Part shown: piece after piece, positions 1 through 64,000 of the stretch
Layout: the number at the start of each line of letters is the position of its first letter
Numbering within the stretch: the stretch's first letter is position 1
Assembly: GCA_017522615.1 (NCBI GenBank)
Contig: JAFWYR010000019.1
Span: 21,903 to 85,902, forward strand
From: Bacilli bacterium
Lineage (GTDB): Bacteria; Bacillota_I; Bacilli_A; RF39; UBA660
Length of the DNA stretch: 64,000 nucleotides
Reading direction: 5' to 3'
Notes under the pieces: model-generated
What the model was told of the DNA's origin: nothing
Databases searched by the model: none
Seen by the model: the letters and a program-made list of their open reading frames with translations, nothing else
Made by a program: the position numbers and the translations under genes

Positions 1-761
1 TGGTAGTTACAATGGATTGTGATGGTCAGCACACTACTAAAGATGCGAATAAATTAGTTAAAGCATGTTTTAGAGAAGATGATAAACTTATTTTAGGTTC
101 TAGGAGGAGAGGTAAAAATACCCCTCTTAGAAGTTATTTAGGTAATTTTATTACGAGATTCATATATAGAGCAGTTACTTCGGTTGATATATATGATACT
201 CAGACAGGACTTAGATGTTTTTCAGATAAACTTATGGATTATATGTTATCAGTAAGTGGCGATAGGTATGAATATGAAATGAATGTTCTACTTGGAGCAA
301 GAGATAATAATATTAAGTTAAAGGAGGTATGGATTCAAACGATATACGAAGATAATAATAGAGGCTCGCATTTTAATACACTTAAAGATTCTTTTAAAAT
401 ATATAAGGAAATAATTAAATTTTCTCTTTCTTCAATTTTTAGTTTTGTAATAGATTATGTGCTTTTTGTATTATTTAATTTCTTTACTTTAAATACTATA
501 TTATCTAATGTTATGTCTAGAATTATTAGTTCTTCTTTTAATTATAATGTGAATAAAAAAATTGTTTTTAAATCTAATAGTAATTCTATAATTAAATATT
601 TTGGGCTTGCACTGTTAATTTTAATATTAAATACTTCTGTACTTTATGTTTTGTCTAATTTTGTAAATACATATTTAGCTAAGATAATAACTGAATTAAT
701 TATGTTTTTCTTTAGTTATTTTGTTCAGAAAAATTATATATTTGAGGGTGATGATAAATGA
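1..761 (+). CDS. Family 2 glycosyltransferase (GtrB/DPM1-like), 5'-truncated at window edge
   Basis: Frame is open back to position 1. 'CDGQH' matches the DxDxQH-type GT2 motif. C-terminal third is hydrophobic (two or more TM helices), as in polyprenyl-phosphate glycosyltransferases. Confidence 0.6.
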   Translation, partial: VVTMDCDGQHTTKDANKLVKACFREDDKLILGSRRRGKNTPLRSYLGNFITRFIYRAVTSVDIYDTQTGLRCFSDKLMDYMLSVSGDRYEYEMNVLLGARDNNIKLKEVWIQTIYEDNNRGSHFNTLKDSFKIYKEIIKFSLSSIFSFVIDYVLFVLFNFFTLNTILSNVMSRIISSSFNYNVNKKIVFKSNSNSIIKYFGLALLILILNTSVLYVLSNFVNTYLAKIITELIMFFFSYFVQKNYIFEGDDK

Positions 762-1627
762 AAAATCATAAGTTAAGTATAATATATTTAATTATTTTAA
801 TTATATTTACGGTGTATGTGGTTTTAGATACATTTGTTTTTTCGAGTGTTTACACGGTTACTCAAAATAAAAATACTAAAAAAATAAATTCTGGTGATGT
901 TACTTTAACAGATAATAGTTACTCTGATGATAATATAGAAATTAATATTAAAGAATATAGAGAAAATGATACGACTATATATGTAGCTGATGTGGTTTTG
1001 AAAGATAATAGTTTACTTAAAACTGCTTTTGCGAATAACAGTTATGGTAAAAATATTACGGCTAAAACATCTTCTATTTCTGAAAGTGTTAAAGCTATTC
1101 TTTCGGTGAATGGTGATTATTATGGTGTTCAAGAGAAGGGTTATGTACTTAAAAATGGAAATATTTATAGAAATACTTCATCTGGTAATGAGGATTTGGT
1201 AATTTATAAAGATGGTTCATTTGAAATTGTAAATGAAGATGATGTAAGTTTAGAAAGTTTAGTTTCTAAAGGAGCTTATAATGTTTTATCTTTTGGCCCA
1301 GCTTTAATTATAGACGGAGATATAAGTATCTCTAAAAATGAGGAAGTAGGTAAAGCAATGGCGAGTAATCCTAGAACAGCTATTGGAAAAATATCAGATA
1401 ATCATTATGTATTTGTAGTTTCTGATGGAAGAACAAGCGATTCTGAAGGTCTTTCTTTATATGAACTCGCTTCATTTATGAAAAGTCTCGGCTGTGATAT
1501 AGCTTATAATTTGGATGGTGGGGGATCATCTACTATGTATTTTAATGGTAAGGTTATAAATAATACAGTCGGTGGAAGAGGAGAGTCAGAAAGGAGTGTG
1601 AGTGATATTGTTTATATTGGATATTGA
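758..1627 (+). CDS. Exported phosphodiester glycosidase-family protein (DUF2233/NAGPA-like)
   Basis: N-terminal TM/signal anchor. 'NLDGGGSSTMYF' and 'SVNGDYYG' motifs are typical of the NAGPA-like phosphodiester glycosidase fold. Start overlaps the upstream stop (ATGA). Confidence 0.55.
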   Translation: MKNHKLSIIYLIILIIFTVYVVLDTFVFSSVYTVTQNKNTKKINSGDVTLTDNSYSDDNIEINIKEYRENDTTIYVADVVLKDNSLLKTAFANNSYGKNITAKTSSISESVKAILSVNGDYYGVQEKGYVLKNGNIYRNTSSGNEDLVIYKDGSFEIVNEDDVSLESLVSKGAYNVLSFGPALIIDGDISISKNEEVGKAMASNPRTAIGKISDNHYVFVVSDGRTSDSEGLSLYELASFMKSLGCDIAYNLDGGGSSTMYFNGKVINNTVGGRGESERSVSDIVYIGY

Positions 1628-1991
1628 TGATTATAAAAAAGAAAATAAAATATATATTGGATTTACGGTATTCTTTGTTATATTTTCTTTTATATATGAA
1701 TTGTTTAGTCATGGCGTATATTCTAATTTTATGATTTTTGTTTTTACATTTCCTTTAATTGGACTTTTTATGAATAATATATTTATTAAAAATAAGTTTT
1801 TAATACCTAAAATATCTCGAAATTTATTTGATATGTCTCTTTTAACTTTCTCTTTTGGGAGTATTATTGAGGGGGTGTTAGAAATATATGGAACTACTAA
1901 TTCTTTAATATTTGTATATTTGATAGTTGGAATTACCTTAATGTTTTTTAGTATGATTAGTGTGGTGATTTTTCTTCCAAATAAAGATTAA
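1602..1991 (+). CDS. Small polytopic membrane protein, unknown function
   Basis: 129-aa ORF, very hydrophobic with about 4 TM helices; no recognisable motif. Confidence 0.35.
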   Translation: MILFILDIDDYKKENKIYIGFTVFFVIFSFIYELFSHGVYSNFMIFVFTFPLIGLFMNNIFIKNKFLIPKISRNLFDMSLLTFSFGSIIEGVLEIYGTTNSLIFVYLIVGITLMFFSMISVVIFLPNKD

Positions 1992-2051
1992 AAATAATCT
2001 TTTATAATTTATTTTTTCTGTGTATAATAATATATAGAAAGAGGGATATAT

Positions 2052-2393
2052 ATGAGTATAAAGATTGAAAGAATATCGGATGCTTTAATAGAAGAGATAA
2101 GTTATATTTTAAATAATAAAGTTAAAAATAAAGATATTAATTTTGTTACTGTTACAGATGTAAAGGTTAGTAATGATTTAGGTCATGCGAAGGTTTATTT
2201 TACTGTTTTGGATGAAAGTAAAATAGATATTACTCTTAAAGCTTTGAAAGAAGCTTCTGGATTTATTCGTCATGAACTTAGGGAAAGAGTTGATATAAGG
2301 CAAATTCCCGAATTATCCTTTGTCTATGATGAGTCTATCAATGAGGCTAAGAAGATTGAGGATATAATTGAAAAATTACATGAAGAAAACTAA
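2052..2393 (+). CDS. rbfA: Ribosome-binding factor A
   Basis: 113 aa with the RbfA-like N-terminus 'RISDALIEEISYIL' and the 'VTVTDVKVSNDLGHAKVYF' core. RBS 'agagggatat' lies upstream. Confidence 0.85.
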   Translation: MSIKIERISDALIEEISYILNNKVKNKDINFVTVTDVKVSNDLGHAKVYFTVLDESKIDITLKALKEASGFIRHELRERVDIRQIPELSFVYDESINEAKKIEDIIEKLHEEN

Positions 2394-2412
2394 AGGAATA
2401 TGTATAGAAAAA

Positions 2413-2441
2413 CTTGACACACATATAATTTATGTGTATAA
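2413..2441 (+). promoter_or_regulatory. Sigma-A type promoter of the infC-rpmI-rplT operon (TTGACA, 17 nt, TATAAT)
   Basis: Exact TTGACA at 2413-2418 and TATAAT 17 nt downstream. Confidence 0.5.
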
Positions 2442-2444
2442 TTG

Positions 2445-2575
2445 AATGCGTAATTTGAAAAAGGAAAGAAGAAGTGCCTACTTCTCACCCGATTGCAATA
2501 GAGTGATGGGTTGAATGCCGAGGATTTTTTAAGATAGGTTAAGTGGGCACTTTGTGCTCACTTTTTTGATGAAAT
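2445..2575 (+). promoter_or_regulatory. L20-leader-like 5' UTR with intrinsic terminator/attenuator upstream of infC
   Basis: GC-enriched structured leader. A hairpin 'AGTGGGCAC..GTGCTCACT' plus T-run sits immediately 5' of infC. Position and organisation match the L20-autoregulated infC leader of Bacillus. Confidence 0.45.
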
Positions 2576-3118
2576 ATGGAGGTGTCTAGTATCGCAAGAG
2601 AGAGAGATTTGTATATCAATGAGCAAATACGTGCCAAGGAAGTTATGGTTATTGGTCCTAATGGAGAACAGTTAGGTGTTAAACCTATTAAAGATGCTTT
2701 AACGCTTGCTTCTTATGCAGGATTTGATTTAGTTTTGATGAATCCAGGTGGAAAACCACCAGTTTGTAAGATTATGGATTATAATCGTTATAAATATGAA
2801 AATAAGAAGAAACAAAAAGAAAATATGAAAAAACAACGTGAAGCTAACTTAGATATGAAAGAATTTAAGTTATCTGTCACTATCGATGTTCACGATTTTA
2901 ATACTAAACTTAAAAATGCTAGAAAATATTTAGAAAAAGGTCATAAAGTTAAGGTTAGTCTTAGATTCAAAGGTCGTGAGATTGCTCATAGTAATTTGGG
3001 TAGAGATGTTTTAAATAGGTTTGCTTCAGAGTGTGAAGACCTTGCTAGCGTTGAGGTTAAACCAAAAATAGATGGTCGTATTATGGCTATGATACTTGCG
3101 CCAAACAAAGAAAAGTAG
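2576..3118 (+). CDS. infC: Translation initiation factor IF-3
   Basis: 'IRAKEVMVIGPNGEQLGV' matches the conserved IF-3 N-domain. The true start may be the non-AUG ATC at 2591, which lies 6 nt after GGAGGTG; the ATG at 2576 has no SD. Confidence 0.9.
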   Translation: MEVSSIARERDLYINEQIRAKEVMVIGPNGEQLGVKPIKDALTLASYAGFDLVLMNPGGKPPVCKIMDYNRYKYENKKKQKENMKKQREANLDMKEFKLSVTIDVHDFNTKLKNARKYLEKGHKVKVSLRFKGREIAHSNLGRDVLNRFASECEDLASVEVKPKIDGRIMAMILAPNKEK

Positions 3119-3129
3119 GAGGAAGAGAT

Positions 3130-3333
3130 ATGGCAAATAAGGTAAAAGCTAAAACTCATAAGGGTTTATCTAAAGTTATTAAAGTTAGAAAAGGTGGATC
3201 AATTAAGTATCAACCTGCTAACAAATTACATCAAACTACTAATAGAAGTAATGCTTCTAGAAGAAGAAGACATCATGATTCTGGATTAAGTGGTTCTGAT
3301 TTTAAGAGATTAAAAACTATTATTAATAAGTAA
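3130..3333 (+). CDS. rpmI: 50S ribosomal protein L35
   Basis: 67-aa basic protein between infC and rplT, the canonical operon position. RBS 'aggaggaag'. Confidence 0.8.
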
Positions 3334-3350
3334 TTGAAGGAGGAAATAAA

Positions 3351-3944
3351 ATGAGAGTTAAAGGTGGAACTATACATCGTGCAAGAAGAAAGAAAGCACT
3401 AAAACAAGCTAAAGGTTATTTTGGTAGTAAACATAGACTTTATAAGACAGCTAAGGAACAAGTAATGCATTCTGGTGCTTATGCTTATAGAGATAGAAAG
3501 GCTAGAAAAAGAGATTTCAGAAAGTTATGGATAACTCGTATTAATGCTGCATGTAGATTAAATGAAATTAGTTATTCTAGATTTATAGATGGACTTAATA
3601 AAGCAGGAATCGAAATTAACAGAAAGATGCTTGCTGAAATAGCTATCGATGATGAAAAGGCATTTGCAGAATTAGTAAAAGTAGCTAAAGGAGCATTAGA
3701 AGGTAGAGAATATACTCCTAAGGCTGTTAAAAAAGAAACAGTAAAGAAAGAAGCTGCTAAGAAAGAGGTTAAAAAAGAAACCGCTAAAAAGGAAGTAAAA
3801 AAAGAAACTAAAACTGCAAAGAAAGCACCAAAAGTTGATTTAAATAGTCTTACAGTTTCTGAACTTAAAAATTTAGCTAAAGAAAAGAAAATTTCTGGTT
3901 ATTCAACTATGAAAAAAGACGAATTAATTAAAGCTTTAAAATAG
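3351..3944 (+). CDS. rplT: 50S ribosomal protein L20 with Lys-rich repeat and Rho_N/SAP-like C-terminal extension
   Basis: N-terminal ~118 aa is canonical L20 ('[14 protein letters not shown]...'). C-terminus has KKEx repeats and '[34 protein letters not shown]'. Confidence 0.9.
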
Positions 3945-3980
3945 GGAGAAAATCCTTATTTTTTCTGATTGAGGTGTTTA

Positions 3981-4475
3981 ATGAAAAATTTATATATAGA
4001 TTTTGATGGAGTTATATGCAATACTATTGAAATTACTTATAAGATGATTGAAGAGCGAGGTATTGATAAAGAAGATACTGAAGCGGTTTCCAATTTTTAT
4101 AGAGATTTAGATTGGAACAAGGTTTTAGATATATGTACAAATATCAATGATTCAATGCATAATATTCAGAAACTTATAAGTAGTGGAAAATTTAATATTG
4201 CAATACTTACACATGTCAATTCGATGGATGAAGTTATTGCTAAAGTTAAATATATTAGAAAATTTTTGAAGGATGTTACGATTATTCCGGTACCTAAGAG
4301 TATTTCTAAAACTCAAATGATTAATGCGAGATTTTCTATATTGGTTGATGATTATAATCAAAATTTAGATGAATGGAAGGCAGCTGGTGGAATAGGCGTA
4401 AGGTTTGATTTGGATATGGATAGCAAAGGTTTTTTGGTAATTGATCGTTTGGATGATTTACTTGAATTATTCTAA
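3981..4475 (+). CDS. HAD-superfamily 5'(3')-deoxyribonucleotidase-like protein
   Basis: 'LYIDFDGVICN' DxDx(V/T) HAD motif I at the N-terminus; size about 165 aa. ATG 3981 with 'GAGGTG' SD preferred over the ORF-track start 3969. Confidence 0.5.
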   Translation: MKNLYIDFDGVICNTIEITYKMIEERGIDKEDTEAVSNFYRDLDWNKVLDICTNINDSMHNIQKLISSGKFNIAILTHVNSMDEVIAKVKYIRKFLKDVTIIPVPKSISKTQMINARFSILVDDYNQNLDEWKAAGGIGVRFDLDMDSKGFLVIDRLDDLLELF

Positions 4476-4533
4476 TCTTATATACTAATTTATGTAAAAA
4501 TGATATAATTGATGTTAGTTTGGAGATGAGGAT

Positions 4534-5526
4534 ATGTTAATACTTGCTAAGGCAGTTATGGCAATTATGCTTGGATTTTGTTTTTCAGTATTCTTTGGAT
4601 ATTTTGCTATAAAGTTACTTAAAAAAAGACATATTAGACAATCTGTAAGTAGTTCTCTTGGTAAAAAACATTTAGCTAAAGAGGGAACCCCAACGATGGG
4701 AGGAATAATATTTATAATTCCGACTGTTGTTATTATGTTACTTTTAGTCCTGACTGGACGAATAGAATTTTCAACGAACTTATTTATTGTTTTATTTGTC
4801 TTTGTATCATATGCTTTACTTGGTCTTTTAGACGATGTATTGATTATTAAAAAACATAATAATGAAGGCTTGTCTGTATTTATGAAACTTGCTTTACAAA
4901 TTGTAATTGCTTTAATATTTTTCTATATATTTTTAAGTAGTGGTAATGATCCAATTGTTAATATTCATACGTTAGGAATTAAACTTAATTTAGGTTGGTT
5001 TTATGGAATGTTTTTACTTTTTGTACTTGTTGCAAGTAGTAATGCAGTAAATATTACTGATGGACTTGACGGTCTTGCTGGAGGTCTTTCAGCAATTGCA
5101 TTTGCAGCTTTTGGTATTATTACTTGGGGTGCTAATTGGGCAGCTGGTAATGAAGAAGTTGCGATATTCTGTTTTGTTTTAGTTGGTGCGTTAGTGGGAT
5201 TTTTAGTCTATAATGCACATCCAGCTAAAATATTTATGGGAGATACTGGTTCTCTTGCTTTGGGTGCTGCTTTAGCTAGTGTAGCAATAATTACAAACCA
5301 TGAACTTACTTTGGTTATTGTAGCTTTGGTATTTATTATAGAGACACTTAGTGTTATAATCCAATATGTTGCATTAATTAAATTTAAAACTAAAGTATTT
5401 TTAATGGCACCGCTTCATCATCATTTTGAAAAATTAGGATGGTCAGAAGTAGATGTTGTTAGGTTATTTTGGTCTGTCGGGTTATTACTCGGTATGGCCG
5501 CAATAGGATTTGGCGTTTGGATTTAG
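4534..5526 (+). CDS. mraY: Phospho-N-acetylmuramoyl-pentapeptide transferase
   Basis: 10-TM protein carrying the MraY signature region ('NAVNITDGLDGLAGG', 'GDTGSLALGAALA'), ending in 'HHHFE..GW'. Confidence 0.9.
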   Translation: MLILAKAVMAIMLGFCFSVFFGYFAIKLLKKRHIRQSVSSSLGKKHLAKEGTPTMGGIIFIIPTVVIMLLLVLTGRIEFSTNLFIVLFVFVSYALLGLLDDVLIIKKHNNEGLSVFMKLALQIVIALIFFYIFLSSGNDPIVNIHTLGIKLNLGWFYGMFLLFVLVASSNAVNITDGLDGLAGGLSAIAFAAFGIITWGANWAAGNEEVAIFCFVLVGALVGFLVYNAHPAKIFMGDTGSLALGAALASVAIITNHELTLVIVALVFIIETLSVIIQYVALIKFKTKVFLMAPLHHHFEKLGWSEVDVVRLFWSVGLLLGMAAIGFGVWI

Positions 5527-5541
5527 AAGGAGGAAATGTAA

Positions 5542-6795
5542 ATGAGTAAAAATGAGAAAAAAATTGAAATTAAAATAGAAGGTAAGGAGTGGCAAAAATG
5601 CTTAGATAGAGCATTTGATAAAAATATTAAAAAGGTTAAAATAGATGGTTTTAGACCTGGTAAAGCTCCTAAAAATGTATTTTTAAAGAAATATGGTATA
5701 GAATCTTTATTTATGGATGCTGCTGATTTTGCAATTGAGGCTGCTTATACTAAAGTATTAACTGATAATAAAGATATTGCTGAAAAGTTAGTTGCTAGAC
5801 CTGATGTACAAATGTTAGATGTGAATGAAAAAGAAATCACATTCGAATTTACTTTAACTACAAAACCTGAAATTAAGTTAGGTAAATATACTGATTTAGG
5901 TGTTGAAAAAGAAAAAGTTAAAGTTACTAAGAAAGAAATTGAAGAATCAATTGATAATATTAGAAAGAGATATACAGAAGATATTATTAAAGAAGGTAAA
6001 ATTGCCGATGGTGATATTGCAGTTATCGATTTTGAAGGATTTATCGATGATAAAGCATTTGATGGTGGTAAGGGAACAGATTATTCTTTAAAGATAGGTA
6101 GCGGAACTTTTATTCCTGGTTTTGAGGAACAATTAATTGGTCTTAAAGCTTCAGATGATAAAGATGTTAAAGTTACTTTCCCTGAAGATTATCACGCTTC
6201 AGAATTAAAAGGAAAAGAAGCTATATTTAAAGTACATATTAATGAAGTTAAAGAAGTTAAACTTCCTGAATTAGATAAAGATTTCTTTGAAGATTTAGGT
6301 ATGGAAGGTGTAACTAATAAAGAAGAATTAGAAGCTCAAGTTAAAGAAAATATTAAAAAACATAAAGAAGGACATGCTGAAAATGATTATTTAGATAAAT
6401 TACTTGAGACAGCGGCAGCTAATGTTAAAGTTGATATTCCTGATGCGATGATTAATGAAGAATTAGATAGAATGATTAGAGAATATAGTGAAAACTTAAA
6501 AATGCAAGGTATTACTTTAGAACAATTCTATCAATTCACTAATTCTGATGAAAAAGCACTTAAAGAAAGAATGAGAGATGAAGCTGTTAAGAGAATTACA
6601 TATAGGTTAATGCTTGAAGAAATTGCTAATAAAGAAAAGATTGAAATTTCTGACAAAGATGCTAAAAAAGAAGTTAAAGAATTAGCTAAGAAATATGGAG
6701 TTTCTGAAGATGAATTCTTAATGAATTTTGGCGGTTTAGATTTGGTTAAATATGATCTTAGAATGAGAAGAGCAATGGATATTTTGAAAAAATAA
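5542..6795 (+). CDS. tig: Trigger factor
   Basis: 417 aa. N-terminal ribosome-binding domain with 'GFRPGKAPK' signature, followed by PPIase and C-terminal domains. Confidence 0.9.
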   Translation: MSKNEKKIEIKIEGKEWQKCLDRAFDKNIKKVKIDGFRPGKAPKNVFLKKYGIESLFMDAADFAIEAAYTKVLTDNKDIAEKLVARPDVQMLDVNEKEITFEFTLTTKPEIKLGKYTDLGVEKEKVKVTKKEIEESIDNIRKRYTEDIIKEGKIADGDIAVIDFEGFIDDKAFDGGKGTDYSLKIGSGTFIPGFEEQLIGLKASDDKDVKVTFPEDYHASELKGKEAIFKVHINEVKEVKLPELDKDFFEDLGMEGVTNKEELEAQVKENIKKHKEGHAENDYLDKLLETAAANVKVDIPDAMINEELDRMIREYSENLKMQGITLEQFYQFTNSDEKALKERMRDEAVKRITYRLMLEEIANKEKIEISDKDAKKEVKELAKKYGVSEDEFLMNFGGLDLVKYDLRMRRAMDILKK

Positions 6796-6807
6796 AGGTA
6801 TGATTAG

Positions 6808-6965
6808 TCATATCTTTTTTTTATTAAAAAAGTTACTAAGGAAGTTACTAAGAAAAATAGTATTCAAACAGCAAAGAGATTGTTAGCCAATAAAGTAGAT
6901 ATTGACATAATAGTTGATTTGGTAGGTCTAACAAAAGAAGAAATTGAAAAAATAAAAAATGAATA
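6808..6965 (+). pseudogene. Short remnant resembling the C-terminus of a PD-(D/E)XK (Rpn/YhgA-type) transposase, with internal tandem duplication
   Basis: ~50-codon ORF '...KKVTKEVTKKNSIQTAKRLLANKVDIDIIVDLVGLTKEEIEKIKNE*'. The '..GLT.EEIEKI' tail is typical of that family. 'gttactaaggaa/gttactaagaaa' is directly repeated. Confidence 0.25.
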
Positions 6966-7097
6966 ATTAATATTTAGAGAATAGGCTGGTTTATGCTTTA
7001 TTCTTTTTCATTACTTGCTTTTTTAAGTTTGTCTGATATATAATGTAATTATGGAGAATATTTGTTTGCTAAGGCATGTTTTTCTTTAAATAGATAA

Positions 7098-9245
7098 ATG
7101 GGTGATAATATGTATGCTGATATATTAGTAGAAATTAATTCTTTGGAAAAAACATTTACTTATAAGATTCCTAGTGGTATTAATGCTTTAGCTGGAGAGA
7201 GAGCTTTAGTTCCTTTTGGAAGCAGAAAGCTCGAAGGATTTATTATGAAAACATATAAAGAAGGTAATTTTGATTATGAAGTTAAAGATATTATTTCTTT
7301 AATCGATGATCATCCAGTTATTAATAAAGAAATGATGGAACTTGGAAAATATATAAGTAATAAAAATTTATCTTCGTTAATATCTGCATATCAAACAATG
7401 CTTCCTAGAGCTTTAAAAGCTAAGATTAAGAGTAATATAAATAAAAAATATTTAATTTTTTTAAAGTGTGTTTCTTCAAATAACATTAAAACAGAAAAGC
7501 AAAAAGAAATTTATAATTACATATTGGATAAAGGTGAAGTTTTAAAAAGCGAGATTAGTTCAAAAGCTATTGTTAAGACTTTAATAAGTAATGGCAATAT
7601 CAAAGAATATAAAAAGGAAATATATCGATTAGATGATAAGATAAAAAAAATTAAGAAAAATTATGTTTTAACTAAAGAACAAAAAGATGTACTAACTAAG
7701 ATTGAATTTGGTAAGTTTAAACCTTATTTATTACATGGTGTTACAGGAAGTGGTAAAACATTAGTCTATATAAAATTAATTGAAAAGGTGTTAGAAAGTG
7801 GTAAGGAAGCAATATTGTTAGTTCCTGAGATTAGTTTAACGCCTCAAGTTGTAGATATATTTAAAAGTCATTTTGGTGAAGTTGTCGCTATATTACATAG
7901 TGGACTGTCTGATGGTGAAAAATTTGATGAGTGGAGAAAAATTGAAAGGGGTGAAGTATCAATTGCTATTGGAGCTAGAAGTGCCATATTTGCTCCATTT
8001 ACAAAATTAGGTATTATTATTATTGATGAAGAACATTCAACTAGTTATAAACAAGATAATATTCCAAGATATAGTGCATTAGATATTGCTTTAAAAAGAG
8101 GAATGACTTATTTTATACCTGTTGTTTTAGGTAGTGCGACTCCTAGTGTTGAAAGTTATACTAGAGCTAAAATTGGAGTATATGAATTATTAGAAATGAA
8201 AGAGAGGGTAAATAAGAATTTACCGAAAGTTGAATTAATCGATATGAAAGATGAATTTAAAAAAGGAAATAGAATTTTTTCATCTTTAGTTGTTTCTAAG
8301 ATTAATGAAAGATTAGACAATAATGAGCAGGTTATTATTTTATTAAATAGAAGAGGTTTTTCGACAGTTGTATCTTGTCATGACTGTGGATTTACGCATA
8401 AATGTCCAAATTGTGATATTCCTCTTACTTATCATAAAAAAGGTAATATTATGAAATGTCATTATTGTGATTATAGTAGTCCTAAATACTTAGAATGTCC
8501 AGAGTGTCGTAGTAGAAATATTAATTCTTTTGGTATGGGTACTGAAAAATTAGAAGAGATAATTAATTCAACATTTGATAAAGCTAAAACTATTAGAATG
8601 GATGTGGACACTACTAGAAAGAAGAATGCTCATAAGAGAATTATAGATGATTTTGGTAGTGGGAAGTATAATATTTTAGTTGGAACACAGATGATTGCTA
8701 AAGGTCTTGATTTTCCTTTAGTTACATTAGTGGTAGTTGTGAGTGGGGATGCATCACTAAATATACCTGATTTTAGAAGTGCGGAAAGAACTTATCAATT
8801 ACTTAGTCAAGTAGCTGGAAGAGCTGGGAGAGCTTCGCTTCCTGGTGAAGTTATTATTCAAGGATTTAATATGAATCATTATAGTATTATTTCTGCTAAA
8901 GATAATAATTATGAATTATTTTATAAGGAGGAAATGAAGATTAGAAAAACGTTAAAATATCCTCCATATTATAATTTGTGTTTGATTAAAGTAAGCGGAA
9001 AAAATAGTGATAAGGTGTTTGATGAAGCTAGTAAGATAAGTGTATATTTGAAAAGTCATATTAAAGATATTATATTAGGTCCTAGTTTTAGTAGTATGCC
9101 AAAAGTTAATAATGTTTATTATGTTCAAATTATTATTAAATTTAAAAATACAAAAGATATAATAAATGAATTATTGTTTATTAGAGATAGATATAAAAAA
9201 GGAACGATTTTTGTTGATATAGATTTAAATCCTATTAAGATATAG
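7098..9245 (+). CDS. priA: Primosomal protein N' (replication restart helicase PriA)
   Basis: Walker A 'GVTGSGKT', DEEH box 'IIIDEEHS', and a Cys4 zinc-binding region 'CHDCG...CPNCD...CHYCD...CPEC'. Start may be ATG 7110. Confidence 0.9.
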   Translation: MGDNMYADILVEINSLEKTFTYKIPSGINALAGERALVPFGSRKLEGFIMKTYKEGNFDYEVKDIISLIDDHPVINKEMMELGKYISNKNLSSLISAYQTMLPRALKAKIKSNINKKYLIFLKCVSSNNIKTEKQKEIYNYILDKGEVLKSEISSKAIVKTLISNGNIKEYKKEIYRLDDKIKKIKKNYVLTKEQKDVLTKIEFGKFKPYLLHGVTGSGKTLVYIKLIEKVLESGKEAILLVPEISLTPQVVDIFKSHFGEVVAILHSGLSDGEKFDEWRKIERGEVSIAIGARSAIFAPFTKLGIIIIDEEHSTSYKQDNIPRYSALDIALKRGMTYFIPVVLGSATPSVESYTRAKIGVYELLEMKERVNKNLPKVELIDMKDEFKKGNRIFSSLVVSKINERLDNNEQVIILLNRRGFSTVVSCHDCGFTHKCPNCDIPLTYHKKGNIMKCHYCDYSSPKYLECPECRSRNINSFGMGTEKLEEIINSTFDKAKTIRMDVDTTRKKNAHKRIIDDFGSGKYNILVGTQMIAKGLDFPLVTLVVVVSGDASLNIPDFRSAERTYQLLSQVAGRAGRASLPGEVIIQGFNMNHYSIISAKDNNYELFYKEEMKIRKTLKYPPYYNLCLIKVSGKNSDKVFDEASKISVYLKSHIKDIILGPSFSSMPKVNNVYYVQIIIKFKNTKDIINELLFIRDRYKKGTIFVDIDLNPIKI

Positions 9246-9292
9246 TGGTTAAATATTTAAACTTATGATAAAATATATATTAGGGTGATAGA

Positions 9293-10252
9293 ATGGATTT
9301 GGAAAATGTTGTAGTAAAAAAAGATCCAGTAATTATTTTTATGGGGACACCAGATTTTAGTGTTCCAGTATTAGAGGGTCTTATAGAAAAATATGGTGTT
9401 AGAGCTATTGTTACTCAGCCTGATAAACCAGTAGGTAGAAGTGGAGAAGTTAGAATTACTCCTATAAAAGAGGTGGCTATTAAAAATAATATTTTATGTC
9501 TTCAACCTGTTAAAATTAGAGATTCTGTAGATGAAATACGTCAGCTTAATCCTGATTTAATTGTAACTTGTGCTTATGGGCAAATTCTTCCTTTAGATTT
9601 GTTAAAAATTCCTTCTTTAGGTTGTATAAATGTTCACGCATCTTTACTTCCTAAATTGCGTGGTGGAGCTCCTATTCATCATGCAATTATAGATGGCTAT
9701 TCTAAAACTGGAGTGACTATTATGTATATGGCTGAAGGTATGGATAGTGGTGATATAATTAGCCAAAAAGAGATAGAAATAGGGGATGAAGAAACTGCTT
9801 CTTCTTTACATGATAAATTAAAGATTCTAGGTAGGGATTTGCTTTTAGAAACTTTACCTAGTATAATTAATGGTACTAATAGTAGAACAGTTCAAGATGA
9901 AGCAGAAGTGACTTATGGGTATAATATTTCTAGAGAAGATGAGAGGATTAAATTTGACGGTACCAAAAGAAAAGTATTTAATCAAATTAGAGGACTTAAT
10001 TCTTGGCCTGGAGCTTACTGTGAATTGGATGGAAAAATAATTAAGGTTTGGGAGTGTTATAAGACTCTTGAAGTGTATGATAGAAAAGTAAACGGGGAGA
10101 TAACTAAGTTATATCCGGATGGTATTGGAGTTAAGGTTGGAAATGGAGAAGTTGTACTCACTATTATTCAACCTGAAGGTAAAAAAAGAATGAAAGCATC
10201 TGATTTTATAAATGGTTATCACGGAGAATTAGTTGGAAAGATTTTGAGGTAA
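9293..10252 (+). CDS. fmt: Methionyl-tRNA formyltransferase
   Basis: 'IIFMGTPDFSV', 'NVHASLLPKLRGGAPI' (the formyltransferase SLLP motif), and the C-terminal Fmt domain. Confidence 0.85.
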   Translation: MDLENVVVKKDPVIIFMGTPDFSVPVLEGLIEKYGVRAIVTQPDKPVGRSGEVRITPIKEVAIKNNILCLQPVKIRDSVDEIRQLNPDLIVTCAYGQILPLDLLKIPSLGCINVHASLLPKLRGGAPIHHAIIDGYSKTGVTIMYMAEGMDSGDIISQKEIEIGDEETASSLHDKLKILGRDLLLETLPSIINGTNSRTVQDEAEVTYGYNISREDERIKFDGTKRKVFNQIRGLNSWPGAYCELDGKIIKVWECYKTLEVYDRKVNGEITKLYPDGIGVKVGNGEVVLTIIQPEGKKRMKASDFINGYHGELVGKILR

Positions 10253-10253
10253 T

Positions 10254-10949
10254 ATGTTTAAAAAATTAAAGGATAAAGAGGTATATAAAAAATATAAAAA
10301 ATTAAAAGATAATCCACAAAAGAGTGCGAAAATATCACTTGCTTTTTGGTTAATATTATTTGTCATTCTAATATTATTTGCTAGAGTAAATGTTAATCAT
10401 GTTTCAAATAATGATTCTAGAAATAATAAACAATATAGTGTTAATAGATATGAATATGTTTACAGCAACGAAAAAGTAAAAGTATTTGGTTACTATTATA
10501 ATTCCAAGCAGTTATTTACTGTTGGTAATGAGAAATATTATTATAATGGTAGTAATGTATATATAGAGAGTAATCATAATATGAGTTTAGTACCTGAATT
10601 TAATTTAGATATATTAAAAATTGATTATAGCTTTTTATCTAAACTTAAAAGTGGTATAAATTCTGTTAAAAAAGATAGTTTTGATAGATATATTATTCCT
10701 TTAACTAATTTTGTAAGTCTATTTGATGGTGATACTCCAGTTGATTTAAGTGGTATAGATAATTATAATATTATTGTTGATGAGTACTTTGAAGATAATA
10801 ATCTTATTATGGTAAAGGTTGATCTAAGTAGTTATTATAATTACCGTGGCACCGAAAATGACGGAATTTTAACAATTGATTTTTATAATATTAATAATAT
10901 TAATGATTTTACTAAAGAATATGAAAGGATACTTAGGGTGATTAAATGA
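10254..10949 (+). CDS. Membrane-anchored protein, unknown function
   Basis: N-terminal basic stretch plus a single TM ('ISLAFWLILFVILILFA'), then a Tyr/Asn-rich extracytoplasmic domain. Translationally coupled to fmt and the next ORF. Confidence 0.4.
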   Translation: MFKKLKDKEVYKKYKKLKDNPQKSAKISLAFWLILFVILILFARVNVNHVSNNDSRNNKQYSVNRYEYVYSNEKVKVFGYYYNSKQLFTVGNEKYYYNGSNVYIESNHNMSLVPEFNLDILKIDYSFLSKLKSGINSVKKDSFDRYIIPLTNFVSLFDGDTPVDLSGIDNYNIIVDEYFEDNNLIMVKVDLSSYYNYRGTENDGILTIDFYNINNINDFTKEYERILRVIK

Positions 10950-11254
10950 GCATTCCATTAGTTATATTTATAATTGCGTTGGTTTTAGTTGTTGTTTTTT
11001 ACAAAGATGTAAGGGCTTTTGTATATTTTGTCGTTATGACAGATATATTTTTAAGGCTTGTGACTTATCTGAAAATAAATATAATTAAAGATACAGCATT
11101 TTCATTTTTGAATGCGATTCCAGCTGATGTTCCAGACATTATTAGATCATTTGATTTAGGAGTTGTAACAGAAATATTGATATTTGTTTATGTTATAACA
11201 TATATAGTGTTTGAAATATTTTTAGTTAGATTATTTGTAAAAAGAAAATTTTAA
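10946..11254 (+). CDS. Small membrane protein, unknown function
   Basis: 102 aa with 3 predicted TM helices; ATGA overlap with the upstream gene. Confidence 0.35.
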   Translation: MSIPLVIFIIALVLVVVFYKDVRAFVYFVVMTDIFLRLVTYLKINIIKDTAFSFLNAIPADVPDIIRSFDLGVVTEILIFVYVITYIVFEIFLVRLFVKRKF

Positions 11255-11284
11255 TAAAAAACAGTTATTATTTTGATAACTGTT

Positions 11285-12130
11285 TTAACTTTTTTTGAAA
11301 TGATAAAGTTTTGTTGTTACAATGTGGACGTTTTTCTTTGTTTTTACCTCTTCATTTGTCAGATTTATTTCATTATTTTCTAAAGGTTTTATTTCTTCAT
11401 TTACCGGATTTATTATAATATTTTCTTTTTTATTATTTTTCTCATTTGATATTGTTTTTTCTATTTGAATGTTTTCAGATTTTATCTCTTTATTATTTGA
11501 GTTATCTTCTATAAAAATTGGATTTTGAGCTTTCTTTTTAAAGTCTTTTTTTACTTTAGCTGTACTTAAGTTAATAAGTTTTGTGATAATTCTTTTACCT
11601 ATTAGTAAAGTCGTCCAAATTGTAAAGGTTATGGTTGTAGATTCAATTAATATAAGTATTTTTTGATTTTTGTATACTTCTTCAGAATAAATGTTTATGT
11701 TGTTAATTATTATTTCATCTAGTGTATATACCATGATAAACATTATTATGGTATAGAAGATTGTATTTATTATTTTTTCATAGTTTTTTTTCTTTTTTTG
11801 AGTTATTAGTTCTAAATATAATATGTTGGATAAAATAATTATTATTACGTATGTAGCAAGATTTGGAAAGAATATTTGCATGAATACATTATTTATAAAA
11901 TTGTCAAATAAAATTGATAGGTAAGTGTTATATTTAAATAATATAAAAAGTATTATAAATCCCCAACTTATTAAAAATAATTTCCTACCAATTGTTTTTT
12001 TTCTTTTGATGTTGATTATGATTGTGGTTAGAAATAATAAGCCTAATATAATGAATATTATAGATTCTTTTGATGAAAATATTATTTCTTTTAAAGTAGA
12101 TAAGAAACTACTTACTGATATTTTAATCAT
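11285..12130 (-). CDS. Polytopic membrane protein with charged C-terminal tail, co-transcribed with the sortase
   Basis: 281 aa, about 6 TM helices, Lys/Glu/Asn-rich tail. Its start overlaps the sortase stop (ATGA). Confidence 0.45.
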   Translation of the reverse strand: MIKISVSSFLSTLKEIIFSSKESIIFIILGLLFLTTIIINIKRKKTIGRKLFLISWGFIILFILFKYNTYLSILFDNFINNVFMQIFFPNLATYVIIIILSNILYLELITQKKKKNYEKIINTIFYTIIMFIMVYTLDEIIINNINIYSEEVYKNQKILILIESTTITFTIWTTLLIGKRIITKLINLSTAKVKKDFKKKAQNPIFIEDNSNNKEIKSENIQIEKTISNEKNNKKENIIINPVNEEIKPLENNEINLTNEEVKTKKNVHIVTTKLYHFKKS

Positions 12131-12777
12131 TATATCCCTTCTTTTCCAATTAATTCACTTATGTATACGGTTTGAGTTGTTTCATCATTTTTGGTACATG
12201 TAATTAAAGTGACAATATTTTTATCCGCGTTTCTATATATAGATACTTTACCGTTTTTTGGAGTCGTGTATATATTTACAATATTATAAATATATTTTTC
12301 TCCATTATAAATTATGTATATTTTATCATCATTATTTAATTTATATAAATTTTTAAAATAGGCGATGTTACTAGTACCTGAGTGAGCAGCTAATATAAGA
12401 TTACCATTTACAACATCCGGATAGTTTGATGGATAGATAGTTTGTATATTCATATCGACGTTGTTTTCTTCAGAATCCATGGGAACCAGTCCTTGTTTTA
12501 AATTTATTTTTGGTATTTCAAGATAGCCATAGTAATTGGTATTTTGTACTGTTTCAGGGGTATTATTATTGTTTACTATATTGTTTTCTTCTTTTGAATT
12601 TTTATTTATAACTTTCGGAGTTGTATTACCATATAAATTTAAATTTATACTTTCAAATGTTTGACGTATTTTAGATATAGTATAGTCGTAGGTTAGAAAG
12701 ATTATTCCTATAATACCTATAGTAAACATGATGATGATTATGATTTTGTTTCTTTTAATGATCTTTTTTTCTTCCAA
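12130..12777 (-). CDS. Sortase-family transpeptidase
   Basis: N-terminal TM anchor; 'LAAHSG' (His box) and 'TLITC' (catalytic Cys in the TLxTC motif); C-terminal 'YISEL'. Confidence 0.7.
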   Translation of the reverse strand: MEEKKIIKRNKIIIIIMFTIGIIGIIFLTYDYTISKIRQTFESINLNLYGNTTPKVINKNSKEENNIVNNNNTPETVQNTNYYGYLEIPKINLKQGLVPMDSEENNVDMNIQTIYPSNYPDVVNGNLILAAHSGTSNIAYFKNLYKLNNDDKIYIIYNGEKYIYNIVNIYTTPKNGKVSIYRNADKNIVTLITCTKNDETTQTVYISELIGKEGI

Positions 12778-12919
12778 TTTTCATCATCTACCTTCTCTTA
12801 TTATTCTAACATTTATGATATATTAAAGTCAAAATAATTATGATATTTTTTAAAAATAATTGTGATTTCTTTGAAAGTTATCCTTCATTTGTTATAATGG
12901 ATATAGGAGTTGGTAGTAT

Positions 12920-13471
12920 ATGTATGCATATATAAAAGGTTTTATTAAAGAGATTGAAAGTAATTATATAGTTGTGGATAACAATGGGATTGGTTATTTA
13001 ATTTATACGGCAAGTCCATATTCGTTTGATATAGATAAAGAATATACGATTTATTTATATCAATATGTTAGAGAAGATGAGATAAGTTTGTACGGATTTA
13101 AAACTTTAGAAGAGAAGGAATTATTTTTAAGATTAATTGGAGTTAAAGGACTTGGGTGTAAGATGGCTTTACCTATGCTGGCGACTGGTTCTCCAGCAGG
13201 GATTATAGATGCGATTGAAAGAGAAAATATTTTATACTTAAAGAAATTTCCTAAGATTGGAGATAAAGTTGCCCGTCAGATAATACTTGATTTAAAAGGC
13301 AAGTTAGCTACAAGTAGTAATGAAAGTAATCCTAAATCTGATGAATTACTTGAAGCTCTTAGAAGTTTAGGATATAAAAATAGTGATATTAATAAAGTTG
13401 TAAAACAGATTGATCCATCATTAGAACTAGAAAAGCAGATAAAAGAGGCTTTAAAATTATTACTTAAATAA
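12920..13471 (+). CDS. ruvA: Holliday junction DNA helicase subunit RuvA
   Basis: 'MYAYIKGFI...GIGYLIY' OB-fold N-terminus, HhH 'GVKGLGCKMAL' and 'IPGIGKK'-like segment, C-terminal domain III. Confidence 0.9.
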   Translation: MYAYIKGFIKEIESNYIVVDNNGIGYLIYTASPYSFDIDKEYTIYLYQYVREDEISLYGFKTLEEKELFLRLIGVKGLGCKMALPMLATGSPAGIIDAIERENILYLKKFPKIGDKVARQIILDLKGKLATSSNESNPKSDELLEALRSLGYKNSDINKVVKQIDPSLELEKQIKEALKLLLK

Positions 13472-13482
13472 GGAGTTTAGTT

Positions 13483-14088
13483 ATGGTAAAACTTAATTTT
13501 AAATATGCGACGATGAATGCTGGAAAAAGTATTGATTTAATTAGAACAGCTTACAATTATGAAGAAAATGGTTTTAAGGTTTTAGTGATGAAACCAGCTA
13601 TTGATACTAAAGCTGATGATTATGTAATATCGAGGATAGGTATTTCTAGAAAAGTAGATTATTTAATAGATGGTAGTGTATATGAAGTATTAAAAGGTAA
13701 ATTAGATGGTGTTAATTGTATATTAATTGATGAAGCTCAGTTTTTAAGTAAAGAGCAAGTTGATGAATTATATATGATTACTAAAGCTTTTGATATTCCG
13801 GTTATTGCTTTTGGACTCAAAGTAAATTTTAAAGGTGAGTTATTTGAAGGAAGTAAGAGACTTATTGAACTTGGAGAAGAGTTATCGGAAATTCCAACGA
13901 TGTGTGCGTGCGGAGAGATTGCAAGAATGGTTGGAAGAAAAGTAAACGGGGAATATACATTAGATGGTGAAGAAGTCGTAATAGATGGAAGTGAAGAGAA
14001 GATAGAATATATTCCTCTTTGTGGTAAATGTTATTTAGAAAAAGTTATGAAAAAAGATTTTAAAAAATTTGCTCGGAAGATGAGGTGA
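13483..14088 (+). CDS. tdk: Thymidine kinase
   Basis: P-loop 'ATMNAGKS', 'IDEAQF', and C-terminal zinc ribbon 'CACGE...CGKC'. Confidence 0.9.
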   Translation: MVKLNFKYATMNAGKSIDLIRTAYNYEENGFKVLVMKPAIDTKADDYVISRIGISRKVDYLIDGSVYEVLKGKLDGVNCILIDEAQFLSKEQVDELYMITKAFDIPVIAFGLKVNFKGELFEGSKRLIELGEELSEIPTMCACGEIARMVGRKVNGEYTLDGEEVVIDGSEEKIEYIPLCGKCYLEKVMKKDFKKFARKMR

Positions 14089-14094
14089 TAGATA

Positions 14095-15099
14095 ATGGCT
14101 AAAAGAGTTGTCAGTAGCGATAAATTAAATGAAGATAATACTGAAAGTACTTTAAGACCGATAAGTTTAAGTGAATATATTGGGCAAAGTGAGTTAAAAG
14201 AAAATTTAGATATATTTATGAAGGCAGCTAGAATGAGAGATGAAGCATTAGATCATGTTTTATTATATGGACCACCTGGACTTGGTAAAACTACTATGGC
14301 TTATATAATTGCGAACGAGATGGGAACTAATATTAAAACAACTAGTGGACCTGCGATTGAAAAAAGTGGAGATTTAGCGGCTGTTTTATCTACTTTAGAA
14401 CCAGGTGATGTTTTGTTTATAGATGAGATACATAGGATACCTAGATTTGTCGAGGAAATTCTTTATTCGGCAATGGAAGATTTTAAATTAGATATAGTCG
14501 TTGGAACTGATGCTTCTTCTAGAAGTATAAGTATAGATTTACCTAGATTTACTTTAGTTGGGGCAACTACTAGAGCTGGTGATTTAACTGGTCCTTTACG
14601 CGATAGGTTTGGTATTGTATCTAGACTTAATTTTTATACTCATGATGAGCTTAAAGATATAGTACTTAGAACAAGTAGGGTTTTAGATAGTCCAATAAGT
14701 GAAGATGCGGCTTATGAACTTGCGAAAAGGAGTAGAGGAACTCCGCGTATTGCGAATAGGTTATTTAAAAGAGTTAGGGATTTTGCTTTAGTAGAGGGTA
14801 AAAAAGAGATAGATTTAGATATAACAGATGTCGCACTTGATAAATTAAAGGTAGATGCTTTTGGCTTAGATTCAACTGACTATAGTATACTAGAGGCTAT
14901 TATAGATAAGTTTAGTGGAGGACCAGTTGGAATAGATGCTTTAGCCTCTTCAATTGGAGAAGAAGCTTCTACTATAGAAGATGTTTATGAACCATATTTA
15001 CTTCAAAACGGATTTTTAAAAAGAACATCTCGCGGTAGAATGGTTACGGAAAAAACTTATAAATATTTGAAAAAGAAATCTCAAGATACTTTATTTTAA
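14095..15099 (+). CDS. ruvB: Holliday junction DNA helicase subunit RuvB
   Basis: 'GPPGLGKTT' Walker A, 'FIDEIHR' Walker B/sensor, 'RFGI' arginine finger region. Confidence 0.95.
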
Positions 15100-15295
15100 G
15101 GTATCTTTTTAGTATAATTAATTTTTGTGAGGTTTAAAAGTATTATTGTTTGTATGAGATACTTCCTATATGGGAATTGTTTAAGAAAAATTATTGATTT
15201 AAGTTATAACAAATCTTTATAATCATCATTGACCGACAAACAAACGCTATGTATAATATTTGTGTAGGAGTTGATGTTTTAAGGAGGCTTTTTAA

Positions 15296-16159
15296 TTGAA
15301 AAATGAAATTATTATCTTTGAGAATCAAGATGTAAAATTGGAAGTAAATATGAAAGATGAGACAGTTTGGCTTTCGCAACAGCAGATGTCGGAATTATTT
15401 GATTCATCAAGAACAAATATAGTTGAACATATTAATAATATTTATTCAGATGGTGAACTTGAAAAGAGTTCAACTTGTCAAGATTTCCGACAGGTTCGAA
15501 AAGAAGGTAAAAGAGAGGTTGTCAGAAATATACCTTTCTATAGTCTTGATATGATTATTTCGGTTGGATATCGTGTTAATAGTAAAAAGGGTATTGTGTT
15601 TAGAAAATGGGCAAATAGTGTATTAAAAGAATATTTATTAAAAGGGTATGCAGTTAATCGAAAAAGACTTGAATGTTTAGAAAAAACTGTTAAATTAATA
15701 GATATTGCAAATAGAAATATTGATATAAATGAAAATGATGCGAAGGAAATAATTAAAGTTATTGGTGATTATTCTAAAGCATAAGATTTACTAGATGATT
15801 ATGATCATAAAACTTTATTTAAACCTAAAGGAAGTAGTAGTAATAAAAGAATTCAGTATAATGAGTGTATGGCTATTGTTTCTCAGTTAAAGTTTAATGA
15901 AAAAAGTGATATTTTTGCTTTGGAAAGGAATATGGGGTTAAAGTCTATTATCGATAATATCTATCAAACTTTTGATGGAAATAAAAGGATTGCAGCTACA
16001 TTATTTATTTACTTTTTATTTTATTACAATATATTGTATAAAGGTGAAGAACATATAATTGACAATAATACTTTAGCTGCTTTAACTCTATTAGTTGCTG
16101 AATCTAATCCTAAAGAAAAAGAATTATTAATAGATTTGATTATGAATTTTTTATTGTAA
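15296..16159 (+). pseudogene. RhuM-family (virulence-protein RhuM / Fic-Doc-like C-terminus) gene interrupted by a single in-frame TAA
   Basis: TTG start with 'AAGGAGG' SD. N-terminal part (15296-15784) matches the RhuM N-domain ('ETVWLSQQQMSELF'). The same frame continues without further stops into 15785-16159, which carries the 'DGNKRIA' Fic/Doc-like motif. The only interruption is the TAA at 15782-15784. Confidence 0.6.
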
Positions 16160-16172
16160 AGGTTGTGAGAAA

Positions 16173-17195
16173 ATGAAAGTTGAAGAATTTGATTTTGATT
16201 TACCACAGGAGTTAATTGCGCAAACTCCTCTAAAAGAAAGAGATGCTTCTAGGTTACTTGTTTTAGATAAAAAAACTGGGGAGATAGAACATAAACATTT
16301 TTCAGATATTATTGATTATTTGGAGGAAGGAGATACTTTAGTTTTAAATGATACTAAGGTTATTCCAGCTCGTTTAATTGGAGAAAAAGAAGAAACTTTA
16401 GCGGTTATTGAAATTTTAATGCTTAAAGACAAGGGTAACGATGTTTGGGAATGTTTGTGTAAACCGGCTAAAAGAATTAAAGTTGGTACTGTAGTTAGAT
16501 TTGGAGAAAAATTAAAAGCTAGATGCACTTTTAAAGGTGAAGAGGGCATATGTGAATTTAAATTAATATATGATGGTATATTATACGAAATATTAGATGA
16601 ACTTGGTGAGATGCCACTTCCACCTTATATACATGAGAAACTATCTGATAAAGATAGATATCAAACTGTCTATGCGAAGAATATCGGTTCGGCAGCAGCG
16701 CCAACAGCTGGTCTTCATTTTACTGAAGAATTACTTAAGAAAATAGAAGAAAAAGGCGTTAATATTGCTTATGTTACACTTCATGTAGGACTTGGTACTT
16801 TTAGACCAGTTTCTGTGGATAATGTACTTGATCATAAGATGCATTCAGAATATTATGTGATGAGTGATGAAGTGGCTAAGTTACTTAACGATACTAAGAA
16901 AAGTGGTCATAAAATAATAAGTGTAGGAACTACATCAACTAGGACTTTGGAAACTGTTTATGGTTTATATGGAGAATTTAGAGGATGCTTTGGTAATACA
17001 TCAATATTTATATATCCTGGATATGAGTTTAAAGCTGTGGATAAACTTATTACTAATTTTCATTTACCTAAGTCTACTTTGGTAATGCTTGTTTCAGCAC
17101 TGGCTGGTAGAGAAAATATATTAAATGCTTATAATGAAGCTATTAAAGAGAGATATAGATTTTTCTCTTTTGGAGATGCGATGTTTATTAAATAG
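16173..17195 (+). CDS. queA: S-adenosylmethionine:tRNA ribosyltransferase-isomerase
   Basis: '[14 protein letters not shown]', '[10 protein letters not shown]', '[10 protein letters not shown]'; canonical position after ruvB. Confidence 0.9.
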
Positions 17196-17267
17196 TAGAA
17201 AACTCAATTATTTTGCTAAGTGTTTTTTGAATTTTTAAATATATTATATATGAAATGAAGTGATTTT

Positions 17268-18140
17268 ATGGTTATAGTGGTTACTGGTCCTACGGCTACT
17301 GGTAAAAGTGAACTTGGAATTACCATAGCTAAAAAGTTAAATGGTGAGATTATAAATGCTGATAGTACACAAATATATAAAAATATGAATATTTGTACTA
17401 ATAAAATAAAAGATAAAGAAGGGATAGTTCATCATTTATTCGATTTAAAAGAGTTAGATGAAGATTATACGGTATATGATTTTCAAAGAGATTCTAGAAG
17501 AATAATAGATGATATTTTATCTAGAGGAAAAGTTCCTATTATAGTTGGTGGTACTGGACTTTATATAAATGCGTGTTTATATGATTATGAGTTTGAAGAT
17601 AGAATAAAAGAGGATTACTCTGATTATAGTGATGATGAAGTATATGAGATGTTAATTAAAGTAGATCCTGATAATAAAATACATAAGAATAATAGAAAAA
17701 GAGTTATTAATGCTTTAAATTATTATAAAGCTACTGGAAAGCCTTATAGTTTAAAAGAGAAAAAACATAAATTACTTTATGATACTGTGTTTATAGGACT
17801 TACGACATCTAGAGATAATTTATATAAGAGAATTGACAATAGAGTAGATGATATGGTTAAAGAAGGATTAATTGATGAAGCATTAGAGTTATATAATTCT
17901 AATGTTAGAAGTAAGGCTGTTATGACACCGATTGGTCCTAAAGAATTATTTGAATATTTTGATGGGAAGATATCTAAGGAAGAAGCAATTAATTTAATTA
18001 AACAAAGAAGCCGAAGATATGCGAAAAGACAGTATACTTGGTTTAAGAATCAGATGAATTTAAAATGGTTTACAGTTAATTATGATGATTTTAATAAAAC
18101 TTGTGAAGAAGTATTAGAGTATATAAAAAGTATAGAATAA
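17268..18140 (+). CDS. miaA: tRNA dimethylallyltransferase
   Basis: P-loop 'GPTATGKS', 'GGTGLY', and C-terminal 'RQYAKRQ.TWF'. Confidence 0.9.
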   Translation: MVIVVTGPTATGKSELGITIAKKLNGEIINADSTQIYKNMNICTNKIKDKEGIVHHLFDLKELDEDYTVYDFQRDSRRIIDDILSRGKVPIIVGGTGLYINACLYDYEFEDRIKEDYSDYSDDEVYEMLIKVDPDNKIHKNNRKRVINALNYYKATGKPYSLKEKKHKLLYDTVFIGLTTSRDNLYKRIDNRVDDMVKEGLIDEALELYNSNVRSKAVMTPIGPKELFEYFDGKISKEEAINLIKQRSRRYAKRQYTWFKNQMNLKWFTVNYDDFNKTCEEVLEYIKSIE

Positions 18141-18143
18141 ATT

Positions 18144-19430
18144 CTATACAAATATTATAAAGAATGCGTATACTAGTATTCCTGTTATTATTCCACTTAG
18201 GAATGTAACTATACCTATTTCAATGAAGGCGTTTTTGTCTTCTTTTTTTGGTGGTTCAATTTTATATGCTCTTCCTTTTTCTTCATTTTTTTCTATTTCT
18301 GGATTTAGTTCAATTTGTAAGTTTTGATATAATTCTGAAATTTCTCTAAACATTTGCTGAGCTTCAGGAGGCAGAGTATAAAAATTAGACTCTATTTTAT
18401 TTTTTTCAATTACTTTTTTGTCTTCTTCTGATAATTCTTTATTTTGATATAATTTTAATAATATTCCTTTTATCTGATTTGTTATTGCTTGATTACTTAA
18501 TTCGTCTTCTAAGTTTTCAGTTTTTAAATCTTGAACTCCTAGTGATGTATTTTTTTCATTGTCGATGTTTTTTCTAGTTCCAAGTTTAACTGATGTGATA
18601 ATACCATTAATATCTCTTTCTATAGTCAGTAATTGCCAGCCATTTCCATAATCTACGAGTAGTGATTCACCAATTGTATTATCGTTTGAAGGCATGACAT
18701 CATATATTTCATTTATTCCGTAATTTTTTCTTAGGAAATCGGTTATTTCTTCGATATTGTTATCAAATGAGTTATATGTCGTCTCTGTTTTATGTTCGGT
18801 AAATCTATCTTTTTCTCTTTCAAATGAGTTATCAATTTCCATATCTAACTGTTCTTTGGAATTTAATTTATCAAAGTCTAGACTTCTTAAAACTTCTTCA
18901 TAGATATTAGTATCTGGATTAGTATGGGTTATTACATAAGGAATTCCGTTTTTTTCATATGTGATTGCAGATTTAGTATCAGTGATTTCAAATTCATTTA
19001 TTCCGTGATCTTGAAATATTGTTTTTAAATCTACATTTAGTTTTTCTTCAATTATTTCTTCTTTTTGTTTTACGTTGTCATTTTGCTTTTGAAAAGCCGA
19101 ATTTAGTTCTTCTAATTTATCTTCATAGGCTTTAAAAGTTTCATAATAAATGTTTTGATTATCTATGTTAAATTTTTTAAGACTGTTTAAAAATTCATTT
19201 TTTATTTCTTCTTCACTAATAAACATATTGTTTTTGATTTTATTTAATAATTCTTCACCGACTATTTGAACAATTCCAACTACGATGTTTTCAATGTGAA
19301 GGTCAAAATCTTCTTTAGTATTTAAGTTTATTTTTTTATAGTTTCCATTATAGTTAAAAACTGTTATATTTTTATTACTAAAAGCAAAAATATACATTTC
19401 TCCGTTTACAAATATTATTTTTTTATCCAT
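18144..19430 (-). CDS. Acidic tail-anchored protein (C-terminal TM), unknown function
   Basis: 428 aa, Glu/Asp/Asn-rich, with a single C-terminal TM 'IEIGIVTFLSGIITGILVYAFFIIFV'. Divergent from dinB. Confidence 0.5.
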   Translation of the reverse strand: MDKKIIFVNGEMYIFAFSNKNITVFNYNGNYKKINLNTKEDFDLHIENIVVGIVQIVGEELLNKIKNNMFISEEEIKNEFLNSLKKFNIDNQNIYYETFKAYEDKLEELNSAFQKQNDNVKQKEEIIEEKLNVDLKTIFQDHGINEFEITDTKSAITYEKNGIPYVITHTNPDTNIYEEVLRSLDFDKLNSKEQLDMEIDNSFEREKDRFTEHKTETTYNSFDNNIEEITDFLRKNYGINEIYDVMPSNDNTIGESLLVDYGNGWQLLTIERDINGIITSVKLGTRKNIDNEKNTSLGVQDLKTENLEDELSNQAITNQIKGILLKLYQNKELSEEDKKVIEKNKIESNFYTLPPEAQQMFREISELYQNLQIELNPEIEKNEEKGRAYKIEPPKKEDKNAFIEIGIVTFLSGIITGILVYAFFIIFV

Positions 19431-19561
19431 ACCATCACTTCCTATCTATATTGTATATTATTTTAGTTTAATTTTAAAGAAAATAATGTTTTATATTGAC
19501 ATTTGTGCGACACTCTTTTTTCGAACGGTTGTTTATGGTATAATGAATGTGGGTTGATAGT

Positions 19562-20773
19562 ATGAAAATAATTATGCATATTGATGTTAATAATGCTTTT
19601 TTATCTTGGTCGGCTATTTATATGCTTCAAAATGGATTTAAGTATGATATTAGAAATAGTTATGCCGTTATAGGTGGGGATGAAGAGTCTAGAAGAGGAA
19701 TAGTTCTAGCTAAATCTATGCCAGCTAAAAAAAGAGGTGTTGTTACTGGTGAGACTTTGTATAGTGCTCGTAAGAAATGCCCTAATTTAAAAAGTTACCC
19801 ACCGAATTTTATGTTTTATAAAAAAATGAGTGAGAGTATGTTTGAATTAATTCGAAAATATTCTCCAGATATTGAACAGATGAGTATAGATGAGTGTTTT
19901 TTAGATTATACTCCTGTTAAAAGATTATATGGTGATGAGATAGGGTTTGCTTATAAATTAAAAAAAGAGATATATGATACTCTTGGGTTTACGGTTAATA
20001 TTGGTATAGCTAATAATAAATTATGTGCGAAAATGGCATCGGATTTTTCAAAACCTTATAAAGTTCATACTCTTTATGAATATGAGGTTAAGAAAAAGAT
20101 GTGGCCGCTTAAGGTAGATGAATTATTTGGTATCGGAAAGCAGACTTCTATTAAATTACATAATTTAAATATTCATACTATCAAAGATTTAGCTTTGGCA
20201 GATCCTGATTATTTATATAAATATTTTAAAAATCAGGCTATTTATATGATAGAAAGTGCGAATGGAAAAGGTAGTGATATTGTAAATTCTATTCCGGATG
20301 ATCCTAAAGGAATAGGAAATGAAACAACTTTAAGATTTAATATATCTAATAGGGAAGATTTATATCCTTATTTACTTGGACTTTCTGAAAATGTATGTTT
20401 AAGACTTAGAAAACAAGGCAAATATGCCTATGTTGTCGCTGTTACTTTAAAAGATATTTATTTTAAAAGAAGGAGTCACCAGAAAAAGTTAGTTAATGCG
20501 ACTAATTCGACAGAAGAAGTATATAGAGTTTCTAAAGAAATACTATCTGAGATGAATACGGAAGATGGTATTAGATTAATCGGTGTAAGACTTGACAATC
20601 TAGTTAGCTCTTCTAATCATCAAACTAGTTTATTTGAAAGTATAGAAAAAAATGAAGATAATACGAATCTCGAAAAAACTGTGGATAATTTGAAAGAAAA
20701 ATATGGATATAAAGTTATTAAAAAAGCTTCGCTTATGGAAAATAGTGTAGGAAATAAATATTTGAATAAATAG
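19562..20773 (+). CDS. dinB: DNA polymerase IV (Y-family)
   Basis: 'IMHIDVNNAFLS' (compare 'ILHVDMDCFF'), 'SIDECFLD' catalytic motif, little-finger C-domain. Start moved to the ATG downstream of the TATAAT at 19539-19544. Confidence 0.85.
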   Translation: MKIIMHIDVNNAFLSWSAIYMLQNGFKYDIRNSYAVIGGDEESRRGIVLAKSMPAKKRGVVTGETLYSARKKCPNLKSYPPNFMFYKKMSESMFELIRKYSPDIEQMSIDECFLDYTPVKRLYGDEIGFAYKLKKEIYDTLGFTVNIGIANNKLCAKMASDFSKPYKVHTLYEYEVKKKMWPLKVDELFGIGKQTSIKLHNLNIHTIKDLALADPDYLYKYFKNQAIYMIESANGKGSDIVNSIPDDPKGIGNETTLRFNISNREDLYPYLLGLSENVCLRLRKQGKYAYVVAVTLKDIYFKRRSHQKKLVNATNSTEEVYRVSKEILSEMNTEDGIRLIGVRLDNLVSSSNHQTSLFESIEKNEDNTNLEKTVDNLKEKYGYKVIKKASLMENSVGNKYLNK

Positions 20774-20815
20774 TATTTATTGTGATAGAATTTGTTTTGT
20801 GGAGGTTTGATAATA

Positions 20816-21394
20816 ATGTGTGAATTAAAAAGATATTTAATAGATTATCAGCAATTTCAAAATATGGATTTTCAGATTAGAAATAGTTGGAAAGATTCAT
20901 ATAACGAAATCGCAAAAGAAATAGAAGAATTAGAAGAAAGATTAGAATTACTTAAAAAACAAGCTTTTGAGATTAAAGAAAATGGTGAAGAGAAGTCTTA
21001 TATACTTTCTAAAAAATTTGATGAAAATCACGAAGATAAAATATTTAATTTTAAAGTTAGAGACTTAGTTTGTCAACTGTCTGATAATTTAGGGGTTAAT
21101 CCAGAAGAGGTTAATGTATCTTTAACTAATTTAGATGATTATTCATCAGATGAACGTAGATATGTTTGTTTAAGTTTAGAATGTTTAGGTGAAATTTATT
21201 GTTATTTTTGGTCAGCTGATGATAGTGTTTTAGATATTGACGATTGTTATGATATAGATGTTCAATGCAGTTTTTCATCTTTGGCAAAGGGGCTTATATT
21301 ATATGAGTCTAGTGGTGGAGATATACTAAAAAGATCTATTCTGGATGTATATGAAAAAATACTATTGGAAGACGGAAAACATTTTATAAAATAG
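20816..21394 (+). CDS. Cytoplasmic acidic protein, unknown function
   Basis: About 192 aa from the ATG with 'GGAGG' SD; coiled-coil N-terminus and Cys/Asp-rich C-terminus; no known motif. Confidence 0.45.
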   Translation: MCELKRYLIDYQQFQNMDFQIRNSWKDSYNEIAKEIEELEERLELLKKQAFEIKENGEEKSYILSKKFDENHEDKIFNFKVRDLVCQLSDNLGVNPEEVNVSLTNLDDYSSDERRYVCLSLECLGEIYCYFWSADDSVLDIDDCYDIDVQCSFSSLAKGLILYESSGGDILKRSILDVYEKILLEDGKHFIK

Positions 21395-21454
21395 GAAAGA
21401 GGTAAAAACTCTTTTTCTTTTTGTGTTAAATTGTGTATAATGGATATGGAGGGT

Positions 21455-23266
21455 ATGGAAGTGAGTATTATATATATAATAACTTTAGGTGTTTTATTTT
21501 TTGTCTTATTTTATTTTAAAAAAACTGATAAGAAAATGAATATGATTGTGTGGATAATATATAGTTTTTGTATACTTTATTTTTTAAATGTATTTGAAGC
21601 ACTTATTTTATCTTTAATTAATATGAAAAATACATTATTATCGTTTTCATTTTTTAATTTATCTATTTCTTTTATTTTATATTTTATCAATAAGAAAAAA
21701 TATGGGGAGTTTAAAAAACAAGAATATTATTTAAATAAGAAAGAACTTATTATTTCATTGATTTTTATTATTATATGTATAGTTTTTGGATTTTTTAGAT
21801 TTTCTGGTTTTAGTTCAATTAATTATAGAATAAGTGATGCGACAGTTCATTTTAAGATGAGTAAAGATTATAGTCAATATATGAAGTTATTTGATAGTGG
21901 TTTTAAGGATGTATTTTATAAATTTGATAATTCGATGTTTGGTTATTATATTCCATGCGGACTTTTTATGAAGATTATGCCTTTTATGGAAACGGTAAGT
22001 TACAATATTTTTAACACTTTATTTTTATGTTTGATGGGTTTATGTTTTTATGCGACTTTGCTTACGATAAAAAAAGGTGATAAACATAATGTTTTTACAA
22101 CACTTATGTTAGTTTTGTATGTTCTGGCATACCCACTTAATTATTTTTTATTCGGTTTTGGGTATTTAGGTCCTGGAATACTTGCATGTAATTTAATATT
22201 ATTGACGTGGGAATTTATTAGTAAATATAAGAAGAAATATTTGTATGGTTTACTTTTACTTTTTAATTTTGGACTTTTTGTAAGTTATTATTTATTCGCA
22301 CCAGCTGTGTTTCTTTCTCAAGGATTATATATGTTATATCTTTTTATGAAAGGAAAATATAATCTTAAACAGTTATTTGTTTATGGTATTATATGTCTAC
22401 TTATACCGACTATTTTTGGATTTATGTATTTTATTATGTCTACTAAGGGAACTACGAGTAGTGCTATAAGTAGTTATAGTATAGATGGTTATTCGTATAT
22501 GAATTTAATCGGAAATTATATCTTATTAATACCTTTAGTTTGTTATTCTATGTATGTTCAAATTAAAAACAAAAAGGTTAAATTTGATTTTGTATTTTTA
22601 ATATGCGAAGTTGTTTATATTATTTTTACATTCTTTTTAATAGGAGGAAAAACTGTTTCACCATATTATTTCTATAAATCTTATTTTATCCTTTGGATAT
22701 GCGTTAATGTTTTAGTATTTAAACTCGTTAATTACGATGAGTATAGGGTTATACTTAGAATTAATTATGTACTTTTACTTGTCGCAATTATGTTTTCTGT
22801 TTTTGATGTTGAAAAAATGGTGAGTAAGAAAAATAATAGTTTTAATTATAGTGGTTCTATTCATCAACTCGGTGATATATATGCTTTCAATGTAGATATG
22901 ATAAGTAATGATTATAAAATTTCAAAAGACGAGATATTATTTTTAAAAAGTGGATCTAAATATTCTAAAGAATGTAAGCTGAGTAAAGGAAAGAGGTTGC
23001 CATTTTTGGGGTATTATCTTAAGAGAAGATGGCTTTATACACTAGATACTTATATTCCTGCACTTAAGTATAAGAAAAATGATATGAATGATGCATTTAC
23101 TTCTTTGGTTGATTATGATGAATTTAAAAATGATGATGAAGTTAAATGTTTGATGATTTCGGATGAATTTATTAAAGAAAGTGATAAAAAGTATGATATA
23201 AATTATAATGATTATAAAATATTATTTGAAAATAAATATGGAAAGTTAATTAAGAAGAAGTCATAG
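21455..23266 (+). CDS. Large polytopic membrane protein (at least 12 TM) with C-terminal soluble domain; possible GT-C-like glycosyltransferase or export protein
   Basis: Many TM helices through ~460 aa, then a hydrophilic ~150-aa tail. Own extended -10 promoter 'TGTGTATAAT' at 21433-21441. Confidence 0.5.
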   Translation: MEVSIIYIITLGVLFFVLFYFKKTDKKMNMIVWIIYSFCILYFLNVFEALILSLINMKNTLLSFSFFNLSISFILYFINKKKYGEFKKQEYYLNKKELIISLIFIIICIVFGFFRFSGFSSINYRISDATVHFKMSKDYSQYMKLFDSGFKDVFYKFDNSMFGYYIPCGLFMKIMPFMETVSYNIFNTLFLCLMGLCFYATLLTIKKGDKHNVFTTLMLVLYVLAYPLNYFLFGFGYLGPGILACNLILLTWEFISKYKKKYLYGLLLLFNFGLFVSYYLFAPAVFLSQGLYMLYLFMKGKYNLKQLFVYGIICLLIPTIFGFMYFIMSTKGTTSSAISSYSIDGYSYMNLIGNYILLIPLVCYSMYVQIKNKKVKFDFVFLICEVVYIIFTFFLIGGKTVSPYYFYKSYFILWICVNVLVFKLVNYDEYRVILRINYVLLLVAIMFSVFDVEKMVSKKNNSFNYSGSIHQLGDIYAFNVDMISNDYKISKDEILFLKSGSKYSKECKLSKGKRLPFLGYYLKRRWLYTLDTYIPALKYKKNDMNDAFTSLVDYDEFKNDDEVKCLMISDEFIKESDKKYDINYNDYKILFENKYGKLIKKKS

Positions 23267-23318
23267 ATTATCTATGATTTTTTCTTTAAATTGTGTATAA
23301 TGATATAGGGATGGTAGA

Positions 23319-25460
23319 ATGAATGAAAATATTATAGTAGAAATAGCGAATGATTTAAAGATTAAAAAGGAGCAAGTGTCGAAGACTTTAGAGCTGCTTT
23401 CTTCTGGAAATACAATTCCATTTATCGCTAGATACCGTAAAGAAGTTACTGGTAATTTAGATGAAGAAGAAATTAGAAAAATTAGTGAAGTTTACGAGTA
23501 TCAAGAAAACTTACTTAAGAGAAAAGAAGATGTTATTCGATTAATAGATGAAAAAGGTTTACTTACTGATGAGCTTAAAAATAATATTCTTAAAGCTTCA
23601 AAATTAGTCGAGGTTGAAGATTTATATAGGCCTTTTAAAGAAAAGAAAAAAACTAAGGCTACTGAAGCTATTAAAAATGGATTAGAAGGTCTTGCTAAAC
23701 AGATTATGGCTTTTACATCTAAGGATGAAGATAGTTTAACTAAACCATTTTTAAATGACAATGTTAAAGATTCTAAGGAAGCTTTACAAGGAGCTTCATA
23801 TATTATTGCCGAATGGATAAGTGATAATGCATATTATAGAAAATGGATTAGAAGAGTTATTTTTAATGAGGGATTTTTAGTTTGTAAGGTAAAAAAAGAT
23901 GCACCTGATGAAAATAAAGTTTATGAAATGTATTATGACTTTAAAGAAAAAATCAGATATGCGAAAGCTTATAGAATTATGGCTATTAATAGGGCTGAGA
24001 AAGAGAAGGTTATAACTGTAAGTATAGATTTTGATAAAGATAAAGTTGATTCATTTTTGAAAGAAAAAATGATTAAAAAAGAAGCACCTTTTAATTATAT
24101 TATCGAAGAGTCTATTAAAGATAGTTTAAAAAGATTAATACTTCCTTCTATTCAAAGAGAAATTAGAAATGAACTTACTGAAAGAGCATGCGAAGAGTCT
24201 ACTCATAATTTTGGGATTAATTTAGAAAAATTATTAATGCAGCCACCTATTAAAGAGAAGATGGTTTTGGGATTTGATCCAGCTTTTAGAACAGGGTGTA
24301 AGTTAGCTATAGTTGATCCTACTGGAAAAATGTTAGATATTTTAGTTATTTTTCCTCATGAACCTAGAAATGAAAAAGAAAAAAGTAAAAAAATATTACT
24401 CGATGTTATAGATAAATATAATATAGATATTATTGCGATTGGTAATGGTACAGCTTCTAGAGAAAGTGAAGCTTTTGTGGCTTCGGTTATCAAAGAAGCT
24501 AAAAGAAAGGTAGAATATATTATAGTTAGTGAGGCTGGAGCTTCAGTATATTCAGCTAGTAAGCTTGCGATAGAAGAATTTCCTAATTTACACGTAGAAG
24601 AGAGAAGTGCGATTAGTATTGCTAGGAGACTTCAAGATCCTTTAGCTGAACTTGTAAAAATAGATCCAGAAAGTATTGGGGTAGGTATGTATCAACACGA
24701 TGTTCCGGATAAACAGCTTAAAAGTTCACTCGATTTTGTGGTAGAGAAATCTGTTAATAATGTTGGAGTAAATATTAATACAGCAAGTCCTTCGCTTTTA
24801 AAATATGTTTCTGGACTTACGAAAACTAATATTAATAAGTTAATAAAATATAGAGAAGATAAAGGTAAGATCAAAGATAGAGATGAGATACAAAAACTAC
24901 TTTCTGAAAAGGTGTTTAAGCAAGCTGCTGGATTTTTAAGAGTAATTGGGGATAACGTTTTAGATCGAACAGCTATCCATCCGGAGAGTTATGATAAAAC
25001 TACTAAATTACTTAATTTTTTGAATTTAGATATTAAAGATATAGGAGAAGAATCTTTTAATAGTAAATTAGATATAGATATAGAAGAATATGCGAATAAA
25101 ATAGAAACTGATAAATATACTTTAGAGGATATTATTAAGTCTCTTAAAAAACCAAATAGAGATCCTCGTGACGATATGCCTAAACCAATTTTAAAAAGTG
25201 ATGTACTTGATATTAAAGATTTAAGACTCGGTATGAAACTCCAAGGAACTGTTAGGAATGTAACTCCTTTTGGAGCATTTATAGATATCGGACTGCATAA
25301 TGATGGACTCGCACATATATCTAAATTGACTAAGAAATTTATCAAACATCCTAATGAAGTTGTAAGTGTTGGAGATATAGTTGATTGTTATGTGGATGAT
25401 ATTTTAATCGATAAAGAAAAAGTTTCTCTTTCTTTAATTAAACCAGAGGAAACTATATGA
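23319..25460 (+). CDS. tex: Transcription accessory protein Tex (S1 RNA-binding)
   Basis: 713 aa. N-terminal Tex HTH 'TIPFIARYRKE', YqgF/RNaseH-like core, HhH, and C-terminal S1 domain 'GTVRNVTPFGAFIDIG'. Confidence 0.85.
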   Translation: MNENIIVEIANDLKIKKEQVSKTLELLSSGNTIPFIARYRKEVTGNLDEEEIRKISEVYEYQENLLKRKEDVIRLIDEKGLLTDELKNNILKASKLVEVEDLYRPFKEKKKTKATEAIKNGLEGLAKQIMAFTSKDEDSLTKPFLNDNVKDSKEALQGASYIIAEWISDNAYYRKWIRRVIFNEGFLVCKVKKDAPDENKVYEMYYDFKEKIRYAKAYRIMAINRAEKEKVITVSIDFDKDKVDSFLKEKMIKKEAPFNYIIEESIKDSLKRLILPSIQREIRNELTERACEESTHNFGINLEKLLMQPPIKEKMVLGFDPAFRTGCKLAIVDPTGKMLDILVIFPHEPRNEKEKSKKILLDVIDKYNIDIIAIGNGTASRESEAFVASVIKEAKRKVEYIIVSEAGASVYSASKLAIEEFPNLHVEERSAISIARRLQDPLAELVKIDPESIGVGMYQHDVPDKQLKSSLDFVVEKSVNNVGVNINTASPSLLKYVSGLTKTNINKLIKYREDKGKIKDRDEIQKLLSEKVFKQAAGFLRVIGDNVLDRTAIHPESYDKTTKLLNFLNLDIKDIGEESFNSKLDIDIEEYANKIETDKYTLEDIIKSLKKPNRDPRDDMPKPILKSDVLDIKDLRLGMKLQGTVRNVTPFGAFIDIGLHNDGLAHISKLTKKFIKHPNEVVSVGDIVDCYVDDILIDKEKVSLSLIKPEETI

Positions 25461-25897
25461 AAGTATTAATTATTATTGTTCTTCTTTTGACTGGATGTGT
25501 CAGTAATGCAGATTTTGAGAAAGAATGTACATATACTAAAGATAGTAACCATATTAAAGAATCGGTTAAAATGAATATTTTATACGATAATAAAGATGTT
25601 ACAAAGGATGTTATTTATATGAGAAGTTTTAAAGCTTTAGATGATGAAGGTTATAAAACTATTGAAGATATTAAAGAAGCGTCTATTACTTATAATAGGA
25701 GATATGGTGATAAAGGAATAAAAATTACAGTTTCTAAAGATACTTTAGATGAATATGAAATGAAATATTATATAGATGCGAGAAATATTGATAGTGAAAC
25801 TTTAAAAGATTTTAATTTAAATAAAAATTCAATTAAGTTATTCAATAATCTTCGAAAGAAAAGTATAGAATGTGAGGTTAAGGATGGAAATAATTAA
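25457..25897 (+). CDS. Lipoprotein, unknown function
   Basis: Lipobox 'LLLTGC' at residues 10-15; 146 aa hydrophilic. Confidence 0.55.
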   Translation: MKVLIIIVLLLTGCVSNADFEKECTYTKDSNHIKESVKMNILYDNKDVTKDVIYMRSFKALDDEGYKTIEDIKEASITYNRRYGDKGIKITVSKDTLDEYEMKYYIDARNIDSETLKDFNLNKNSIKLFNNLRKKSIECEVKDGNN

Positions 25898-26708
25898 AGC
25901 TATATTATTTGGAATTGTCGAAGGTATTACTGAGTGGCTTCCAGTCAGTAGTACTGGACATATGATTTTATTAGATGAGTTTATTAAATTAGATGTTAGT
26001 AAACAGTTTTATGAACTATTTGAAGTTGTTATACAACTAGGGGCAATACTAGCAGTTGTTATTATATTTTGGAAAAATATTTGGCCATTTTATAATGCGA
26101 GAGGTAAAACGAGGGTTAATCATACAGTTATTTCTCTTTGGGGAAAGATACTTGTTGCTTGCCTGCCAGCTGCGGTTATCGGAATTTTATTTGATGATTG
26201 GATAGATGCCCATCTACATAATAGTGTAGTTGTATCACTTACTTTAATTATATATGGTATTATATTTATTGTTATAGAGTCTAAAAATATAGGAAGTAGA
26301 ACTACTGATGATTTAGGTAAGATAACTTATAAACAGGCTTTAGGGGTTGGGGGATTTCAACTTTTGTCTTTGATTCCTGGAACTTCTAGAAGTGGATCTA
26401 CTATTATCGGTGGCCTTTTACTTGGTCTTGAAAGAAGTGTAGCAGCTGAGTTTACATTTTTCTTGGCTATTCCGGTTATGGCTGGAGCTTCACTTTTAAA
26501 ATTAGTTAAGTATGTTTTGAAAGTAGGTTTTACTTTTAGTGGAATGGAACTTGGAATATTAGCTACTGGCTGTATTGTTTCATTTATAGTTAGTTTATTT
26601 GTGATTAAGTTTTTACTTAGTTATATTAGAAAACATGACTTTAAAGTATTCGGATGGTATAGAATTATTTTGGGGATTATCGTTTTATTATATTTTTGGC
26701 TTTTTTAA
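25872..26708 (+). CDS. uppP: Undecaprenyl-diphosphatase
   Basis: 'GIVEGITEWLPVSSTGH' and 'SRSGSTI' conserved BacA/UppP motifs; 8 TM helices. Confidence 0.9.
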   Translation: MRLRMEIIKAILFGIVEGITEWLPVSSTGHMILLDEFIKLDVSKQFYELFEVVIQLGAILAVVIIFWKNIWPFYNARGKTRVNHTVISLWGKILVACLPAAVIGILFDDWIDAHLHNSVVVSLTLIIYGIIFIVIESKNIGSRTTDDLGKITYKQALGVGGFQLLSLIPGTSRSGSTIIGGLLLGLERSVAAEFTFFLAIPVMAGASLLKLVKYVLKVGFTFSGMELGILATGCIVSFIVSLFVIKFLLSYIRKHDFKVFGWYRIILGIIVLLYFWLF

Positions 26709-26729
26709 AGTGGATTTAATCCACTTTTT
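26707..26729 (+). terminator. Intrinsic terminator after uppP
   Basis: Hairpin 'AAAGTGGA..TCCACTTT' followed by TTT(TT)C. Confidence 0.5.
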
Positions 26730-26778
26730 CTTGTTTTATCAATTATTATGTGTTAGTATATATGACCGAGGGATTTAT

Positions 26779-27237
26779 ATGGAAAGATATGTATTAAGCG
26801 AAATGAAGGATAAGAATTTTTCTAAAGGAGCGAATGAAATATATTTGCTTACAGATTATAATAAATTACAATATCCTGATTATTATAAATGGTTTTATGG
26901 GAAAAATATTCCAAGAGTTATAACAGGTAATGGTGAAATAATTTTTTATTTAGATGGTTTAGAAGTTGTAGGTCTTACGATTTTAAAAAAAGATTTTGAA
27001 GCTAAGATATGTACTTTTATGGTTAATCCAGAATATAGAAAAAAGGGTTTTAGTTCTAAATTACTCGAAGATTCTTTTGATTTTTTAGGGACCGATAAAC
27101 CTTTGATAACAATTCCAGAGGGAAGATTAGATGAGTTTTCTTCAATAATTGATGCGTATGGTTGGGAAGAGTCTTCTATTACTTCCAAGTATTATACACC
27201 GGAATATGTTTTTAATGATTTTGGTAAAAAAAGATAG
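26779..27237 (+). CDS. GNAT-family N-acetyltransferase
   Basis: 'ICTFMVNPEYRKKGFSSKLL' acetyl-CoA binding motif A (Q/RxxGxG/A-like). ATG 26779 with 'GAGGGA' SD chosen because the longer ORF-track start overlaps uppP and its terminator. Confidence 0.6.
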   Translation: MERYVLSEMKDKNFSKGANEIYLLTDYNKLQYPDYYKWFYGKNIPRVITGNGEIIFYLDGLEVVGLTILKKDFEAKICTFMVNPEYRKKGFSSKLLEDSFDFLGTDKPLITIPEGRLDEFSSIIDAYGWEESSITSKYYTPEYVFNDFGKKR

Positions 27238-27289
27238 CAAAAAAGATTATAATGTGTTATTATATTTTTGTAAATGAGCTGTGAAAAGG

Positions 27290-27475
27290 AATAGTAATAG
27301 GAATTAATATCTAATAGTGAGTTAGTGGTTAGTGGAAACTAATGGTATTTACCTATGAACGCACCTTGGAGCTTATTCGCGTGTCAGCGTTATTGATGTA
27401 AAGAGCATAGTAAATTCTATGAATTAAGGTGGTACCGCGGGGTAAACTCGTCCTTAGTTTATGGGATTTTTTTAT
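27290..27475 (+). promoter_or_regulatory. T-box riboswitch leader upstream of argS
   Basis: Canonical T-box sequence 'AATTAAGGTGGTACCGCGGGG' at 27422-27442 (compare AANNNGGGTGGNACCGCG). GC-enriched structured leader, followed by a hairpin plus U-run (27467-27473) just 5' of the argS RBS. Confidence 0.7.
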
Positions 27476-27490
27476 ATAGGAGGGATTTTT

Positions 27491-29188
27491 ATGTATAATA
27501 AATTAGAAAGTATTTTAAATGAATCGTTTTCTAAATTAGGTTATGAAGTAAAAAGTAAAGTTATTAAATCAAAAGAAGAAGGGGTAGATTTTCAGTGCGA
27601 CAATCTATTTAAACTTGCTAAAAAATATCATAAAGCTCCTTTTATGATAGGTGATGAGGTTATAAATGATATTAAATCTAGAGGTGATTTTTCTTTATAT
27701 TTTGATAGTATAGAATGCGTTAAACCAGGGTTTATCAATATATGTGTTAGTGATTTGCTTATTAATAACTCTCTAAAGAATCTTATTTCAAAAGATAAGT
27801 TTGGAGTTGAAATAGAAAATAGTACTATAGTTTTGGATTATGGTGGCCCTAATGTGGCTAAACCGCTACATGTTGGTCATTTAAGAACTGCTATTATCGG
27901 ACAAGCTATAAATAATATTTTATCTTTTAAAGGAAATAAGGTTTTAAGTGATGTTCATTTGGGAGATATAGGTACACAAATGGGTCAGGTTATATATGGA
28001 ATACTTGAGGATTATCCTGGTGTAGATTTTAATGATATAGATATTACTTTAGATTATTTAAATGAAACATATCCTAAAATTAGTGGACTTAGTAAAGAAA
28101 ATGAAGAAGTTAGGAATAGATGTCTAGAGATAACTAAAGAACTTCAAAGGCAGCTTCAAGAAGGCACGGGAGAATACTTTACTTTATGGAAAAAAATATA
28201 TGATGTTTCTGTAAAGGATATTAAAAGATTATATGATTTTTTAGATGTTCATTTTGACTGTTGGTATGGTGAAAGTGATGCGTTTAAATACTATGGTGAG
28301 ATGTTTGATTATTTTAAAGATAAAAATGTTTTTAGAGAAGACGATGGCGCTTTAGTTATAGATGTTAAAGAAGAAGAAGATAAAATAGAAATGCCACCAT
28401 GCATAATTAGGAAAAGTGATGGAGCTTATTTATATGCGACTTCTGATTTAGGAACTATTTGGCAAAGAAAAAAAGATTTTGATCCAGATGATATAATTTA
28501 TGTGGTAGATGCAAGACAAAGTTTACATTTTACGCAAATATTTAGAGCAGTTAAAAAATGTGGATTTTATGATGGTGGGTTAGAATTTTGTGGTTACGGA
28601 ACGGTTAATGGAACGGATAATAAGCCTTTTAAAACGAGAAGTGGTGGCTCATTTAAATTAGATGATTTGATAAACGAGGTTAAAGAAGAATTTATTTCAC
28701 TTAGAGAAGAAAATAAACAAATGAGTGAAGAAGATTTATCTAAGATTGTAAATTCAATTATTAAGTTTGCTGATTTACAAAACGATTTAACGAGAAATTA
28801 TATTTTTGATATTAAGAAATTTAGTGAGGTAAATGGTAAAACAGGTCCTTATATCTTATATACTTATTTGAGAATAAGTAAATTATTAAGTGGTAATGAT
28901 GGAACTCTTTCTGATGAAATATATAATGATATAGATAGGAGTTTACGTTTAAAACTTTTAGAGGTTAATGATATTATTGAGTTATCAGCTTTAGAAAGAA
29001 AACCACATTATATTGCTAATTATCTATATGAACTTTCAGTTATTTCAAATAATTTTTATGAAAATAATAAGATGGCAGAAATAGATGAAAAAATTAGAAA
29101 TGATTATGATATAGTTTTAAATTTTAATAATTTAGTTATTAAAACGTTACTTAATTTACTTGGAATATCTATTCCTAGCAAGATGTAA
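27491..29188 (+). CDS. argS: Arginine--tRNA ligase
   Basis: Class I HIGH motif 'PLHVGHLRTAIIGQAI', DALR anticodon-binding C-terminal domain. ATG 27491 with 'TAGGAGGGA' SD. Confidence 0.9.
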   Translation: MYNKLESILNESFSKLGYEVKSKVIKSKEEGVDFQCDNLFKLAKKYHKAPFMIGDEVINDIKSRGDFSLYFDSIECVKPGFINICVSDLLINNSLKNLISKDKFGVEIENSTIVLDYGGPNVAKPLHVGHLRTAIIGQAINNILSFKGNKVLSDVHLGDIGTQMGQVIYGILEDYPGVDFNDIDITLDYLNETYPKISGLSKENEEVRNRCLEITKELQRQLQEGTGEYFTLWKKIYDVSVKDIKRLYDFLDVHFDCWYGESDAFKYYGEMFDYFKDKNVFREDDGALVIDVKEEEDKIEMPPCIIRKSDGAYLYATSDLGTIWQRKKDFDPDDIIYVVDARQSLHFTQIFRAVKKCGFYDGGLEFCGYGTVNGTDNKPFKTRSGGSFKLDDLINEVKEEFISLREENKQMSEEDLSKIVNSIIKFADLQNDLTRNYIFDIKKFSEVNGKTGPYILYTYLRISKLLSGNDGTLSDEIYNDIDRSLRLKLLEVNDIIELSALERKPHYIANYLYELSVISNNFYENNKMAEIDEKIRNDYDIVLNFNNLVIKTLLNLLGISIPSKM

Positions 29189-29193
29189 AAAAT

Positions 29194-29228
29194 AGACAGA
29201 TTTCGATTTAAAGAAATCTGTTTTAAAA
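29194..29228 (+). terminator. Intrinsic terminator after argS
   Basis: 'CAGATTT..AAATCTG' hairpin followed by TTTT. Confidence 0.5.
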
Positions 29229-29370
29229 TAAGAAATTATAAGCTTTTAATTTTTCTATGTGTTAAAAAAAATAAAAAAGTGAAAAAAAAGCTTGAATAAA
29301 GGTTTGAAAAATGATATATTATTTTTAGAGTAGGAAAGCTACTTCGAAAATTTATAAGGAGGAAGAGAAA

Positions 29371-30009
29371 ATGGAATCAAAACACAAAAATGCGTTAATA
29401 GGAGCTTTACTTGCAGTAGTATTTGTAATGGCAGTAGGTTATGCTGCATTTGCTCAGCAACTTACAATCAATGGTACAGCTGAAATCACTTCAAGCTGGG
29501 ATATTCATTATGATCATTCACAAGATACAGTTGATGGTCAAGTAGTTACTAGTCCATCTTGTGTAAGTGGAATGGGTGGTACTACATGTGGTAGTGAATC
29601 TGATACTGCTAATCCTTACGGAACTATCACTTATACTACTGATACTGATGCAACTATTTCAGTTAAGTTAGTTCAACCTGGTGACAAAGTTACTTTCTAT
29701 TTAAAACCTAAGAACTTTGGTACTGGATTAAATGCTACTGGAACTATGTCTATTGCTGATACTACTACATCTGGTTATACAGGAATTACTTTACCTGCTA
29801 CGACAACTGGATTAAAAGCAGCTACTGTTGCAACTAAAGATCATATTCAATTTACAGTAACTCCAACATTTGATAGCAGTTTAGCACCTGGAGAATATGA
29901 TACTATTAAAGTAGAAGCTGAATACTTAAGTAATCAAACTACTAACGAAGTTATTCCACAAACTAAAGCTGGAATTAAAGTATCTATTGATTATACTCAA
30001 GTATCATAA
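29371..30009 (+). CDS. TasA/camelysin-family secreted fibre protein, paralog 1 (SipW-cognate signal peptide)
   Basis: N-terminus 'KHKNALIGALLAVVFVMAVGYAAFAQQLTINGTAEITS' is TasA-like (compare 'GGGTWAAFND...TFASGTLDL'). Core 'VQPGDKVTFYLKPKNFG' parallels TasA 'LKPGDKLTKDFQFENNG'. Own promoter and terminator. Confidence 0.7.
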   Translation: MESKHKNALIGALLAVVFVMAVGYAAFAQQLTINGTAEITSSWDIHYDHSQDTVDGQVVTSPSCVSGMGGTTCGSESDTANPYGTITYTTDTDATISVKLVQPGDKVTFYLKPKNFGTGLNATGTMSIADTTTSGYTGITLPATTTGLKAATVATKDHIQFTVTPTFDSSLAPGEYDTIKVEAEYLSNQTTNEVIPQTKAGIKVSIDYTQVS

Positions 30010-30021
30010 TAATGTTTTGAG

Positions 30022-30049
30022 AGATTACCGTTTTGGTAATCTTTTTTTT
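30022..30049 (+). terminator. Intrinsic terminator
   Basis: 'AGATTACC gtttt GGTAATCT' followed by T7. Confidence 0.65.
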
Positions 30050-30165
30050 GCTTTACACCCCTAGTGTATAGTATTATAATTTTTTGAGTAAACTACTTGA
30101 TGAAGTGTTAAAAAAATGTTATATTCAATTTAGGTTAAATATTTTATGTGTGAGGAGGAATAATT

Positions 30166-30783
30166 ATGGAGGCAAAACACAAAAATATGCTTATAGTTGC
30201 ACTACTTGCTTTAGTTATGATTATGGCCGTTGGTTATGCAGCATTTGCTCAAAATTTAAATATTAATAGTACATCTGAGGTTAGTTCTAAGTGGGAAGTT
30301 AAGATAACTAATATTGCTGTAAAAAAAGTTATGGTTGGTGGAGTAGAACAAGATGATATAACTGGTACAGCTAGTAATAAAACTACTTTTGCAGTTGATG
30401 AGGATTTCCCTTCAACTTCTGCAACAATTAACGAAGCTGGAACTATGGCTAGATTTAGTTCTGAATTAAGATCTCCTGGAGATTCTATAACTTATGATGT
30501 AACTATTACTAATAGTGGAACTTTAAATGCTAAAGTTGGGGATATTCAGTTTGAAGAAGCTAACGCAACAACTCACTGTATTAAAAATGGTACTACTTGT
30601 TTAGAGGATGATCCTATTTATTATGGATTTACAGGTCTTGCTCAAAACGATGTTATTACAGCTAATGGTGGAACTGCTCATGTTTATGTAACTGTAACTT
30701 ACGATGAAAATGTAACTTCACAACCTGAAGCTAATATTGAAAAAGATGCTACTTTAAGAGTAGACTGTGTACAGGCACAATAA
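30166..30783 (+). CDS. TasA/camelysin-family secreted fibre protein, paralog 2
   Basis: 'KHKNMLIVALLALVMIMAVGYAAFAQNLNINSTSEVSS'; core 'RSPGDSITYDVTITNSGTLNAKV'. Confidence 0.7.
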   Translation: MEAKHKNMLIVALLALVMIMAVGYAAFAQNLNINSTSEVSSKWEVKITNIAVKKVMVGGVEQDDITGTASNKTTFAVDEDFPSTSATINEAGTMARFSSELRSPGDSITYDVTITNSGTLNAKVGDIQFEEANATTHCIKNGTTCLEDDPIYYGFTGLAQNDVITANGGTAHVYVTVTYDENVTSQPEANIEKDATLRVDCVQAQ

Positions 30784-30809
30784 AGAACTTTTATATAAGT
30801 TCTTTTTTT
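30783..30809 (+). terminator. Intrinsic terminator
   Basis: 'AAGAACTT ttatat AAGTTCTT' followed by T6. Confidence 0.65.
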
Positions 30810-30866
30810 GTATTGATTGTATTTTTTTTTTATGTTATATTAATAATAGGATAGGAGAGTGTTATA

Positions 30867-31481
30867 ATGGCTAAGCCAAGAAAAGTTGAGAAAAAAGATA
30901 CTAGTAAGGATGAAATTTTTAAGAATGTAATGATTGGAGTTTTAGTTGCAATAATTGTTGTCATGGGACTTGGATATGCAGCTTTTACTCAGCAACTTAC
31001 TATTAATGGTACTGCAGAGATAACAAGTAAATGGGATGTTCATATCAAATCTATTGTTCCTGATAAGAATGCTACTTCAGTTACTGAAGAGGGTAATGTA
31101 AGATATACTTCTGCTGGAAGTATTAGTTCTTCTGTATTAAACGCAAATACAGCTGAATTTTCTGCTGTTTTAGTTGCTCCTGGGGATACTGTTAATTATA
31201 CTGTAACTGTAGAAAATAGTGGGACATTAGATGCTAAAATTGATACTAATGGTATTGTATTTAGTGATTTAACACAGATGAATAAACTAGCTAATAATAC
31301 AGCTGATGATGCTATAGTATTTAGTTATTCTGGTATTGGTGATGGTACTGTTATTAATAAAAATGGTGGAACTAATGTATTTACTATTTCTGTAACTTAT
31401 AATTCTAGATTTACATCACAACCAGAAGGTGGACAACTTAGAAAGAATTTAGAAATGATTTTAAATTATATTCAAGCTTAA
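30867..31481 (+). CDS. TasA/camelysin-family secreted fibre protein, paralog 3
   Basis: 'VMGLGYAAFTQQLTINGTAEITSKWDV'; core 'VAPGDTVNYTVTVENSGTLDAKI'. Confidence 0.7.
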   Translation: MAKPRKVEKKDTSKDEIFKNVMIGVLVAIIVVMGLGYAAFTQQLTINGTAEITSKWDVHIKSIVPDKNATSVTEEGNVRYTSAGSISSSVLNANTAEFSAVLVAPGDTVNYTVTVENSGTLDAKIDTNGIVFSDLTQMNKLANNTADDAIVFSYSGIGDGTVINKNGGTNVFTISVTYNSRFTSQPEGGQLRKNLEMILNYIQA

Positions 31482-31622
31482 TTTATATTAATAAATAAGC
31501 TTTTTTCTGTTTTATTTAAAAAAATAATTTTTATTTTAAAATGTGTTGTAAAAAGAAAAACTATGTGTTATAATTTATTATAGTAGGAGTAGCACGATTG
31601 CTATTTCAAAAGGGGTCATAAT

Positions 31623-32762
31623 ATGAAAAAGAACTTAATCATTTATGGTCTTCTTATAGGTTATTTACTATTGAACACGTTTGTTCTTTTGCCTATGAAT
31701 TTAAATTATTACAATGAAATTATTAATCCTTGTTTATGGATGATGATTTGCGGTGTTAGTGCTTTTCTAAGCAATGGTGCATCGTTAAGAATAAAAGGTG
31801 AAAGAGATAAAATTCAAAGTTTGATAATAGTAATGATAATTTATGTTATTTGTTACTTTTTACTTGGTTTGGTGTTCGGCTTTGAGAAGACTCCGTATGC
31901 TAAGGATGTACTTAGTATACTTCGAAATTTATGGTCGTTTGTAGGAATTGTATTTTTTCAAGAATTTATTCGAGAAACAGTTGTTAGAAATGAAAAAAAG
32001 AATATACTTAATTATTTGATTATTGTTGTACTGTTTACTTTCTTACAATTAAATTTATCAAATTTTGCTTCAAACTTTTCAGATGTTAAAACTACATTTA
32101 TATATGCTTCTACAACTTTGATTCCGGGTTTTTTGGAAAGTGCGATATTGACTTATTTGGTATATATTGGTGGCTTTAAAGCTAGCATTATATATAGACT
32201 ATTTGTAATGGTTCCTCCATTTATTGTACCAATTATTCCTAGTTTGGACTGGTTTGGTATTGCGATGATGGGAATTGTACTTCCTATGGGTGTATATATT
32301 TATTTGAATTATATACATGTTAAAAGGTCAGAACAACTTTCTAGGAAAGAAAGGCGAAAATATAATCCAGTTGTATATGTTCCGGTGTTTGTATTTATCG
32401 GACTATTAGCAGGATTTGTTGTTGGTTTGTTTAAATATCAACCAATAGCAGTTGTTTCTGGAAGTATGTCTCCGACATTTAATAGGGGAGATGCAGCAGT
32501 TATAAGAAAATTAACTACACAGGAAAAGGATAAGCTTAAAGTTGGAGATGTAATCCAATTTGTAAGTGGTACTAAATTTGTTATTCATAGAATTTATGAT
32601 ATTTCAAATGATGAGTATGGAAATAAGCTATTTATCACTAAGGGTGATCATAATAATGCTCCAGATGTTGGTAAGGTACATTTAGAAGAAGTAAAAGGAA
32701 AAGTTTCATTTATTATTCCACTAATCGGTTATCCATCAGTATGGCTTAGTGGAGCAATTTAA
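31623..32762 (+). CDS. Fusion protein: N-terminal ~7-TM membrane domain plus C-terminal archaeal-type signal peptidase I (SipW-like)
   Basis: C-terminal ~110 aa carry the SPase I box B 'VVSGSMSPTF' and 'GDHNNAPD' (box D-like). The N-terminal 270 aa are polytopic and hydrophobic. Own extended -10 promoter 'TGTGTTATAAT' at 31564-31574. Confidence 0.7.
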   Translation: MKKNLIIYGLLIGYLLLNTFVLLPMNLNYYNEIINPCLWMMICGVSAFLSNGASLRIKGERDKIQSLIIVMIIYVICYFLLGLVFGFEKTPYAKDVLSILRNLWSFVGIVFFQEFIRETVVRNEKKNILNYLIIVVLFTFLQLNLSNFASNFSDVKTTFIYASTTLIPGFLESAILTYLVYIGGFKASIIYRLFVMVPPFIVPIIPSLDWFGIAMMGIVLPMGVYIYLNYIHVKRSEQLSRKERRKYNPVVYVPVFVFIGLLAGFVVGLFKYQPIAVVSGSMSPTFNRGDAAVIRKLTTQEKDKLKVGDVIQFVSGTKFVIHRIYDISNDEYGNKLFITKGDHNNAPDVGKVHLEEVKGKVSFIIPLIGYPSVWLSGAI

Positions 32763-32781
32763 TAAGAAGGGGAGAATTTAG

Positions 32782-33891
32782 ATGACAAAAGCAAAGCGAA
32801 AAGAAAATGAAAACAAAGTTATTTTAAAACAGTGGGTTAGGGTATTTATTTTAATTGTTACTATAGCTGTTATGATTACTTCTATAGTTTCAATTGCTAA
32901 ATCTTTAAATCCAGAAGTGATTATGAATAAAAAACTATATTCATATAATTACAATTCTGGTATGAATTATAAGGTATATTTGAAAAACAATAGTTTTTTC
33001 ACTTCGCCTTATATGCCAATGAATAAACAATATATTACTTCAATTATCGATCATATTGAGGTAGAAGCAAAGTATGATTTTACTAGTGATACTGATTTAG
33101 CTTATGACTATAGTTATAGTATTAAAGCTACTGCTAGAGGAATGGCTGAAGACTCTGATGGTAAGAAGATCGATGTATGGTCTAAAGAGTATCCTTTAGT
33201 ACCTGAGACTAAAAATACTGGTACTGGTAGAAAGGTTACTATTTCTAAAACATTTAATGTAGATTATAATTATTATAATCAAGTACTTACTGATTTTCGT
33301 AATCAATTTGGATTATCTGTAGATGCTAGAGTAGATGTTACATTTAATGTTAAGATTAATGGTGGTATGCCTGGCGCTGCGACTAAATCATTACAAGAAA
33401 ATAAATCTATGACTTTACAAATGCCTTTACTTGTTCAAACATTAAAGATTAAACCTGACTTTGTAAATAATGGTGGAGATACAGTATATGAAAAATTAGA
33501 TGATCAAGGTAAAAAGATAGATGTTAATTTATTAGTAATTGGTGTATTATTGTTAGCTGTTTCTATTATTGTACTTATTAAAGTTGGTAAGAGTTTACTT
33601 GTTGTAACTAGAAAATCTGAATATATTTTAGCTGTTAACAAGATTCTTAAAGATTATGGTGACATTATTGCTGAAACTCACAATATGCCTGATTTAAATA
33701 AATATGATATTGTTAATATTAAAAACTTTGTAGATATGGTTGATATCGAAGAAGAATTACATTCACCTATTATCTATTTTGAAATTGAAGAAGATTCTAA
33801 ATGTGTATTCTTGATTCTTAATGAGAATACTGCTTATAGATTCTTACTAAAAGAATCAGATTTCGATCATTTCAACGCTAAATCTAAATAA
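32782..33891 (+). CDS. Bitopic membrane protein (TM near the N-terminus and near residue 250), TasA-locus associated, unknown function
   Basis: 369 aa; TM 'VFILIVTIAVMITSIVSIA' and TM 'LLVIGVLLLAVSIIVLI'; extracytoplasmic beta-rich middle segment; cytoplasmic acidic tail. Coupled 19 nt after the SipW fusion. Confidence 0.45.
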   Translation: MTKAKRKENENKVILKQWVRVFILIVTIAVMITSIVSIAKSLNPEVIMNKKLYSYNYNSGMNYKVYLKNNSFFTSPYMPMNKQYITSIIDHIEVEAKYDFTSDTDLAYDYSYSIKATARGMAEDSDGKKIDVWSKEYPLVPETKNTGTGRKVTISKTFNVDYNYYNQVLTDFRNQFGLSVDARVDVTFNVKINGGMPGAATKSLQENKSMTLQMPLLVQTLKIKPDFVNNGGDTVYEKLDDQGKKIDVNLLVIGVLLLAVSIIVLIKVGKSLLVVTRKSEYILAVNKILKDYGDIIAETHNMPDLNKYDIVNIKNFVDMVDIEEELHSPIIYFEIEEDSKCVFLILNENTAYRFLLKESDFDHFNAKSK

Positions 33892-33900
33892 TAGTATATG

Positions 33901-33925
33901 AAAACGAGATTATATCTCGTTTTTT
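33901..33925. terminator. Bidirectional intrinsic terminator (perfect 22-nt palindrome flanked by A-run and T-run)
   Basis: 'AAAACGAGATATATCTCGTTTT' lies between the convergent genes 32782-33891 (+) and 33910-36042 (-). Confidence 0.6.
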
Positions 33926-36042
33926 ATTTTATTTAATAATGTATTTACTTTATTATTATCTTCATCATATAGTATTATTCTTACATCTGTTTTTATTTTT
34001 TCATCCGTTTTATCTATGTTATCTGAATGAAGTATTTTGGTATATTGATTATTTATTATAGGATATATTTTCCCAAATTTGTTTTTTAATAGTATATTTT
34101 CACCTTTCAAATAAAAATCTTTTAATATCATTAATTCTAGTTTTCCATATATTATTTTTTCAATATTTTTGGAATAATTTAATATTTCATTGTTTGGGAC
34201 TTCTGGGGATAAAGTAACTGCTTTTACATTATATTTATTTAATAGTTTTACACTTTCACTATTGGTAATGTTTAATGTATAGTCAGTTATTATTTCATTA
34301 TCTTTATAATATTTGTTTAAACTACCTAGTTCATTAATTAGTAGTTTTTCATTTTTGTATTTTTTAAAATCTTTTATTATGGATGGAAGTCTATAGTATA
34401 TGTTTAAATCTTTATATTTTTTATAAAGATTATAATCTTCTGTATAAATTCTATCTACTTTATCTTTAATATTTAGTAGTTGTTTTTCTGTTTTAACTTC
34501 TATCGATATTTTATGATTATTAGATATCATTTTTTCCTTTTTATAATTAAATGATACTTTATTATTTGCTTTTGTTCTTTTTTCTATCAATTTATCTATT
34601 AAATTATGTCTTAATTCATTTAGTATTTTTAGTGGAATAAATACATTTTCAATATCAATATTTATATTTTCAATTTTAAATGGGGTATTTCCTATTTTAT
34701 TTAGTTTTTCTTCTATTTCTATTTTTGATGTAGGTCTATTTTTAGCTTTTTCTAATGTTACCGATTTTTTAGTGATTGTGTTTGTGCCATCTGAAATAGT
34801 TAGCGTTAGTGGTTTATTAATGTATCCTTTTAAGTTAAAAGATATGCCTATTTTTTTGTTTGGTGTTTTTCTAATTTCTTTTAATAATTGTATATCTATA
34901 GTTTTATTAATTTCAGTATTTTTTTTAATATTAATTTTGTTATCTATTACAGCTATTTGTCCTTTATCTATGTGATTAACTAATAGTCCTTTTGTATTAT
35001 AAATTTTATTAACTATCATTCCTTTATTTTCATTTATAAATCTTATTCCATCTTCCATGTAGAGGTTATCATCTAGTTTAATATATATTTTTTTATCAGT
35101 TATTTTCGTTGTTTTGCCTAAATGATATCCTATATGATTTGAAGATGATGTGTTGTAGATGTCATTATTAAATAAGTATCCTTTAGTAAATTTTCTATTA
35201 TATAATTTAGCTAAGTTTATAAGTTCTTCTTTTTTTACTTTTGGTATTTTTCCTTCATAATATTCATCTATTAATCTTCTATAAACTTTTGTTACATAGC
35301 CAACGTATTCTGGGCTTTTCATTCTTCCTTCAATTTTTAAACTAGTAATATTTAATGAAAGTATTTTATCTATATTTTCTACTGTGCATAATTCTTTTGT
35401 GCTTAGAGGATATTTGATGTCCAATTTTTTTCCTTCTTGATAAATTTCATATGGTAATCTACATGATCCAACGCATCTTCCGCGGTTACCACTTCTGCCA
35501 CCATTTAGACTAGAAAAAAGACATCTCCCACTATATGATACACATAGAGCTCCGTGAATGAATATTTCAATATCTATATCAGTTTTTATATTTTTGATTT
35601 CATCTATTGTCATTTCACGAGCTAGAACAGCTCTTTTGACGCCGATATTTTTAAGAAATTTTAAACATTCATCATTATGACAATTTGCTTGAGTAGAGGA
35701 ATGTATTTCTAAGTTTGGTATTAGTTTTTTACATAAACTAATCATACCGATATCTTGCATTATTACGGCATCGACTCCTATTTCATATAAATATTTTAAA
35801 TAGTTAATACATTCTTCGATCTCTTTTTCAAATATAACTGTATTTACAGCTACGTATAATTTTACACCATATAGATGAGTATAATAAACTGCTTCTTTTA
35901 ATTTTTCTTTATCAAAGTTTTGAGCAAAGGCTCTTGCACTAAAATTTTCCCCACCTATGTATATGGCGTCAGCACCATTATTTATAGCTGATAATAGTGT
36001 TTCCATATTTCCTGCTGGTGATAATAATTCAATTTTTTTCAT
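33910..36042 (-). CDS. Peptidase U32-family protein (PrtC/YhbU/RlhA-like) with long C-terminal extension
   Basis: 'LLSPAGN...AIYIGGENFSARA', 'EIHSSTQ', and Cys cluster 'CVSYSGRC...RGRCVGSC' are characteristic of U32. 710 aa. Confidence 0.8.
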   Translation of the reverse strand: MKKIELLSPAGNMETLLSAINNGADAIYIGGENFSARAFAQNFDKEKLKEAVYYTHLYGVKLYVAVNTVIFEKEIEECINYLKYLYEIGVDAVIMQDIGMISLCKKLIPNLEIHSSTQANCHNDECLKFLKNIGVKRAVLAREMTIDEIKNIKTDIDIEIFIHGALCVSYSGRCLFSSLNGGRSGNRGRCVGSCRLPYEIYQEGKKLDIKYPLSTKELCTVENIDKILSLNITSLKIEGRMKSPEYVGYVTKVYRRLIDEYYEGKIPKVKKEELINLAKLYNRKFTKGYLFNNDIYNTSSSNHIGYHLGKTTKITDKKIYIKLDDNLYMEDGIRFINENKGMIVNKIYNTKGLLVNHIDKGQIAVIDNKINIKKNTEINKTIDIQLLKEIRKTPNKKIGISFNLKGYINKPLTLTISDGTNTITKKSVTLEKAKNRPTSKIEIEEKLNKIGNTPFKIENINIDIENVFIPLKILNELRHNLIDKLIEKRTKANNKVSFNYKKEKMISNNHKISIEVKTEKQLLNIKDKVDRIYTEDYNLYKKYKDLNIYYRLPSIIKDFKKYKNEKLLINELGSLNKYYKDNEIITDYTLNITNSESVKLLNKYNVKAVTLSPEVPNNEILNYSKNIEKIIYGKLELMILKDFYLKGENILLKNKFGKIYPIINNQYTKILHSDNIDKTDEKIKTDVRIILYDEDNNKVNTLLNKIKNEI

Positions 36043-36138
36043 ATTAAAGTTCCTTTCAAAATTCTCTCATATTATACCATAGTTGATTGACTTATGCATT
36101 TAATTATTTTATAATTTATATAGGATAGGTGATTGGTA

Positions 36139-36558
36139 ATGAAGAAAAAGGGTTTTACTTTAGTCGAATTATTATTAGTTATTGTTATTATAGGATTAAT
36201 TGCGCTTATAGTATATCCATCAATACTTAGAATTATCGGTGATGCGAGAACTAGTTCATATGAAAACCAGGTAAAAATAGTTGAAAAAGCTGCTAGAGCA
36301 TGGGGATATAAGAATGCTTTATTATTACCTGATGGTAGTGGTTCTACTGATAAGGAAAAATACGGCTGTTTAAAATTATCTGTTTTAACATCTGGAGGTT
36401 ATCTTTCTGTAGATGAGGTAAAAGATCCTAGAACTACTGGTAAGAATTTGACTGGTGCGGTTAGAATTTCATATTCTAGTGGACAGTATGTATATGAATA
36501 TGTCGATGAGTTAAATGATTTAATTAGTAATGATAGTAGATGTACGGTTTACAATTAA
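36139..36558 (+). CDS. Type IV pilin / ComGC-like pseudopilin precursor
   Basis: Class III signal 'MKKKGFTLVELLLVIVIIGLIA' (prepilin peptidase site G|FTLVE with Glu+5). 139 aa. ATG 36139 with 'AGGTGA' SD. Confidence 0.75.
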   Translation: MKKKGFTLVELLLVIVIIGLIALIVYPSILRIIGDARTSSYENQVKIVEKAARAWGYKNALLLPDGSGSTDKEKYGCLKLSVLTSGGYLSVDEVKDPRTTGKNLTGAVRISYSSGQYVYEYVDELNDLISNDSRCTVYN

Positions 36559-36592
36559 TCTTAAAAAAAGTATAATGGTAGAGGTGAGTTAA

Positions 36593-37054
36593 ATGGGAGA
36601 TTTTTTGAAAGCACATAGAAAAGGAATTAAAATTGGTTTTCTTGTATTTTTTGTTATTATAATTTTGATTAGTATTTGGTTATTTGTTATGCCAACATTT
36701 AAGAAAAATAAATATGGTGATAGATTAAAAGATTTGAGTAAACACAAGATTTCGAATGAAGTTGTTAATAAAATTAAAGATAAAGCTAATGGTAATGATA
36801 GTGTTAAAAAGATAGATTATAATAGAGAAGGTAGAATTCTTTCTTTTATCATAACTGTCGATAGTAATTTTGGAGTTGATCAAGCTAAGGAATTTGCTAA
36901 AGATATTTTAGATGAGATTAGTGATGATAATAAAAAATACTATGATATTCAAGTATTAATTACTAGTGATGAATTAAGTGATAATTATCCAATTATAGGA
37001 TATAAAAATAAAAATAGTGATGAATTTAAATATGGGAATGCAGGTGGAAATTAA
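36593..37054 (+). CDS. Membrane-anchored protein, unknown function
   Basis: Single N-terminal TM 'IKIGFLVFFVIIILISIWLFVM'; 153 aa; ATGA-coupled to the downstream GGDEF-like gene. Confidence 0.4.
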   Translation: MGDFLKAHRKGIKIGFLVFFVIIILISIWLFVMPTFKKNKYGDRLKDLSKHKISNEVVNKIKDKANGNDSVKKIDYNREGRILSFIITVDSNFGVDQAKEFAKDILDEISDDNKKYYDIQVLITSDELSDNYPIIGYKNKNSDEFKYGNAGGN

Positions 37055-39081
37055 TGAGTAAGAAAAGTAAAATAATTCTCGGAGTCATAATATTATTCAG
37101 CGTTGTTATTGGTCTTTTGTATTTTTTTATGAATGAGGATAATAATACTTCGCTTACTGTTTCACAAAAGAAATGGATTGAAAATAATAAAAATAGTGTT
37201 ATTGATTTAGCTGTTTTGGGTGGAATTCCAGTATTAAATGAAAATGGTAATGGTTTATTTTTGGAATTTATTTCTTCTTTAGAAAAAGAGACAGGTCTCG
37301 AATTTAATGAGCTTTCATATACAAAAGGGGAGAAAGCTGTTTCTGATTATTCGCTTGAGGTTAGTGACAATACTAATAATGGAATACTTTTTTATAGAGA
37401 TAATTATGTTATAGTAACTAAGAAAAAAATATATTTTAATGACGTTACTGAAGTTTCGAATTTGAAAATTGGTGTATTGAAAGGTGCTTCAGCTGATATT
37501 AATAATTATTTATATGGAAGTAATAATTTAGTATTTACTGGATATGATGATATTCCATCGATGTTTACTGATTTAAATGGAGATTTAGTAGATGGTATTG
37601 TCGTACCTAAATTAGATTATTTAAAGACTATTTTAGAGTATGATTTGAATATTGCTTATAATATCGATGAGTATCCAATTAATTATGTTTTTAAGTTTGG
37701 AGATAATGAAAAGTTAAATAAAATATTAATTAAATATTTTGATGGATATAAAAAGAAAAAATTTGATAAAGCATTTAATAAATATTTAGCTAATGCATAT
37801 TTTACTTATGAAAAAATTGACGAAAAAGAACAAGCTTCTTTTAGAAGTAAAAGATATAGTTATGGCTTTGTGTATGACGAGCCTTATATGATGAATGTAA
37901 AAGGAAATTTAGTTGGATTTAATTATTCATTTATTAAAAAATTTGCGAATGCGGCAAATATAGAAGTTGATTTTAAAAGATATTCTAGTAAAGAAAAGTT
38001 ATATAATGATTTTAATACAAATAAATTAGACTTTATATATGGCGATTTAAGTGTAGGTAAATATAAGATTAAGACTTATAGTACAGATCCTATTTATAAT
38101 AATAAAGTTACTTTAATTACTAAAGGTAGAACTGATTTAACGGTTAATAATATTTCTTCTTTAAATGATGCAACTGTTATGGTTGTGAAAGATAGTTCTG
38201 CCCATAAATTTTTAAAGAAAAATGGAATTAGAACTAAGACTTATGAGACAACTTCTTCACTTGTAAATAGTTTATCTGGTGATAAAGTTGCTTTAGTTGA
38301 TTCATACGTATATGATTATTTTGTAAGAAATAATCTTAAAGATGCGATTAAACTTAAAACAATTGATATTCAAAGTGATTTTGGCTTTGTTTCTAGAAAT
38401 ATAAAGGAAAATGAAATATTTAATAGATTAATGGATTTTTATATTTCTTTTGTAAGTAGTAATAAAATTGTAAATGAAGGTTATAAAAAAATCTTTTCTT
38501 CAAATAATAATCTTATGATGTTACAAGTAACATTAAGTATTTTAGTAATTATTTTAATAGGAATTATTATATTTTTACTTTTCTATTTACTTAAGAAAAG
38601 AGGAAAATATGATAATAAATTATCTAAAGCTGATAAGCTTAGATATGCAGATTCGATGACATCTCTTAAAAATAGAGATTATCTAAACGACAATATTTCT
38701 AGATGGGATGAAAGTAAAGTTTATCCACAGGCTATTATTATAATTGATTTAAATAATATAGCTTATATAAACGATAATTTTGGACATGCTGAAGGAGATA
38801 AGGTAATCGTCGAAGCTGCAGGTGTTCTTATTAAAAATCAAATGTCTGATAGTGAATTAATCAGAACTAATGGTAATGAATTTTTGGTATTTACTATCGG
38901 TCATGAAGAGAAAGATGTAGTTACATATATTAGGCGATTAAATAAAGAATTTAAAGAACTTTCTCATGGTTTTGGAGCTGCTATTGGATATAGTATGATT
39001 AATGATGAGATTAAGACTGTCGATGATGCAGTTAATGAAGCTACTATCGATATGCGAAGGAATAAAGAAGAAGTAAACTAG
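37054..39081 (+). CDS. Membrane receptor with tandem periplasmic solute-binding-like domains and a degenerate GGDEF domain
   Basis: N-terminal TM, ~480-aa extracytoplasmic region, second TM ('ILVIILIGIIIFLLFYLL'), then a GGDEF fold. It has 'SLKNRDYL' and 'IIIDLNNIAYINDNFGHAEGDKV', but the active-site motif reads 'RTNGNEF' instead of RxGG(D/E)EF. Confidence 0.7.
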   Translation: MSKKSKIILGVIILFSVVIGLLYFFMNEDNNTSLTVSQKKWIENNKNSVIDLAVLGGIPVLNENGNGLFLEFISSLEKETGLEFNELSYTKGEKAVSDYSLEVSDNTNNGILFYRDNYVIVTKKKIYFNDVTEVSNLKIGVLKGASADINNYLYGSNNLVFTGYDDIPSMFTDLNGDLVDGIVVPKLDYLKTILEYDLNIAYNIDEYPINYVFKFGDNEKLNKILIKYFDGYKKKKFDKAFNKYLANAYFTYEKIDEKEQASFRSKRYSYGFVYDEPYMMNVKGNLVGFNYSFIKKFANAANIEVDFKRYSSKEKLYNDFNTNKLDFIYGDLSVGKYKIKTYSTDPIYNNKVTLITKGRTDLTVNNISSLNDATVMVVKDSSAHKFLKKNGIRTKTYETTSSLVNSLSGDKVALVDSYVYDYFVRNNLKDAIKLKTIDIQSDFGFVSRNIKENEIFNRLMDFYISFVSSNKIVNEGYKKIFSSNNNLMMLQVTLSILVIILIGIIIFLLFYLLKKRGKYDNKLSKADKLRYADSMTSLKNRDYLNDNISRWDESKVYPQAIIIIDLNNIAYINDNFGHAEGDKVIVEAAGVLIKNQMSDSELIRTNGNEFLVFTIGHEEKDVVTYIRRLNKEFKELSHGFGAAIGYSMINDEIKTVDDAVNEATIDMRRNKEEVN

Positions 39082-39092
39082 AGGGGATTAGT

Positions 39093-39935
39093 ATGGTAAA
39101 GAGTTATTTTAGTAGAATATTTGATTTGATTACGAGGCCTGAAATGAAAGTACTTCCTGGACAATTAGCATTTTTCCTTGTGCTTTCTATATTTCCACTT
39201 CTTACACTAATTGGATTTATAATATCTAAAATAACTCTTTTATCTGGCCCTTTTTTTAGTGCGGTATCTAGTTTTTTTCCTAAGAATATTGCTAATATTT
39301 TGCTACCTTTTGTGTCTCAAAGTAGTGGAACTGATAATATTGCTTTAATAGCTATATTAGGTTTTATTTTAGTTTCAAATGGTACATATTCAATTATAGT
39401 TACATCTAATCAAGTGTTTGGTATTAAAGACGGAGACTATTTACGTGGACGATTAAAAGCTTTATTTATGATATTTTTACTTTTATTTTTATTTGTATTT
39501 GTTTTTATAGTTTTAGCGTATGGTAATAATATTTTTAGATATATTATAAATCTCGATATTTTTTCAAATGTTCGTGATAGTTTGTCACTTATATTTTTCT
39601 TCTTTAGGTGGCCAGTAGCATTTTTAATATTATTTTGGTTTTTGAAGGTATTTTATACTGTCGCACCTGATGAAAAGATATCTGGTAAGTTTATGAATAA
39701 AGGTGCTTTATTTACTACTGTTGGATGGATTTTAGCAACTTTTGTATATTCTTATTACGTAACTTATATTGCGGATTATTCTTTATTATATGGAAGTTTA
39801 TCGGGTATTATTATAATGATGATGTGGATTTATTTTTTATCATATATATTTGTTATGGGAATTGCGATAAATGCGGATGAATATTTAGTTTATAAAAGTA
39901 AGCATAAAAAGAAGAAAAATACTAATAATAGTTAA
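39093..39935 (+). CDS. YihY/BrkB-family membrane protein
   Basis: 'RPEMKVLPGQLAFFLVLSIFPLL' N-terminal signature; 6 TM helices; 280 aa. Confidence 0.75.
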   Translation: MVKSYFSRIFDLITRPEMKVLPGQLAFFLVLSIFPLLTLIGFIISKITLLSGPFFSAVSSFFPKNIANILLPFVSQSSGTDNIALIAILGFILVSNGTYSIIVTSNQVFGIKDGDYLRGRLKALFMIFLLLFLFVFVFIVLAYGNNIFRYIINLDIFSNVRDSLSLIFFFFRWPVAFLILFWFLKVFYTVAPDEKISGKFMNKGALFTTVGWILATFVYSYYVTYIADYSLLYGSLSGIIIMMMWIYFLSYIFVMGIAINADEYLVYKSKHKKKKNTNNS

Positions 39936-40040
39936 TGGGTACATATTATGATTACCTGGTATGTACTTACCCCCAGACTACTAGTACTTCATGTTTTCTT
40001 CTTATAGAATTCTAAAAAGTATTAAAAGGTAATGATTAGA

Positions 40041-40067
40041 CGAGGATACGTTCTTCGCCTTTTTTTT
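40041..40067 (+). terminator. Intrinsic terminator after the YihY-family gene
   Basis: 'CGAGGA tacgt TCTTCG' followed by CC and T8. Confidence 0.55.
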
Positions 40068-40153
40068 ATTCATTTATATGAAATGCCTTTTTTTGTTTTT
40101 AACTTTGTTTCTTTTATAAAAAGTGGTATAATGATTAGTGATTGAGGTGTTAT

Positions 40154-42199
40154 ATGAATAATTTTAGTAAGAAGGCGAAGAAATTATTTAAAAATGTTAA
40201 GGAGAAGGTTATTTATTTTTTTAAGAACAATGTTTTGTTTTTTGCGTTTGTTATATCTTCTTTATTTAACGGAACTTTACTTAGATTTTTAACAGTAAAA
40301 AATTATACTAATTTTAGTCCTATACTTGCTGATTTATCTTTTATTTTGTTAGTAGGTTCTTTAGGATATTTATTTAAACCTAAAAATAGATTTAGGTATT
40401 ATATTATTTGGTCAATTATTTTTACTTTAGTTTGTTTAATAAATTCAGTTTATTATACTAATTATGTTTCTTTTACATCTTTTTCACTCCTTGCAACTAG
40501 TCTTCAGATTTTTGGAGTAAGTGATGCACTTCAAACGATTATGGAGCTTAAAGATTTTAGTTATATTTGGGCACCTTTGATGCTTATATTTTTACATATT
40601 AAGCTAAAGAAAAATGGATATTATGATAATTTTAAAATTAATAAAAATTATAAGGTTGGAGTTTTTAAAGTAATGCTTGCAGGATTAATAAGTTTAATTA
40701 TGTTTGCTTTTACTTTAACTGGTACAGATATTAGTAGACTTTATAAGCAGTGGAATAGAGAATATGTTGTTATGAAATTTGGTATTTATGTTTATCAAGG
40801 TAATGATTTGATTGCTAGTTTAAAACCACAGATTAGTCCATTATTTGGATATGATAAGGCAGCTCGTGAATTTAGAGAGTATTATAAAGAAAATGAATCT
40901 GAACATAAAGAAAATGAGTATTCTAATATACTTAAAGATAAAAATGTAATTGTTATTCATGCTGAAAGTATTCAAAATTATTTATTGGATACTAAGATAA
41001 ACGATAAAGCAATTACACCTAATTTAAAGAGACTTGCAGATGAGGGAATGTATTTTTCTAATTTCTATGCACAGGAAAGTGTTGGAACTAGTAGTGATAC
41101 TGAATTTACATTTAGTACTTCTTTACTTCCTGCTAGTAGTGGTACTGTGTTTGTTAGTTATTATGATAGATATTATCCTTCTATTCAAAAGATTTTAAAT
41201 AATAATGATTACTTTGTATTTAGTATGCATGCGAATAAAGGAAATTATTGGAATAGGGAAGCTATGCATAAATCACTTGGATATGATACATTCTATTATT
41301 ATGATAAAGATTATAAGTTAGACGATATGGTTGGACTTGGTTTATCTGATAAATCATTCTTTAGACAGTCAGCTAAAAAGATTGGTAAGATATCTTCTAA
41401 AAATGATAATTTTTATGGACTTATGATTATGCTTACTAATCATACTCCATTTGATGGTATTACAGAAACTGATTTAGATTTAACTTATAGATACAATAAG
41501 AAAGATGAGACAACAGGAGAAGAGACAGAAGTTGTTAATGATTATTTGAAAGATACTACTTTAGGTAAATATTTTACAACCGCACATTATGCGGATGAAG
41601 CTATAGGAGAATTTGTCGAAGAACTCGATGCTGAGGGAGTTTTAGATGATACGGTTATAGTTATATATGGAGATCATGATGCGAAGATAAAAAGAGGAGA
41701 ATATGATTTTTATTATAATTATAATCCAGAGACTGATTCTAAAAGAGATAAAGAAGATCCTCTTTATAAAGAATATACAAAATATGATTATGAATTAAAT
41801 AGAAAAGTTCCATTTATTATTTGGACTAAGGATGAAGAATTAAAGTCTAAAATTAATAAGGAAATTAAAACAGTAACTGGTATGTATGATGTTTTACCAA
41901 CATTATCTAATATGCTTGGGGTAGAGAATAGTAAATATGCTTTAGGACATGATGTATTTAGTACTGATGATCATTATGTAATATTTCCTAACAGTAACTG
42001 GGTTACTGATAAAATGTATTATGATAGTCAAAACGGTGAGGCATTTACTTTAGATGCAAATGATGTTATAGATGCTGATTATATTAAAAAATATACTGAG
42101 ATGGCAGAAAAAGAAATTGCCGTGTCTAATGATATTATAGTTCATGATTTGATAAAGAAAACGGAGGAGTCTAGTAAGGTAATAAAAGGAGGCAAATAA
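40154..42199 (+). CDS. LtaS-family lipoteichoic acid synthase / sulfatase-fold phosphoglycerol transferase
   Basis: 5 N-terminal TM helices followed by an extracellular sulfatase domain ('VIVIHAESIQ', 'NFYAQESVGTSSDTEFT' nucleophile-Thr region, 'GDHD'). ATG 40154 with 'GAGGTG' SD. Confidence 0.8.
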   Translation: MNNFSKKAKKLFKNVKEKVIYFFKNNVLFFAFVISSLFNGTLLRFLTVKNYTNFSPILADLSFILLVGSLGYLFKPKNRFRYYIIWSIIFTLVCLINSVYYTNYVSFTSFSLLATSLQIFGVSDALQTIMELKDFSYIWAPLMLIFLHIKLKKNGYYDNFKINKNYKVGVFKVMLAGLISLIMFAFTLTGTDISRLYKQWNREYVVMKFGIYVYQGNDLIASLKPQISPLFGYDKAAREFREYYKENESEHKENEYSNILKDKNVIVIHAESIQNYLLDTKINDKAITPNLKRLADEGMYFSNFYAQESVGTSSDTEFTFSTSLLPASSGTVFVSYYDRYYPSIQKILNNNDYFVFSMHANKGNYWNREAMHKSLGYDTFYYYDKDYKLDDMVGLGLSDKSFFRQSAKKIGKISSKNDNFYGLMIMLTNHTPFDGITETDLDLTYRYNKKDETTGEETEVVNDYLKDTTLGKYFTTAHYADEAIGEFVEELDAEGVLDDTVIVIYGDHDAKIKRGEYDFYYNYNPETDSKRDKEDPLYKEYTKYDYELNRKVPFIIWTKDEELKSKINKEIKTVTGMYDVLPTLSNMLGVENSKYALGHDVFSTDDHYVIFPNSNWVTDKMYYDSQNGEAFTLDANDVIDADYIKKYTEMAEKEIAVSNDIIVHDLIKKTEESSKVIKGGK

Positions 42200-42834
42200 T
42201 GGCTAGGAGAAGAAGAAAAGTTAAGTTTAGCAGAGTGTTTATTTTACTCCTTTTGATTGCTTTAATATTTGTTTTTGGCTATATGGCTATTAAGAAATTT
42301 AGTAGTAAGAAAGTTAGTAAGGTTAAAGAGATATCTTCTATTAAAGGATATGGTTATACTTTGAGAGCAGATGCGACAGATTATTACAAAAGTTTATTTA
42401 AAAAATTAGATAAAGTATTAAAAGAAAAAGATGTAGATATGGATGAGTATGCTTCTTTGGTTAGCCAAATGTTCGTAGCTGATTTCTTTAATTTAGATAA
42501 TAAAATAAGTAAGAATGATGTTGGCGGCAAGCAGTTTGTTTATACTGATTATCAAGGTGATTTTGAAAAATATGCGAAAGATTCTATTTATAAATCTGTT
42601 CAAAATAATGTATATGGAAATAGAAAACAAGAGTTACCAATAGTTAGTAAAGTTACAGTTTCTAAAAAAGATAGTGAATCATTTAAATATGGGGATAATA
42701 CTGATAGTGAAGCTTATGTATTTGAATTTGAGGTCCAATATAAAAAGAACTTAGATTATCAAGAAAGCGGTAAATTGGTTTTGATTCACAATGATAAAAA
42801 AATAGAAGTTGCTTCGATGAGTGATAATAATTAG
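42199..42834 (+). CDS. Membrane-anchored protein, unknown function
   Basis: N-terminal 'RRRRKVK' followed by TM 'VFILLLLIALIFVFGYMAI'. Translationally coupled to ltaS (TAATG). Confidence 0.4.
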   Translation: MARRRRKVKFSRVFILLLLIALIFVFGYMAIKKFSSKKVSKVKEISSIKGYGYTLRADATDYYKSLFKKLDKVLKEKDVDMDEYASLVSQMFVADFFNLDNKISKNDVGGKQFVYTDYQGDFEKYAKDSIYKSVQNNVYGNRKQELPIVSKVTVSKKDSESFKYGDNTDSEAYVFEFEVQYKKNLDYQESGKLVLIHNDKKIEVASMSDNN

Positions 42835-42921
42835 TAGATGAAAGTCTACTTTTTTCTTTATTTTGATTCTTTACAATTTATTATAGTAATGATAAAATAT
42901 ATTTAGAGAATAGGTGAGGGT

Positions 42922-43398
42922 ATGAAAAAGTCAGTTGTTTTAATTTGGGTTTTGGTTTCAATTTTATTTATAATGAGTAGTAGTTTTACCATATATGGTT
43001 TGTATTTAAATTTTAGAGAACCAGCAAAACCAGAACTATTAGTTCAGAGTGTTTCTGTTTCTGATACAGAAAATGGTGGTGGTAGTATTGGGAATCCAAT
43101 ATATTCTAATTCTTCTATTACATTTTCATCTTCATTACTAAATCCTGGTAGTAGTGTCACTTATAAGGTAACTTTTAGTAATGATAGTAATAAAGATATT
43201 ATTTTAACTGATTTTGAAAAGTCTACTCCGGAAAGTTCTGATATTAATTTTGAATTAGTAGGAGTGACTAAAGGAAATATTATCTCTAAAAATAGTACTT
43301 TTGATATGTTAGTTAAAATATCTTATGATAGTGAATCAAAAGGAAATACTAAGATTAATACTAATTTAACTGTTAAAGTAGATTACGAGGAAAAGTAA
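42922..43398 (+). CDS. Divergent TasA-like small secreted protein (paralog 5)
   Basis: Signal/TM 'VVLIWVLVSILFIMSSS'. Core 'LNPGSSVTYKVTFSNDSNKDIIL' parallels the '(Q/A/S)PGDxVxYxVT(V/I)xN(S/A)GTL(N/D)AK' motif of the three TasA-like paralogs. Confidence 0.5.
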   Translation: MKKSVVLIWVLVSILFIMSSSFTIYGLYLNFREPAKPELLVQSVSVSDTENGGGSIGNPIYSNSSITFSSSLLNPGSSVTYKVTFSNDSNKDIILTDFEKSTPESSDINFELVGVTKGNIISKNSTFDMLVKISYDSESKGNTKINTNLTVKVDYEEK

Positions 43399-43441
43399 TC
43401 TATTTTTTTTGCTTGAATATATTTAATATAGGTGATGATCT

Positions 43442-43780
43442 ATGAATGCGAAAGAAAATTTTAAATTGTTTGTGAAGAAAAATCCAAATTTGTTAAAATA
43501 TGTTCAAAATGGTGATATGAGCTGGCAAAAGTTTTACGAAATGTATGATATGTATGGAGAAGATGATAAGATTTGGAATAGTTATTTAAATAATAATTTA
43601 AATGATTCTATAACTAATGGTTTATTTGATATGATTAAGAATTTAGATTTTGACAGTATTCAAACTGGAGTTAGTAGTATGCAGAGGGTAGTAAGTTTAC
43701 TTCAAGATATGACAGCCCAAGATAATAAGGATATAAAAGAATATAAGCCTAGACCACTTTATAAACATTTTGAAGATTGA
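43442..43780 (+). CDS. YlbD-like small protein
   Basis: 112 aa; sits immediately upstream of a YlbE-like ORF and rsmD (ylbH), mirroring the Bacillus ylbD-ylbE-...-ylbH neighbourhood. Sequence similarity judged by eye only. Confidence 0.35.
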   Translation: MNAKENFKLFVKKNPNLLKYVQNGDMSWQKFYEMYDMYGEDDKIWNSYLNNNLNDSITNGLFDMIKNLDFDSIQTGVSSMQRVVSLLQDMTAQDNKDIKEYKPRPLYKHFED

Positions 43781-43998
43781 TATTACCAATTCAATTTAAG
43801 ATAAAAGAAAATCCTTATTATTTGAGATATTTGAGGGCTAATTCTCATTGGTATAAATTATTAAATAGAAATCCAAATTTGTTTAAAGAATTCGAAGAAG
43901 AGGTTAAAAAAGAATATCGATTGAATAGAAGCGATAAATTAGAAAATATGATAAATACTTTAGAGATGATGGAGAAAATTCTTTCAACATTTAAGTAA
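43777..43998 (+). CDS. YlbE-like small protein
   Basis: 73 aa, 'YYLRYLRANSHWYKLLNRNP' resembles YlbE ('...LRFHP.WYKILSR.P'). ATGA overlap with the upstream gene. Confidence 0.4.
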   Translation: MILPIQFKIKENPYYLRYLRANSHWYKLLNRNPNLFKEFEEEVKKEYRLNRSDKLENMINTLEMMEKILSTFK

Positions 43999-44027
43999 TA
44001 ATGGTATTATATTATTAGGTGATTTTT

Positions 44028-44549
44028 ATGCGTATTATAAGTGGTAAATATAGAGGTAAAAAATTAAAAGGATTTGATATAGAAGGTACAAGACCTACTA
44101 TGGATAGGGTTAAAGAGTCACTATTTGGTATGATACAAGGTTATATTCCTTCTTCGGTTGTTTTAGATTTGTTTGCTGGAAGTGGTTCACTTGGATTAGA
44201 GGCAATTAGTAATGGAGCGAGTAAGGCTATATTATGTGATAATAATAAAAAAGTAATAGATATACTTAAAGATAATATTAAATCGTTTGATGATGATATT
44301 GAATTATTATGTGTAGATTATAAAAAATTTTTAAAAGAAACTGAATATAAATTTGATGTTATATTTTTGGATCCTCCTTATAGAGCTGGAGTTATGAATA
44401 AAGCTTTGAGAATTATCGAGGAGAGAGAATTATTAAATGATGGCGGAATTGTCGTTTGTGAATATGAAAATATAAGAATTGAAACTAATTTGGAAAAGAT
44501 TAAAGAAAAAAATTATGGACCAAAAACAATAAGTGTTTTTAGAAAATAA
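44028..44549 (+). CDS. rsmD: 16S rRNA (guanine966-N2)-methyltransferase
   Basis: 'MRIISGKYRGKKL', 'DLFAGSGSLGLEA', and 'DPPY' catalytic motif. Confidence 0.85.
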   Translation: MRIISGKYRGKKLKGFDIEGTRPTMDRVKESLFGMIQGYIPSSVVLDLFAGSGSLGLEAISNGASKAILCDNNKKVIDILKDNIKSFDDDIELLCVDYKKFLKETEYKFDVIFLDPPYRAGVMNKALRIIEERELLNDGGIVVCEYENIRIETNLEKIKEKNYGPKTISVFRK

Positions 44550-44617
44550 TTTTTTTTATTATTTAAAAGTAAATGTGAATATTTTATAGAATAATTATTT
44601 ATGAGGGGGTGATAACG

Positions 44618-46612
44618 ATGAAGAAGTATCCTTTTGTAAAGCAAACTGGATTAAAAGATTGTGGTCCAGCATGTAGTTTGATGATTATAAAATACTATGG
44701 CGGTTATGTAAGTTTAGATAAACTATGTGAAATTATGAAAACAAATAAGAGTGGAACTACTGCTTACCATATAATTAAGGCATTTAGATTATTTGGATTT
44801 GAATGTGATGGCTTTAAATATGACGATATTTCTTTAGTTAGTTTTCCAAGTATTATGCATATAAAAACTAACTCCTACACCCATTATGTTGTAATATGGA
44901 AAATAGACTATAAAAGAAATTATGTTATTGTTGGAGATCCATTTAAAGGAAATATTAACATGAAAATATCAGATTTTATTTCTATATGGACAGGTTATAC
45001 TATTTCTATGAATCCTATTAAAAAGATAGTTAAAGAAGAAAAACCTAAAGTATTTAGTTTTTTATATAATTTAATTAAACCAAATGTTAAATATTTAATT
45101 ATTACAAGTATTCTTTCTTTATTTACTGTGTTTTTTTCTATAATTCTTTCTTTCTTTGTTCAAATAATCATTTCTAATATGAATAGTAATTATTTGTTTT
45201 TGATTTTGGTTTTCTTTATCTTTTTAATGATTTTAAATGCGGTTTTTAATTATTTTCGAAATTTATTTATGGTAAGATTTGGTAATAAGCTCGATAAATT
45301 GTTATCATATAATACTTTTTCATCTATTATTAGACTCCCTTATGAAGCGTGCCTAAGTAAAACGACTGGAGAGACAATGAGCTTTTATAATGATTTATTT
45401 TTGATCAAAAGTTTTGCATTAAAAATAGCGGTTACATTTTTAATTGATATTCCAATTATTTTATTTGTTTCTTTGTATTTCTTTAAGAATTCATTTTATC
45501 TTTTTTTAATTAATATTGGTTTTTTAATATTATATTTATGTTATTTTTTATATAATAAGAAGAAAGTACTATTTTTGTCTAGCGAAGTACTTAATTCAAA
45601 ATCTATAGTAAATTCTTTTATTACGGAATGTGTTTCCGGGTTTGAAAGTATTAGAAATTTAAATATTCAATCTAAAATGAATGAAAGATTTAAAAGGAAT
45701 TATGACAATTATTATGATATAAATGATCGTTATGAATATTTTAGAATAAAAAAATTATTTTTTAAAGATTTATTTTCTAATTTATATTTTATTTTGATAG
45801 TAGCTATTTGTTTGAATAATTCTTTTAAATTATTTTTTACAATTTATTATCTTTCATCTTTATTTATTTCCTCTTTAGAAAATCTTTTTAATTATGATTT
45901 TGAATTTAGTGAGGTTATATCTTCTATTAGTCATATAGAGTATTTGTCTTTAAAAAAATTAAACAAGGAGGAGAATAATTTTTTTGGAGATATTAGTATT
46001 AGTAATTTAATGTATAGTTATGATGGTATAAAAAATGTTTTAAACAATATTAATTTAAAGATAAAAAAAGGAGAAAAGATATTAGTTAGTGGTGAAAGCG
46101 GTAGTGGTAAAAGTACACTATTTAGAATTATTAAAGGATTTTATGATGACTATAATGGTAAGGTTACGATAGGAAAATACGATTTAAAAAAATATGATTT
46201 TAATAATATTTTATATGTTTCTTCTGAAGAGACATTATTTACTGGAAGGATAATCGATAATTTAAATATTAGAAATTTAGATTTTGATAGAGATATGTGT
46301 GAAATAGATGATTTTGCTATTGATAATAATGTTATTTTAGAAAATGGATTTAATTTATCTAGTGGTCAAAGACAGCGGATAGGACTTACTAGAGTAGGTA
46401 AATTTGATATTTTGATAATTGATGAAGGATTGTCTTGCGTAGATATTAGTATGGAAAGACGTATTTTAAAGAGACTTTTTAAAAAGAATTTAGATAAAAC
46501 TATTATTTTTATTTCTCATAGGCTCGATAATTTAGATCTTTTTGAAAGATTTATTAAACTCTCTTCTGGTAAAATAATAGTCGATGAGGTACGCAATTAT
46601 GAAAGGATGTGA
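44618..46612 (+). CDS. Peptidase-C39-containing ABC transporter (PCAT; double-glycine leader peptide exporter)
   Basis: N-terminal C39 domain with catalytic Cys in 'KDCGPACSLMI' and His in 'HYVVI'. 6-TM domain. NBD has Walker A 'GESGSGKST', signature 'LSSGQRQRIGL', Walker B 'ILIIDE', and H-loop 'ISHRL'. Confidence 0.85.
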   Translation: MKKYPFVKQTGLKDCGPACSLMIIKYYGGYVSLDKLCEIMKTNKSGTTAYHIIKAFRLFGFECDGFKYDDISLVSFPSIMHIKTNSYTHYVVIWKIDYKRNYVIVGDPFKGNINMKISDFISIWTGYTISMNPIKKIVKEEKPKVFSFLYNLIKPNVKYLIITSILSLFTVFFSIILSFFVQIIISNMNSNYLFLILVFFIFLMILNAVFNYFRNLFMVRFGNKLDKLLSYNTFSSIIRLPYEACLSKTTGETMSFYNDLFLIKSFALKIAVTFLIDIPIILFVSLYFFKNSFYLFLINIGFLILYLCYFLYNKKKVLFLSSEVLNSKSIVNSFITECVSGFESIRNLNIQSKMNERFKRNYDNYYDINDRYEYFRIKKLFFKDLFSNLYFILIVAICLNNSFKLFFTIYYLSSLFISSLENLFNYDFEFSEVISSISHIEYLSLKKLNKEENNFFGDISISNLMYSYDGIKNVLNNINLKIKKGEKILVSGESGSGKSTLFRIIKGFYDDYNGKVTIGKYDLKKYDFNNILYVSSEETLFTGRIIDNLNIRNLDFDRDMCEIDDFAIDNNVILENGFNLSSGQRQRIGLTRVGKFDILIIDEGLSCVDISMERRILKRLFKKNLDKTIIFISHRLDNLDLFERFIKLSSGKIIVDEVRNYERM

Positions 46613-46752
46613 TTTTTATTATTTTAAGTAAAGAAGAGCTAATTAAAGTAAATGGTGGTGGACCAAATTTTACTCTGATTGGTGGTATAGGAGCTGCGAT
46701 TGCATTTTTAATTAGTTTAGTTGATGGTTTTTTAAACCCTGGTAAGTGCTGA
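46609..46752 (+). CDS. Double-glycine-leader peptide A (bacteriocin/pheromone-like), not in the ORF track
   Basis: Reading frame '(M)IFIILSKEELIKVNGG|GPNFTLIGGIGAAIAFLISLVDGFLNPGKC*'. Leader fits LSxxELxxIxGG. The start codon is uncertain: GTG at 46609 overlaps the ABC stop, and in-frame ATT at 46612/46618 is the alternative. The previous in-frame stop is at 46600. Confidence 0.6.
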   Translation: MIFIILSKEELIKVNGGGPNFTLIGGIGAAIAFLISLVDGFLNPGKC

Positions 46753-46913
46753 TGAAGTTATCTAATGAAGAGTTAATTAATATTAGTGGTGGAGCGGTTA
46801 CATCGACATTTATAAATGCAGCAGTTAAAGGAATAACTTTATTGATAGAACTAGGTAAGAGCTTAGGTTCGACTATTAGAAGAATATCTGAAAAGAAAAG
46901 TTGTTCTATATAA
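46752..46913 (+). CDS. Double-glycine-leader peptide B (bacteriocin/pheromone-like), not in the ORF track
   Basis: ATG overlaps the stop of peptide A (TGATG). 'MKLSNEELINISGG|AVTSTFINAAVKGITLLIELGKSLGSTIRRISEKKSCSI*'. Leader fits LSxxELxxIxGG; the mature part has a GxxxG motif. Followed by a strong terminator. Confidence 0.7.
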   Translation: MKLSNEELINISGGAVTSTFINAAVKGITLLIELGKSLGSTIRRISEKKSCSI

Positions 46914-46918
46914 TTATT

Positions 46919-46947
46919 AAAAGTGAGATTTTCTCACTTTTTTTTTA
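46919..46947 (+). terminator. Intrinsic terminator after the peptide genes
   Basis: 'AAGTGAGA ttt TCTCACTT' followed by T8. Confidence 0.7.
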
Positions 46948-47021
46948 GTTTTTTTAATTTTTTCTTTAAAAACAAAAGGAAACGTGTTATAATATGGATA
47001 GCCGAGAAGGGAGGGATTTTT

Positions 47022-47303
47022 ATGACAAAAGTAATGGTTAGAAACGGAAATGTCGATGGTGCACTTAGAACTTTAAAAGTCGATAAAGATGGCTCCCGCA
47101 GAAAAATTAGAGAAAATATGGAAGGCTATTTAAAACCTGGAGTTAGAAGAAGAAGAAAAAAAGAAGAAGGCATCAGAAATACTAAGAGAAGAAATAGAAG
47201 AGAAAATAGAAGTTATAGTAGTTTTAGTAGTAATCATTATACTAGACCTGTTAGTAGAGTTAACAGAGAAAAAAAAGAAGAAACTTCTGAAAATAATGAA
47301 TAA
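47022..47303 (+). CDS. rpsU: 30S ribosomal protein S21 with Arg/Lys-rich C-terminal extension
   Basis: 'MTKVMVRNGNVDGALRTLK...KPGVRRRRKK' is S21. ATG 47022 with 'GAAGGGAGGGA' SD and extended -10 'TGTTATAAT' at 46986-46994. The ORF-track start 46923 runs through the terminator and promoter. Confidence 0.8.
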   Translation: MTKVMVRNGNVDGALRTLKVDKDGSRRKIRENMEGYLKPGVRRRRKKEEGIRNTKRRNRRENRSYSSFSSNHYTRPVSRVNREKKEETSENNE

Positions 47304-47343
47304 GACCAATTATGGTCTTTTTGAATAAAGAAAGGGTGTTTAT

Positions 47344-47781
47344 ATGAGAAATCAAATTTTAGAAGATTTAAAAACTGCGATGAAAGAAAGAAATAAAGTT
47401 AAATTATCTGTTGTTAGAATGGTAAAATCAGCTATTCAAATGGAAGAGTTAAATAAAAAAAGAGAACTATCTGATGATGAAGTTATAGATGTTATATCTA
47501 AACAAATTAAAACTAGAAAGGATTCTATTAAAGAGTTCGAAAAGGGTGGAAGAGATGATTTAGTAGCATCTACTCAAGAGGAGATTGATATTTTATCTAC
47601 ATATTTACCTGAACAATTAACAAAAGAAGAGTTAAATGAATTAATCGATAAAGTATTTGAAGAAGTTAAGCCTGAAAGCTCTCGCGATATGGGAAAAGTG
47701 ATGAAAGCACTTACACCACTTGTCAAAGGTAAGGCTGATATGGGTGAAGTAAGTTTAATGATTAAAGAACGTTTAAAGTAG
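47344..47781 (+). CDS. yqeY: GatB/YqeY-domain protein
   Basis: 'LKTAMKERNKVKLSVVRMVKSAIQ' YqeY signature; conserved rpsU-yqeY pairing. Confidence 0.75.
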   Translation: MRNQILEDLKTAMKERNKVKLSVVRMVKSAIQMEELNKKRELSDDEVIDVISKQIKTRKDSIKEFEKGGRDDLVASTQEEIDILSTYLPEQLTKEELNELIDKVFEEVKPESSRDMGKVMKALTPLVKGKADMGEVSLMIKERLK

Positions 47782-47844
47782 GTTATTGCCTACTTTTATT
47801 ATTTTGTTTTTTTTGTTATAATTATTTTATTAGGAGGGTTAAAA

Positions 47845-48804
47845 ATGGCTAAAAAAAAGGAAAAAGATATTAAGAAAAGCGAAGAGGTAATCGATAAAGC
47901 TATAGAAGAAAAGGTAGAAGTAATATCTGAGAATGTTAGTAAACCTATGATAGATGTTCAGTCTATTAAAAATGATTTAACTGACTACATGAGAATGAGA
48001 ATTGATAAGGAAGTTTCTGAAGCAGTTGAGAGAGCTAATAAAAAAATTATTCATCATAAAAATTCTATTATTATTAAAAGGGATATTTTAATTGTTGTTT
48101 TATTGGTTATATGTTTCTTTTTAGGATATAATTTATATAATGTATCTAATATAAATATCGATATTACTAGAGCTAAAAAGAATGAAAGTACGAAGATTAA
48201 AAAAACTTCTGTAAAAGAAGAATCTAAAGATTCTGAAGAAGTAAAAGAAAAAAGCTTAGAAGAGAAGAAAAGTGAATACGGTTCATTAATAGATGATATT
48301 ATTATTGATGAAGAAAGTGATTATATTGATAATTTTTACGATGGAGATTTAACAGATGAAATAAAACTTTATCTTGCCCTTAATCGTTTGGATGATGTAA
48401 CGAATGAAGATGATACTATATATATAGACGATGATAAATTAAAGGAAAGTTATGAAGAATTATTCGATAGTGAATTTAGTCCTAAAAGTTTTAAGTATGG
48501 AAGTTTTAGTTTCCGTCATTTGACTGCAAAATCAATGTTTATAGCGGATGGTGAATTTAAAAAAGTTAAATCTAATATAAAGAAAGAAATAACTGAAATT
48601 AATGAAGAAGATGATAAAGTTATAATAAATACAGTTGAGGGAATTGTTAAAGATAATAAACTTTATGATATAAAAGGCAGAGAAATTAAAAAATATAACG
48701 GTGGTAAAATGGATGAGTTTGAAAGCTCTTTAAATAAAATTAAATATGAATTTATAAAGATAGATGATAAATATAAGCTTTCAAAGATAGAAAAAGGTAA
48801 TTAA
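47845..48804 (+). CDS. Bitopic acidic membrane protein, unknown function
   Basis: 319 aa with a single TM 'ILIVVLLVICFFLGYNLY' near residue 85; Glu/Asp/Lys-rich. Confidence 0.4.
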   Translation: MAKKKEKDIKKSEEVIDKAIEEKVEVISENVSKPMIDVQSIKNDLTDYMRMRIDKEVSEAVERANKKIIHHKNSIIIKRDILIVVLLVICFFLGYNLYNVSNINIDITRAKKNESTKIKKTSVKEESKDSEEVKEKSLEEKKSEYGSLIDDIIIDEESDYIDNFYDGDLTDEIKLYLALNRLDDVTNEDDTIYIDDDKLKESYEELFDSEFSPKSFKYGSFSFRHLTAKSMFIADGEFKKVKSNIKKEITEINEEDDKVIINTVEGIVKDNKLYDIKGREIKKYNGGKMDEFESSLNKIKYEFIKIDDKYKLSKIEKGN

Positions 48805-48978
48805 TATTACTTTTTTTATTTTAAAATGTATTAAAAAAATGTTACAAAAATACTATATTATGTTATAATATTGTTGGCTTTTTTAAAAAACATGAATGTG
48901 GATGTCTTTGCCTAGTGCCTTATTTGGTGGTTTAAGACTTTGAAATGTTCAGAAGTTGTAACAAAAGGAGGAATGAAT

Positions 48979-50043
48979 ATGGCAGTAGTATCAATGAATT
49001 TACTACTAGAGGCTGGTGTTCATTTTGGACATCAGACTAAAAGATGGAATCCTAAAATGAAGGAGTACATCTTTACAGCTAGAGATGAGATCTATATTAT
49101 CGATTTACAAAAAACAGCTAAAAAGTTAGAAGAAGCTTATAATGCTTTAAAAGAGATTGTGGCAAATGGAGGAAAAGTTTTATTTGTCGGAACTAGAAAA
49201 CAAGCTAGTGAAGCAGTTAAGGATGAAGCTCTTAGAAGTGGTTCATTCTATGTTAATGAAAGATGGCTTGGAGGAACACTTACAAACTTTAAGACAATCA
49301 GAAGAAGAGTTAGAAGACTTGAACAAATAGAAAAGATGGAAAAAGATGGTATTTTTGAATTACTTCCTAAGAAAGAAGTTATTCATATTAAGAAAGAATA
49401 TAATAAATTAAATAAACTATTATGTGGTATTAGAGATATGTACAAATTACCACAAGCTATGTTTATCGTAGATCCATCTAAAGAAGAAATTGCAATTAGA
49501 GAAGCTAGAAAATTAAATATTCCAGTATTTGGTATTGTAGATACAAACTGTGATCCAGATATGGTTGATTATGTAATTCCTGGTAACGATGATGCAATTA
49601 GAGCAGTTAAATTAGTTACTGGTGTAATTAATAATGCTATTGTCGAAGCTAACGGCGGAAAATTAGTCGATTATGTAAGTGATAACAGAAAAGAAGAAGG
49701 CGAAGATATAATGAAGAAAGCCTTGGAAACTGTTAAGAGAAAAGAAGATAGAAGACCTAGATTCGACCGTAAATCTGATAGAAAATTTTATAATAGATCA
49801 TCTGAAAAAGTAGAAAGAAAAACTACTAGAAAAGAAGCTTTTAAACCTAAAACTGAGGAAAAAGCTCCTGAGAAAAAAGCTGAAGTTAAAGAAGTAAAAG
49901 AAGTTAAAGCTAAAAAAGAAAAAGCCACTGTAGATTTATCTACTAAAACTGTAGCTGAACTTCGTGAAATGGCTAAAGCTAAAGAAATTAAAGGTATTTC
50001 TACTATGAAAAAAGCTGAATTAATCGAAGCTTTAAGTAAGTAA
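48979..50043 (+). CDS. rpsB: 30S ribosomal protein S2 with ~100-aa basic C-terminal extension ending in a Rho_N/SAP-like motif
   Basis: '[27 protein letters not shown]' is the canonical S2 start. ATG 48979 with 'AAAGGAGGA' SD. C-terminus '[35 protein letters not shown]'. Confidence 0.9.
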
Positions 50044-50048
50044 TTTAA

Positions 50049-50074
50049 GGGTGACTTTATAAAGTCGCCTTTTT
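50049..50074 (+). terminator. Hairpin plus U-run between rpsB and tsf (partial terminator/attenuator)
   Basis: 'GGTGACTTT..AAAGTCGCC' followed by T5; an rpsB-tsf intergenic attenuator is known in other bacteria. Confidence 0.45.
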
Positions 50075-50096
50075 AAATAGAAAGAGGAGGAATAAT

Positions 50097-50966
50097 ATGA
50101 TTAGTGCGAGTTTAATTAAGGATTTAAGAGAAAAAACTGGTGCAGGAATGCTTGATTGTAAAAAAGCATTAGAGGAAAATGGAGGAGACATCGATAAAGC
50201 AATTGATTGGCTTCGTGAGAAAGGTATTTCTAAAGCTGCTAAAAAAGCTGATAGAGTAGCAGCTGAAGGAGTTGCTGCTATTTTAACTAAAGGTAACGAT
50301 GCAGTAATTTTAGAGATGAATTCTGAAACAGATTTTGTCGCTAAAAACGATAAATTTACAGAACTTGTTAAAACTATTTTAGAGACTGTTATCGATAGTA
50401 AAGCTAATAGTTTAGAGGATGTTTTAAATTTAACTTGTGGTGATAGTACTATCAATGATTTAATTGTTGAAAATACAGCTACTATAGGTGAAAAATTATC
50501 TCTTAGAAGAATTGCTAGAGTAAGTAAAGAAGATAATGAATCATTTGGTGAATATATTCACATGGGTGGTAAAATTGCTGTTTTAATAGTTACTGAAGGA
50601 ACTTCAGAAGAAGTTGCTAAAGATGTAGCTATGCATGCAGCTGCTATGAGACCAACTTATGTAAGTGAAGAAGATGTTCCTAGTGAAGAAGTTGAAAAAG
50701 AAAAAGCTGTACTTACTGAACAAGCTATGAATGAAGGAAAACCTGAAGAAATAGCTAAGAAAATGGTTCAAGGAAGAATTAAAAAATTCTTTAAAGAAAT
50801 TTGTTTAGAAGAGCAACCATTTGTTAAAGATAGCGATGTAAATGTTAAAACTTTCGTTAAAAATAATGGTGGAAGTATTAAAGCTATGTATAGATTTGAA
50901 GTTGGTGAAGGAATCGAGAAAAAAGAAGAGAACTTTGCCGAAGAAGTTGCTAAACAATTAAAATAA
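50097..50966 (+). CDS. tsf: Elongation factor Ts
   Basis: '[20 protein letters not shown]' UBA-like N-terminus; EF-Ts dimerisation domain. Confidence 0.9.
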
Positions 50967-50989
50967 GCGTCTTGTTAGATGCTTTTTTT
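50965..50989 (+). terminator. Intrinsic terminator after tsf
   Basis: 'AAGCGTCT tgtt AGATGCTT' followed by T7. Confidence 0.6.
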
Positions 50990-51200
50990 GTATTTATGTG
51001 TAAAAAATGTATAAAGTAATATTGGTGTTGATTTTGCAAAAATATTAATTGTTTTTTTTTTGTTTTTTTTGATAAAATTGGTATGTCATAAAAAATAGGA
51101 AGGGTAGAGAAAAAAATAACACATAAAAAATAGTAAAAGACTAGAAAAAAGAGAAGATATGTGATATCCTTAAGAAGGATAGAAGAGGAGTGAATAAAAA

Positions 51201-52553
51201 ATGAGACAAAGTGGGAGAGATAAAAGAAATTATTTAATTATTGGACTATGTGCCGTAGTAGCAATAATGGCAGTAGGATTTGCGGCATTTAGTCAGCAGC
51301 TAACAATTAATTCAACATCGGAAGTAACAAGTTCATGGTGTGTAGGATTTGATACAAGTAAGACTACTGATTATGTAGCGACTCCAGGACTATCTGGAGC
51401 TACTACACCAACAGCAACAATGTCATATAGTGGAAATACTTGCGGAAGTGATAATCTTCAAACAGGAGCAAGTTTATCTGCAACATTTAAACAACCAGGG
51501 GATCAGGTAGTATATACATTTACAATTAAGAATGCATCAACACTTAATGCCAAATTAGATAGTATAAATGAGAATTTAACAACATCAAATTCAGCTATAG
51601 AGTATGAACTATCAGGAGCTAAGGCAAATGATATTCTTGGGCCAAATGATACTACGACATTAATAGTAACAGTAAGATATAAAGATAGTATAACTAACTA
51701 ACCAGAAGTAACAACATGGGGACTTGAGTTAAAACTTAATTTTTCACAGACAAGTGATTCACCAGTTCCACCAGTGCCTACATATACAGTTAATGATTTA
51801 AAAGCAAATACTGTCACAACAGGAGATGGACTTTATGATAATGGTGATGGAACATATACTTATAAAGGAAGTAATCCTGCTAATTATTTAAGCTTTGCAG
51901 GAAATATTTGGAGAATACTTGGAATAGATTCAACTGGTATTAAAATTATTTCTAATGAAAGAATAGATTTAACAGGTTATTCTGGCGTAGTAGGATCAAA
52001 TAGTTTACTAGGTCAATTTGATGGACAAGGACTTAGAGATTCTTCTAGTAATGGTGCAGGTGGAACATACTGTTCACAAGGGTCATATGGATGTAATATT
52101 TGGTCAAGAGATTATACACCATCTGGAGACTATACAAATGGTAGTTATACAGGAACTGTATTATTAGATTCAGAGCTTAAAACATTTTTAAATGGAACGT
52201 ATTATACTAGTACTCTTAATTCAAATTCAAATATAATAGATGGTACATATAATGTAGGACCATATAATAATGAATCATCATATACATGGACAGGTAAAGT
52301 AGCCCTTTTAACTGCTCCTGAGTATAGGGCAGCAGGAGGCTCATCATCATATCTTAAAAAGTCCTTTAATTGGTGGCTTTTGTCTCCGAGCGCGAGTAAT
52401 GCGTACAGCGTGTTCTGCGTTTATAGTGGCGGCGACATCACGGGCAACGGCGCGCACTACAGCAGTGGTGTCCGCCCTGTTCTCTATCTTTCATCAAATA
52501 TCACACTTTCGGGTTCAGGAACAGACTCTAATAATGCTTTCACAATTTCATAA
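51201..52553 (+). pseudogene. TasA-like protein (paralog 4) fused in frame, across a single TAA, to a C-terminal ~280-aa Gly/Ser/Thr/Tyr-rich domain with a GC-rich 3' end
   Basis: N-terminal 166 aa: 'LCAVVAIMAVGFAAFSQQLTINSTSEVTSSW' plus 'KQPGDQVVYTFTIKNASTLNAKL'. TAA at 51699-51701 sits within '(TAAC)3'. The same frame continues 'PEVTTWGLELKLNFSQ...' to 52553. The final ~150 nt are ~58% GC. Confidence 0.55.
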
Positions 52554-52595
52554 CAAAAAACAAATAAGGTAGTAGAATAGATATAATAAGAAGAA

Positions 52596-52700
52596 GCGTC
52601 ATTCGCTTGGCGAATGCGCAAGGGTCTCTATGAAATGTAGGCCGGCATCTTTGATAGGTAAAATAAAAGTCCACGAGGGAATCCGAGTGGAAGATTAAAA
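52596..52700 (+). ncRNA. Candidate structured cis-regulatory RNA / GC-rich leader upstream of the L,D-transpeptidase-like gene (class undetermined)
   Basis: Local GC about 50% versus ~28% genome background. Perfect hairpin 'CATTCGC ttg GCGAATG', then 'GCGCAAGGGUCU...AGGCCGGC', then hairpin 'TCCAC..GTGGA'. No ORF of substance. Confidence 0.25.
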
Positions 52701-52770
52701 TAGGTAAAATATCTAATAGTAATGCATATAATTAAAGTATCGAAGTCGATACTTTTTTGGAGTGATTTTT

Positions 52771-53352
52771 ATGGAAGAATTATTTATTTTAGATAGTGAG
52801 AGTAAGAAAATTAATGTTTATTTAGACGACAAATTAATTAAGATTATAGATGATGTCAGAATTGGACTAAATGGCGTTTGTGATTATAATGATATGGTAG
52901 AAGGTGGAAAGAGAACACCTAGGGGACTATATAATTTAGGGGTTGCTTTTGGAAGATATGATTTAAATATAAATTATCCATATATTAAAATAGATAATGG
53001 TAGTTATTGGGTAGATGATATTAATTCTAAGTATTATAATTCTTTTGTAGAAGTAGATGGTAGTGTAGATACATTTGGATATGATTATATTTTTAATTTG
53101 AATAAAAAAGAATTTAATTCAGCTGAGCATTTAATTGATTATAAAAAAGCTTATGAATATGGTGTGTTTATAGAATATAATACTGATAATAAAATAAATG
53201 GGCTTGGTAATAATAAGGGTTCAGCTATATTTTTACATTGTTATGGTGAAAGTGATTATACTTATGGATGTGTGGCTATAAGTAGAGATGATATGAAATG
53301 GGTGATTAACTTTTTAGATAGGAATAAAAATCCTCAAATATTAATAAAATAA
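52771..53352 (+). CDS. L,D-transpeptidase (YkuD)-like catalytic-domain protein
   Basis: 'SAIFLHCYGESDYTYGCVAISRDDM' resembles the YkuD His...(S/T)xGC(V/I) active-site arrangement. No signal peptide seen. ATG 52771 with 'GGAGTG' SD. Confidence 0.6.
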   Translation: MEELFILDSESKKINVYLDDKLIKIIDDVRIGLNGVCDYNDMVEGGKRTPRGLYNLGVAFGRYDLNINYPYIKIDNGSYWVDDINSKYYNSFVEVDGSVDTFGYDYIFNLNKKEFNSAEHLIDYKKAYEYGVFIEYNTDNKINGLGNNKGSAIFLHCYGESDYTYGCVAISRDDMKWVINFLDRNKNPQILIK

Positions 53353-53368
53353 CAAGTTTTTATGCTTG

Positions 53369-55273
53369 TTATTTTTTCTTTGGATTAATTGTTATTCCAT
53401 CATCAGTTTCACTTAGATAATTATCTGGAAATTCATATGGTCTATTTTTAAGATCTTGGGTTTCTAAGTTTTCTTCAAGTAATTCTCTATATTCTTCTAC
53501 ATTTTGTGGTAATAATAATCCTTGTTTTAGTTTTGTATTTGTAATTGCGTTTGCTATAGTACTTTTTGAAACTTCTTTATTTGATTTGCTTACTATGTAT
53601 GGTCCTATTTTGGCGAAGAAATCATAATAGTAATCTATTTTTTTATTAATGGTATCTATGGAATCTATAATTGGAAATGATTCAAATGTATTTGAATAAT
53701 CATTTTTTAGTTCCAAATATTTATTATAATCTAGATTTTTTATGGTGTTTATTATTTTATCATAAATTAGACTTAGACTATTTAGTATATCTTTTTTATA
53801 ATACTGTTCTATTTTTTCATTTATCTGGAAAGGTGAGTATTTATTAGAATCAAATTTATCTTTTGGTGGTGGAGTTATTTTCGTTAGTTTTTTTCTAATT
53901 AATGTACTTATTTTTGTTTTATATTCTTCTAGATTATGAACGTCAAATATGTAATCTAGATCTTGAAGTTTGAAAAGTCTATTTGATTTTTGCATGTAGT
54001 CCATTGGCATTAATAGATTTCCATATAAGTCATTTTCTAAGTCATTATCCCATGTTGGATCTGTTATATAAAATCCATCTATTCCATATTTTTCATCTTG
54101 AATATTAACCATTAATCTAGCGTGACCTGCATGCTCTAAAGGGATTTCTTCTTCAGTAAATCCTTTGTCGTAAGATATGTCTACTTGTGGGCTATAGTCT
54201 ATAGAATCTATTCCTACTTTATCCAATAAAGTTTGAAGTAATTTGGCATAACCTACACAGACCATATAGTCATTATCTAATATATGTCTTAGATATCTTG
54301 ATTGATTTTTATTTTCTTCATTTTCATTATATTTTTTATAGTTTTTAACGATATTATAGACGGCTATATATTTTTCGAATGGTGTCATATCTGAATTTTT
54401 AATATTTTCTACCATATTGTTTAATTTTTCTTCTTCGTTTTTATATTCTTCGAAAGGATAATCATATAAATCGTTATTAATTATGATTTTTAGATTAGTG
54501 AAGTTTAAATTTAAAATTCCTGATTTTTCTAAATTTGATCTTTTGTTACTTTCAAATTTAATTATTATGTTTCTGTCTTCTATACTATCTAGTATTCTTT
54601 TAACATTTGTTAAAAACTCTGGTTCTTCATTGTCATTTTTGATGTTAATTATCATGTTTTCTCTGCAGTATTTTAGATTGTATATTTCTTCATCTGTGAT
54701 AGAAGAGGAAATAGTGATTTTACTTAATGTTTCTAAATCTTTAAATGTATAGTAACTAATTGCATATTTAGTAGATAATATTTTTCTTTCATTATTTGTT
54801 TCTAAAAATGATTCAATGTGTTTTTCTCTAAGTAGATCTATTATAGGTGATGATGGAGTAATTTCTTTAAATGTTATTTGAACTTCGTCATCATTTTCTA
54901 TTATTTGTTTAATTAAATCGTCAGAATATGTATATTTATCAATAGTTACTGATTTACTATTTAGGGCATTTTCTCTTAGCGTTTCGATTATTATATCTTT
55001 ATGTTTTTCAAAGAAGGCTGGATCTACAATAGTGCCTTTAAATAATCCTGTTTTACAAGCTGGATGGTTTTCATCTGTGTATGTTACTTTTAAATCTTGA
55101 TTTAAGAAAATACTTTCTTCGGATAATGTTACTCGAGAACCTGGAATATATTCATTTTTTATTTCTATATTTGTGGTTTTTCTTTTTTTAAGATTTTCGA
55201 TTAATTCTTCTATGGTATTATAATAAGTAAATTTATAGATATGATTATTATCCCAAATGTTTATTGCTTTCAT
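53369..55273 (-). CDS. Transglutaminase-like cysteine-protease-superfamily protein with N-terminal repeat-containing domain
   Basis: Catalytic-triad motifs in order: 'MVCVGYAKLL' (Cys), 'GHARLMV' (His), 'YITDPTWD' (Asp). The N-terminal 300 aa are Leu/Asn/Ile repeat-like. No TM or signal peptide. Confidence 0.65.
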   Translation of the reverse strand: MKAINIWDNNHIYKFTYYNTIEELIENLKKRKTTNIEIKNEYIPGSRVTLSEESIFLNQDLKVTYTDENHPACKTGLFKGTIVDPAFFEKHKDIIIETLRENALNSKSVTIDKYTYSDDLIKQIIENDDEVQITFKEITPSSPIIDLLREKHIESFLETNNERKILSTKYAISYYTFKDLETLSKITISSSITDEEIYNLKYCRENMIINIKNDNEEPEFLTNVKRILDSIEDRNIIIKFESNKRSNLEKSGILNLNFTNLKIIINNDLYDYPFEEYKNEEEKLNNMVENIKNSDMTPFEKYIAVYNIVKNYKKYNENEENKNQSRYLRHILDNDYMVCVGYAKLLQTLLDKVGIDSIDYSPQVDISYDKGFTEEEIPLEHAGHARLMVNIQDEKYGIDGFYITDPTWDNDLENDLYGNLLMPMDYMQKSNRLFKLQDLDYIFDVHNLEEYKTKISTLIRKKLTKITPPPKDKFDSNKYSPFQINEKIEQYYKKDILNSLSLIYDKIINTIKNLDYNKYLELKNDYSNTFESFPIIDSIDTINKKIDYYYDFFAKIGPYIVSKSNKEVSKSTIANAITNTKLKQGLLLPQNVEEYRELLEENLETQDLKNRPYEFPDNYLSETDDGITINPKKK

Positions 55274-55412
55274 TATATCACCAGCTATATTGTATCATAT
55301 TTTTATGTGTATGGTTTTTATTTACACTATTTAAAATATTAATTTTATAAAAAAATTGTTTTCTTTATAAAAATATATTATAATAGTTAATGGGTAAGTG
55401 AGGTAGTTTGTA

Positions 55413-56144
55413 GTGAATTATTCAAAATTAAAAATTCCAAATCATATAGCTTTTATTGTTGATGGTAATGGAAGATGGGGAAAGGCTAAAGGATTATCTA
55501 GAAGTGGTGGTCATGAAGCTGGTTTTAAAAATTTAATGAAAGTACTTAGCTATAGTTATTCCAAAGGAATTAAATATTTTAGTGCTTATTTGTTTTCGAC
55601 CGAAAATTTTAAAAGAAGTAAAGTAGAAGTATCCTTTTTGATGAATTTACTAACTGGAAAGCTTAAAGAGATTTTAAAGTTTTGTCATGATGAAAAGATT
55701 AAAGTAATTTTTTCTGGAAGAAGAGATAGACTTTCTTTGAATGTAGTTAGTGCGATGGAAGAAATAGAAGAGGAAACTCATCAATATAAAGATAGAATTT
55801 TTAATATTTGTTTTAATTATGGTGGTAGAGCAGAGATAATTGATGCAGCTTTAGATATTGCTGAAGAGATTAAAAAAGGTGAACTTTTACCTGCTATGGT
55901 TGATGAGGATGTATTTAGTCAACATTTATATCAACAACTACCTGATGTAGATTTGATGATTAGAACTAGTGGTGAGATGAGATTAAGTAATTTTATGTTA
56001 TGGCAATGTTCATATGCTGAATTTTATTTTCCTAAAGTTTTATTTCCTGATTTTGACGAAAAAGAATTTGATAAAGCTATTTTAGAATATACTAAAAGAG
56101 ATCGAAGGTTTGGAGGAATAGATTATGAAGATAAGAGTAATTAG
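55413..56144 (+). CDS. uppS: Undecaprenyl diphosphate synthase (isoprenyl transferase)
   Basis: 'HIAFIVDGNGRWGKAKGLSRSGGHEAG' and 'RTSGEMRLSNFMLWQ' motifs; GTG start. Confidence 0.9.
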   Translation: MNYSKLKIPNHIAFIVDGNGRWGKAKGLSRSGGHEAGFKNLMKVLSYSYSKGIKYFSAYLFSTENFKRSKVEVSFLMNLLTGKLKEILKFCHDEKIKVIFSGRRDRLSLNVVSAMEEIEEETHQYKDRIFNICFNYGGRAEIIDAALDIAEEIKKGELLPAMVDEDVFSQHLYQQLPDVDLMIRTSGEMRLSNFMLWQCSYAEFYFPKVLFPDFDEKEFDKAILEYTKRDRRFGGIDYEDKSN

Positions 56145-56925
56145 TGCACTGGTAGCTCTAGCAATTGTTATTCCACTTATTATATCTGGTGGTATAGCAT
56201 TTGATATAGGTATATTTGTAATTGGAATGATTGCATTAAAAGAGTTTTTAGATATTAAAGCATCTAGAAAAAAAATACCTATTTTTATTCAGTTAATCGC
56301 ATATATTTTTATGACATTAATTGTTTTGGTGGGAATTAAAACTACTGATACTTCATTTAATTTTGATTATAGAATATTATCAGCTTTATTTATGTCATTT
56401 TTGATACCGACAGTATTTTATCATGAAAGAAGTACTTATAGTGTTACAGATGCATTTTATTTAATAGGTGGTATTCTATTTATTAGTATTTCGATGTCAC
56501 TATTTGTACTTGTTAGAAGTATTGGATTAGAAGTATTTGTATTTTTACTTTTAATTCCTATGATTACTGATACATTTGCTTATATCGGTGGAAATTTGAT
56601 TGGAAAAGATAAATTATTAGAAGATATTTCCCCAAACAAAACTGTTCAAGGTATGATTGTTGGTACATTTATGGGGGTATTTGTCGGAGGAGTATATTAT
56701 CATACAGTAGTTAATCCAGAATTATCTATTATGGTATTAGGATCTATTTGTTTGTTCTTATCAATTTTAGGACAGTTAGGAGATTTAGTTTTTTCTGCTA
56801 TTAAGAGATATTTTGGAAAGAAAGATTATTCTAATTTAATACCTGGACATGGAGGTATTTTAGATAGATTAGACAGTATTATATTTGTCGTACTTGGTTA
56901 TATGATATTTATAAATATAATTTAA
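56125..56925 (+). CDS. cdsA: Phosphatidate cytidylyltransferase
   Basis: C-terminal signature 'KDYSNLIPGHGGILDRLDS'; 8 TM helices; overlaps the uppS end. Confidence 0.85.
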   Translation: MKIRVISALVALAIVIPLIISGGIAFDIGIFVIGMIALKEFLDIKASRKKIPIFIQLIAYIFMTLIVLVGIKTTDTSFNFDYRILSALFMSFLIPTVFYHERSTYSVTDAFYLIGGILFISISMSLFVLVRSIGLEVFVFLLLIPMITDTFAYIGGNLIGKDKLLEDISPNKTVQGMIVGTFMGVFVGGVYYHTVVNPELSIMVLGSICLFLSILGQLGDLVFSAIKRYFGKKDYSNLIPGHGGILDRLDSIIFVVLGYMIFINII

Positions 56926-56938
56926 AAAGGAGGTTATT

Positions 56939-57976
56939 ATGACTTTATTATATTTTATTTTAATACTTGGTGTTATTGTGTTAATTCACGAGTTTGGCCA
57001 TTATTTCTTTGCAAAAAGATCAGGGATTTATGTTTATGAATTTTCTATTGGTATGGGACCTAGATTATTTAAGTGGAAAAGAAAAAATGATGAGACTGAA
57101 TATTCTTTGAGACTTATTCCAATTGGAGGATTTGTTCAAATGGCTGGTGAAGAGATAGAAGATGATCCAGATGTTCCTAAGGATATGAAGTTTTCTATTA
57201 AAACATTTGGTCAAAAATTTATGACTGTTATTGCTGGTATAATGAATAATTTTTTACTTGCAATGTTATTGTTATTTCTTTACGCACTTTTCAATGGTGC
57301 TCCTCAAAATAAAGCTTTAATAGGAGAAGTGATTAAAGATACACCTGCTTATGAAGCTGGACTTAAAGAAGGCGATAGAGTACTTACTGTTAATGGTAAG
57401 AAAGCTGATACTTCTGATATATTTGCTTTAGAATTACAAGTTCATATTCAAGATAAAGTTACTTTAGAAGTTGACAGAAATGGTAAATCAGAAAAAGTTA
57501 CTCTTAAGGCAAAGAAAGTTAAAGAAAAAGGTCAAGAAGTATACAAATATGGTTTTCAAATTACCGATGAAGTTAAAACAGGATTTATTGAATCTATAAT
57601 ATATGCGATAACTAAAACTATAAGTTTGTTACATCAAATGGTTCTTACTATATTTTATTTGGTTACAGGAAATTTAGGGCTTAAATCATTTTCTGGCCCA
57701 GTAGGAATTTATAATGTAGTTGGTCAAGCATCCGCTTCTGGATTTTGGGCTTTAGTAAGTTTGACAGCTCTTCTAAGTGTCAATGTAGGATTTATTAATT
57801 TATTACCACTTCCAGCATTTGATGGAGGAAGATTATTATTTATAATTATCGAAAAGATAAGTGGTAAAAAAGTTGATCCTAGATTAGAAAATACAATACA
57901 CGCGATAGGATTTTTCTTACTTATGGCTTTGATGTTATTGATAACTTATAATGATATTATTAGACTGATTAAATAG
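56939..57976 (+). CDS. rseP: RIP zinc metalloprotease RseP/RasP
   Basis: 'HEFGHYFFAK' HExxH, PDZ domain, and 'LSVNVGFINLLPLPAFDGG' LDG motif. Confidence 0.9.
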   Translation: MTLLYFILILGVIVLIHEFGHYFFAKRSGIYVYEFSIGMGPRLFKWKRKNDETEYSLRLIPIGGFVQMAGEEIEDDPDVPKDMKFSIKTFGQKFMTVIAGIMNNFLLAMLLLFLYALFNGAPQNKALIGEVIKDTPAYEAGLKEGDRVLTVNGKKADTSDIFALELQVHIQDKVTLEVDRNGKSEKVTLKAKKVKEKGQEVYKYGFQITDEVKTGFIESIIYAITKTISLLHQMVLTIFYLVTGNLGLKSFSGPVGIYNVVGQASASGFWALVSLTALLSVNVGFINLLPLPAFDGGRLLFIIIEKISGKKVDPRLENTIHAIGFFLLMALMLLITYNDIIRLIK

Positions 57977-57996
57977 AAACTTTTTAGTTTCTTTAT

Positions 57997-58080
57997 GCAC
58001 GAGTGGCGGAATGGTAGACGCGCTACTTTGAGGGGGTAGTGGAGAAATCTGTGTGAGTTCAAATCTCATCTCGTGCACCA
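57997..58080 (+). tRNA. tRNA-Leu (anticodon GAG), type II with long variable arm and encoded CCA
   Basis: Acceptor stem GCACGAG/CTCGTGC. D-arm 'GCGG AATGGTAGA CGC'. Anticodon stem CTACT/GGTAG with loop 'TTGAGGG' (U33, GAG, G37). 14-nt variable arm. T-loop 'TTCAAAT'. 3' ACCA. Confidence 0.85.
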
Positions 58081-58093
58081 TAAAAATAATAAA

Positions 58094-58118
58094 ATCCTTT
58101 TTTGAAAAGGGTTTTTTT
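58094..58118 (+). terminator. Intrinsic terminator after the tRNA
   Basis: 'CCTTTT ttg AAAAGG' followed by GT7. Confidence 0.55.
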
Positions 58119-58131
58119 AGAGGTGAGTTTA

Positions 58132-58695
58132 ATGAATTTTAATATTTTTGATTATGTTTCATATAATTCAGTTGTTATTCTTTCTTATTTTTTTATATGT
58201 TTAGCAGTATTAGTTTTAGATAGAATTACAAAAGGTAAGGTTAATAATTTTTTTGTATGTAGAAGGGGTAATGTGTTTAATCCGATGAACTTTTTTAGAT
58301 TGTTTTTATCTGGTGTATGTCACTGTGATTGGATGCACTTTAGAAATAATTTTTTAACTATTTTATTACTTGGCCCTATGTTAGAAGAAAAATATGGAAG
58401 TATGAATATTTTATATATGTTACTTATAACTACAGCTGTTAGTAGTCTAGTTCATTTGTTTATATATGATGGTGGAGCAATAGGGGCTAGTGATAATGTA
58501 TTTATGATGGTGGTATTATGTTCTATAGTAAATATTTCATCTGGGAAAATACCTTTGACATTATTATTTATTTTAATGTTTTATGTATTTGATGAAATTG
58601 TTAAATTATTTTCTTCTAAAGGAGATCATATAGCTCATGATAGTCATATAGTTGGAGCTGTTTGTGGCTTTATTTTTGGATATTTTATATTTTAA
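58132..58695 (+). CDS. Rhomboid-family intramembrane protease-like protein
   Basis: 6 TM helices; 'GASDNVF' (GxSx serine motif) in TM4 and 'AHDSHIVGAVCGFIFG' (His in AHxxGxxxG) in TM6. ATG 58132 with 'AGAGGTGAG' SD; the ORF-track start 58102 overlaps the tRNA terminator. Confidence 0.6.
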   Translation: MNFNIFDYVSYNSVVILSYFFICLAVLVLDRITKGKVNNFFVCRRGNVFNPMNFFRLFLSGVCHCDWMHFRNNFLTILLLGPMLEEKYGSMNILYMLLITTAVSSLVHLFIYDGGAIGASDNVFMMVVLCSIVNISSGKIPLTLLFILMFYVFDEIVKLFSSKGDHIAHDSHIVGAVCGFIFGYFIF

Positions 58696-58718
58696 AAGAA
58701 ACCTAATATTAGGTTTCT

Positions 58719-59696
58719 TTATTTTGTACATGTCATACCTTGTTCTTTAGCTGCTTTTATAAATGCTTCAGGTGTTTCATCTTCTCCATTAAATTGTGTT
58801 TCAAATAATTTTTCAGCACTACTACGATTAGCAGTTACAGTGAATGTTACAACATTTCCTTTTTTCTCAGATGTTCCTTTTACACCATCAGTTTTTTCGA
58901 ATTCTTTAACCTGTTCTTTAACACTATCGTAGAAAAGATCTATATAATCTTTGTAAGTATCTTCAACAGTATATGTTCCTTTAATCGTAATTACATCAAC
59001 TTTATTACCTTTGAAATCAGTTGTTATTTCACTTTTTATTTTAATACCAGTTTGGCTTTGCTCTTGAGAACATGTTACAGTCTTTTTACCTAAGTTTGGA
59101 ATAAGTAATACTGCAACTGCTATGGCTACAACAACTATTGCGGCAACAATAATAATTATTTTATTGTTTTTAGCTCCTGAATTTTGAGCTGTATTTGCTG
59201 GCATTCCTTGGTTAGCTACGTTATTGTCAAAAGATTGAATCCCTGGGTTATTGTTAAAAGATTGAATTGTTGGTTCAGGATTTGCTGTTTCTGTAGGTGT
59301 AGCCATTGGTTCAGAATTAACTGGTTCAGTAGATGTAGTCATTGGTTCAGGACTAGCTGTTTCTGTAGGTGTAGACATAAGTTCAGGTCCAGTAGGTTCT
59401 GTAGGTCCAAACATAGATTCAGAATTAACTGATTCAGCAGATGTTTCCATAGGTTCAGGATTTGCAGGTTCTGTAGCTCCAAACATAGATTCAGGACTAA
59501 CTGATTCGTTAGGTGTTACTGTAGGTTCAGTAGGTGCATTCATAGGCTCTGGATTATTTCCGATTAATCCTCCTTGAAATATTTGTGTTTTATCATCTAT
59601 TTGTTCATTAGTTGGTGTTGTGTTAATTGGTTGTCCACATTTTGGACAAAACATATCTCCTTCAGGTATTTGATTACCACATTTTGTACATATCAT
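58719..59696 (-). CDS. Zinc-ribbon membrane protein with Pro/Thr/Glu-rich tandem repeats and extracytoplasmic C-terminal domain
   Basis: N-terminal 'CTKCGNQIPEGDMFCPKCGQ' (CxxC...CxxC), about 8 degenerate 'xEPMxT/SPTETxN' repeats, TM 'IIIIVAAIVVVAIAVAVLLI', then a 140-aa domain ending 'GMTCTK'. Confidence 0.55.
   Translation of the reverse strand: MICTKCGNQIPEGDMFCPKCGQPINTTPTNEQIDDKTQIFQGGLIGNNPEPMNAPTEPTVTPNESVSPESMFGATEPANPEPMETSAESVNSESMFGPTEPTGPELMSTPTETASPEPMTTSTEPVNSEPMATPTETANPEPTIQSFNNNPGIQSFDNNVANQGMPANTAQNSGAKNNKIIIIVAAIVVVAIAVAVLLIPNLGKKTVTCSQEQSQTGIKIKSEITTDFKGNKVDVITIKGTYTVEDTYKDYIDLFYDSVKEQVKEFEKTDGVKGTSEKKGNVVTFTVTANRSSAEKLFETQFNGEDETPEAFIKAAKEQGMTCTK
59184..59560. repeat. 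Imperfect tandem repeats (~42-51 nt units) encoding the Pro/Thr-rich linker of the zinc-ribbon protein
   Basis: Reiterated 'ggttcag(g/t)a...gctg(t/g)ttctgtaggt..' units. The + strand ORF 59184-59432 is a frame artefact of the repeats. Confidence 0.6.
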
Positions 59697-59848
59697 TTTC
59701 CATACTCCTTTCTATAATCACTTTAGCAAAAATGAATATGGTAGTCAATAGAATTTTCTTTTTTATTTTTAGTTTTACACTGTATTTTTTTTAAATCATT
59801 TTGAATTATCATAATTTAAGTGTATAATATATTCAAAGTAGGGAAGTT

Positions 59849-60502
59849 ATGAAAGTAAATGATAAAGTAATGTATCATTTTCATAAAAATGGTATATATG
59901 ATGATATGTGGACAGTTGGCAATTCTATTATTGTTGATGATAAGTTTAATAGTGCTTTAGTTTGTAGAGCTATTGCTGATTTTAATACTAATGGGTTGAA
60001 TAAATATAAAGATATTTCTTTAAGTTTTATTGTCGATGAATATTTAAAACAAGAAAATGATATTTTATTTACTAAAATATTTGACAGTGTTGAATCGAAA
60101 GAGGATTTAATGAAACTTCTTATTATGTCTAGTAAGGTAATATGGGAAGCAAATATATTTAAAAGAGAGATGGCTTTGGAAGAAATACGAAGAAATTATT
60201 TTAATCATCTACCAAGCCGTAAACATTGTATATGGGTTATGCGAAAGCAGAGTATTGATTTTTGGAGAGGAAGACTAAAACCTTTTAAGGAATATAGTAA
60301 TAGTTTGATTTTATATTCTGTGTCTTTAACTGGAGATTTGTTTAGAACTAATGAACTATTTTTACCATCTGATAATTATAGTTATGTGGAGTGTTTAGAA
60401 GCTTCATTTGATTATTGGAATCCCGATTTTAGTTTTACTGATGATTTGAAAGATGAATATTTATTTCAAGGAGAAGTAAAGATTTTAGATAAGGTATTAT
60501 AA
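59849..60502 (+). CDS. Cytoplasmic protein, unknown function, co-transcribed with an EEP-family nuclease/phosphatase
   Basis: 217 aa; no motif recognised; 10-nt gap to the downstream gene. Confidence 0.4.
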   Translation: MKVNDKVMYHFHKNGIYDDMWTVGNSIIVDDKFNSALVCRAIADFNTNGLNKYKDISLSFIVDEYLKQENDILFTKIFDSVESKEDLMKLLIMSSKVIWEANIFKREMALEEIRRNYFNHLPSRKHCIWVMRKQSIDFWRGRLKPFKEYSNSLILYSVSLTGDLFRTNELFLPSDNYSYVECLEASFDYWNPDFSFTDDLKDEYLFQGEVKILDKVL

Positions 60503-60512
60503 GGATGATATT

Positions 60513-61220
60513 ATGGTAATAGGAACTTTTAATGTAGATAATAAGATTTTTGAAAACAATATAAATGGAGAAAAAAGAATGGATAAACTTATTTCTTTTA
60601 TTAATGGTTATGATTTATCTATTTTAGGTATTCAAGAGTTAAGTAATTCTAATAAAAGATATTTAGAAAAAAAGTTAAAAGATTATAAGATATATGGTCA
60701 TTCTAAAGGTGGTTTTTCTTTTAATGATGAATATAACTCTATAATAATGAAGAAAGATTTTACACATGTTAAAAGCAAGACATATGCTTTATCTAAAAAA
60801 ATAGATAAAGTTGGTTCTAAATTTTTATTTAGTTTATTTCCCAGAATTTGTACAGTTGTTCATTTTAAATATGATAATCACTATTATATGATGATAAATA
60901 CTCAGTTAAGTAGTTTTGTGAATAGGAATAAAGAAATAGATGCGTTAAATAAAATTATACTTCGAGAAAGAAAAAAAGATGAGTTTCTTATTATTACTAT
61001 TGATTTTAATGGGAAGATTAACGATAGATTAAAATGGTTTATTACAGAAAACGGACTTAAAGTAGTTAAATTTTATACTAAGAGAAAAATATATGGAATT
61101 GTGGATAATATATTGCTTTCTAAAAATATTAAAATTATATCAAAAAGAACAGTTGGATTTAATGAAATAAAAATAAGTAAACATAATCCTTCAGTGGTTA
61201 GAATAAGTGTAAAAGATTAG
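60513..61220 (+). CDS. Endonuclease/exonuclease/phosphatase (EEP)-family protein
   Basis: 'IGTFNVD' (N-terminal Asn), 'LGIQEL' (catalytic Glu), and C-terminal 'SKHNP' (the SDH-like motif). Confidence 0.6.
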   Translation: MVIGTFNVDNKIFENNINGEKRMDKLISFINGYDLSILGIQELSNSNKRYLEKKLKDYKIYGHSKGGFSFNDEYNSIIMKKDFTHVKSKTYALSKKIDKVGSKFLFSLFPRICTVVHFKYDNHYYMMINTQLSSFVNRNKEIDALNKIILRERKKDEFLIITIDFNGKINDRLKWFITENGLKVVKFYTKRKIYGIVDNILLSKNIKIISKRTVGFNEIKISKHNPSVVRISVKD

Positions 61221-61287
61221 AAATATTTGATATATTTTTAATCTTTTTTTAATATTTGAAGGTATAATTATATTAGAGGTGATATTA

Positions 61288-61980
61288 GTGAGAATATTAG
61301 TTGTTGAAGATGAACCAGTTTTAGCTGATATAGTTGCGGATAGTTTAAAAAAGGAAAAATATAGTGTAGATGTGTGTTATGATGGGGAAGAAGGAGAGTA
61401 TAATGCTTTATCTGATATTTATAATTTAATAATTTTAGATGTTATGCTTCCTTATAAAGATGGTTTTGAAATACTTAAATCTATTAGAGAAAATAATATT
61501 AAAGCTAAAGTTATTATGTTAACTGCTAAAGCAGAACTCGAAGATAAGTTAACCGGTTTAGAGGGCGGAGCTGATGATTATATTACTAAGCCTTTTCACA
61601 TAGAAGAGTTACTGGCTAGAGTTAATATTCAGCTAAGGAAGAAAGCTATTAAGGATGATAATTGTATTGAATTTGATGATTTAAAACTAAATTTAAAAAC
61701 TTCAAATCTTATGTGCACGAAAAGTGGGGAAAGTATAGATGTTGGATTAAAAGAATTTTTATTATTGGAAGAGTTTATTAGAAATCCAAATATTATTATT
61801 TCAAAGGATCAAATATATGATAAAGTTTGGGGAATAGATAATATTTCTGATTCAAATAATTTGGAAGCATATTTATCTTTTGTTAGGAAAAAGATTAAAA
61901 TAATTGGTTCTAGAGTTCAAATTAAAGCTTATAGGGGACTAGGTTATAAGTTAGAGGTGCGAGATGAAAAAGTTATTTAA
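61288..61980 (+). CDS. OmpR/PhoB-family response regulator
   Basis: 'RILVVEDE', phospho-acceptor 'LIILDVMLP', 'MLTAK', winged-helix C-terminus 'AYRGLGYKL'. GTG 61288 with 'AGAGGTGA' SD; TATAAT at 61263-61268. Confidence 0.85.
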   Translation: MRILVVEDEPVLADIVADSLKKEKYSVDVCYDGEEGEYNALSDIYNLIILDVMLPYKDGFEILKSIRENNIKAKVIMLTAKAELEDKLTGLEGGADDYITKPFHIEELLARVNIQLRKKAIKDDNCIEFDDLKLNLKTSNLMCTKSGESIDVGLKEFLLLEEFIRNPNIIISKDQIYDKVWGIDNISDSNNLEAYLSFVRKKIKIIGSRVQIKAYRGLGYKLEVRDEKVI

Positions 61981-63157
61981 TAAAGTATTTTGGGTTTTGT
62001 TTTCGATTTTGTCTATTTTTTTGATTTCAATATTATTTATCTTTAATTACACTAATTATTCTGATGTAAAAAATAGGATTAGAAATAGTTTGAATATTAT
62101 GGATAGACCTAATAGAAATAATATGGATGAAACGGAACCTCCTGGTGATAAAAAAAATATTAGATTTATGGATATTTCTGTTTATTCGGTTATTTTATCA
62201 GGTGATGAAGTTTTGGAAGTTATTAATCACGATATAAATTTAAAAAGTGAATCTGATATTAAAATGATTGCTAGAGAGGTTTTAGATAATAAGAAAAGCG
62301 ATTATTATATTGGAAATTTATATTTTGATAAATATTCGTATTCTCTTTCTGGTAATGTGCTTACAATTTGCGAGAATGGTTCTGTTAACAAAGGAATAAT
62401 AAATAATTTGATTATTTCTATATTTGTATTTGTTGTTTCTGAAATTATTATTGTGTTTGTTTCTCTAAAGATTACTGAGTGGATAAGCAGACCTGTAATA
62501 GATGCATTTAAAAAACAAAAAGAATTTATAGCTGATGCGTCTCATGAATTAAAAACTCCTCTTGCGGTTATTATGGCTTCTTCTGAAGCTTTAGAAAAAA
62601 CTATGGATAATAAGTATGTTAAAAATATTGTCAGCGAATCTGAGAGGATGAATAAACTTATTTTGTCATTATTAGATTTAGCAAAGTCTGAAAATAAAAA
62701 TAAGGAATATAAGGAAGTTGATTTATCTAAATTAGTGGAAAAGTCTATTTTAACTTTTGAAAGTATTATTTATGAAAATAATATTAAATTAGATTACAAT
62801 ATAGATCAAAATGTCAAATTAATATGTGATAGTGATGAAATTAAGCAAGTGATGTCTATTTTAATCGATAATGCGATTAAACATAGTGAAGAAAATGGTG
62901 AAATATTTGTAGAGATGCATTCTGCTAAAAACGAGGTAAATATAAATGTTAGAAATAAAGGAAAAGCTATTTCTAAAGAAGATGAAGACAAAATATTTGA
63001 AAGATTTTACAAAGCTGATAAATCTAGAAATAGAAATAGTAATACATATGGTTTAGGTTTAGCTATAGCTAAAAATATTGTTACTAATCACGGAGGGATC
63101 ATTTCAGCTCATTCTAAAGATGGATATACTAATTTTAAAATAATATTAAAAAAATAA
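61964..63157 (+). CDS. Sensor histidine kinase (HisKA plus HATPase_c), two TM helices
   Basis: H-box 'IADASHELKTPLAV', N-box 'IDNAIKHS', G-boxes 'RFYKADKSR' and 'GLGLAIAK'. Overlaps the response-regulator end. Confidence 0.85.
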   Translation: MKKLFNKVFWVLFSILSIFLISILFIFNYTNYSDVKNRIRNSLNIMDRPNRNNMDETEPPGDKKNIRFMDISVYSVILSGDEVLEVINHDINLKSESDIKMIAREVLDNKKSDYYIGNLYFDKYSYSLSGNVLTICENGSVNKGIINNLIISIFVFVVSEIIIVFVSLKITEWISRPVIDAFKKQKEFIADASHELKTPLAVIMASSEALEKTMDNKYVKNIVSESERMNKLILSLLDLAKSENKNKEYKEVDLSKLVEKSILTFESIIYENNIKLDYNIDQNVKLICDSDEIKQVMSILIDNAIKHSEENGEIFVEMHSAKNEVNINVRNKGKAISKEDEDKIFERFYKADKSRNRNSNTYGLGLAIAKNIVTNHGGIISAHSKDGYTNFKIILKK

Positions 63158-63217
63158 TTTTTTTAATGTTCATTTAATGTATGATTTATATAATGTGATT
63201 GAAAGGAAGTGATGTGA

Positions 63218-64000
63218 ATGAAAAGAAAAACTAAAAATATAATAATAGTTTTTTCAATTATACTACTTGGTATATCTAATTATTTTACTATTAGTTATGC
63301 TGGAAAAAGTGTGAAAAGTGAATCTAGTATGGTTCAAGGTGAAGGAGGCTTTGGTGGTATGACACCACCTGATATGAATAATTCTGAAAATTCAGATAAT
63401 ACTTCTAGTTCTGATAGTAATAATGTTGCAACTGAGACGAAAGGTAAAATTGGAAAATCTAATAATTCTAATACTCCACCAACTAGACCTGGGAATTCAG
63501 AAAATTCTAGTAATGATTCAGGTAATAGTTCTAATACTCCTCCAGCAAGACCTGATGATTCATCTAACTCTGATAGCCAAGATGATTCAAATGTCCCTAC
63601 AAGACCTGATGATAATTCTGATAGTCAAAGTGATTCGTCTGATAATTCTAATATGAGACAAAGACCTAATTTTTCTAATAATAATCAGAAGATGAACTCT
63701 AATAATTCTAAAAATATAGATGTATTTTATTATGTCTTATTTGGAGTAGAAAGTCTTATGATAAGTATGTTAATTCTATATTTATTTATGTCATCATTTA
63801 ACAAAAAGAGTTTTAAAGAGACTTTTGAAGTTAAGGATAAAATAGTAATATTTATTCTAGCTAGTATTATTTTAACTAGTGGACTTACATTTGGAGATGG
63901 ATATTTAGCTCAAAACTTTTTTACAGAATCTTCTAATGTAACTAACTCTAGTAGTTCAGTTTCAGCTAGTGGAGCTAAAACAGTAGATGGTACAAAAGAG
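63218..64000 (+). CDS. Exported low-complexity (Ser/Asn/Asp/Pro-rich) repeat protein with second TM, 3'-truncated at window edge; missed by the ORF track
   Basis: ATG 63218; signal/TM 'IIIVFSIILLGISNYFTISYA'; repeats 'NSNTPPTRPGNSENS / NSSNTPPARPDDSSNS / NVPTRPDDNSDS'; TM 'VFYYVLFGVESLMISMLILYLFM'. The frame is open to position 64000. Confidence 0.5.
   Translation, partial: MKRKTKNIIIVFSIILLGISNYFTISYAGKSVKSESSMVQGEGGFGGMTPPDMNNSENSDNTSSSDSNNVATETKGKIGKSNNSNTPPTRPGNSENSSNDSGNSSNTPPARPDDSSNSDSQDDSNVPTRPDDNSDSQSDSSDNSNMRQRPNFSNNNQKMNSNNSKNIDVFYYVLFGVESLMISMLILYLFMSSFNKKSFKETFEVKDKIVIFILASIILTSGLTFGDGYLAQNFFTESSNVTNSSSSVSASGAKTVDGTKE
63420..63660 (+). repeat. Imperfect ~60-nt tandem repeats encoding TPP(T/A)RP(G/D) units
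   Basis: Three reiterations of '...tctaatactcc(a/t)cca(a/g)c(t/a)agacctg(g/a)...'. Confidence 0.45.

Follow-up and report, generated by a model that had tools for sequence, protein, structure and literature searches.

In a diversity-generating retroelement (DGR), a dedicated reverse transcriptase (RT) works with Avd to copy the RNA of a template repeat (TR), adenines are miscopied in the process, and the resulting cDNA overwrites a variable region (VR). One published type of target is the C-lectin-like DUF6273, in which the VR lies at the C-terminal end of the domain (PMC10743442, PMC11792537); these targets include the nd4 and nd12 tentaclins of gut phages and Faecalibacterium prophage targets. 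Among cellular DGRs, remote targets together with a MutS-like (MSL) accessory gene are exemplified by Treponema denticola, Legionella LdtA, and architecture D (Wu et al. 2018; PMC5758913). According to PMC12402451, a DUF6273 domain also serves as the N-terminal domain in the IgA peptidase of Thomasclavelia ramosa. For export, the nearest point of reference is the TasA/SipW system of Bacillus subtilis. Here we describe a locus that has features in common with each of these systems, and which we read, with good confidence, as one exported DUF6273 gene carrying, in this assembly, a C-to-T stop at Gln167 and a GC island that is a DGR variable region.

The locus lies in a 64-kb stretch of DNA, the whole of which was analyzed and is called the window here; all of the features described below are on the + strand. 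The chromosomal neighbours, rpsB, tsf, ykuD, uppS, and cdsA, look like ordinary housekeeping genes and not like a prophage. A 166-codon ORF runs from an ATG at 51201 to a TAA at 51699–51701, after which frame 1 stays open for 284 further codons until the next stop, a TAA at 52551–52553. The whole of 51201–52553 is therefore open but for the TAA at codon 167, and these observations, taken from a sequence-only reading of the window, were all confirmed. That reading had also joined the two ORFs into one gene, in which a module for export at the N-terminus continues, across a single in-frame stop, into a lectin-like domain at the C-terminus, and the comparisons below bear this out. The interval is a single gene for an exported protein of 450 amino acids, from a family found in small-genome gut Bacilli. 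Exact intact versions of 450 aa occur on 5 contigs (P0123) and on 2 contigs (P0001), and among the best 120 matches listed about 80 proteins of 400–505 aa cover at least 94% of the query. The public annotation is corrected accordingly: IKJ43_03725 and IKJ43_03730 are halves of one gene. The former (ORF 1, 51201–51701, 166 aa, MBR3898371) encodes an N-terminal hydrophobic helix and most of a beta-sandwich, and the latter (ORF 2, 51774–52553, annotated as 259 aa from a GTG, MBR3898372) lacks a signal peptide of its own, with no Shine-Dalgarno-like sequence found on reading the sequence upstream of the GTG at 51774.

Comparison with other assemblies traces the stop to one base. Position 51699 is a T in the window and a C in L001, L002, L005, and L006, and the codon is CAA (Gln) in all 7 other metagenome contigs, each of which encodes the intact 450-aa protein; the search for an uninterrupted ORF at orthologous loci, proposed in the sequence-only reading, thus found one. 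Against L001 and L002 this position is the sole difference over 51229–52800, while against L005, a 92-kb contig, there are 3 differences in 21,353 nt (99.986% identity). Gln is the family consensus at the residue 167 column (27/40 members), a sense codon is present there in 40/40 aligned relatives, and 2 of the 3 paralogs within the window read TSQPE at the equivalent site. The stop is a single C-to-T transition, from CAA to TAA at Gln167, in the window assembly. It truncates the beta-sandwich ahead of its final strand and leaves the export module parted from the domain that binds, and the truncated product is therefore probably non-functional.

How the T came to be there is a closer question, and we put the odds between a real mutation and a consensus error at roughly even. 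The 3 differences from L005 are all C-to-T in the window, and they comprise one nonsense change, one Ala-to-Val change in rpsB, and one change beside a ribosome-binding site. None of these looks selectively neutral, and damage or consensus error fits the three together as well as very recent mutation does. A consensus or damage artefact of one MAG, under which the gene would be intact in vivo and the DGR reading unaffected, has in our estimate a little less than an even chance: the CAA of the 7 other contigs, including the nearly identical L005, the cytosine deamination signature of 3/3 differences, and their lack of any synonymous change all favor it, but in AT-rich genomes C-to-T also ranks first among real mutations, a set of three changes is too small to decide the matter, and consensus substitution errors are rare at normal coverage. 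Of the causes listed in the sequence-only reading, a point nonsense change and a consensus error both survive, whereas a sequencing error provoked by a low-complexity site finds no support, as the substitution itself made the third repeat unit. The TAA sits within ATAACTAACTAACC (51690–51703), in which three TAAC units occupy 51691–51702; the intact allele at the repeat site reads ATAACTAACCAACC (TAACTAACCAAC for the (TAAC)3 interval), and the repeat that had been taken for the setting of the mutation is instead its consequence. The three perfect units overlap the stop, as they would in a tetranucleotide on/off switch for phase variation, yet direct reading of the sequence shows that neither gain nor loss of a 4-nt unit restores the frame: an extra unit retains a TAA and a lost unit shifts the frame into a TAA five codons on. 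Three units are also a very short tract, and the other assemblies differ by base substitution and not in unit count, which leaves phase variation with a negligible probability. Programmed readthrough or recoding that yields a TasA-lectin fusion from two ORFs is scarcely more credible. It would be consistent with two parts that are in frame and whose fused product is the conserved architecture, but the stop is not conserved in the 7 contigs or the 40 aligned relatives, TAA is the main ordinary stop and ends 28/48 long open frames in the window, and the sole tRNA in the window is tRNA-Leu(GAG), no suppressor tRNA being found there. Nor was an Rfam element found nearby, a search of 50900–53000 giving only one chance lncRNA match (E 0.71). 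Reassignment of TAA in the genetic code was considered and rejected.

Downstream of the stop, residues 316–431 (52146–52493) match Pfam DUF6273 (E 4.4e-10, 40.1 bits versus a cutoff of 23.5), and this match is part of a C-type-lectin-like globular domain of approximately residues 196–450. The structural model of the full protein has a pLDDT of 87.8 overall, and of at least 86 in each 10-residue block of the C-terminal domain, mostly at least 95. Its best solved structural match is the T. ramosa IgA peptidase (9qa6; E 3.8e-6, 307 aligned columns, 17% sequence identity), although the DUF6273 domain of that protein stands N-terminal to an M64 peptidase and, in the accessible text of PMC12402451, is not described as a DGR target. 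The best matches in the viral structure library are phage DUF6273 proteins. A Fibrobacter succinogenes major paralogous domain (TIGR02145), suggested as a candidate from the sequence alone, did not appear: an NCBIfam scan of the full 450-aa protein returned 0 families at E ≤ 0.1, and the domain is Pfam DUF6273.

Within this otherwise conserved protein, only residues 397–422 of 450 are hypervariable among homologs, and they lie at the end of a DUF6273 domain, a type of domain used by DGRs. Column entropy there is approximately 1.5–3.5 bits (means 2.6–2.9 for residues 401–420) versus approximately 0.2–1.2 in the flanks. These codons (52389–52466) form the mutagenised VR core and coincide with the GC island: at 61% GC, 52381–52480 is the most GC-rich 100 nt in the window and exceeds its mean of 27.1% (sd 6.0%) by about 5.7 sd, and it is located 75–170 nt ahead of the stop codon. 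The sequence-only reading had reported a tail of about 58% GC; the composition outlier check upheld this in substance, but the span 52380–52519 is 54% GC and the island is not at the very end of the gene. Codon usage in the core is equally distinctive: 0/26 codons end in A versus 188/424 elsewhere in the gene (p 5e-7), GC3 is 20/26 versus 55/424 (p 3e-12), and 21/26 are NNY codons. Compared with L015, the closest paralog-type VR, 11/16 variable codons differ only at positions 1–2.

In the broad sense the VR extends over 52360–52486, an interval homologous to the template repeats of relatives, with its 5' half aligning to the TR of L004 and its 3' half to the TRs of L007 and L099; the TR/VR homology within relatives begins and ends at points equivalent to these coordinates. 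The GC-rich constant 3' end (52467–52486) consists of GGTGTCCGCCCT (52467–52478) followed by GTTCTCTA, and encodes the conserved GVRPVLY. At the equivalent boundary in relatives the VR reads ...CGTCCT GTTCTCTA and the TR reads ...CGTCCT AGCTCTCTA, and by analogy with the IMH described in PMC5758913 this segment may have an IMH-like role. Past the stop codon, a GC-rich inverted repeat, GCGTCATTCGC-TTG-GCGAATGCGC (52596–52619), falls within the 100 nt that rank second in GC content across the window (52594–52693, 48% GC), and the DNA fold of 52554–52761 has an energy of −22.4 kcal/mol (z −3.55). Relatives carry '(G)GAAAGCG - hairpin - ...' between the target stop and the TR, and the trailing CGCAAGGG is common to L079 and the window. 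A consensus fold of this post-stop element over 9 loci predicted 0 pairs, from an alignment too poor for the purpose.

It is in the relatives that the retroelement itself can be seen. The gene for homolog P0004 (55% identical; L004) is followed by a TR and by genes matching MutS_I, bAvd, and RVT_1; its RT carries the motifs IGNMTSQ and YMDD, and its Avd matches NF033474 (E 7e-14). The same target-TR-MutS-like-Avd-RT cassette occurs in L007/L008, L009, L067, L079, L098, and L099, and around the RT homologs P0128, P0134, P0130, P0135, and P0132 wherever the contig is long enough. L097 has Avd and RT at a contig end, with the target absent and the contig breaking before the TR. Over five relatives' TR/VR pairs there are 101 A-to-N mismatches versus 20 non-A ones, an odds ratio of 21 (p 4e-39), and entropy, codon signature, and these pairs alike restrict the variation among homologs to the VR and, within codons, to positions with a template adenine (AAY codons). 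We infer that the window VR was written by a DGR of the relatives' kind. The template backbone would consist of AAC/AAT codons among GCG/GTG/GGC/ATC codons, followed by the GC-rich constant end, and copying from it would produce NNC/NNT/NNG codons with few A's and thereby an island of 61% GC within a genome at 27%. The protein has three parts: a hydrophobic helix or signal at the N-terminus, a beta-sandwich of Ig-like type, and a C-terminal ligand-binding DUF6273 domain ending in the VR, whose overwriting would randomise about 20 surface residues.

The island had at first sight been attributed to a recently acquired or recombined segment. Foreign DNA of higher GC content, gained by recombination and with no retroelement involved, would explain so strong an outlier in composition, and the locus does have a history of recombination: the upstream context of L001 and L002 differs from position 50979, and tsf is directly followed by ykuD in a related species. 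However, the coding sequence on either side carries on that of the family without a break, the island falls exactly on the hypervariable columns of a domain that is conserved elsewhere, and its NNC/NNT pattern is the one expected from AAC/AAT template codons. It also recurs at the same place in many family members (GC fractions of 0.5–0.69 versus 0.30–0.35 elsewhere in the gene), and in several of these members an adjacent TR differs almost only at adenines. We therefore regard foreign DNA as very improbable. On our reading the GC island is a DGR variable region, whose composition comes from the template repeat.

No cognate template or RT was found for this variable region. An ungapped scan of the window with 50-nt pieces of the VR, on both strands and at 62% identity or more, recovered only the VR itself; a general repeat search of the window gave no TR, and tblastn with the L004 proteins gave no match to RT, Avd, or MSL in its 64 kb. 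A pattern in which each VR base may be itself or A had 0 matches in genome_contigs, a collection without the window's genome, 0 in viral_contigs, and 4 in metagenome_contigs, all chance poly-A in high-GC contigs. Seven relatives' TRs were compared with the window VR and none was cognate, the piecewise local alignments having 0–8 non-A mismatches and none spanning the whole VR. Because the window's genome is outside the searched collection and DGR repeats often break assemblies (contigs L097 and L016 end at the DGR repeat point), the absence of a TR is weak evidence either way. The VR is nucleotide-identical in all 8 assemblies, which come from at least 5 samples and include the window, L001, L002, L005, and L006, and the 90% cluster holds only two full-length sequences with the same VR in both, so neither set contained a variant that would indicate ongoing diversification. 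This, combined with the lack of a matching TR, identifies the window VR as a remote or orphaned target that is currently static; its DGR may be elsewhere in the genome or may have been lost.

The N-terminal half of the protein belongs to a small family within the window. The first 131 nt of the gene are repeated in three paralogs (family D2) that consist of the N-terminal module alone (212, 205, and 204 aa; 29371–31481, recognized by the repeat family and by alignment). The AlphaFold model of the intact protein has a helix at residues 3–38 and strands within 46–183, and the last of these strands (residues 172–183, '...WGLELKLNFSQ') aligns to the C-terminal strands of the three paralogs. It is severed from ORF 1, being encoded after the stop at 51702–51749 (residues 168–183, PEVTTWGLELKLNFSQ), and ORF 1 is consequently not the complete module that it had been taken for. 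Directly downstream of the paralogs, and 20 kb from the fourth gene, are the genes for a 379-aa protein that joins a SipW/archaeal-type signal peptidase I to a membrane domain, and for a DUF5305 protein (369 aa; E 2e-18), together at 31623–33891. The peptidase (31623–32762) matches Peptidase_S26 and scores above the cutoff of TIGR02228 (E 5.5e-27), and scores 68.7 bits against the Bacillus SipW model, below its cutoff of 190.

The likeness to TasA/SipW accordingly rests on the paralogs being directly upstream of such a peptidase, on the Ig-like beta-sandwich, and on a hydrophobic N-terminal segment that ends in a conserved A-A-F motif. TasA's own signal carries a similar motif. SipW-dependent export of the protein may be supposed from this arrangement. 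The label TasA-like given in the sequence-only reading holds only loosely, and the window proteins fall under all family thresholds. The paralogs' best values are E 0.21 for Peptidase_M73, E 0.002 for TIGR04089 (exp_by_SipW_III; 18.2 bits versus a cutoff of 60), and E 0.034 for TIGR04090 (13.9 versus 60), and the fourth gene has no TasA/camelysin (Peptidase_M73) or SipW-dependent (TIGR04088-04090) match in Pfam or NCBIfam. In a fold search with a paralog model (pLDDT 69.6) the TasA fibre 8aur ranks only 31st (E 0.17, probability 0.33); the best matches are 8q30, an AAP pilin from archaea (E 0.011), and pilins of the chaperone-usher type, and other donor-strand or pilin-type subunits score similarly to or better than TasA. 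The N-terminal part of the full-length model matched generic Ig-like sandwiches, and a PDB profile search gave no match.

Set against the gut-phage DUF6273 targets, the window protein has the same Pfam domain with the VR at its C-terminal end, its relatives show A-specific TR/VR differences, and the phage proteins are its top structural matches in the viral library. It differs in that its context is a housekeeping chromosome and not a prophage, in that its N-terminal partner is a hydrophobic helix with a SipW-linked beta-sandwich in place of a tail-fibre or Ig/Fn3 part, and in the lack of a TR or RT near the gene. With the cellular remote-target systems the points in common are the order target-TR-MSL-Avd-RT in the relatives' cassettes, a mutagenised core set between GC-rich constant flanks, an inverted repeat, also rich in GC, downstream of it, and a family of many copies that mostly lie at a distance from any RT. 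Here too there are differences, as the window copy has no known cognate TR and its inverted repeat lies after the stop codon, about 110 nt past the VR end, and not directly after the IMH. A test for remote targets in the complete relative genome OZ007038.1 did not demonstrate that model there, as the five other listed family copies are not cognate to its single TR.

A wider picture can be drawn, although we think it unlikely to hold in full. Reduced-genome gut Bacilli (a clade with 'Candidatus Coprosoma' and CAG:822-type MAGs among its members) would present DUF6273 lectin heads, diversified by DGRs, on a pilin- or TasA-like carrier that SipW processes, from a family of 6–12 or more copies per genome that are mostly template-orphaned. 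A site-specific element with three recombinases, inserted in the RT motif between LPIG and NMTSQ, would perhaps switch or kill the engine, and the window copy would be a frozen target caught decaying. The RT gene of OZ007038.1-type strains carries such a three-recombinase insert.

Both features of the locus, the broken gene and the GC-rich patch, are of already known kinds, and what looked like an oddity, two in-frame ORFs with a foreign-looking GC patch, resolves into two ordinary and explainable things. In very AT-rich genomes, a DGR VR can be suspected at little cost from a short GC island that has no A-ending codons and lies where a lectin-like domain ends, even if the template and RT are distant or missing from the assembly. 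With this locus, DUF6273 DGR targets gain a cellular, non-phage context and a new N-terminal partner, which bears on how surface binding proteins vary in uncultured small-genome gut Bacilli.

The fourth gene (51201-52553, plus strand) reads directly as a 166-codon open reading frame from an ATG at 51201 to a TAA at 51699-51701, followed in frame by 284 further codons up to the TAA at 52551-52553, as the sequence-only reading had it. The first stop sits within ATAACTAACTAACC, where the TAAC units occupy 51691-51702, and in the NCBI annotation each half is a hypothetical protein of its own: IKJ43_03725, with 166 aa, and IKJ43_03730, which begins at a GTG at 51774 and has 259 aa. The first frame had been described as a typical N-terminal module, but it is incomplete, since all 3 stand-alone paralogs of the module (29371-31481) extend about 25 to 30 residues past the position equivalent to the stop, 2 of them with ...TSQPE... 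where the fourth gene has ...TN*PE...

When the fourth gene, translated with Gln in place of the stop, served as a protein query, metagenome assemblies yielded uninterrupted proteins of 450 aa. One of them, P0123, matches the read-through product residue for residue, with Q167, and occurs on 5 contigs, 4 of which span 50-200 kb and carry the gene order rpsB, tsf, fourth gene, ykuD as in the window; another, P0001, differs at 2 N-terminal residues and occurs on 2 contigs. Orthologous loci, where an uninterrupted frame had been proposed as a check, thus bear it out: at base 51699 the window has T where the contig loci L001, L002, L005, and L006 have C. It is the sole difference from L001 and L002 over 51229-52800, and one of 3 differences from L005 over 21,353 nt.

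Stop-codon readthrough had been among the explanations offered for the TAA. Orthologs carry CAA at this position, Gln is the family consensus at the stop column (27 of 40 aligned proteins), TAA is the most frequent ordinary stop codon in the window, and the sole tRNA in the window is tRNA-Leu(GAG). Gain or loss of TAAC units cannot restore the frame; the alleles differ by one base, and since the intact allele is TAACTAACCAAC, the third TAAC unit was itself created by the mutation. These findings give no support to readthrough, to recoding, or to phase variation. A nonsense mutation and a sequencing error at a low-complexity site had also been suggested; the change is a single C-to-T substitution, either a real mutation or a consensus error. 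At all 3 sites that differ from L005 the window has T for C, and none of the changes is synonymous: 49160 changes Ala to Val in rpsB (ribosomal protein S2), 51699 makes the stop, and 56934 is a base beside the ribosome-binding site of an M50 peptidase gene. With no synonymous change among them, damage or consensus error has to be considered for this metagenome-assembled genome (MAG); the trio fits either deamination-type damage or consensus error, or very recent mutation, and we regard a real and an artefactual TAA as about equally probable. A real stop would leave a 166-aa product without its last beta-strand (residues 172-183 in the AlphaFold model); both a signal peptide and a convincing start are absent from the downstream half.

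AlphaFold models the intact protein (overall pLDDT 87.8) in 3 parts: a helix at the N-terminus (residues 3-38), a beta-sandwich (residues 46-183), and a well-predicted globular domain (about residues 196-450). The profile search that had been suggested for the C-terminal half matched it to Pfam DUF6273 (E 4.4e-10). In a fold search with the intact model the top solved structure was the T. ramosa IgA peptidase (E 3.8e-6), whose N-terminal domain is DUF6273 (PMC12402451), and the top viral matches were phage DUF6273 proteins. Among the best 120 protein matches, about 80 are 400-505 aa long with at least 94% query coverage, so the fusion of N-terminal module and DUF6273 is a conserved architecture. 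Another set of homologs, P0009-P0015 (337-409 aa), combines an N-terminal module 79-92% identical to this one with a different C-terminal part without DUF6273, one being a DUF11 domain protein by its NCBI name; the module therefore seems to be a carrier for exchangeable heads.

The label "TasA-like" holds only loosely, as signs that the module is related to TasA are sparse. In Pfam and NCBIfam profile searches the module scored below the thresholds of TasA-type families (Peptidase_M73 E 0.21; TIGR04089 E 0.002), and a PDB profile search gave no match for it. With a paralog model of lower confidence (pLDDT 69.6), an archaeal adhesive pilin and chaperone-usher pilins outrank the TasA fibre, which appears at rank 31 (E 0.17). 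Like the TasA/SipW system, however, the 3 paralogs adjoin a SipW/archaeal-type signal peptidase I (TIGR02228, E 5.5e-27), followed downstream by a DUF5305 protein, a suggestive context. In our reading, the module is a carrier of pilin- or fibre-like type associated with SipW, which resembles TasA in its role and is not a demonstrated member of the family.

The GC-rich stretch near the C-terminus is confirmed: 52381-52480 has 61% GC, the highest of any 100 nt in the 64 kb and about 5.7 sd over the window mean of 27.1%. In an alignment of 40 relatives it coincides with residues 397-422 (nt 52389-52466), which are hypervariable (1.5-3.5 bits per column, with means of 2.6-2.9 over 401-420) between the conserved flanks ...WWLLSP and GVRPVLYLSSNI.... 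The codon-usage test that had been proposed returns a strong outlier: codons ending in A make up 0 of 26 in this core and 188 of the gene's other 424 (p 5e-7), those ending in G or C 20 of 26 versus 55 of 424 (p 3e-12), with GGC for Gly and GCG for Ala where the rest of the gene uses GGA and GCA. The island recurs at the same position in many family members (0.5-0.69 GC versus 0.30-0.35 in the rest of the gene) and is absent in others. The segment bears the codon signature of a diversity-generating retroelement (DGR) variable region (VR). The sequence-only reading had seen a recently acquired or recombined segment; the codon signature and the recurrence in relatives explain the composition by template-derived codons and loss of adenines rather than by foreign DNA.

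The explanation of the island lies in the neighborhood of P0004, a homolog 55% identical, where a 115-nt repeat of the gene's own C-terminal segment stands 3' of the gene and has AAC or AAT codons at the positions of varied codons. It is followed by a MutS_I-domain gene, bAvd, and an RVT_1 reverse transcriptase (RT) with the DGR motifs IGNMTSQ and YMDD; the Avd matches NF033474. The order target, hairpin, template repeat (TR), conserved spacer, MutS-like gene (MSL), Avd, RT is also found at L007/L008, L009, L098, and L099, and in 2 GTDB genomes (L067 and L079). Across 5 TR/VR pairs, mismatches number 101 at template adenines and 20 elsewhere (odds ratio 21, p 4e-39). The cassette is a DGR with the MSL-containing architecture of Wu et al. 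(PMC5758913), and published work has established DUF6273 as a C-lectin-like DGR target whose VR sits at its C-terminal end (PMC10743442, PMC11792537). The window VR aligns in its 5' half with the TR of L004 and in its 3' half with those of L007 and L099, and it ends in the GC-rich constant block GGTGTCCGCCCT followed by GTTCTCTA, the point where relatives' TR and VR diverge.

In the otherwise canonical pair of L004 (1752-1881 and 2086-2215), the VR exceeds its neighboring TR by 12 nt, with insertions of 9 nt, resembling a duplicated GTG-NNC-NNC unit, and 3 nt; these are either DGR-made indels or marks of a VR from an older or different template. In L067:13190-16631 (OZ007038.1) and L079:4153-7597 (CALVWP010000005.1), the RT gene is split exactly within its hallmark motif LPIG|NMTSQ by a ~3.45-kb insert. 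The insert has terminal inverted repeats of ~92 nt and encodes 3 tyrosine recombinases in tandem (Phage_integrase E 8e-35, 1e-22, 3e-26). Over 3577 nt the 2 inserts share 99.0% identity, whereas their host genes, from 2 different species, have diverged; this argues for a recently mobile, apparently site-specific "recombinase in trio" element that would kill or switch the DGR. Second in GC content among the window's 100-nt stretches is 52594-52693 (48% GC), intergenic and just downstream of the fourth gene; it holds a 10-bp GC-rich inverted repeat (hairpin 52596-52619). A similar "(G)GAAAGCG - hairpin - ..." element lies between target stop codon and TR in relatives, with a trailing CGCAAGGG shared by L079 and the window, and also occurs in some TR-less copies (L015, L026, L066, L072). 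The hairpin had no Rfam match and no consensus fold across relatives; it may be a DGR-associated cruciform or RNA element.

Within the 64-kb window there is no TR, RT, or Avd. A search for a cognate TR (each VR base or A) in 3 public collections, whose genome set lacks the window's own genome, gave no real match, and none of 7 relatives' TRs is cognate. All 8 assemblies, from at least 5 samples and including strains with other upstream context, share the VR base for base, and the 90% protein cluster holds no VR variant. Together these results indicate that the window copy is probably a remote or orphaned DGR target, static at present. Remote DGR targets are known (PMC5758913), and the complete relative OZ007038.1 offers a precedent for detached copies: only one of its at least 6 family copies adjoins the DGR, and the other 5 listed are not cognate to its TR. 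Because assemblies tend to break at TR/VR repeats (L016, L097), absence of TR and RT from a MAG proves little. Single genomes carry many copies of the family (L017-L096), with at least 12 loci in MAG E40__bin28 and the OZ007038.1 copies on a closed 1.54-Mb chromosome; several loci come from "Candidatus Coprosoma intestinipullorum." A full cassette is present at 2 of the 80 genome-contig loci (L067 and L079) and an MSL fragment at one more (L025).

Recombination has shaped the locus. Upstream of 50979, L001 and L002 bear no relation to the window and have genes of 168 and 181 aa in place of tsf; they differ from it at 44 positions in 50979-51228 and from there to 52800 solely at the stop-codon base. 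In a related species (L016, tsf region ~81% identical) ykuD directly follows tsf, so the whole fourth gene looks like an insertion between them. Elsewhere in the window, a 325-aa minus-strand gene (58719-59696), whose L001/L005 counterpart has a Zn-ribbon domain, contains 6 overlapping copies of a 36-nt-period tandem repeat (59238-59530). A C39-peptidase ABC transporter (667 aa) followed by 47- and 55-aa ORFs with double-glycine-type leaders (...KVNGG, ...NISGG) at 44609-46913 looks like a bacteriocin export cassette.

Neither element of the fourth gene is of a new kind: one is a point mutation or a miscall, the other a DGR target from a domain class already described. A literature search found no paper on both DGRs and TasA. 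The window VR was very probably written by a DGR of the relatives' type, which would now be lost, the somewhat favored outcome, or, as a lesser possibility, reside elsewhere in the genome. The SipW-like peptidase would assist export of the protein, whose lectin-like tip would bind a variable ligand. The new details are the cellular setting, in gut Bacilli with small genomes, the partner at the N-terminus, and a multi-copy family mostly detached from any template.
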